A stretch of 63,538 nucleotides of DNA, counting the filler, from Stramenopiles sp. TOSAG23-6 (taxonomy: Eukaryota), in NCBI GenBank assembly GCA_900128565.1. It is 25 parts of 25 records of this genome, joined end to end, with 100 filler letters (N's around TTAATTAATTAA, not from the genome) between each part and the next. Parts side by side here need not be neighbours in the genome. Positions count along the whole stretch, not along the records: positions 10,241 to 12,697 come from LT638035.1; positions 12,798 to 15,253 come from LT638036.1; 23 more parts are not named here. One strand, 5' to 3'. The translations under genes and the position numbers were made by a program. Below, piece after piece: positions 1-63,538 of this stretch. The notes beneath the pieces are model-generated. The model was not told the origin of the DNA and made no database searches. It was given only the letters and a program-made list of their open reading frames with translations. Within the stretch, counting starts at the first letter, position 1; the number at the start of each line of letters is the position of its first letter.

Positions 1-220
1 TTTTTTTTTTCGGTAAAAAAAAAAAAAAAAAAAAAAAAAATTCGTGTTGTAGGGTTAGGGCTAACAACAACATACATATAAATGAGCTTTAAAAATGCGT
101 AATACGTTAAGTGCAACAAATGCATTTTGAAAACTTTCATGTTGTAGAAACACATCACATGTAGTTTGGAAAAATATTTCAAAATTTAGTATAAAAAAAA
201 ATTTGTTAGGAACAAAATTT

Positions 221-2242
221 TCAAAAAAAAAAAAAAAAAAAAAAATTATCTAACAGTTGAACGAGCTTTACTAAAAAAAACATTGACTTTACACTAATAT
301 CAATACTTAATGGTAATGAAATTCGTTCAAAAATATTTTTTCGAACAGGTTTGCGTACATTATCAACATTATTTTTTCGTGTCAAATAGCAAATACTATT
401 GCAATCTGATATAAATGGGCTCCCTACACCTTGTGGTTGAGTGATAGGCGGTGGGCCCCAATCCGATGATAATCGTGATAGTTCATGTAATATAACACCG
501 AGTACATCCTCAACAGTCCATTTGTTTTTTGTATGTTTTTTATGTTTTTTATGTTTTTCATGTTTTTGGCTAATGTCATCATTTTGGCTCATGTCGTTTT
601 TTTCATCAACAATTTCATCAGTGTCCTCTTGTGTATTATATTTATTATACATACGTGAAGATATAATAGTAGATATTTCTACAGAAGCTGAAGGAGTTGT
701 TTTGATATATTTGGATGATTCCAAAATAACGTGTGGCATTACCGTGTTAGGGTTAGGGTTTGTGTCCGTACAATTGGATTCCTGTGCTTCCACCGTTGCC
801 GCTGTCATTGGAATCTTTTTTGTTGAAATTTTTGAAAGTAGTTTTAAAACACCATTGACATTCAAATCCAAATGATTTTTTTGGATAGATGAACACATAC
901 CTAAAAATGAAACAAAGTCGATATTTGAATGATTTGTTGTTGATGTGTCGTTAGGGTTAGGGTTCATTTCTTGTTTTTCTTGTTTTTCTAAAGGTAATAA
1001 AAGAAGACAAAGTTGGATTAATCTCATGAATGAACCAATACTAAGACTTAAATGTAATATTATAGTAATCACTTGAGAAAAACATTCACAGGTTAGCTGA
1101 AATTTTTCAGAATGTTCCATTTTTTGTTTGGATTTTTTTTCAATTTCTAATGATTTTAATGATTCTAATGATTGGATTTGAACTGACAATGATTGTCCTA
1201 CTATAAAAAAATAGTCCAATAATTGTTGAACACTTTTCTCTGCTAAATAATTACACAAACTCAATGGAGCTAAACACACACCATTTGAAGGATTTGAAAA
1301 ATTTGAAAAATTTGAAGAGTTTCGTGTAATTTGCGTTTTCATTGAATTTGAACCAGGAAGGAAAGACAAATGAACAATTTGAAGAGCTGTGAGATATTGA
1401 GGTGTGGCTTTACAAAATTTCATTAATTCTTTTTTTCTTTTTTCAAATTCAATGATTTTCTCATTATCATCTTGGATTGCATCTTGGTTTTCATCACCTA
1501 TGTCACTGTCCACATTCTCGTCAATGTTGTCAATGTTGTCAACATTGTCCATGGCGCCGTTTTCTGGATGAAGACCAAAAGCACTACTTAATTTTAACGC
1601 GGAAAAAAAAGAGTATTGAACGGATTCTGATGGTTCTACCAATGATACTGATGTATCAACCCTTTGTAGTATATTCAATAATTTCACACATAGATTTGGG
1701 AATGAAAATAGAACACGTCCGATTGGATTTTCATTATTTTGTTGCAGAGATTTTCTTTTTTTTTCAAATTCAGCAACAAATCCGGATTGATAGTGAGCAG
1801 CACTATGTTTCGCCTTCAATTCTGCTTTTTTATCAGCAATTTCATCTTGGGCAAGTGCCATCACTAAAGAAGACAGTCGAGCTCGAGTTCGTCTGTGAAA
1901 TATGATATTCTCTGGAAGTCCCTCTGTTTGCAACCAGTGGGCTGCAGCACCAGTGACATTGATGAGTGAATCAATATGCATGGGTTGACACCAAACACTT
2001 GTGCCAACACTTGCTGTATCGAATCCAATTCCATCCATTTCTTCACGATTTGTTTTATCCAATATCGGGTTAACGAGTGGAACTAAACGGCGTAGTAACT
2101 CTTCATTATGCAATATTTCATCCAAAGGTTGCTTAAGAGCTTTTGCACGACCACTTTGGGCTGCACGAATTATTTCTGATGCAACACCTAAATCAAAAAG
2201 TACGGTGGTCCAAGGTGGGGGATCACTCTCTGCTTCCGCCAT
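221..2242 (-). CDS. N-terminal part of a large uncharacterised protein (3'-partial; ORF runs into an intron near 160-260)
   Basis: 673-aa ORF with ATG start and low-complexity inserts; ends in a T-run carrying a degenerate intron core (TTGTTCCTAAC...CCAAACTACAT). Confidence 0.7.
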   Translation of the reverse strand: MAEAESDPPPWTTVLFDLGVASEIIRAAQSGRAKALKQPLDEILHNEELLRRLVPLVNPILDKTNREEMDGIGFDTASVGTSVWCQPMHIDSLINVTGAAAHWLQTEGLPENIIFHRRTRARLSSLVMALAQDEIADKKAELKAKHSAAHYQSGFVAEFEKKRKSLQQNNENPIGRVLFSFPNLCVKLLNILQRVDTSVSLVEPSESVQYSFFSALKLSSAFGLHPENGAMDNVDNIDNIDENVDSDIGDENQDAIQDDNEKIIEFEKRKKELMKFCKATPQYLTALQIVHLSFLPGSNSMKTQITRNSSNFSNFSNPSNGVCLAPLSLCNYLAEKSVQQLLDYFFIVGQSLSVQIQSLESLKSLEIEKKSKQKMEHSEKFQLTCECFSQVITIILHLSLSIGSFMRLIQLCLLLLPLEKQEKQEMNPNPNDTSTTNHSNIDFVSFLGMCSSIQKNHLDLNVNGVLKLLSKISTKKIPMTAATVEAQESNCTDTNPNPNTVMPHVILESSKYIKTTPSASVEISTIISSRMYNKYNTQEDTDEIVDEKNDMSQNDDISQKHEKHKKHKKHTKNKWTVEDVLGVILHELSRLSSDWGPPPITQPQGVGSPFISDCNSICYLTRKNNVDNVRKPVRKNIFERISLPLSIDISVKSMFFLVKLVQLLDNFFFFFFF

Positions 2243-2463
2243 TGTAAATTGTCCTTAAAGGCAATGTACTTTACAATATACTATAAATAACGCACACTTG
2301 ATTCAAATGTAATGACGTAGTACACACAAATTGAACGAATAAAACACTTTTTAGAAGTGATTGTGCGGGAGAGAGAGATTTCGACTTGTGTTGTTCAACT
2401 TCAAAACCAATCCTATAATTAGAATTTCGTATTTCGACTTCCGTCGATCCGGTGCAAAAATTT

Positions 2464-2563
2464 NNNNNNNNNNNNNNNNNNNNNNNNNNNNNNNNNNNNN
2501 NNNNNNNTTAATTAATTAANNNNNNNNNNNNNNNNNNNNNNNNNNNNNNNNNNNNNNNNNNNN
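2464..2563. other. Artificial contig linker (N-run, TTAATTAATTAA, N-run); representative of the linkers recurring about every 2.5 kb
   Basis: The same 12-mer with stops in all six frames, embedded in Ns, recurs throughout; genes on either side are unrelated and truncated. Confidence 0.97.
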
Positions 2564-2640
2564 TTTCTAATTTAATTTTTTTTTCATACGAAATTTCGTA
2601 CCTAACGATTTTTTTTTTGAAATAATTTTTCACAATACGT

Positions 2641-3238
2641 GGCTACTTCAACGGGTTATTTTGTACCGGGTAAAAAATGGGCATCCAGTAATACTAATTA
2701 TGAAAGTGGTGTAGATTCTGACAGAGGAAATGGTAGTTTTCTGTCAACTTTAGGACCTGGGCCTGGTTGGGGCTGGTTATCAAGTCAATTGCTACGTCAA
2801 ACACAAGATAGTGTTGATGATGCGTCTAGTAATTCTACTTTTGATGAACATGCGACATTTACAAATTCAGCGAAGAAAGACAAATTACAAATTAGATTGA
2901 GTGAAAGAATGGAAACTCCGTTAGGACATAAAAGACCTACACCACAATTTGTAAACGCTTTTTCAAGATCTAATAACTTTGTTCAAGTTGCCGTTGCTAC
3001 GCCACTAGGGGCCGGAGGAGATGTTATTGAAGATTCTGAGAGTGAAATATGTATAGATGCCAAGAATAAAGTTCCTTTGACTAGTAGCAACCCAAGAAAT
3101 AATGTACAAATTTCAGAACTCACTGGATCAGTTGACTTTGGTGAACTTCATCGTAATCTTGGCAGATCAATGTCTCTTCGGTCTACAAGGTCTACAGATA
3201 ATATTGAAGGAAATAACGTGAATGAAGTTAGTTTGTAA
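2641..3238 (+). CDS. Terminal exon of an uncharacterised, largely disordered protein
   Basis: ~199-codon open frame starting right after a family intron 3' end (CACAATACGT) and ending in TAA. Confidence 0.55.
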
Positions 3239-3430
3239 TTTAAGCGGAAATAAAATTAAATTTATTTTGTATAATTCCAAAGAAATTTTCTAACATAATT
3301 TAAAATGTATACTAAAGTCCAACATTGTTTATCTTTATTTTATAAAGAAAAAAAACCTCGTCCAACGCCGATATACTTCTTGCCAAATAAAAAGCAAAAA
3401 AAAACATTATTTATCTATCTATCAATAATA

Positions 3431-4981
3431 CTACGATGTAGCTACTAGAGCATCTCTTGCAGTGACAAAACCTACTTGATCAATCCAGCGTTGAAGAACT
3501 GGGCAAAACTGTTCGACTGTGTTGAGACATGATCCAAAGTCATCGAAACCTCCGACAACCATTAGACGATCATTCCAAACAGCAAGACCAAACTTGGATC
3601 TCTTAACCGATAACCTTGGCCACTCTTGCCATGCATTGGGGAATAATTCAACATATGGGGATGATTCATCGGTGGGACTTTCTTTCGTGCTCGTTTGAAT
3701 ACCAGAGAGAGATATAGTTAAAGGTGGAGGCAAAGGTGCTGATGCAACTTCTTGTAAAGAAATCGAATCACCAGCTTGTGGAAGCTGCTCCCAAATAGCA
3801 TTTTGATTCATATGTGTCGATAATACGAGAGACCTAGGTCCACGAGGATTTCCAAGAGGAACAGCGTCTTTTCGCAATTGAAAACTAGGATTTTCACATA
3901 TTGGAAAAGCTTCAACATTTTGCCAACCGTCAATTACAACAATGAATCCTCGCCATACCACTGCTTGAACTCGACCAGAACATACATTCAAAGATGGATG
4001 AGTACTCCACACACCTGTAGGGAGATCCAATTTATCAACAGATGCTAAGGGAATATTATGCGAGCTATTGCCTGCAATTACATACAGACATCTACCAACA
4101 ATTACTGTCGCATGAGAATATCTTGGGGTAGACATTACAGCTATCTCTTTCCAATTTGCTTTACGAATATGGTATCGTTCTACAGTTACAATGGGTTGCA
4201 AAACACTACTAAGACCACCAGTAATATAAATACGTTGACCCGCTGCAGCAACAGCAAGATAACAGCGAGCTGATTTCATAGGAGCCACATTACACCATCT
4301 ACCATCATTACCATCAGATATGCAAACACCCTTTCGAAATGATGGCTTGCAATTATAGCATTCAACAGAAGCAAGTGTTTCATCATTACATTCTCCACCA
4401 ACAACAAAAAGTTTGCCTCCGATAACAATTGCACCAAAGTTTCGTCTAGATTGATTCATCGGAATTCCATTTTTAACTATGATTTGTTTTGTGTTTACTG
4501 TGGGCTTATCTAAAGACTTTGAAATATATTTTTTGGAAGTTGAATCATCCTTTGTGTTAAGTTCCATTATAGTACTATCCCCATTATAATTTTTTTCCTT
4601 TTCTGTGTTCTTTTTTTTGTTTTTTTCAGAGTTTTGATCTACACAAAGATACTGAAAAAAGCTGTCATCATCGATACAACTATCTTTATCAACTTCTTCA
4701 GATACCATACCCTTTACATTATTTTTGGCGTTCTTTTCATCATTATTATCTTTTTCTATTTGTACATTGCTATTTATGGAACTATTATCTTGAGTTTCTA
4801 TCGATATTGAACATTCAGACACCAAATTTTCGATTTCATCAACAGTATTTTCAGTGCTTTGTATTTCGTTTTCTCGAGTTTCTTTTTGATTAGTAAGTGA
4901 CGAAATGTCTTCGAAACTGTCGTTGAAACTGTCATTTAAGTTCCAAGCCAGGCTAAAATGATTGGTATTATTCATTGACAT
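3431..4981 (-). CDS. Kelch-repeat protein
   Basis: Repeated kelch signatures (LFVVGG..VECY, IYITGG..VERY, LMVVGG..VEQF, W...PM..R); intronless. Confidence 0.9.
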   Translation of the reverse strand: MSMNNTNHFSLAWNLNDSFNDSFEDISSLTNQKETRENEIQSTENTVDEIENLVSECSISIETQDNSSINSNVQIEKDNNDEKNAKNNVKGMVSEEVDKDSCIDDDSFFQYLCVDQNSEKNKKKNTEKEKNYNGDSTIMELNTKDDSTSKKYISKSLDKPTVNTKQIIVKNGIPMNQSRRNFGAIVIGGKLFVVGGECNDETLASVECYNCKPSFRKGVCISDGNDGRWCNVAPMKSARCYLAVAAAGQRIYITGGLSSVLQPIVTVERYHIRKANWKEIAVMSTPRYSHATVIVGRCLYVIAGNSSHNIPLASVDKLDLPTGVWSTHPSLNVCSGRVQAVVWRGFIVVIDGWQNVEAFPICENPSFQLRKDAVPLGNPRGPRSLVLSTHMNQNAIWEQLPQAGDSISLQEVASAPLPPPLTISLSGIQTSTKESPTDESSPYVELFPNAWQEWPRLSVKRSKFGLAVWNDRLMVVGGFDDFGSCLNTVEQFCPVLQRWIDQVGFVTARDALVATS

Positions 4982-5125
4982 AAATTGTATTACATCGTCT
5001 ATTTTTTCTGTGTTCCCATCCTTCANNNNNNNNNNNNNNNNNNNNNNNNNNNNNNNNNNNNNNNNNNNNTTAATTAATTAANNNNNNNNNNNNNNNNNNN
5101 NNNNNNNNNNNNNNNNNNNNNNNNN

Positions 5126-5356
5126 AGCCTTAATGATTCGCGCACCAGCCCGACGTTCCTCCTCTTCCGCAGCCGCCGCATCTGCCTCCCGAGCCTTCGC
5201 ATTACCACCACAAGCCCAACAACCACAACCACCACACTTCTTGCGACGACGACGACGACCAGCCGGGGTAATTCGAAAAGTTCTCGTAGTAGCTGCTTCA
5301 ATATGACATACACATGAAGATGCAAGTAACATTGTACATAGTATAAACTGAATCAT
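5126..5356 (-). CDS. Signal-peptide protein, N-terminal fragment
   Basis: MIQFILCTMLLASSCVCHIEAA hydrophobic leader, closely similar to the leader at 21571; truncated by linker. Confidence 0.55.
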
Positions 5357-5499
5357 TTTAATGTATGCATGGGCTTTGATCGATGGAACCTTCTACTATG
5401 TAGGGCCGATCCTTCGTATACCCAATGGTTTTATTTTCACTGACTTGTTTCTGGTATTAAATTAATAAATTTCATACGGCGGGCAATAAAAAAATTCGT

Positions 5500-5820
5500 T
5501 GTTTTTTTAATGTTTTAACTAGGAAATTTTGTATACATATTTGTAGTATTATTATTTGTAGTATAGATATTTGTAGTATTATCATTTGTAGTATAGATAT
5601 TTGTAGTACTATTATTTGTAGTATAGATATTTTTTACAAATTTCACAAAGATTTCGTTGTTTTTTAATGTTTTAACTAGGAAATTTTGTATAGATATTTG
5701 TAGTATTATTACTTGTAGTATAAATATTTGTAGTAATATTATTTGTTGTATTATTATTTGTAGTGTAGATATTTGTAGTATAAATATTTGTAGTATTATT
5801 GTTTGTAGTATTATTATGTG
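5500..5820. repeat. Degenerate 15/30-bp minisatellite (ATTTGTAGTAT... units) with a ~170-bp-spaced internal duplication
   Basis: Repeated atttgtagta units; ttcgttgttttttaatgttttaactaggaaattttgtata occurs near 5495 and near 5654. Confidence 0.8.
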
Positions 5821-6177
5821 TTGCTTTTCCTTGTAATTCTTGAACAAGTTTATATTTTTGTATGAATGATACCCGGTAACTTTTGCATTTTTCAATAATT
5901 CCTCAAACATTCACAACTTCCAATTTATTAATTTACTTGTTTTTATACGAAATTTACTACTTAACAAGAAAAAAAAACCAAGGATTCCCCCCCGCAGCGA
6001 ATAGCTGCGAAAAAGAAGTATTATAACTAATTGTTCTGTCTCAAAACCGCTCCAAAAAAACTGATAACGGCAGTCAAACATCATTTTTTTTTCAGTTACA
6101 TCCTTTGGGACGCAAAACGAGCCAAAGTGTCTTTTTTTTTTTATACAATCATTTTGTATTACGTTGTAGTGTTTACT

Positions 6178-7098
6178 ATGTCAAAATATGCTTCAGCAAA
6201 GACAAATGTGTATATCGGAGATTCAGAGTTAAAGACTGATTATACTAGGACAAATCATTTGGGAGATCCATGGCAAAAAGGGTTTCAACCAAGTGCTTTT
6301 AGTGCCCAAGCAAAAGCAGAATTAAGAAAAGTTAATTTTGATTTTGGCTATCAACCAAACGTCTATGAAACAACATCAAAAGAAATGTCAGATTATAATC
6401 CTTATAAAACGAGACGTCGAAAATCGGTAAACCCTGCAAAACAGTGTAATATCTATTTTGGTAATCAAGAGCAAAATCAATCAAAAGACTGGCAATCATG
6501 TTACACAGAAGCAACATTTGAAAAGCCACTCGATGGTGCAATTCAAAATCGTCTCGCTGGTAAAGCAAATGGACAAGATAATTATAAACCTCATTTTGTA
6601 TTTGGAAATATATCTGGTTCGAAACATTGGCATGTGACAAACAAAATGATGAAGCCTGTTCGTTTTCATAGACAATTTTGTACCTAACCAAAAAACAAAA
6701 AAAAAAGAAAAAAAAATTTAAAATTTTTTTTAAAATTTTTCAAAACTAACAAAAAAATTCATATTTTTTTAGATATTTTCATACAAAATATGATCCAAAC
6801 GTAAATTATACACAACGAGCTGCCGATGGAAAAGCTCTTGTCGCAAAAACAAATTGGGATTTGGGCGATTATAAAACTGAATATAAAACTGGGTCAATGT
6901 ACGTTTTTATGAATTTCTAATTTAAATTTTTTTTTCATACGAAATTTCGTACCTAACAATTTTTTGAAATTTTTTTTTGAAATATTTTGAAATTTTTAAT
7001 TTTTTTTTTACCTAACGAAAAAAAAATTGTACTACAAAAAATATTTTCTACAATACATGGAATTAAACAAATTTGCTAAACAACCGAAACCTTTTTAG
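6178..7098 (+). CDS. Repeat-containing protein, possibly ciliary microtubule-inner-protein-like; exons 6178-6657, 6792-6898, 7059-7098
   Basis: Repeated N-x-x-F/L-G...Y-x-T motifs; the frame is continuous only with GT-AT removal of two family introns; function is a guess. Confidence 0.6.
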
Positions 7099-7583
7099 TG
7101 ACAAATGCATACCATAGCTCTAATGTAGTAAATATTTTTCGTGAAGTTGCATCAACAATTGTTCCATCTGGTCGCAAATGAGCCTATTATGAAAATTGTA
7201 TATAGATATTATTAGATTTGTTAGCATAAATAAAATATAAGAAATAGTTTGAATATTTAAGAAATGTATCAAAGAAATAGACTACATATAAATATATACT
7301 ACTTACAACTACATGAATTCCTCGTTTAAAATATGCGGTGAATCTATTATCTCCTGGTCTGATAATTTCAGCATCAAGCAGTTGACGCATTGGAGAACGA
7401 ACAAACCTACCTGAACTTTGAAGACGTTTCATTTTTCTTTGATTTTTTACAATATCAGAACGTTGATAATCTTGAATAAATTTATTTTGTGCTTCATTTC
7501 GTTGGTTTTCTTCACTTATAGCAGCAATAACTTTATCTGAATACGAAAAGCAACGTCTACTCAATATTGCTGCAAATGATGAA
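7076..7583 (-). CDS. RAMA-like domain protein, C-terminal fragment; canonical GT-AG intron 7184-7306
   Basis: Spliced peptide MRQLLDAEIIRPG...AHLRPDGTIVD...IFTTLELW resembles the RAMA domain; intron GTAAGT...AATAG. Confidence 0.55.
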
Positions 7584-7737
7584 NNNNNNNNNNNNNNNNN
7601 NNNNNNNNNNNNNNNNNNNNNNNNNNNTTAATTAATTAANNNNNNNNNNNNNNNNNNNNNNNNNNNNNNNNNNNNNNNNNNNNTTTTGTACCTAACAAAT
7701 TTTAGTTTTTTTTTTGAAATATTTTTCCAAAATACAT

Positions 7738-10057
7738 CCCTACTTTACTAGTATCAAGATGGGCGACACAGTTAGAACAAGATAAAGATACACAAATGCC
7801 TCCTCCAATTCTGGATACTAGAAGCTCGCCGGATGGAAATTTTATAGCATATGTTCAGGGAGGAGAAATCTATGTGTTAAGGATTGTAAAACAAATCGAT
7901 TCTTATGGAAGAATCATCGTAAATAGTCCAATACGATGTATGTCTTCTGATGGAATAAAAGATAGAATAAAAGAAACTGTAAAAACTGTAAAACGATCTG
8001 TAGTGACACATGGCGTTTCTAGTTTTATAGCGCAAGAAGAAATGGGTAGATTTCGTGGATTTTGGTGGTCAGATGATAGCACTATGATTGCATTTGAAGA
8101 GGTTGATTATGAACCTGTTTCAGAGCATAAAATTCTTCATCTGGATAAAACAGATGTGCCATTGGAAGAGAATCATTACTATCCATTTGCAGGGAAAAAA
8201 AATGTCAAGTCCCGTCTCGGAGTTGTTGCAGTAAATAATCCTGGTGTAGTAAAATGGATGAATCTAACAGAAATAGATGAGAAAAAGAGTTGTGGTGGAG
8301 CACCTGTACATCTATCCAATGATAAATATATACCTGAATATTTAGCCCGAGTTCAGTGGATGTCAGATACCTTTTTATTGGTACAAACACAAAGTAGAAG
8401 ACAGGACAAAACAGAACTTTTACAAATTAATTCTGTTACTGGAAAATGCGTAAAACTATTAGAAGAATCTGTCTTGGATCAATCAAGGTACGAATCTAGT
8501 TGTAAAGATTGTGATGTAAATAATTGCGTTGAATTGGGATATGAGAAGGATAGAAACATTGGTTGGGTAAATTTACATCAACTGTGCTCTGTTGTGACAA
8601 CACAAAATACATCAAATGATAAAACCAATGATAAAAAGTGGCTCATTTGGGGTTCAGAAAGATCAGGATATATGCATTTATACTTATATGCATTTGATAA
8701 CAAAAAAAAACAGAAAACAACCAGAAAAACAAAAGATCAAAATAACTTTTGTGAATTAGTATTATACGGGGCATTGACATGTGGTGATTGGTCAGTTGAA
8801 AAAATATGTGGTATTGATACTGTCAGAGGGATTTTGTTTTTCACAGGGACGAAAGAAAGCGTCTTGGAAAATCATTTATATGCTACCCAGATTCCTTTTA
8901 AAAATAAGAGATATCATGAGTATAGTAATATATCCAATGGACATTCAAGATTATGCAGAAAGATCACAAGGTTAACACCAAAAGAGTCTTTCAATACAAT
9001 AACCATGAGTCATAATTGTAAATATTTCATCAATTGTAGTAGTTCGTTACAGTCTGCACCTTCGGTACAACTGTTTGCAATAAAAGTGAGTGATAGTATT
9101 TGCTGTAGCATGAGTAACAGTACAATGCGAAGTAGTGTGATAGCGAGAGATATAAATATTACTTCATGCTTAACGAGAACATTCCACAGGAGCAGTATGA
9201 CATTGGTAAATGAATGCAAATCAACCTCATCATTTAGTTTTAATAATATTATGGCACGACTTTTGGGTCAAAAGGACCAATCAAATAAAATACCACAAGC
9301 ACCGACAATTAATTTACAAGCATGTACAAATAATAGTGGATTTTCTTCATTAAGACCTCCACTGCTGATATCATTCCCTTCCACGGATGGTGCGGTTACT
9401 CTACATGGTATGATATACGTACCAGATTCTACTATTTTCGGAAACGGGCCTTACCCTACCATCGTTAATGTTTATGGTAATTTACATATCTTTTTAACAT
9501 CTACATTTTGAAATGTTTGAATTCATATATTTTTTTACTAATTCTAAATGTTTTACATACATATTTATATATAACAGGTGGTCCATTAGTACAAGCAGTA
9601 AAGCGATCTTGGAATGTTTCAATGGATGTTTTATCTAGGCACTTCCAAGGGTTGGGGTTTTCAGTCTTAAAGTGTGACAACAGAGGTAGCTCTAGGCGTG
9701 GTGTAGAATTTGAACGGGCCATTTATGTATATTTTCATCATTTCATCTAATTTCATTTTTTTCATAGAAAATGTAAAAGTTTTAAACCTAACGAATGTCA
9801 AACTTTAAAACATATTTGCTGACAATCCATAGAAAGCTTGGTTCAGTAGAAGTCGAAGATCAAGTTGCTGCTGTAAAATATGCAATTTCTTTAGGTATTG
9901 TAGATAGAGATAAGGTTGGCTGTTACGGTTGGAGTTTTGGTGGATTCTTATCTACAATGTGTCTACTAAAAGCTCCTGATATATTTAAAGCTGCAGTTGC
10001 TGGAGCTCCTGTCACAAATTGGACTGGATATGATACACATTATACTGAGCGATATAT
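7738..10057 (+). CDS. Dipeptidyl peptidase IV/8/9-like S9B peptidase (partial); introns 9477-9577 (GT-AG) and 9727-9830 (GT-AT)
   Basis: EEMGRFRGFWWS, YPFAGKKN, VYGGP, DNRGS, catalytic GWSFGG and YDTHYTERYM motifs. Confidence 0.93.
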
Positions 10058-10299
10058 GTACGTTTTTGTCAATTTTTTTTTTTTTTTTTTGTTTTTTCAT
10101 AAAAAATTTCATACCTAACAAAAAAATAAAAAATAAAAAANNNNNNNNNNNNNNNNNNNNNNNNNNNNNNNNNNNNNNNNNNNNTTAATTAATTAANNNN
10201 NNNNNNNNNNNNNNNNNNNNNNNNNNNNNNNNNNNNNNNNTGTTAGGTACAAAATTTCGTACGAAAAAAAAATCAAATTTGAAAAAAAATAAAACATAC

Positions 10300-12616
10300 A
10301 CGTTCCGTAAGAAATTCTCGAAGAACTTTAGCTGAAGGCACCTGTGTCCAATCTTGAGGGACAATATGTATTGTGAAATGTTTTTGTTTTTGTTTCCGGT
10401 AAAAAAAAATCGTTAGGTACAAAATTACGTATGAAAATAATTTTAGAATTCATGATGAGACATAAGACGTACATATGCAACCAATCTTTTATCAGAGCCT
10501 TCATCCCCCTCCACTAAAACAACAGCAGTACTTACAAGAGGATGTTCACTAAGACTAGCTTCGACAGCACCCAAAACAACACTATATCCTCTTATTTTGA
10601 CCATGAAATCAACTCTTCCTGCTAATTCTAGAGTTCCATCTGGCATAAACCTGCCTCTATCACCCGTTCGATACAATCGATCATATAAGCCTGATGTTTC
10701 ATCATTCAATTTTATAAATGGATTCTTAACAAAACGTTCAGCAGTCTTTGCTGGCATATTCAAATAACCACGAGCAAGACACGGACCACCAACATGTATT
10801 GTGAAAAAAAAAACATTTTTTTGTACAAAAAAATCGTTAGGTACAAAATTTCGTATGAAAAAAAATTAAATTAGAAATTCATATCAAACGTACATACACT
10901 TCACCAGGTGTTCCAATTGGAACATGTTTCATTGTATTTGGATTTAAGACGTAACATTTTACATTAGCCATAATTGTACCACATGAAGCATATTTTCTTT
11001 TAGGTTTTGTTATTTTTGTTATTTTTGTATTTGTAGTGAAATCAGATTTTGTAGTACAATCACTCTTTTCAATACCATGATGTAAAACAGCAACAGACAC
11101 ATCATTTACTTTGGGGAAATATTTCAAAAAAAGAAAAACATCTTAGATACAAAATTTTGAATGAAAAAATTTAAAAAAAAAAAAAAAAAATGTAGAAAAA
11201 TATGTTTTGGTTTGTATACTTGTTAGGGTAATAAAAATGAAGAATGATATAATTAGGTTTAGGGTTAATTTAAAACAAAAAAATGAAGAATGATATAATT
11301 AGGTTTAGGGTTAATTTAAAACAAAAAAAATGAAGAATGATATAATTAGGTTTAGGGTTGATATATAACATACATGGCATTCAGATATAGAATATAAATT
11401 TAGTAGTTTACATGATGAAAAACAAGTTGAAAATTTCTGTTGTAACTCAAGTGTAACAACTTCTCCACAAAGCCAAACAATATGTATTTTGGAAAAGTAT
11501 TTCAAAAAAAAAAATTAAAATTTGTTAGGTACAAAATTTCCTATAAAAAAATAAATTCAAAATTGAAGAAAAAATAAAACATACATTCAATGAATTCATT
11601 CTTTCAAATAAAATTGATTCATCTAATGTATCCAGGACCAACTGTAATAAAGAAGGAGTCAATAAAATACGCGTAATTTGATATTTTTGAATATATAATG
11701 ATAATTCTTCAGCATCATATATGACGTCATCGGGGATTATAAATGTTGGAAATCCTCGCATCAGTGGACGAAAAACTTCCCATACAAAAAATACAGCACA
11801 TGCGACTTTATCGTGTTTTTGTAATGGATAATTTTCATGTCGCCAATGATAAGAATGAACCGCACCACGATGAGGACAACAAATTCCTTTTGGTACGCCT
11901 GTGGTCCCTGAGGACATGACAACATATGCTAAATTATCTGGAGTTGGTTCTTTTCTATTTGGGTATACATTCAAATCATTATATTTTGGTAATAAAAGTA
12001 ATTGTTCCCGCCAGTTTCCATCATCATCGATGACAAGTTGATTTTGTGTTGAAGGTAATCGTCCATGTAAGGTACTTTCTGTAAATACTGCGACACAATT
12101 TGTTTCACGTAATACTCGGTGAATCAATTCTGGAGGATACGCTAGTTCTATAGGCATATGTTTTGTAAAAAAATATTTAAAATTTTTTTTTTTCTTTAGG
12201 TACAAAATTTTTTGAAAAAAATAAATTCAAAATTGAAAAAAAANAAAANAATACATACGCACCACCTGCCTTATGTGCTGCAATATAACTCAACACATAT
12301 GCTGCGCTACGACTCATATATATTCCTACAACTCTATCGGGTACACATGTATTTTGGAAAAATATTTCAAAAAAATATTCGTTAGGTACAAAATTTCGTA
12401 TGAAAAAAAAAATCGATTTTTTTGTTAAAAAAAAAAATAAAACCTACATCCTTTTGCTACCAAATACGATGCGAGAAGATCTGTATCTTCATCAACCTGA
12501 GCATACGTCCAAGTATTTTGTTTTCCATTAGGTTTACAAGGATCAACAATAGCAATTGCATTGGGTGTTTTTTTAGATTGAACCATAAAAGAATCATGCA
12601 AACGCTCAGTATCAGG
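10300..12616 (-). CDS. NRPS-like adenylation-domain protein (partial) with six complete GT-AT introns (12347-12447, 12158-12254, 11482-11584, 11104-11373, 10794-10893, 10366-10472)
   Basis: Spliced motifs AGGAY/MPIELAYP, YVVMSSGTTGVPKG, NLYSISECH/DVS, PGEVY/VGGPCLARGYLN, LYRTGD, VKIRG, LVAY/IVP. Confidence 0.93.
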
Positions 12617-12895
12617 ATGTATTTTGGAAAAATATTTCAAAAAATAATCGTTAGGTACAAAATTTCGTACGAAAAATAAATTCGAAATTGAAAAAAANNN
12701 NNNNNNNNNNNNNNNNNNNNNNNNNNNNNNNNNNNNNNNNNTTAATTAATTAANNNNNNNNNNNNNNNNNNNNNNNNNNNNNNNNNNNNNNNNNNNNAAA
12801 TATTTCAAAAAAAAAAACTAAAATTTNTTNGGTNCAAANTTNCGTATGAAAACCAAAAAAAAAAAATTAGACAAAACATTGAAATAAAAACGTAC

Positions 12896-13813
12896 ATCTG
12901 TTATAATCTCTACATTTGGCCCCTTTTCTTGTTTAATAATTGGTTTGAAGGAAATATACCTTGACCTTTTCCCATTCATACTAAGATCGGGGTTAATCTT
13001 AACTAATGCCTTTGGAATGAGGGAGTCCATCTGAAGTTGCTTCTCCAATATATCATTAGTAACAAGTTGCTTTTTAATTATATTACAATCTAAACCAAGC
13101 TTGCATCTCTCTCCTTTTGTGGTTTCTTTATATTCACAATAAGGACCACAGAGTTGATAGCAGGTATGAAAACAATTATTTTTACAATTTTCTTTCTTAG
13201 GACAAATTTTACAACACGGTACTTCAGGAGATTTTGTTGTCATTATAGTAGTAGTGGTCTCACCTTGATGTACAGCAATTTCTGTATGGGATGGCACCGA
13301 TTCTACTAGCTCAGCACCTGGGATTGGACTATCATTTGCTCCGTGCATCCAGGAGACCCAACCTCCATTTGGATTTTCAGTGAGTACTTCTACATCCCCA
13401 GTTGGACTGGCAATGGTTTCAACTGGTATTATATCCGGTGCTGTTGTTGCTTCAATCCTAGATGGCAAATATAGAGGAGCTGCTGGCTCTGATATTCTTT
13501 GTGGTTGCACTTTTGCTGTTTTAGTGTGAGTTTCAGCTTGTGTTGGTGTATTTTTTGGATGAATTTCTGCTGTAATTTTGTGCGTCTGGGGCTGTATTTG
13601 TATATTTTGTGGGTGTACTTCTGCAGTTAATCTGTGTGTAACAGTATGAATCTCTGTCTCTGCCTCAGGTTGTGTAATAGTATGAATCTCTGCCTCAGGT
13701 TGTGTAATAGTATGAATCTCAGGTTCCGTCTTACGTCGTCGAAGTTGGTGAGAAATTGAATTAACTCTAGAGAGTAATATCATAAAAAACAACAGCATTG
13801 ATGAATATCGCAT
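12896..13813 (-). CDS. Secreted Thr/Pro-rich protein with a Cys-rich module (3'-partial)
   Basis: Hydrophobic N-terminus, EIHTITQPEA repeats, CCKICP...C...C cluster; GTACG donor at 12895. Confidence 0.7.
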
Positions 13814-14149
13814 TTGGATTGAGCTTGGCTTTGCCGTTATGGGTGATTTTTCTGACTTTTAAAAGTATTCACTTGGTAGGTGATGATGATGATAAAGCGA
13901 AATTTAAATTTCAAATTTGAAAAAAGAATACGCAAAAAAATGAATTTGATTCTTTGCGTTGTCTTCATTGAAGGAAACAGGTTTGTGTTTTTTTTTGACA
14001 TCACTTTTTGGCGCCATCTTTTCTGCACATGATTTGCGCGCGACCAAGAAAATAGCAATCCATTACAGTCCAGCTAAGTTTGGCCTCTAATTTGCATTGC
14101 ATTTTTTAATTAACTTTGTCANAGGGATTATTATCTGCCATCAAGGCTT

Positions 14150-15198
14150 ATGACATTAGCAGGACTAAATAATGGTAGAGTACTCGTGCAAGATTCTAAC
14201 TTTGTCTCTACATCAACTGTGTCATGTTTATCAGCAAGGTCAAAGTGTGCTCTCGCAGTGACTTCTTCTTTATCTCAAAATTGCAAAGATGTCGAACATA
14301 CTCGAGCTCGTTCTCCAAAGAGGGGCCGAATATTATGTTCAGCAGAAGATCGCATGAACTTCAGCATGAAGTGTATGTCACCAACAAAACGGAGACGTTC
14401 AACTTCGAGACCAAGTCTTAGTNAGTTCCACGGTTTCACGAAATCAGTTGAGAAAAATAAAATGGTGCAAGAAGATATTACCAACACAGTTGATACAATA
14501 TTGTTATCAGTAGATGGAATAAATAATAACCTACCCTCTATAGCTCACGAAAATAATCAAAATATACGAAATTCTGAAAACAAAAATATTGAAATAAAAA
14601 AGTCAAACTTATATTGCGGAAGTTTCTCTAGCGACTTATGTTTACGTGATGGAGACGACAGGGCGGAAGGTCTTACCAAAGGTGACGATAACAATGTGAA
14701 AAACATGTTTAATAACAATGAAATTGCAGACGAACTTGAAAATGAAACTTCTGCCAGGTATAATATTACATTGACTCCCATACAACGACATCAGAGAAGT
14801 CAAATTCGAAATTCGTTATGTACAGAATTTAGTACGAAAAAAAAGAGATGTTATGATAGTCCTATTGGTCGTTTTGATCGTCACTCAGACACCGAAGTGT
14901 CTCTATTTTCTCCTGGTGGCTCAAAGCATTACATAGATAAACATTCCAATGATGTATTAAAATCACCCTCTCAAGAAAAAAATATGAATTTGAAACAAAA
15001 AAATGGTTTAAATAGTTCTAGTGATACACTTCGAATATCTCCAAGAAGAACAAGTTTATCACACACCACCTCAACACCTCCGTTAGTTCCAGATAACTCG
15101 CACAAAAATAGTGTTGACATCAATAGTAGACAAAAAGCTCGAATCGCCGCAAGACTCAAAGCCACAAAATTATTACGATTCTCATCGGTGGACATTGT
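14150..15198 (+). CDS. Uncharacterised Ser/Asn-rich disordered protein, first exon
   Basis: ~350-codon ORF ending at a family donor GTATGTTTT. Confidence 0.6.
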
Positions 15199-15367
15199 GT
15201 ATGTTTTATATGAATTTCTAATTTAATTTTTTTTTCATACGAAATTTCGTACCNNNNNNNNNNNNNNNNNNNNNNNNNNNNNNNNNNNNNNNNNNNNTTA
15301 ATTAATTAANNNNNNNNNNNNNNNNNNNNNNNNNNNNNNNNNNNNNNNNNNNNCCGAAGATTCTAAT

Positions 15368-16525
15368 TTGACGAAGAGAAACTCATACAGTCAAACATTA
15401 CATACTGGAACTACTAAATCAAAAAATATATTCAAACAACTGAGTTTCCTTCCTAAATCTGTGCCATGTTATATAAGTTCTTCTGTGCGTGCAGATGGAA
15501 TGACTATTGAACCAAACTATCAGAGATCTCTGTCAAGTGACTTCGAGCTTGATAAAAAGTCTCTCGCCAGCGGAAAGTTTGGTGTAGTTCGAGTCGGACA
15601 TAGAATAAATCCTGTTGATGGAAGTGAATCTCGTGTCGCTGTTAAAACTGTAGATGTGATTCGTGGTGGAGCTGATATTAAAGAAGTTGATATCGTCAAT
15701 TCCATCGATTCTATGAAAACGATGTCCTTTGATACATTATATCTTACTCGGGGAAAATGTCATTTAATATCGCCTCTATATGAAGGAGGTGACTTATTTG
15801 ACCTGATAGTATCACAGCCGCGTTCACATTTTGATGAGAACAATGCATCACTTTTATTCAGAAAAATATTACATTGTGTTCGAGATTGTCATAAGAGCGG
15901 AGTTGTCCATTTAGATATAAAACCAGAAAACTTTTGCCTTCGCAAACCTGTTCATGCCGACGTGTACAACGTTGGTGAAGTTGCAGACCTAGTATTAATA
16001 GATTTTGGTTATGCTATTCGCATAGATGACGAAGAGTCTATAGATAATATGACGAATGTTGTTCTTAATAGATCTGGAGATTCCGTCTCTTCAAGTATAA
16101 AACCAAGTATGGAAATAAAAGAGCAAAAGCTTGAAGAATGGCGGTTACGTAATGTTGCTGGTTCTGTGACGTATGCAGCTCCTGAATTATTAGATAGTCG
16201 ATATTCTAAAGCATCAGACATGTGGTCTCTTGGTGTTGTTCTGTATATTTTACTTACTGGGCAACCACCATGGCAACAGGATCAAAAATATACGATACAT
16301 GAAAAACAGAAAATAATTGAAAATATGAATACAAATTTAAAAAGTAACCAATGTGAACATTCTCAAATATTCAGTCACACGTCACCCGAAGCAGTCAATT
16401 TAGTAAGACAACTGTTGTCATTAGATCCTAAAAAACGAATTTCAGTTGAAGAAGCACTGTCGCATCCGTTTGTTTCAAGGAAAATTTCAGAGGAAGAGGA
16501 GGACTTGATCTCAGTAGCAGCCTAA
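15368..16525 (+). CDS. CAMK/CDPK-like Ser/Thr protein kinase (5'-partial)
   Basis: GKFGVV, VAVK, HLDIKPEN, DFG, APE and DMWSLG motifs. Confidence 0.93.
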   Translation: MTKRNSYSQTLHTGTTKSKNIFKQLSFLPKSVPCYISSSVRADGMTIEPNYQRSLSSDFELDKKSLASGKFGVVRVGHRINPVDGSESRVAVKTVDVIRGGADIKEVDIVNSIDSMKTMSFDTLYLTRGKCHLISPLYEGGDLFDLIVSQPRSHFDENNASLLFRKILHCVRDCHKSGVVHLDIKPENFCLRKPVHADVYNVGEVADLVLIDFGYAIRIDDEESIDNMTNVVLNRSGDSVSSSIKPSMEIKEQKLEEWRLRNVAGSVTYAAPELLDSRYSKASDMWSLGVVLYILLTGQPPWQQDQKYTIHEKQKIIENMNTNLKSNQCEHSQIFSHTSPEAVNLVRQLLSLDPKKRISVEEALSHPFVSRKISEEEEDLISVAA

Positions 16526-16578
16526 AACGCACACTAAATAAATATTTTATTGAATAACTATTTTGTTATTTTTTATTT

Positions 16579-17808
16579 TTAGGGAATGGGACGGTTGTAT
16601 TGATTAGTATCACTCTGTTCTTCTGGCGGTGCTTCAGCTTCTATATTGTTCCAATCTTCCCACTCCTGCCACTCTTGTTCTGCTTTCGACTTTAATTTCC
16701 TTATAGCGCCTGTTCGAAACAGCTTTTTAACTGATTTTGTAATCGGGTATTCTGGATTAGCTGGAGCCATTGATTGAAAATAAACCATTAATTCAGTATG
16801 TTGTCGATAGCATGCTAAATCGAATGAGGAAACTCCTTTCTTATTTCTCGATCGGAATTCACAACCAGCTAATATAAGTAGTTTAGAGATTTCTAAATAC
16901 CCCTCTTTTGCAGCTAAATGAAGAGGCGAATTACCTGCATCATCTGTTACAGCAAACACATTTGCACCATTTTCAATTAGTATTGAGACTATATCTGTAT
17001 GCCCTCGACCAGCAGCACAATGCAAAGGAGTAAAACCATGATTATTAATGACTCTGATACTAGCTTTCGCTTTGAGCAATGCACGTACACAGTCTCTTTG
17101 ACCCGACGTACAAGCTAAATGGAGTGCTGTCCAACCTCCACTATCTTTTAAGTCGATGTCTTGAACTGGTCGAGCACGCAGCATCTCGCGTATAACTAAC
17201 TTTAGAATTTTGGTGTATCCTTGAGTTGCTGCAATGTGTATGGCGGCGCGCTTCCGCACATCGATGGACACAATTGAAAAATTGCATGACTTTAGGAAGC
17301 CTTCGCCCACAGCTCGCTTCGCTTTATTTTTAGTTGCTGCCTCTGCCGCAGCAATAGCCTTTTTTATCTCCTCCTTATCCATTTTTTTCATCTTAGAGCC
17401 TTCTTTTAACTGCTGGGGTGCTTTCTTCTTTGCACGACTCACTAGAGACTTAACATCTTTTAAATTCACATATTGTACTGCTGCAAGCCAAGGTTCGTCC
17501 TCTCCTAAATTAAGCTTCGCAACGTCTAATTTCCACTGTGCTTCGTTTTTCATTCGTTCATCATTTTTCAGTTGGTCCCTTCGATTGGCCTCTTCCATAT
17601 TTAGCATGTCGGAAATCTGTTGTACCCAATCAATTGCGTCTTTCTTCGTTCGTGCTTTGAATCTAAATATGCCATCCGTCGTTAGTCCGTGATGGTAAAG
17701 TGCCAACCCTGTCGATATATCTCTTGTTATAGCTACGTTGAATTGAGTTTCTTCAGGATCATCTGTATCAATTTCAATACCATCTCTTTCCATTTCCTCC
17801 GCTAAAAT
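16579..17808 (-). CDS. PH-like plus ankyrin-repeat protein (5'-partial)
   Basis: FRFKA....AIDWV PH tail; GWTALHLA, GFTPLHCAA, GNSPLHLAA ankyrin repeats. Confidence 0.88.
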   Translation of the reverse strand: MLAEEMERDGIEIDTDDPEETQFNVAITRDISTGLALYHHGLTTDGIFRFKARTKKDAIDWVQQISDMLNMEEANRRDQLKNDERMKNEAQWKLDVAKLNLGEDEPWLAAVQYVNLKDVKSLVSRAKKKAPQQLKEGSKMKKMDKEEIKKAIAAAEAATKNKAKRAVGEGFLKSCNFSIVSIDVRKRAAIHIAATQGYTKILKLVIREMLRARPVQDIDLKDSGGWTALHLACTSGQRDCVRALLKAKASIRVINNHGFTPLHCAAGRGHTDIVSILIENGANVFAVTDDAGNSPLHLAAKEGYLEISKLLILAGCEFRSRNKKGVSSFDLACYRQHTELMVYFQSMAPANPEYPITKSVKKLFRTGAIRKLKSKAEQEWQEWEDWNNIEAEAPPEEQSDTNQYNRPIP

Positions 17809-17962
17809 NNNNNNNNNNNNNNNNNNNNNNNNNNNNNNNNNNNNNNNNNNNNTTAATTAATTAANNNNNNNNNNNNNNNNNNNNNNNNNNNNNNNNNNNN
17901 NNNNNNNNGTACGAAATTTTGTACCTAACAATTTTTTTTTCAAATATTTTTCCAAAATACAT

Positions 17963-19879
17963 GGACGTTCCATACTTTTATTATCAGATCATATGCCTGT
18001 TCGAGCTGTATTTCGAATTTATGTAGATGAAATTTCTACCCTAAATAAAAGTAGAAATAGTACAAGTAATAGTAAAGACGAAGTTGTTATAGGGTATTGT
18101 AATGACATTTCACAGATGGAATTTTATTGCCTTGATAAAAATCCTAACCCAAATAGAAAAAACAATCAAAAAAATACAACTTCTATAAAAAAAATGCCTC
18201 TATTAACGATTCCCTCCCTTCACCATGATTTTAAAAATTGGCCACATCAAAAAAATACTACTGCAACTGAAAATGCAAATAATCTAAATTATCTAAAACA
18301 TTTAAAAAATTCAAAAGATAAAAAATTAGACAAACATAGACTAGGCATTTATAAAGTGGATGTACGTTTTATTTTTTTTTTTAAACAAAAAATCGATTTT
18401 TTTTCGTACGAAATTTTGTACCTAACAATTTCTTTTAGATTTTTTTTGAAATATTTTTCATAATAAATGATGCAAATCATGTGTTACATATATATCAAAT
18501 ATTTACGTTGTGTACGAAATTGGTACAAGATAAGAATAAATCAAACCATACAATATCAATTTTACCACTTGTACCCGTTCATAAAAATATCATTATTTGT
18601 ACGTTATCAAATGAAAGTCTAAACGATAGAAATGTAGGATTTCCATGTTGTTGTATAAAAACAGGAAGAAAAAGAAAAAAAATAAAAAAAAAAAAAAGTC
18701 GTCAAAATCAAAACAATCAAAAACATATGAAATCTCTACAGGAATTTCTACAGTTTCATAATCCTCATACATCGTATCAATCAGCTTTACAATTATGTGC
18801 TCAAACTATGGCTTTGCATTCAGTTGTTGCTTTTGTCTTTGGATTATTAGATTGGTGTTCTTATTGGTGGATTTGTCCAAATGGACAGGTTTGTACTGAT
18901 ATGAAATGTATAGAATTTCTACTGGGTTGTAAAAATACAAAACATACAAAACATACAAAACATACAAAACATACAAAAAATATATTTACACATAACCCTA
19001 CTAAAATCAGGACATATTTAGAACCGCTCTCAGTAGCAGGAGAAATTATGCAATCCATTGACATGCTTGATGAATGGCGCGAACATGAACGTTTTATTTT
19101 TTTTCAATTTCGAATTTATTTTTTTTGTACGAAATTTCTTACCTAACAAAAAAAACAATATAAAAATATATTTTTTCACAATACATGCTATTGCAACATG
19201 GTTTGTTTTACGAAACAATGTCACTTCGTTTAGTAGTATATTTCGTGTGTTTACAAAAACACAAACACCACGAAATATGTATGAACATGCTATGGTGTAC
19301 ATAACAGAAACGTTACATCTAGATTGCATTAAAAAGAAAAACAAACAAAAAATTCGAAATTCGTTTTTTACAATTTTACAAAAGTCAGCAATATCAAATT
19401 CTACACTGACTTTACAAAATTTGATACAAAATTTGTTACCTAAAGGTATGATAACATCACAACGTTCCAATCTAAATACTCTACAAATCAAAATATTGAA
19501 AATGCAAACGATGAAATTGAAAAGTGTATGTTTTTTTTTCAAATTCGAAATTTTTTTCGTACGCAATTTTGTACTTAACAATTTTTTTTTGAAATATTTT
19601 TCCAAAATACATACACTTCAAAAAAAATATTTAAAAGATAATGAAATTTTACCTGTTGGTTTTTATGCTGGTTCTATTGACGATAGACTGTGTGCTGTGT
19701 ATGGTACAAAAAATGGTACAAAAAATAGAATTGATAGAATTGAACTTTTTTTTTCTACTATTTCAGATATTTCGTGTTCTGGTGGTAGTGATATTTCAGA
19801 AGAGGAAGACGGAAATAAAAGTAGAAGAAGATGTTCATCTTGGATGCAACAAATTCCCCCAGGAACACCTCCACCATAA
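17963..19879 (+). CDS. Multi-exon protein with an inositol 5-phosphatase-type C-terminal motif and a degenerate PI3K-like region; introns 18362-18468, 19087-19186, 19526-19612
   Basis: SDHMPVRAVF motif; later CAQTMALHSVVAFVFGLLD..NGQV..D and AIATWFVLRN resemble PI3K catalytic-domain segments; exons join in frame with AT-ending introns. Confidence 0.5.
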
Positions 19880-20004
19880 TTGTAGTACTATAGATATTTG
19901 ATGAGATTCCGTACCTTTTTTTCGTGCCTAATTTTTCTAATAATTTTAATTTTTAACAAACGAAAAGTTTATAAAAATAAATACTTCTTTTTATTAATAA
20001 TTTA

Positions 20005-20309
20005 TCATGTTGTTGTATCATTATCTTCTGGTGCCATATTGTCCTCACTCATTTCTGTTACTATTCCTATTGTTGCTTGATTTCTACATTTTACACAATA
20101 CAGGAAAAAAAATGCTGCAATGAAAGAGAGGCTGACAACAGAAACGATCACGTAAATAATGTTTTCTTTTTTATCACTATCATTATTTATACAGCAGCCA
20201 GTTTTAAATGCTTCGCCCAATGTATTTATGTAGGTTGTGCAAGTGGACTTTGATGATATTATAACATATTTCCCACAATTTTGGATTTTTTTCTCAAATT
20301 GAAACGTAC
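20005..20309 (-). CDS. Terminal exon of a single-pass membrane protein
   Basis: Follows a family acceptor; IIYVIVSVVSLSFIAAFFFLYC transmembrane segment and short acidic tail. Confidence 0.6.
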
Positions 20310-20587
20310 ATGTATTGTAAAAAAAATTAAATTCGAAATTTGTTAGGTACAAAATTTCGTANNNNNNNNNNNNNNNNNNNNNNNNNNNNNNNNNNNNNNN
20401 NNNNNTTAATTAATTAANNNNNNNNNNNNNNNNNNNNNNNNNNNNNNNNNNNNNNNNNNNNAACATATCAACACATCAAAGAACTTTTCTTGAATGGAAA
20501 AGTAGTTTCACAATATCTTGATCTCCATATTGAATCTTTTCAACTTTTAGCAATGCTGTATACTTTTGAAAATATTTTCTTCATCAT

Positions 20588-21571
20588 TCATGGTCCATCT
20601 TCACCTGCTTCAGCAATCGCACTCGCAGCTTCAAGTAGTTGAATTATTTCCGCATAACCATACTTTGAAGCAATAAGCAATGGGGTACTTCCATAATTAT
20701 CAGCATGATTGACATCAGCACCCTTTTCAAGAAGTAGTTGAACTACTCCCTCAAAACCCTTTTGAGAAGAAATAAGCAATGGCGTAACTCCGTTTTGTTT
20801 AGGCTGATTGACATTTGCACCTTTACCAAGAAGTAATCGAACTACTCCCTCAAAACCCTCTGCTGAAGCACGATACAATGGGGTTTCTCCATACTTGTTC
20901 TCCGCGTTGACATCAATTCTCTCTGCACCAAGAAGTAATTCAACTACTCCAACATGACCATTCTGTGAAGCAACAATCAATGGGTTACATCCAGAACAGT
21001 TAGCCATATTAACCTGAATTCTATCCTCATTAAGAAGAACTCGGACTACTTCATCATGACCATTCCATGAAGCAATAGTCAATGGGGTCCATCCACGTTC
21101 TGTAGCCTGATTGAAATCAGCACCTTTATCAAGAAGTAGTCGAACTACTCCCTCATAACCATTTTCGGAAGCAGTATACAATGCGGTTTGTCGGTTTCCA
21201 ATAGTCGCGTTGACATTCGCACCCATTTTCAAGAACAAATTGACTTTCTCTGTGTCTCCCTTCCCGGCAGCCAGGTAAAGGAATATATTTCTTGGGTCGT
21301 TTATCGCCCACTTGGAGTACTGAACATCTTGAAAAGCTCTTGAAGCCCCCCTCAATCCAAACGAGTCATGAGATGATAGACAGCCTGCTACTGTATTTCT
21401 AACAACTCCCTGTTGTGGGGCTTGTAAAAGTTGCGTGAGTTCCGTGGTGGGGAGAGTAGTAGGAGTGTTATCTGTAGCTGCTGCTACAGGGCTTGATGAT
21501 GCTGCTTCAACTTCAATATGAAATACATTTTGAGATAAAAGTAACATTGTACATAATATAAACCGTATCAT
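20588..21571 (-). CDS. Signal peptide, F-box-like segment and ankyrin repeats
   Basis: MIRFILCTMLLL leader; about 7 ankyrin repeats (TPL..AS..G..VV.LLL..GA.VN); intronless. Confidence 0.85.
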   Translation of the reverse strand: MIRFILCTMLLLSQNVFHIEVEAASSSPVAAATDNTPTTLPTTELTQLLQAPQQGVVRNTVAGCLSSHDSFGLRGASRAFQDVQYSKWAINDPRNIFLYLAAGKGDTEKVNLFLKMGANVNATIGNRQTALYTASENGYEGVVRLLLDKGADFNQATERGWTPLTIASWNGHDEVVRVLLNEDRIQVNMANCSGCNPLIVASQNGHVGVVELLLGAERIDVNAENKYGETPLYRASAEGFEGVVRLLLGKGANVNQPKQNGVTPLLISSQKGFEGVVQLLLEKGADVNHADNYGSTPLLIASKYGYAEIIQLLEAASAIAEAGEDGP

Positions 21572-21951
21572 TTTGTTATGAGAGTAATTAGTTATACGTA
21601 GTAGTGTGCCAATTTGTTTACTGATTATTGTGCGCACACCAAAACGAACAACAACAACAACACATGGTTATAGGTAGTTCCTGAGTCAGCTGATCAATTA
21701 TTCAACTAAGAGAAAAGACTGTGTCAAAAAAACAAGCAGTTTTGTTCCGAAATATTGACAACTGAATTTCGAATCGAATAATTTCTACATCTTTCAAAAA
21801 ATTAGATTGTTTTGTTAGGTACAAAATTTTCATAATAAAAAAAATGTAGAATCGAATAATTTCCACATCTTTATATTTAGCAATAAATGTAAACCATCAA
21901 GTTGAAACTTGTCTTTTAATTAGGGTTAGGGTTTTGGAATAATTTTCCATT

Positions 21952-22801
21952 TCAAACTTGTCTTTTAATAAGTTTTTGGAATAATTTTCCATTAGAATTA
22001 TCTACATCAACTAAATCCTGATATGTCCCAGTTTCAACAATTTGTCCTTCATGCATTAACGCAATAGAGTCAGCAGCGCGCATTGTACTAACTCTATGCA
22101 TTTTGGAAAAATATTTCAAAAAAAAAATTCTAAAATTTGTTAGGTACAAAATTTCGTACGAAACCAAAAAAAAAAATAAATTCGAAATTGAAAAAAAATA
22201 AAACGTACATGAGCTATGGATATAATAGTTGTATTTGTTTCACCTATTTTCGTTTTATTACAAATACGATGTACCGCACGTTGAATCTCATACATATATT
22301 TAAAAAAAATATTTTTTTTTTTGTAAAATTTGTTAGGTACGAAATTTCGTACGAAAAAAAAAATTAGACAAAAAAATCAAAAAAAAATAAAACATACTCA
22401 CTTTCTGAATCTAAAGCTGATGTTGCTTCATCAAGAATGATAATAGGAGGATTTATCAGGAGAGCTCTAGCCAATGCAATTCGTTGTTTTTGCCCACCTG
22501 AAAGTTGAATACCTCGTTCTCCAACCATGTAGTATGAAAAAATATGACACATTTGAAATGGGTCAAATAAAATGTTACGTACAAAAAATTTTGGTACAAA
22601 TTTTGGTACAAATTTTGGTACAAAAAAAAAAAAAAAAAATTAAAATTGGTGATGAAAAATTACATTGTATCAAGACCATCTGGCAGAGCCATCACGAAAT
22701 CATAAGCAGAAGATGCAATTAAAACGTCTTCGATTTGTGACAAATTTGCATCTGGACATCCAAATTTTATATTATCCAATAGAGAACATTTATTGTCAAA
22801 C
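21952..22801 (-). CDS. ABCB-type ABC transporter, C-terminal nucleotide-binding domain; GT-AT introns 22527-22663, 22294-22397, 22096-22208
   Basis: [50 protein letters not shown]. Confidence 0.93.
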
Positions 22802-22850
22802 ATATATTTAACACATTCGATTTTTTTTTGTTAGATACAAAATTTCATAC

Positions 22851-22890
<40 letters not shown>

Positions 22891-23139
22891 AAAAAAACAA
22901 AAAAAAAAAAAAANNNNNNNNNNNNNNNNNNNNNNNNNNNNNNNNNNNNNNNNNNNNTTAATTAATTAANNNNNNNNNNNNNNNNNNNNNNNNNNNNNNN
23001 NNNNNNNNNNNNNTTTTGCAATCATTTATTTTGGAAAAATATTTCAAAAAAATTTAAAAAAAATTGTTAGGTAAAAAATTTTTTTACCAAAAAAAAAAAA
23101 AAAAATGTAGACAAAAAATTGAAAAAAAATAAAACATAC

Positions 23140-24235
23140 ATGAAGTTTGTTTGCTATCGTTGTAATTCTTGTGTTTATAAGCAGAAAATCGATTCATTCT
23201 TTGCAAATGATTCTGTTTTATTGTTGAAATATTTGATGATTTTGATAATGTTGATGATGATTTTGATGAGTTTTCTATACGAAATTCTGTACCATCTTGA
23301 CATTTTTTTTCATTTTTTTCATTTTTTTTATTTTTTTCATTTTTTTTATTTTTTTTATTTTTTATATTTGTTTGCAATTGTAGTGTTAATTCTTTAACTC
23401 GTGCCTTTATTGCTTCATTGTCCAATCCAGATATACGTAATGCTGTTTGAATATTAGCAAGACTTTCATTATCTAATCTACTTTTACCTGTTTTGTATGA
23501 ACATATTTCAAAAATATTATTTTTTTTTGTTTTTTTGGTTAGGTACAAAATTTCGTATGAAAAAAAAAAAAAAAAGTAGTAGGGTTAGGATAAAGTACAT
23601 ATACCCCTTTCAATTCTGCTCCGTACAAACACTTTTTTCGTTCTATATTCTTCATCTACAACAGTTGTGTCCAAACCAGATAAAATCATTCGCTCAAATA
23701 TTCTTACTTTTGTAAAACCCAACACATCATGTAAATGAAATATATGTCGATATTCAGGGTGAATATTCGCATTGATGAGAGGTTCCTTTAATGGAAACTT
23801 TAACGTTTCCTTTAGAGATTGCTTTTCTCCCAATGTTGCACATGGTACAACTGTTCCTTGTTTTTTTGATTCTGTTGATTCCTTTGGTTGTTTTGGTATA
23901 CTATATTTAGAAGTCCGTCGTTGTTTTGTGTGACTAGGTAATGTTGTCGTGACACTTTTGTCACTTTGTTTTTTTTGGTTATCTTGGTTATTTTGGTTAT
24001 TTTGGATCGGGAGACCAGTGTATTCTTTTAAATACTTGACACTATCAATCTTGATCTGTGTACTGTCTTTTCGCCCCTTTCCTCCACGGAACATTTTTTG
24101 TATTGTAATTGCTGATGTATGTCGTTTAGCAGTATATTTTGATGTATATGGAACATTCTGAGGATTCCTAAGTGAATCTCTTATTTGTGTTGGGGTCCAA
24201 GGCCTGGAAAGAAGAGAACAATGAGAACCGCTCAT
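23140..24235 (-). CDS. IQ-motif protein (3'-partial); intron 23503-23598
   Basis: SAITIQKMFRG IQ motif; frames join with GT-AT removal. Confidence 0.65.
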
Positions 24236-24592
24236 GTCACTCCATTGAAGTCGTCTTTGACAATCAGTGTTCTGCTATATAACCTTGAGTGTATCAAGTA
24301 ATGGTGATTATACGCATTTGAAATATAAATGCATTGTTTGTAATACTATAGCTATTAGCAATAGTTTAGGATGCTATAATTAACAAAAATGATTTTTACA
24401 GTGGGACACAATGTCATATATAATAACGTAAAAAAACACGAAATCCACTAGTTTTAACAAAAAGATATAAAATTGTCGTTACCTTTTTTGTTTTGTAGTT
24501 TTTTCTTCTTTACATTTTCAATCAAAAATTAATTGAACAAACTGAAGTTCTGAAAATATCTTTGAAAACATTTAAAACATTTATACACAACA

Positions 24593-60340: not shown

Positions 60341-61011
60341 ATGGATGACGCCTCTAACTGCTCCGCAGTTATAGGTTTTGCACATGCAACAACACCTGGT
60401 CAGCACGTTTTCATAGTGCAAGTACAGTGGAATAATGAAAAATATGTAATATACAAGCGCTATTCAGACTTTCAAAAACTTCGCGATACTCTTGTGTACG
60501 AATTAGATCCATCTTTTCATGCTTTGTTACCTGAGTTTCCTAGTTGCGGGTTCGGAATTCTATCAAAAGATGAGGTTAGTTTCGTTGAAAATACACGAAT
60601 AAGACTACAAGAGTGGATATCCATCGTTACTCAATTAGCAACCCCTTCACGACCTGAAGTGATGAAAGCTTTTCTGAACTTTTCAAATACTGGGCGAAAT
60701 GTTCCTCGTGGTTTTTCATGTACGTTTTCAAAATTGAATTTTTTCATCTACACTTATTTTTTCATCGAACGTTTTGTATTGAATTTTTTTTTTGAAAAAA
60801 CAAAATATTTTTTCATTATAAATGGGGAAAGGATACCGTCACGAGAACAACAAGTTTGTGTGTATCAGAATTACAGATAGAACGCAAAAAAATAGAGACA
60901 TCTCGTTGCGAAGCTTTGGATATTTTACAGCGAGGAGCTTTTTTTCGAAAATTTGGTCGCCGGGGCTTTCCGTCCAAGTGTTGGGTTCAGCTGTCCGAGC
61001 GTGGTGACATT
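60341..61011 (+). CDS. PX plus PH domain protein (3'-partial); intron 60720-60823
   Basis: KRYSDF..L...L, LP.FP PX motifs; L.RG..F.KFGR.G.P PH start; joined in frame by GT-AT removal. Confidence 0.85.
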
Positions 61012-61111
61012 NNNNNNNNNNNNNNNNNNNNNNNNNNNNNNNNNNNNNNNNNNNNTTAATTAATTAANNNNNNNNNNNNNNNNNNNNNNNNNNNNNNNNN
61101 NNNNNNNNNNN

Positions 61112-61677
61112 AGTTTTTTTGAAAGACCAAAATCAGTGAGTTTGATGTAACCATCGCGATCTATGAGAATATTTTCAGGTTTCAAGTCACGAAATACTAT
61201 GCTTTTTTCATTATGCAGATAGTCTAAAACTGCAACAAGGCAAGCAACATAGAATGTTGTTGGACCTTGTCGGAGGCATGTTAGCCGCCGTAAGTGGTAG
61301 AAAAAATCACCGCCAGGGCAATATTCAGTTATAAAATATAAAGTTTTAGGGTCTTGGAAGCAACCACCAAAACGGACGATAAATGGGTGTTGTAACTCAT
61401 AGCACAAGCTTCGTTCTCGTAGTACCTGTGATACCTGTTTATTATTCCATATACGCACTTTTTTTACCGCTTTGATACATACAGGTTCGGTTTTTCCTAG
61501 AGCGTGACTGATGCAGAGTGATACCTGTCCGTATGAACCTGAAACTAATTTTAATTTCCAATCGAAGTCGTCAACTGTTAGTGGCTGGGGAAGTCTATCA
61601 ACTAATGATTCTATATAGTCCTGATCATTTATGTCAATTTCCTCTTCCCATGTCTCATTCGCATTATTGAATGACAT
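61112..61677 (-). CDS. PKA-like AGC kinase (3'-partial)
   Basis: GSYGQV, HPFIV, FQD, EYCPGG, RDLKPEN, DFG. Confidence 0.9.
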
Positions 61678-61888
61678 CGTCCAGGTATGTGCATACACAA
61701 GTAATTGTGTTGATGATAGGTCTATTTACTAGAGTAGTTAGTATCTAACATATCTAGCTAGATACTGGTAGTAGCCTAACGTTTATTATTAAAAAAACGG
61801 TTACAAACCCAAAAAAAAGGAAGGTTTTGACCAGCAGCAAAGCGAAAGCAAATAACTAGTAAAAGATACTATAATATATATTCTCACA

Positions 61889-62410
61889 ATGCCGGAACAC
61901 AAACGCAATGCCTTTAGTGAGAGCAAAAATTATAGCGAGGAAAAGTCTTCAAGAGAAAGCAAAGCTGCGAGTCCAAAAAGAGGGAAAGGTTTGCGTTCCA
62001 TTCATAAGAGTATGTCCCCTAGACGAAAGGACACTTTAATTCGACGTTTAACACATAAGTTACTTGTTGATAGAGGCCAGCATTGCTTTGAAGACTGGTT
62101 TACCCCAGAACAAATTGATCTCTTTCATGACAATCCAGATATAACTCTATTGAATCCTTTATTTAAAAAGTATAAAGGGCGTATGGAAGAGGCGTTAAAG
62201 GACTTTGGACATGACGAAGGTTTACATAACACAAATGAAATTATGGACGCTATTCAACAAGATGTTGAATCAAGTCGTGTCGAGCACAGAAAGTTAATGA
62301 AAATGATAGATACAATGTCGAATATGGAAGACTTCTTCATAATGATGCAAAAGAAAGCTGATAGAAAAGCCAAAAGGATAGAAAATAGTGAACAATTTGA
62401 TACAAAATAA
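61889..62410 (+). CDS. Uncharacterised protein, possibly BART-domain-like
   Basis: 173-aa ORF; LF..Y....E..L..F and F..MM pattern. Confidence 0.5.
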   Translation: MPEHKRNAFSESKNYSEEKSSRESKAASPKRGKGLRSIHKSMSPRRKDTLIRRLTHKLLVDRGQHCFEDWFTPEQIDLFHDNPDITLLNPLFKKYKGRMEEALKDFGHDEGLHNTNEIMDAIQQDVESSRVEHRKLMKMIDTMSNMEDFFIMMQKKADRKAKRIENSEQFDTK

Positions 62411-62600
62411 AGTAGTATTTTTTTTATACGTTTTCTACCCAAAAAAACTGCCAGAATAAGACTATATATAGCATTAACAAATATACGAAGAATAACATGA
62501 TACAACTTACATCCAATCCTACAATAACATTATTTCGGCCGAATTATTCATGAATATACAAAACAAAATGCTCAACTTCGAGGTACCGAAAAGAAAAGTG

Positions 62601-63146
62601 CTACACTTGATTTTTTCTTTCTCTTTTTTCTCTGCCTTTACTCCAAGCTTCAGCAAGTTTAGCTCTATCATCATCAGTTGAATGCTTGTACATATCTGCT
62701 AATAGATCTGCTGTTGAAGCGTCTTTCAAAGAAGTTTGTAATCGTTGTTGTCTTGCAGCTTCTTTTTTATCTAATACATCAGTTAAATCTGACCATTCAG
62801 TAGTTTCCGATTTTCGTAGTTTAATGACTATCATTTCCCGATTTGCTTTCACTACAACTTTTGATTGTTGAGGTTCAATACGCTTACATAAATTGTTTAT
62901 CCTTAATATTTTTCTATCTTTACAATTTATTCCAGTACTTGAATTTCCGTCAATCAAAAGTACAAACTGGTAGACATCAAAACGGGTTTGAATTGCAGAC
63001 TCATCCAAGGTATTTATACCAGGATATGAAACGTATATACTTACGAAACGCTGACTTTGCGCCCAGGAATAGTCTTGTATGTTTACTGCTCCTTCTATTT
63101 CAATCCCTGCAAGCCAGTTTGAGGTTGGTGCCTTGCCATTTTCCAT
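62601..63146 (-). CDS. CS plus SGS domain protein (calcyclin-binding-protein-like)
   Basis: YSWAQS...V.IYV, L...I.P..S, I.L.K....W..L, LL.DMY....DD....LAEAW.K. Confidence 0.8.
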   Translation of the reverse strand: MENGKAPTSNWLAGIEIEGAVNIQDYSWAQSQRFVSIYVSYPGINTLDESAIQTRFDVYQFVLLIDGNSSTGINCKDRKILRINNLCKRIEPQQSKVVVKANREMIVIKLRKSETTEWSDLTDVLDKKEAARQQRLQTSLKDASTADLLADMYKHSTDDDRAKLAEAWSKGREKRERKNQV

Positions 63147-63261
63147 TCACTTAATAGAAAAAAAAGTTTATTACTGCCAAGAGAATATATTTTTGCAACG
63201 TGTTTTTCTGGCCACGCATTTTGATGCATTTTGATGTCAACATTTGAAACACGAAATAAAT

Positions 63262-63538
63262 CTAAATTGAAATTTCAAAAAATTTATTTTCATCAAATAA
63301 AAAACCCCATTTATTTTCTTCAACTTTATGACTAAATACAGTATTTGCAAACACTTCTGCATTCTTTTCAACCAAATGTTTTCTTTTCGTACCAAATTCT
63401 TTACCTAATGTATTTGAAAATAAACTTTTGCATACTTCTATAAACTCATTCGGATCGTTAAAAAGAAATCCACAAGTGAAATTATCAATTATGCATTGCA
63501 ATTCTTTGTTCTGTTCAGTTTCCACAACACCATTTTTC
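63262..63538 (-). CDS. C-terminal fragment, possibly of a GT-B glycosyltransferase
   Basis: IIDNFTCGFLF.DP.EF...NA...FS...E pattern. Confidence 0.4.
   Translation of the reverse strand, partial: KNGVVETEQNKELQCIIDNFTCGFLFNDPNEFIEVCKSLFSNTLGKEFGTKRKHLVEKNAEVFANTVFSHKVEENKWGFLFDENKFFEISI

What the first reader, a model, noticed from the sequence alone, without database searches (positions are those of the whole stretch)
9727..9830. AG dinucleotides 2 nt downstream of the acceptor must be ignored
Seen: this intron ends CAATCCAT/AGA AAG, and the ABC intron 22096-22208 ends AATGCAT/AGA GTT. Using the adjacent TAG frameshifts AIY/RKLG and IAH/RVST (immediate stop in the latter). Inference: acceptor choice is set by the upstream motif or distance rather than by scanning to the first AG.
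Basis: partly seen in the sequence, partly recalled or inferred. Interest (0 to 1): 0.75.

Follow-up and report, generated by a model that had tools for sequence, protein, structure and literature searches.

The report
Repeat-derived introns ending in AT, not AG
This intron is a worn copy of a roughly 100-base repeated intron, found in many genes of what looks like a marine stramenopile protist, that must be cut out at a final AT instead of the usual AG, so a neighbouring AG is simply not the signal.

Summary
To keep the DPP-like and ABC proteins intact, the mRNA junctions must be TAT|AGA (9726|9831) and CAT|AGA (22209|22095). Joining the GT donor to the adjacent TAG gives a stop after 24 codons in the DPP gene and at the second codon in the ABC gene.

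Homology fixes the junctions. Three solved DPPs are colinear across the DPP junction. All 38 uninterrupted homologous loci examined keep the same spacing, with R in 20 and V in 0. The ABC Arg aligns to ABCB1 residue 588, where the "AHR" H-loop tripeptide (my recollection) would put the Arg after the His.

The two cases are not special. They belong to a repeated intron family of about 100 nt: GTAYGT…TACCTAAC…T-run…CAMAATRCAT. Of 42 family 3' ends in the window, 34 are AT, 2 TT, 2 GT, 2 AG and 2 unclear. A model built without the focal intron still finds it (E 4e-6).

AG is irrelevant for this class. In 9 of 20 copies an AG between the branch-like motif and the 3' end is bypassed. A 2-nt direct repeat flanks the copies, which suggests a transposon origin.

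The host looks like a marine stramenopile, and the public gene model mis-splices here. No RNA read covered the AT junction. The nearest precedent is the 3'-AT introns of Fritillaria.

The parts
9727..9830 (+). Focal intron, 104 nt, in a DPP8/9-like peptidase gene. It is a diverged copy of the repeated intron family. In the family register it is GT..AT. The registers 9725-9828 and 9726-9829 give the same mRNA.
   Evidence: junction. (alignment). (model R2, built without it, matches 9727-9829, 18.3 bits, E 4.2e-6, model positions 1-102 of 103).
9831..9832 (+). The AG that is not used as acceptor. It forms the first two bases of the Arg codon AGA that opens the next exon.
   Evidence: using it gives a frameshift and a stop after 24 codons. 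(R in 20 of 38 homologues at this position).
9580..9726 (+). Upstream DPP exon (in-frame part), ending ...GVEFERAIY.
9831..10058 (+). Downstream DPP exon, RKLGSVEVEDQ...GWSFGG...TERYM. It is followed by the 5' part of another family copy (10058-10132), which the contig end cuts off.
9477..9577 (+). Ordinary GT..AG intron of the same gene. It is not a family member. This is the only junction seen in RNA.
   Evidence: table 5: joint 9475->9577, 'GT..AG (cut +1)', one contig in X1, depth 11, side 26. One search gives no + strand family hit.
7684..7737 (+). 3' half of a family copy at the contig start, ending ...CCAAAATACAT before the long DPP exon.
   Evidence: 31.8 bits, model 51-103. table 7: RNA-library contigs from other copies diverge at 7737 (6 in X1, 4 in X2) and at 7738 (1+1).
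22096..22208 (-). Second intron named in the finding, 113 nt, in an ABCB-type transporter. It is a near-consensus family copy, GTACGT...CCAAAATGCAT, with a CAT direct repeat at both borders.
   Evidence: 58.4 bits.
22094..22095 (-). The AG after the ABC intron, again the start of an Arg codon (AGA).
   Evidence: using it gives S then a stop. (R aligns to ABCB1 588).
22294..22397 (-). Next family intron upstream in the same ABC gene (...LDSES E|YEIQRAV...). GTATGT..ATAT in the family register. Register 22290-22393 gives the same mRNA.
53149..53286 (+). Family intron in a DHX29-like DEAH helicase, GG|GTACG...ATACAT|AC. It has no flanking repeat, so the register can be read: GT..AT gives APGR|TFPV.
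   Evidence: The upstream exon ends at DHX29 R757. Downstream exon residue 2 aligns to 759.
37339..37453 (+). Family copy ending TT, with TT also as the last two exon bases. It is in frame by the best frames on both sides.
54404..54520 (-). Second family copy ending TT, with TT before the donor. In frame.
41902..42006 (-). Family copy ending ACGT (GT..GT). In frame.
19087..19186 (+). Family copy whose first two bases are GA (GAACGTTTT...ACAT). In frame, with 216 and 230 open codons on the two sides.
36389..36502 (+). Family copy that is in frame only if the 5' border lies 2 nt upstream of the family GT (AT..AT). This is the one clear exception to the register.

Best explanation
Intron 9727-9830 is a diverged member of a high-copy intron family of about 100 nt, of the introner kind: a repeated element that makes up whole introns in unrelated genes.

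Each copy carries an ordinary major-spliceosome donor (GTAYGT), a branch-like box (TACCTAAC), a T-rich tract and a conserved 3' end (...TTTTYCAMAATRC). Two further bases follow, usually AT, and they repeat the last two bases of the upstream exon, as a 2-nt target-site duplication would.

Productive splicing removes the element plus one copy of that dinucleotide. The intron therefore ends in AT (sometimes TT or GT, rarely AG) at a fixed place relative to the 3' motif. The AG that happens to follow in the DPP and ABC genes is just the start of an Arg codon and plays no part in the productive mRNA.

Shown: the required mRNA junctions, family membership, the AT ends, the in-frame removal, the flanking repeat and the bypassed AGs.

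Inferred: that the major spliceosome does the removal, that the 3' motif (not distance or AG) places the cut, and that a U at the last intron position is tolerated. On that last point I recall, with no call behind it, that in solved spliceosome structures the last intron base pairs non-canonically with the first G.
For: Junctions
- The DPP exons abut on consecutive residues of three solved DPPs.
- 38 of 38 uninterrupted homologous loci share the spacing and none has V.
- The ABC Arg aligns to ABCB1 588.
- The DHX29-like junction is colinear at R757|758.

Family
- The central 15-mer occurs 65 times against 0.64 expected, and the 3' 16-mer 21 times against 1.4 expected.
- The sequence model gives 89 hits in 63.5 kb.
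- The focal intron is found by a model trained without it.

Frame
- 23 of 25 full copies are in frame in the family register when the longest open frame is chosen independently on each side (the focal one). Chance would give one third.

3' ends
- 34 AT, 2 TT, 2 GT, 2 AG and 2 unclear among 42 non-duplicate ends.

AG bypass
- An AG lies between the branch-like box and the 3' end in 9 of 20 copies.

Flanking repeat
- Exon(-2,-1) equals intron(-2,-1) in 20 of 25 copies. Shuffles average 16.2, P = 0.006, and both TT-ending copies follow TT.

Expression
- The same gene is expressed and spliced at its GT-AG intron in poly(A) RNA.
Against: Splicing at AT is therefore inferred from proteins alone.

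- One copy (36391-36502) is out of frame in the family register.
- One copy (10366-10472) fits only with the second-longest downstream frame.
- 5 of 25 copies lack the flanking repeat.
- A similar ...TTTTACATACAT lies unused inside the RNA-confirmed GT-AG intron 9477-9577. The motif rule as I state it is therefore incomplete.
- Folding gives no consistent terminal structure: z = -2.19, -0.44, +0.68, +1.12 for four copies.
- For copies with an intact flanking repeat the exact cut register cannot be told. Consensus copies can equally be written AT..AC.
Confidence: 0.72

Rival explanations
1. This is a canonical GT..AG intron using the next in-frame AG (9835-9836), giving ...AIY|LGSVEVEDQ. The public gene model for this contig reads it this way. 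The first AG would be skipped because it lies too close to a CTGAC branch site.
For: The database protein P0001 (source label eukprot:GSMAST32.ASY1.ANO1.2537.1) reads ...FERAIYLGSVEVEDQ. Removing 9727-9836 (110 nt) keeps the frame. A CTGAC lies 10 and 14 nt upstream of the two AGs.
Against: It deletes two residues (RK) that are present with identical spacing in 38 of 38 uninterrupted homologues and in the solved DPPs. The CTGAC aligns to the family's TTCAC, so it is part of the 3' motif and not an independent branch box. The ABC intron has no in-frame AG at all with its GT donor: the AGs end at +2, +4 and +8. The same public model also reads into the next intron (...TERYMYVFVNFFFFF) and drops internal stretches of the long exon, so it is not reliable here.
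Confidence: 0.1
2. The TAG is the acceptor and the donor is shifted 2 nt downstream. The introns would be AT..AG in DPP and AC..AG in ABC, giving AIYVKLG and IAHVVST.
For: It keeps the frame and uses an AG.
Against: V occurs in 0 of 38 homologues at the DPP position. The ABC change would replace the Arg that aligns with ABCB1 R588. By my recollection the AHR tripeptide is near-invariant in the H-loop. The shift also moves the cut away from the family's conserved GTAYGT donor. And 34 of 42 family 3' ends have no AG to use.
Confidence: 0.03
3. Both sites are used. The spliceosome often picks the AG 2 nt downstream, and those frameshifted transcripts are destroyed by nonsense-mediated decay. On this view the AG is not ignored, only unproductive.
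For: AG ends occur in the family (2 of 42) and ordinary GT-AG introns exist in the same gene, so the machinery recognises AG. Nothing here measures usage.
Against: There is no depletion of AG at exon +1,+2 (2 of 25). Costly competition would predict depletion, but n is far too small to test it. An AG upstream of the 3' end is present in 9 of 20 copies. If those were used efficiently they would wreck many genes.
Confidence: 0.12
4. An assembly or sequencing error lost an AG from CATAG|AGA at both loci, so the true introns are GT..AG.
For: The assembly is highly fragmented, consisting of 2.4-kb contigs with Ns. It also contains an inverted-duplicate contig.
Against: It would need the same 2-nt loss at two loci. 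It cannot explain the 32 other AT ends that have no AG nearby. Contigs from independent RNA libraries reproduce the ...AAAATACAT element end and diverge exactly after it (table 7). One search reported no insertions or deletions, but bases 9825-9835 themselves were not covered.
Confidence: 0.03

Closest known systems
Non-canonical introns of the larvacean tunicates Fritillaria borealis and F. pellucida (Soo et al. 2026, PMC13326754, sections 4 and 21 read; Henriet et al. 2019 not held, known only through citations)
   Same: A genome-scale class of introns ending in AT: 3'AT in 44% of F. pellucida and 34% of F. borealis introns. A YAY triplet lies before the 5' site and forms the last three intron bases. 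Here the last three bases are YAY in 18 of 20 copies, and the three before the donor in 11 of 20 (my count from the table). The T-rich tract is kept. A transposon origin is proposed (PMC11282704, passage). Removal by the major spliceosome is reported.
   Different: The main Fritillaria classes begin with AG (AG/AC, AG/AT), whereas here 24 of 25 begin GT with a normal GTAYGT donor. The host here groups with stramenopiles, not tunicates. Here one sequence family accounts for the class. The U2AF duplication and snRNA m6A changes described there could not be examined.
Introners: transposon-derived intron families of Micromonas, Aureococcus, dinoflagellates and others (Gozashti et al. 2022, PMC9860276, passages read; Huff et al. 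2016 recalled)
   Same: Many near-identical short elements, each forming a whole intron in an unrelated gene. Short flanking direct repeats, with one copy spliced out along with the element. The mRNA length is unchanged. The setting is aquatic protists.
   Different: The described introners use GY..AG, and the paper reports rare GC and GA donors, not non-AG acceptors. Here the acceptor dinucleotide is the duplicated target (AT or TT) and not AG. Neither a transposase nor long terminal inverted repeats were seen in the window.
Introner elements with non-canonical borders in the parasitic dinoflagellate Amoebophrya (Farhat et al. 2021, PMC7789003, passages read)
   Same: More than 60% non-GT-AG introns. 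Repeated introns have direct repeats of 3-5 nt overlapping the borders, which makes the register ambiguous. The organisms are marine protists.
   Different: Those have 8-20 nt inverted repeats that form a hairpin, no preferred terminal dinucleotides, and no detectable U1. Here the donor is canonical, the inverted ends are only about 4-6 nt (GTAY/RTAC), and folding is not better than shuffles in 3 of 4 copies.
U12-type (minor spliceosome) AT-AC introns
   Same: Consensus copies with an intact AT flank can be written AT..AC. The branch box, ACCTAAC, loosely resembles TCCTTAAC.
   Different: The donor is GTAYGT, not RTATCCTT. The branch-like box lies 32-48 nt from the 3' end, not about 10-26. The two focal introns would read AT..CC and AT..GC in that register. 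The U12 consensus values are recalled, not taken from a call.
Nonconventional introns of euglenids (PMC12501133, PMC4770533; search-listing abstracts only)
   Same: Non-GT-AG borders, with the ends proposed to be brought together by pairing.
   Different: Those lack conserved borders and depend on a stable secondary structure. Here the donor and branch box are conventional and no significant structure was found.

Membership tests
Introner (repeated element that constitutes whole spliceosomal introns) | Many similar copies in unrelated genes of one genome | tested here: met
   65 matches to the central 15-mer against 0.64 expected. 89 model hits. Host genes include a DPP, an AMP-binding enzyme, an ABC transporter, Dna2-like, POT1-like and DEAH helicase genes.
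Introner (repeated element that constitutes whole spliceosomal introns) | Copy borders coincide with intron borders, so removal restores the reading frame | tested here: met
   23 of 25 full copies are in frame in the family register, by independently chosen best frames or by homology. There is one exception, and one copy fits only the second-best frame.
Introner (repeated element that constitutes whole spliceosomal introns) | Transposon hallmarks: target-site duplication and/or terminal inverted repeats | tested here: inconclusive
   A 2-nt flanking repeat occurs in 20 of 25 copies (P = 0.006 against shuffles; TT/TT twice). The ends GTAY...RTAC are reverse complements over only about 4 nt. 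No longer inverted repeat and no transposase were seen.
Introner (repeated element that constitutes whole spliceosomal introns) | Presence/absence between strains or relatives, as a sign of recent insertion | not testable with these tools
   No whole genome is held. The metagenome scan returned only distant, uninterrupted homologues at 69% identity or less.
Introner (repeated element that constitutes whole spliceosomal introns) | Removal from RNA at the predicted borders | tested here: inconclusive
   Four RNA libraries were laid on the contig. Only the unrelated GT-AG intron was bridged, and nothing spans 9726/9831.
Fritillaria-type non-canonical introns | Non-AG 3' end (AT or AC) as a major class | tested here: met
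   34 of 42 family 3' ends are AT.
Fritillaria-type non-canonical introns | YAY triplet before the 5' site and as the last three intron bases | tested here: inconclusive
   The last three bases are YAY in 18 of 20 copies. The three bases before the donor are YAY in 11 of 20, though they end in AT in 16 of 20 (read from the table).
Fritillaria-type non-canonical introns | 5' ends mostly AG (AG/AC, AG/AT) | tested here: not met
   24 of 25 begin GT and 1 begins GA.
Fritillaria-type non-canonical introns | Host is a fritillariid larvacean | tested here: not met
   After its own gene model, the best hits of the 579-aa DPP exon are oomycetes at about 30% identity, then Chara, plants and other stramenopiles (brown algae). 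The self-hit carries a 'MAST' label.
U12-type intron | Donor RTATCCTT, and branch site TCCTTAAC 10-26 nt from the 3' end (consensus recalled) | tested here: not met
   The donor is GTAYGT. The branch-like box lies 32-48 nt from the end.
Canonical U2-type GT-AG intron | AG as the last two bases at the frame-preserving, homology-supported junction | tested here: not met
   for the two focal introns. The canonical neighbour 9477-9577 does meet this feature.

The most novel reading that the evidence does not exclude
A free-living marine stramenopile has a spreading intron family whose acceptor is not AG. Instead it is whatever 2-nt target duplication follows a transposon-borne 3' motif (AT, TT, GT). 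Its otherwise conventional major spliceosome would therefore place the second cut by motif or position and tolerate U at the last intron base. That would be an origin of genome-scale non-AG splicing independent of tunicates and euglenozoans, and one apparently not yet reported. It would also mean the public gene models for this lineage are systematically wrong at such introns.
Probability: 0.5. Interest if true: 0.8.

Novelty: new variant of a known kind. Interest (0 to 1): 0.62.

Why it matters
The AG rule at intron 3' ends is nearly universal, and large-scale exceptions are few. If RNA data confirm this case, it offers a clean natural experiment: one sequence family with a canonical donor and branch box, where only the last dinucleotide departs from the rule and appears to be target-derived. 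That isolates the question of how the second catalytic step finds its site.

It would also show a new way for transposon-derived introns to be tolerated, because they would not need to bring or find an AG.

There is a practical consequence too. Gene predictors restricted to GT-AG mis-model these genes. The public model of this very locus drops two conserved residues and runs into an intron. Proteomes and metatranscriptome mappings for this abundant but uncultured plankton group are probably degraded wherever these introns occur.

Tried and rejected
- RNA test of the junction. One run search found only seawater metatranscriptomes holding small shares of the stretch.
I re-sent only the N-free DPP contig, so the ABC junction was never laid.
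- Larvacean origin. I first took the window for a Fritillaria-like genome because of the 3'AT/YAY match. I rejected this after the protein search.
- Transcript-derived protein fragments bridging the junction. Searching the 76-aa exon among proteins of 41-133 aa gave nothing above 79% identity.
- Close relatives in metagenomes. Only distant, uninterrupted homologues came back, at 69% or less. They were useful for residue statistics only.
- Terminal RNA structure bringing the ends together. Four copies folded with z = -2.19, -0.44, +0.68 and +1.12, which is no consistent signal.
- Rfam scan of the window. No family reached threshold, so no snRNA could be inspected.
- Whole-genome census. No genome is held.
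- Generic enumeration of all introns in the window. Three scripts were too noisy, because T-rich introns are often open in frame. I therefore give no overall ratio of AT to AG introns for the window, only counts within the family.
- Copy 37900-38004. It fits the frame only if its 5' border is moved to an ATATGT start (my reading). I left it out of all counts.
- Earlier-findings look-up.
Full report
**What the window is.** The 63,538 bases are 25 separate contigs of 2,463 to 2,427 bases. They are ordered by length and joined by N44-TTAATTAATTAA-N44 linkers. Neighbouring genes are therefore not neighbours in the genome. The DPP gene lies on contig 7684-10140 and the ABC gene on contig 20462-22913. 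The DNA is AT-rich, with GC of 19-36% per 2 kb.

**The observation.**
- DPP, + strand: ...GCC ATT TAT|GTATATTTTC...CTGACAATCCAT|AGA AAG CTT.
- ABC, - strand: ...ATA GCT CAT|GTACGTTTT...CCAAAATGCAT|AGA GTT AGT.

Joining the GT donor to the TAG two bases further on gives KAWFSRSRRSSCCCKICNFFRYCR* in DPP and S* in ABC. Reading through the DPP donor stops after seven more codons.

**Where the junction must be.**
- The downstream DPP exon matches DPP8/9 and DPP4 structures at E down to 1e-22.
- Upstream and downstream exons abut on consecutive residues of three solved homologues: 8pba 743|744, 5yp1 578|579 and 2z3w 542|543.
- A metagenome scan gave 80 uninterrupted homologous loci at 69% identity or less. 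I gave a script the first 40, and two were dropped for lacking 36 upstream bases. All 38 remaining show the window's spacing (RRG..F.....-X-.LGSVEVEDQ). At X they have R 20, H 8, G 5, N 3, K 1, L 1 and V 0.
- So AIY-R-KLG is right. The donor-shift alternative (V) and the public model's AIY|LG (two residues short) are both disfavoured.
- For ABC, exon residue 1 (R) aligns with ABCB1 588, ABCB19 561 and MsbA 553. That the H-loop reads AHR is my recollection.
- With the ABC GT donor, the AGs end at exon positions +2, +4 and +8. None is in frame.

**What it is.** Most introns in the window share one sequence.
- The central 15-mer TTTGTACCTAACAAA occurs 65 times (up to 2 mismatches) against 0.64 expected.
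- The 3' 16-mer TTTTTCCAAAATRCAT occurs 21 times against 1.41 expected.
- Aligned full copies give the consensus GTATGTTTTAT..AATTTC.AATTTATTTTTTTTTCGTACGAAATTTTGTACCTAACAAATTTT..(T-rich)..AAATATTTTTTCACAATACAT.
- A sequence-only model finds 89 matches at E of 0.01 or better. These include partial copies at contig ends and some reverse-strand hits on the palindromic centre.
- The focal intron aligns end to end. A second model, built from 21 other copies without it, still finds 9727-9829 (model positions 1-102 of 103, 18.3 bits, E 4.2e-6, filters off). This places family position 103 on base 9830.
- Its CTGAC, which looks like a branch site, aligns to the family's TTCAC.
- The DPP contig also holds a 3' half-copy (7684-7737), a 5' part (10058-10132) and one unrelated GT-AG intron.

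**Are the copies really introns ending in AT?** I picked the longest open frame independently on each side.
- 16 copies are in frame when cut GT...(Y)AT at the family ends, and six more likewise. With the focal intron (by homology) that makes 23 of 25.
- 10366-10472 fits only with the second-longest downstream frame.
- 36391-36502 needs its 5' border 2 nt upstream (AT..AT).
- Equal shifts of both borders always keep the frame, so the register has to come from residues. In the DHX29-like helicase intron (GG|GTACG...ATACAT|AC, no flanking repeat) the GT..AT register gives ...APGR|TFPV. This is colinear with DHX29 R757|758-Y759PVEVFHLEDIIE. By my own reading, the -2 register would give N for R.
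- 42 non-duplicate model matches reach the 3' end. The aligned last two bases are AT in 34, TT in 2, GT in 2, AG in 2 and unclear in 2 (with the unaligned last columns read from the printed flanks).
- In two RNA libraries, contigs from other copies match the element and diverge exactly after ...ACAT: at 7737, 6 and 4 contigs (table 7).

**AG is not the signal in this class.**
- In 9 of 20 curated copies an AG lies 20-41 nt upstream of the 3' end, after the CYTAAC box. It is often CCTAAC-N-TTTTAG.
- In 4 of 20 an AG ends within the first 8 exon bases.
- Exon +1,+2 is AG in 2 of 25 copies, and these are the two in the finding. That is what chance gives, so the pair is a sample of the class and not a rule of its own.
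- The spacing from the box to the end is 32-48 nt, and 78 in one copy. This argues against a strict ruler.

**A flanking 2-nt repeat.** The last two exon bases equal the last two intron bases in 20 of 25 copies, mostly AT. The two TT-ending copies both follow TT. Shuffling partners gives a mean of 16.2 matches, and P(20 or more) = 0.006. With ends GTAY...RTAC, this looks like a short element with a 2-nt target duplication, one copy of which is spliced out. The acceptor dinucleotide would then come from the target, which fits its variability at a fixed position. For copies with an intact repeat the cut register cannot be told. Consensus copies can be written AT..AC, but the two focal introns would then be AT..CC and AT..GC.

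**Host and public annotation.** The 579-aa DPP exon's best database hit is P0001, labelled eukprot:GSMAST32.ASY1.ANO1.2537.1. It is a gene model of this same contig, since it even reads ...TERYMYVFVNFFFFF into the next intron. The next hits are oomycetes at about 30% identity, then Chara, plants and other stramenopiles (brown algae). I take the host to be a marine stramenopile, and I go no further on its origin. That model splices 9727 to the AG at 9836 (AIY|LGSVEVEDQ), which shows how a GT-AG-only predictor fails here.

**RNA.** Only seawater metatranscriptomes held parts of the stretch, at shares of 0.17 or less. Four were laid. The GT-AG intron 9477-9577 is bridged by one contig (depth 11). 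Nothing spans 9726/9831. The gene is therefore expressed and spliced, but the AT junction is unverified. That canonical intron contains TTTTACATACAT upstream of its AG, so a CAT-type sequence alone is not enough. I cannot explain this.

**Comparison with what is known.**
- In Fritillaria, 3'AT is the commonest acceptor (44% and 34%). YAY triplets mark both borders, and the major spliceosome with duplicated U2AF is implicated (PMC13326754, sections 4 and 21 read). However, donors there are mostly AG and the host is a tunicate.
- Introners are a known kind, but they are described with GY..AG borders (PMC9860276, passages).
- Amoebophrya has non-canonical introners with border repeats and hairpins (PMC7789003, passages). 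Here folding is not significant.
- U12-type features are absent.

**Is it already in print?**
- Three MAST genome papers do not mention non-canonical introns in their main text. These were term searches: PMC5778133 (plus its 3 held supplement files), PMC12614181 and PMC8163842.
- No paper in the library holds both 'introner' and 'MAST' as whole words.
- None of the 12 listed papers for MAST terms contains 'introner'.
- PDF supplements and subscription papers were not searchable.

**Verdict.** The interesting object is the intron family. It is a new variant of a known kind, and it awaits RNA confirmation.

Noticed in passing
window 1-63538 (linkers at e.g. 7584-7683 and 10141-10240): The window is 25 contigs of 2,463 to 2,427 bases in descending length, joined by N44-TTAATTAATTAA-N44. 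Adjacency between contigs carries no genomic meaning. Many contigs end inside a family intron, which suggests the repeat breaks the assembly.
   Followed up: yes
window 7739-10118 versus protein P0001: The public gene model of this contig uses GT..AG at 9836 and so drops RK. It removes stretches inside the long exon (e.g. ...GEIYV|PIRCMSS). It also reads through the donor at 10059 into the intron (…TERYMYVFVNFFFFF). These are probably consequences of GT-AG-only prediction.
   Followed up: partly
window 28116-30565 (28775-28873 = 29808-29906; 28121-28200 = 30481-30560; 29238-29338 = 29343-29443): This contig is an inverted duplicate of itself around about 29340. That looks like an amplification or assembly chimera, not biology. 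I counted its introns once.
   Followed up: partly
window 57783-58017, 56072-56247, 56549-56735, 58264-58470: The central module of the intron family (..CGTACGAAATTTCGTACCTAACAAA..) also occurs as tandem arrays with periods of 76-82 nt in very AT-rich, apparently non-coding contigs. The module is therefore not confined to introns.
   Followed up: no
window 27936-28010 (-) and 55903-55956 (-); also 23505-23598 (-): Some family copies have G where the others have T at the last aligned position (...CATAATGCAG, ...CACAATACAG). Another ends ...ACAAAACAG. The same position is therefore used with AG or AT ends. Their 5' parts are cut by contig ends, so the flanking repeat could not be checked.
   Followed up: partly
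window 9540-9577 (+): The RNA-confirmed GT-AG intron carries TTTTACATACAT about 12-24 nt upstream of its AG. This resembles the family 3' end, yet it is not used. It is unexplained by a simple motif rule.
   Followed up: no
window 21921-21938, 48790-48810, 53640-53660 and 11115-11355 (approximate): Short telomere-like (TTAGGG/CCCTAA)2-3 blocks are scattered in introns and just past stop codons, for example after the ABC stop. Their role is unknown.
   Followed up: no
window 48467-48607, 50611-50707, 18927-19007: Minisatellites of the type (TTTTTTGTA)n or (TGTATGTTT)n lie at the edges of several contigs.
   Followed up: no
window 19087-19186 (+) and 37900-38004 (+): Two family copies seem to have lost the G or the GT of the donor (GAACGTTTT; ATATGTTTT) yet still sit between long open frames. 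This hints that the donor dinucleotide is also somewhat flexible, or that the AT..AC register is used there.
   Followed up: partly

Follow-up and report, generated by a model that had tools for sequence, protein, structure and literature searches.

The window (the whole stretch of DNA analysed here, 63,538 nucleotides including filler, from Stramenopiles sp. TOSAG23-6) is a chain of contigs of about 2.45 kb, with linkers of the form N44-TTAATTAATTAA-N44 in between. One contig of 2457 bases (10241-12697) carries, whole and on its minus strand, the fragment of a gene with an NRPS-like adenylation (AMP-binding) domain divided over seven exons (Table 1). Joined at the six junctions, the exons give 1539 nt or 513 codons with zero stops, and the 513-residue product can be aligned from end to end with 13 homologues, none of which requires a gap at a junction. 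Five of the seven exons match the Pfam AMP-binding profile (PF00501) in collinear order. Exon 3 by itself, at 79.6 bits against a cut-off of 29.9, is thereby placed in the family, while the matches of exons 1, 2, 4 and 5 lie below the cut-off and the per-exon profile search returned no Pfam match for exons 6 and 7. The stretches SSGTTGxPKG, YRTGD and KIRGY, which we take to be adenylation core motifs, are present in the spliced product. The adenylation domain of the original prediction is thus borne out by the per-exon matches and by the homologue alignment, and all six of its junction peptides (KGC/VPD, GGAY/MPIE, SLN/IVWLCGE, SECH/DVS, GEVY/VGGP, LVAY/IVP) were reproduced, the last three of them lying within motifs that are identical in most of the 13 homologues.

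Exon 3 shares 63% identity with P0001 and 45-56% with many NRPS-like proteins of oomycetes, other protists and animals. As judged from these alignments, what the contig preserves of the host gene encodes part of an NRPS-like adenylate-forming enzyme. Relatives of full length, named in their sources as 'glycine betaine reductase ATRR', 'L-aminoadipate-semialdehyde dehydrogenase' or 'linear gramicidin synthase subunit D', have carrier (PF00550), reductase (PF07993) and thioesterase domains. The spliced domain aligns throughout with A-T-R NRPS-like enzymes, but unlike the A-T-R(-TE) relatives the contig shows no carrier, reductase or thioesterase domain, only adenylation; it ends inside the gene. 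A scan of metagenome contigs with exon 3 gave no close relative and no empty site, only two distant matches (44-47%, about 45 residues).

Table 1. Exons and introns of the AMP-binding gene fragment on contig 10241-12697, in order of transcription.
Feature	Position	Strand	Length (nt)	Phase	Remarks
Upstream intron, 3' part, cut by contig end	12617..12697	-			has repeat core; last letters ...CCAAAATACAT
Exon 1	12448..12616	-	169		AMP-binding profile 4-42; homologue alignment
Intron 1	12347..12447	-	101	1	GTAGGT...ATACAT; repeat-family copy
Exon 2	12255..12346	-	92		AMP-binding profile 45-73; homologue alignment
Intron 2	12158..12254	-	97	0	GTATTN...AAAACAT; two single N inside; core diverged, 2 mismatches
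Exon 3	11585..12157	-	573		AMP-binding profile 75-274, 79.6 bits
Intron 3	11482..11584	-	103	0	GTATGT...ATACAT
Exon 4	11374..11481	-	108		AMP-binding profile 291-324; homologue alignment
Intron 4	11104..11373	-	270	0	GTATGT...AGTAAAT; diverged copy
Exon 5	10894..11103	-	210		AMP-binding profile 331-373; homologue alignment
Intron 5	10794..10893	-	100	0	GTACGT...ATACAT
Exon 6	10473..10793	-	321		aligned to homologues throughout; no Pfam match
Intron 6	10366..10472	-	107	0	GTACGT...ATACAT; absent from RNA-library contig
Exon 7	10300..10365	-	66		homologue alignment and RNA-library contig
Next intron, 5' part, cut by contig end	10241..10299	-			GTATGTTTTA... to repeat core

Intron Ends

All six introns begin with GT (GTATGT, GTACGT, GTAGGT or GTATTN) and all six end in AT (ACAT five times, AAAT once) in place of the terminal AG of major (U2-type) introns. 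Intron 4, in which an AG is located 5 nt upstream of the 3' end, is enlarged by a tandem array of three 46-nt units (11233-11370) bearing telomere-like words. The upstream exon likewise ends in AT in every case (GAT, TAT, AAT, CAT, TAT, TAT), as had been predicted, and the claim that six consecutive non-GT-AG, AT-ending introns are joined exactly is upheld by the alignment with 13 homologues and, for intron 6, by an RNA contig that bridges it. Because AT both precedes the GT and ends the intron, the borders GT..AT, TG..CA and AT..AC are equivalent for every intron and lead to the same mRNA; from the letters at the borders, this 2-nt ambiguity of the cut is common to all six introns of the AMP-binding gene.

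A Family of Repeated Introns

Two features formed no part of the original prediction: the introns are members of one abundant repeat family, and the AT belongs to a direct repeat of 2 nt. All six are copies of a single family of about 100 bases, whose 17-base core has 74 matches in the window at up to three mismatches, against 0.64 expected; none of 100 shuffles reached 74. Every copy has GTAYGT, a branch-like TACCTAAC and a tail rich in T, and its end lies two bases beyond a terminal TAY; of these two bases the second is always T, the pair is mostly AT, and it usually matches the exon dinucleotide that precedes the GT. Inverted repeats at the termini are short (GTAT...ATAC, 4 nt, or 6 with AT), and no autonomous element came to light in the window.

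Twenty-one full copies could be aligned along their whole length, with three invariant parts, namely the T preceding GT, the core and the T that closes the intron; 19 of them begin with GT and the remaining two with GA and AT. CCTAAC, with T runs after it, is invariant or nearly so in these 21 copies and in typical ones has a distance of 31-54 nt to the 3' end; the GTAYGT and CTAAC signals are retained even in diverged copies. Among 28 hand-listed copies, the last two intron nucleotides are AT in 23, TT in two, AG in two and GT in one. The two nucleotides before GT equal the last two of the intron in 23 of the 28, a value reached by 0.2% of permutations; both TT-ending copies carry TT before GT, and in five copies the dinucleotides at the two places differ, so that the repeat is imperfect.

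Of 34 copies that could be scored for strand, 29 share the orientation of the flanking ORF (sense; p = 2e-5), as expected for a signal that acts at the level of RNA. Many genes in the window are affected, and the AMP-binding gene has seven or more insertions in 2.4 kb. Host genes include, besides the AMP-binding gene, a peptidase S9 gene, helicase-like matches and a KDPS gene without a Pfam family; 'helicase-like' and 'KDPS gene' are presumptive names of ours, and Pfam searches on the exons of these genes gave weak or no matches. Both ends of contig 10241-12697, as well as many other contig ends in the window, fall within repeat copies.

Other Genes of the Window

Further genes of the window obey the same rule, an observation that likewise goes beyond the original prediction, and in some copies TT, GT or AG takes the place of AT. 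On contig 7684-10140, removal of intron 9727-9830 (GTATAT...TCCAT) joins position 37 of the Peptidase_S9 profile to position 38, and the same gene has an ordinary GT-AG intron at 9477-9577. On contig 35762-38208, excision of 37339-37453 (GT..TT, with TT before the GT) yields KDPSWKTRYPGK, and three homologues have KDPSF(K/E)(D/E)R(Y/F)PGK or RDPSAATRFPGK of equal length at this site. Conserved protein sequence is thus exactly restored in three genes of the window (AMP-binding, Peptidase_S9 and KDPS).

When the rule 'GT to element end + 2' was applied automatically to 21 copies whose flanking frames were unambiguous, and whose limits had been set from coordinates and a small number of generic motifs, 15 were in frame against 7 expected (p = 4e-4). 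Four of the six misfits represent two duplicated, probably mis-delimited copies; as mis-delimited we list 28775-28875 and its duplicate, 22307-22397, and 29238-29344 and its duplicate. Copy 36391-36502 is off by one base, which is unexplained, and copy 159-281 also looked off by one.

Evidence From RNA Libraries

One contig of a seawater metatranscriptome (X4 record 14, 151 nt) joins 10545-10473 directly to 10365-10298, with 73 letters before the joint, 68 after it and none in between, so that intron 6 is removed exactly. The same contig departs from the genome at the start of the next intron (10299). The RNA support thus consists of a single 151-nt contig and one junction, from a library that may hold DNA, and an intron-less allele is possible. 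The comparison of RNA contigs was made with 10241-12243, which takes in introns 3 to 6; small parts of the stretch (shares of 0.04-0.12) are represented in the RNA runs. A further contig (X5 record 19, 11027-11158) keeps the 3' part of intron 4. Of about 1000 contigs placed from X1 and from X5, most fall on copies of the intron repeat and are uninformative on expression. Joints in RNA contigs that link different repeat copies were regarded as cross-matches.

Introns Probably Made by a Mobile Element

The interpretation that we hold to be probable, with good confidence, is that a short, non-autonomous mobile element (MITE-like, an 'introner') gave rise to these segments, that they are spliceosomal introns and that their 3' end is not AG. 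A family of introners of about 100 nt would have spread through the genes of an AT-rich marine protist, which seems to be a MAST-3 stramenopile. The element would bring its own 5' splice site, GTAYGT from the first base, and a branch-site-like TACCTAAC in the conserved core followed by a T-rich stretch; the 5' cut would fall before the GT and the 3' cut two bases past the terminal TAY of the element, where the two bases resemble a 2-nt target-site duplication. Removal of the element with one copy of the repeat would leave an uninterrupted reading frame, and the outcome would be GT..AT introns (less often GT..TT, GT..GT or GT..AG) that are processed alongside ordinary GT-AG introns. We infer that the cuts are made by the major spliceosome, that the adenosine of the branch-like motif is the branch point and that the 2-nt repeat arose through transposition. 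Rfam, at gathering thresholds, identified no snRNA gene in the window, which is a tiny sample of the genome; nor did ARAGORN and Rfam together return anything there, rRNA included.

The ambiguity of the cut allows a reading in which the same segments are removed as AT..AC introns, with both cuts two bases further upstream, either as the AT-AC subclass of U2-type introns or as U12-type introns. Spliceosomes tolerate an A at the first together with a C at the last intron position, and the shifted reading gives AT...AC and an identical mRNA in five of the six introns; even so we consider it unlikely. Intron 4 would become AT..AA, and in diverged copies it is the final AT that is kept and the preceding AC that is lost (AAAT, GCAT, TCAT, GTAT, CCAT), so that these would end in AA, GC, TC, GT or CC under the shifted reading, whereas under GT..AT all of them keep AT. 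In copy 52521-52612 the AT..AC-type cut would introduce an in-frame TAA. By their letters, the diverged copies and copy 52521-52612 are therefore counted in favour of GT..AT. Minor introns have the 5' consensus RTATCCTT and TCCTTAAC near the 3' end; the U12-type variant is opposed by a 5' end of GTAYGT instead of RTATCCTT and by the distance of CTAAC from the 3' end in typical copies (31-54 nt, not about 10-26 nt). The window, itself a tiny sample of the genome, yielded no minor snRNA.

The homology evidence proves a clean insertion and not splicing as such, because any transposon that is taken out together with one target-duplication copy leaves the ORF intact, spliced or not. A further reading is that the elements are not removed at the level of RNA, being either excised from DNA in an expressed nucleus, in the manner of ciliate IESs, or disruptive insertions, with the RNA contig derived from an element-free strain. 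Any element with a target duplication would restore the ORF precisely, short AT-rich elements with a 2-nt direct repeat do resemble ciliate IESs, and the sole bridging contig comes from a library that possibly contains DNA. We nevertheless regard this as quite improbable, since neither a DNA process nor random insertion predicts the sense-strand bias, GTAYGT and CTAAC are conserved even in diverged copies, many genes are hit and one of them carries its seven or more insertions within 2.4 kb, and the bridging contig leaves the genome at the next intron too. Against a ciliate-like process in particular stand the long ORFs without in-frame TAA or TAG, which speak against the usual ciliate codes, and a boundary repeat that is AT or TT, not TA.

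That these are ordinary GT-AG introns with other boundaries, the AT pattern being a by-product of the repeat, is extremely unlikely: 38 in-frame, stop-free combinations do exist within 45 nt of the six cuts and the public automatic model P0252, of a neighbouring contig's gene, has such a structure, but the conserved peptide is lost or altered in every one of the 38 (37 shift its length by -78 to +42 nt and one replaces 12-13 conserved residues), P0252 translates intron sequence (CTFSKLKFFFIFFFLKIS) at a site occupied in homologues by one aromatic residue, the joint 10473|10365 of the RNA contig corresponds to no GT-AG pair and contradicts such boundaries at intron 6, and in four of the six introns there is no AG between the branch-like motif and the cut. 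The comparison with GT-AG models that had been proposed with the original prediction therefore ended in the rejection of all 38; an alternative at intron 4 that would add only three residues (VLN) inside SECHDVS is unlikely as well.

Among these readings, the introner-derived introns with a non-AG 3' end have a wider form, to which we give an even chance: in a heterotrophic marine stramenopile, apparently of MAST-3, a genome-wide second class of spliceosomal introns with fixed GT...AT ends, derived from one introner family whose 2-nt target duplication serves as the non-AG 3' site. If so, the major spliceosome would pick a 3' cut without a terminal G, and how far it lies from a strong branch site, an A at -2 with a T at -1, or both would decide its place. 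It would further mean a second, independent origin of 3' AT tolerance beside that of larvacean tunicates, and a much cleaner case than the tunicates, because the 5' site and the branch site remain canonical.

Significance and Comparison With Known Systems

Almost all eukaryotic introns end in AG, for reasons that are debated. Lineages known to break this rule widely are few; larvacean tunicates, Amoebophrya, euglenids and diplonemids have been described (PMC13326754, PMC7789003, PMC12621601). A single element family with canonical 5' and branch signals but with AT at the 3' end would isolate the question of the 3' end, and would show that the insertion of a transposon can directly create non-canonical introns. 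Gene finders that are restricted to GT-AG mis-model such genes, as exemplified by the public model P0252, and since contigs break in the repeat and models allow GT-AG only, the protein catalogues of an abundant uncultured group are likely to be damaged systematically.

In Fritillaria borealis and F. pellucida, two larvacean tunicates, many introns are non-GT-AG and MITE-derived, and AT is the commonest 3' end (34% and 44% of introns); duplicated U2AF subunits and snRNA modification are also reported there (PMC13326754; PMC11282704). Canonical introns share the genome there, as in our window, and a transposon origin with TIR and TSD has been proposed (PMC13326754; PMC11282704). In both, the bases that close the intron repeat a short motif present just before the 5' cut, described as YAY in Fritillaria and found as NAT/CAT here (PMC13326754; PMC11282704). 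The main Fritillaria classes are AG/AC and AG/AT with very diverse ends, whereas the copies described here have a strong canonical GTAYGT and form one recognisable family (PMC13326754). The six introns do not conform to the Fritillaria type, their last three bases being CAT in five and AAT in one, with YAY before the GT in four of six and GT at the 5' end. In an RPA1 tree of 26 rows chosen from 120 listed, the window ORF falls outside the animal clade and groups with two other proteins, their position among oomycetes, ochrophytes and opisthokonts not being separated in these 26 rows; a protein atlas placed the RPA1 ORF no more closely than 'eukaryote'. Two window genes have protist records as their best relatives, which counted against a tunicate origin of the sequence.

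The introns of Chrysochromulina sp. are similar in that a multi-copy element lies in sense orientation in unrelated genes, that the element supplies the 5' splice site, and that the duplicated target gives the last intron bases, the length of the mRNA being unchanged after splicing; these elements, however, co-opt an AG and have duplications of 3-8 nt, whereas the presumed duplication here is of 2 nt and mostly AT, so that the intron is non-canonical (PMC9860276; PMC12130899). The curation described in PMC12130899 had AG and AC as the sole expected 3' ends. Amoebophrya introner elements and euglenid and diplonemid introns resemble the present ones as repeated, non-canonical introns of marine protists with short direct repeats at their borders, but they are described with inverted repeats of 8-20 nt or extended pairing of their ends, and their end dinucleotides are not fixed, in contrast to the fixed 5' GT here (PMC7789003; PMC12621601). 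Extended pairing between intron ends, as in the hairpin type, was not found in our introns; RNAalifold predicted no conserved pair across the 21 copies, and five of the six introns folded no better than shuffles (z = -0.10, 0.38, -0.75, 0.66, -2.77 and -0.86). In some minimum-energy folds, the 5' GUAYG pairs with a (C/U)GUAC just before CUAAC, and the partner columns never vary.

Gene Structure and Conservation at the Junctions

Seven open segments lie on the minus strand of contig 10241-12697, with six complete AT-rich segments (97-270 nt) between them; the same kind of AT-rich segment, cut short, is found at both ends of the contig. When exon limits are set by cutting before GT and after AT, the seven exons join into 513 stop-free codons (1539 nt). 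Five of the seven match the Pfam AMP-binding profile consecutively, from position 4 to 373, with exon 3 alone passing the curated cut-off. Exon 3 as query retrieves 127 longer relatives (top identity 63%), most of which have an NRPS-like make-up of adenylation, carrier, reductase, and thioesterase domains. In an alignment of the spliced product with 13 hand-picked members of these 127, none of the six junctions is gapped, and the junction peptides GGAY/MPIE, SLN/IVWLCGE, SECH/DVS, GEVY/VGGP, and LVAY/IVP lie within strongly conserved stretches. The only gaps nearby are one column three residues before junction 1, due to an extra residue in two of the 13 relatives, and an insertion inside exon 5. 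The original prediction of six consecutive AT-ending introns, with in-frame and motif-correct junctions in an NRPS-like adenylation domain, is real and its reading right. The closest relative, the automatically modelled P0001 (63% identity), is missing about 50 residues precisely at window exon 5; its source genome may carry similar, mis-modelled introns.

Coordinates of the adenylation gene exons and of a telomere-like word in the window
Feature	Position	Strand	Description
Exon 1	12616-12448	minus	AMP-binding profile positions 4-42
Exon 2	12346-12255	minus	AMP-binding profile positions 45-73
Exon 3	12157-11585	minus	AMP-binding profile positions 75-274; above curated cut-off
Exon 4	11481-11374	minus	AMP-binding profile positions 291-324
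Exon 5	11103-10894	minus	AMP-binding profile positions 331-373
Exon 6	10793-10473	minus	no Pfam match
Exon 7	10365-10300	minus	no Pfam match
CCCTAACCCTAA	747-758, 951-962, 11253-11357, 37649-37660, 38087-38098, 48805-48822, 52848-52859, 58034-58058, others		telomere-like word, examples

A Repeat Family Behind the Introns

Judging from their sequence, the six introns are copies of one repeat. Its 17-base core GAAATTTTGTACCTAAC occurs 74 times in the window with at most three mismatches, against 0.64 expected, and is present on most contigs, often right at their ends, so that the assembly seems to break within the repeat. Twenty-one complete copies can be aligned over their full length. They open with GTAYG and a T-rich stretch, often followed by CAATTTCGAATTTA; next come TTTC(R)TACGAAATTT(Y)GTACCTAAC and a T/A-rich stretch, and last TGAAATATTTTT(C/T)CA(A/C)AATAC plus two bases. 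The T preceding GT, the core, and the final T are invariant. The alignment thus indicates that the element itself supplies both a strong GTAYGT resembling a 5' splice site and a CTAAC resembling a branch site, the latter, in typical copies, placed 31-54 nt from the end; between CTAAC and the element end, 21 of the 32 copies delimited automatically contain no AG. RNAalifold found no conserved pairs among the aligned copies, and for five of the six introns the predicted fold is no better than those of shuffled sequences. This lack of conserved structure sets the window introns apart from hairpin-type non-conventional introns.

The Same Rule in Other Genes

Among the 21 copies with unambiguous flanking frames, cutting from GT to the element end plus two bases keeps the frame in 15, where 7 would be expected (p=4e-4). 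Of the six misfits, four come from two duplicated copies that the motif search delimited wrongly at their ends, and 36391-36502 is one base off. At this copy and at 159-281, both AT/AT, the frames join only with an intron one base shorter than the rule, which could reflect homopolymer sequencing error, another cut position, or an additional intron close by. Copies 19087-19186 and 37899-38004 obey the frame rule but start with GA and AT, so the 5' end is not always canonical.

A peptidase S9/DPP-IV-like gene (contig 7684-10140) contains a diverged copy, 9727-9830 (GTATAT...TCCAT, with AT before GT), whose upstream exon ends at Peptidase_S9 profile position 37 and whose downstream exon begins at position 38. 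It also has an ordinary intron at 9477-9577 (GTAATT...ACTAAT...AACAG, ACTAAT being branch-like), which implies that both kinds are handled within one transcript. On contig 35762-38208, copy 37339-37453 has TT before GT and ends in TT; its excision yields KDPSWKTRYPGK, and three of the four relatives found with the upstream exon show KDPSFKDRYPGK, KDPSFEERFPGK, and RDPSAATRFPGK, all of the same length. The fourth hit, the public automatic model P0252, shows 100% identity to the window exon and translates the intron into CTFSKLKFFFIFFFLKIS, which illustrates mis-annotation directly; similar damage is probable in this organism's gene catalogues at every site with such introns. P0252 additionally skips real exon sequence.

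Position of the Cut

In 23 of 28 hand-listed copies the dinucleotide that precedes GT in the exon recurs as the final dinucleotide of the intron, a match reached by only 0.2% of permutations, and both TT-ending copies are preceded by TT (1.6% by chance). By its sequence, this repeat looks like a 2-nt target-site duplication. It is not obligatory, since the dinucleotides are unequal at 19526-19612, 41902-42006, and 52521-52612 and AG-ending copies exist (e.g., near 23554 and 48773). In most copies it makes GT..AT, TG..CA, and AT..AC indistinguishable, and the same segments might be removed as AT..AC introns. We consider this unlikely: diverged copies preserve the final AT, or at least T, while the preceding AC becomes AA, GC, TC, GT, or CC, and at 52521-52612, with TT and AT as its dinucleotides, a reading shifted upstream would produce ...TTA ATT TAA, where GT..AT gives ...RLIYCTTGILLRQL. 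Both observations favour GT..AT cuts.

Probable Removal From RNA

Clean joins by themselves are no proof of splicing, because any transposon removed with one duplication copy restores the reading frame; removal at the DNA level, or unspliced insertion, would predict equally clean ORFs. Four lines of evidence for removal from RNA stand against these two readings, which are quite improbable. The copies lie on the sense strand of the flanking ORF in 29 of 34 scorable cases (p=2e-5), and of the five exceptions at least three are artefacts of contig ends or linkers. The splice-like signals are conserved, and the load is high, with at least seven elements packed into 2.4 kb of a single gene and numerous genes hit. 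Finally, an RNA-library contig bridges intron 6. Eight public runs, all seawater or marine libraries and seven with RNA on record, contain small shares (0.04-0.12) of the stretch, and contigs of four were mapped on 10241-12243. One contig (X4 record 14, 151 nt) joins 10545-10473 straight to 10365-10298 with no other letters, omitting exactly intron 6 (10366-10472), and departs from the genome at the start of the next intron. As the libraries may contain DNA, this is good but single transcript-level support. Another contig of that run stops two bases beyond the exon 6 border, which is consistent with the AT ambiguity and proves little; a contig from a different run (X5 record 19, 11027-11158) retains the 3' part of intron 4 and could be unspliced RNA or DNA.

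Hidden GT-AG gene models are very improbable: 38 frame-keeping, stop-free GT-AG pairs exist within 45 nt of the cuts, but none preserves the conserved peptide, as 37 alter its length by -78 to +42 nt (the mildest inserting VLN inside SECHDVS at intron 4) and the other puts repeat-derived residues in place of 12-13 conserved ones. The segments are most probably spliceosomal GT..AT introns of introner origin.

Host and Known Systems

For two genes, the best relatives are protist records (63% and 57% identity), followed by oomycetes and other stramenopiles and a nucleariid, with animals lower in identity. An RPA1 tree places the window outside a well-supported animal clade, with no finer placement. 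The source name of P0252 includes "MAST3," which suggests MAST-3, a group of uncultured marine stramenopiles, in agreement with the seawater runs.

Introns of transposon origin that break with GT-AG on a large scale are described for Fritillaria, with AG/AC and AG/AT classes, a 3' AT more common than any other 3' end, and YAY repeated at both places (PMC13326754; PMC11282704), and likewise for Amoebophrya (PMC7789003) and euglenozoans (PMC12621601). Introners with their own 5' site and a 3' site from the duplication appear with canonical AG in PMC9860276, and the curation described in PMC12130899 expects AG and AC 3' ends. A literature search covering main texts of part of the journals found no paper combining "GT-AT" with "introner." The main texts of two MAST genomics papers lack the word "intron" (PMC8163842; PMC12614181), and that of a third has introns in its methods only and never "splice" (PMC5778133). 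The present case is best filed as a variant on known introner and non-canonical introns, an introner family creating GT..AT introns in a marine stramenopile.

Window Composition

About 25 contigs of ~2.45 kb, linked by N44-TTAATTAATTAA-N44, make up the window, along which G+C is about 0.19-0.36; adjoining genes are therefore not genomic neighbours, and the AMP-binding gene finding is confined to a single contig. Contig 28116-30565 is a self inverted duplication (ORF 28196-28789 on the plus strand equals 29892-30485 on the minus strand) with mirror-image repeat copies at 28818/29863 and 29275/29406, which looks like amplification or an assembly chimera. The telomere-like word CCCTAACCCTAA occurs 29 times with at most one mismatch, against 0.10 expected, sometimes within introns and sometimes in frame inside long ORFs, coding NPNPN. 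At 57780-58010, a single long intron-like stretch contains a tandem pile of about six partial repeat cores (CATACGAAATTTCRTACCTAAC) with a spacing of about 41 nt. Another intron-like stretch, 37640-37800, opens with AG/GTTAACCCTAACCCTAATC, continues with very long T and A homopolymers, and may be a second intron type.
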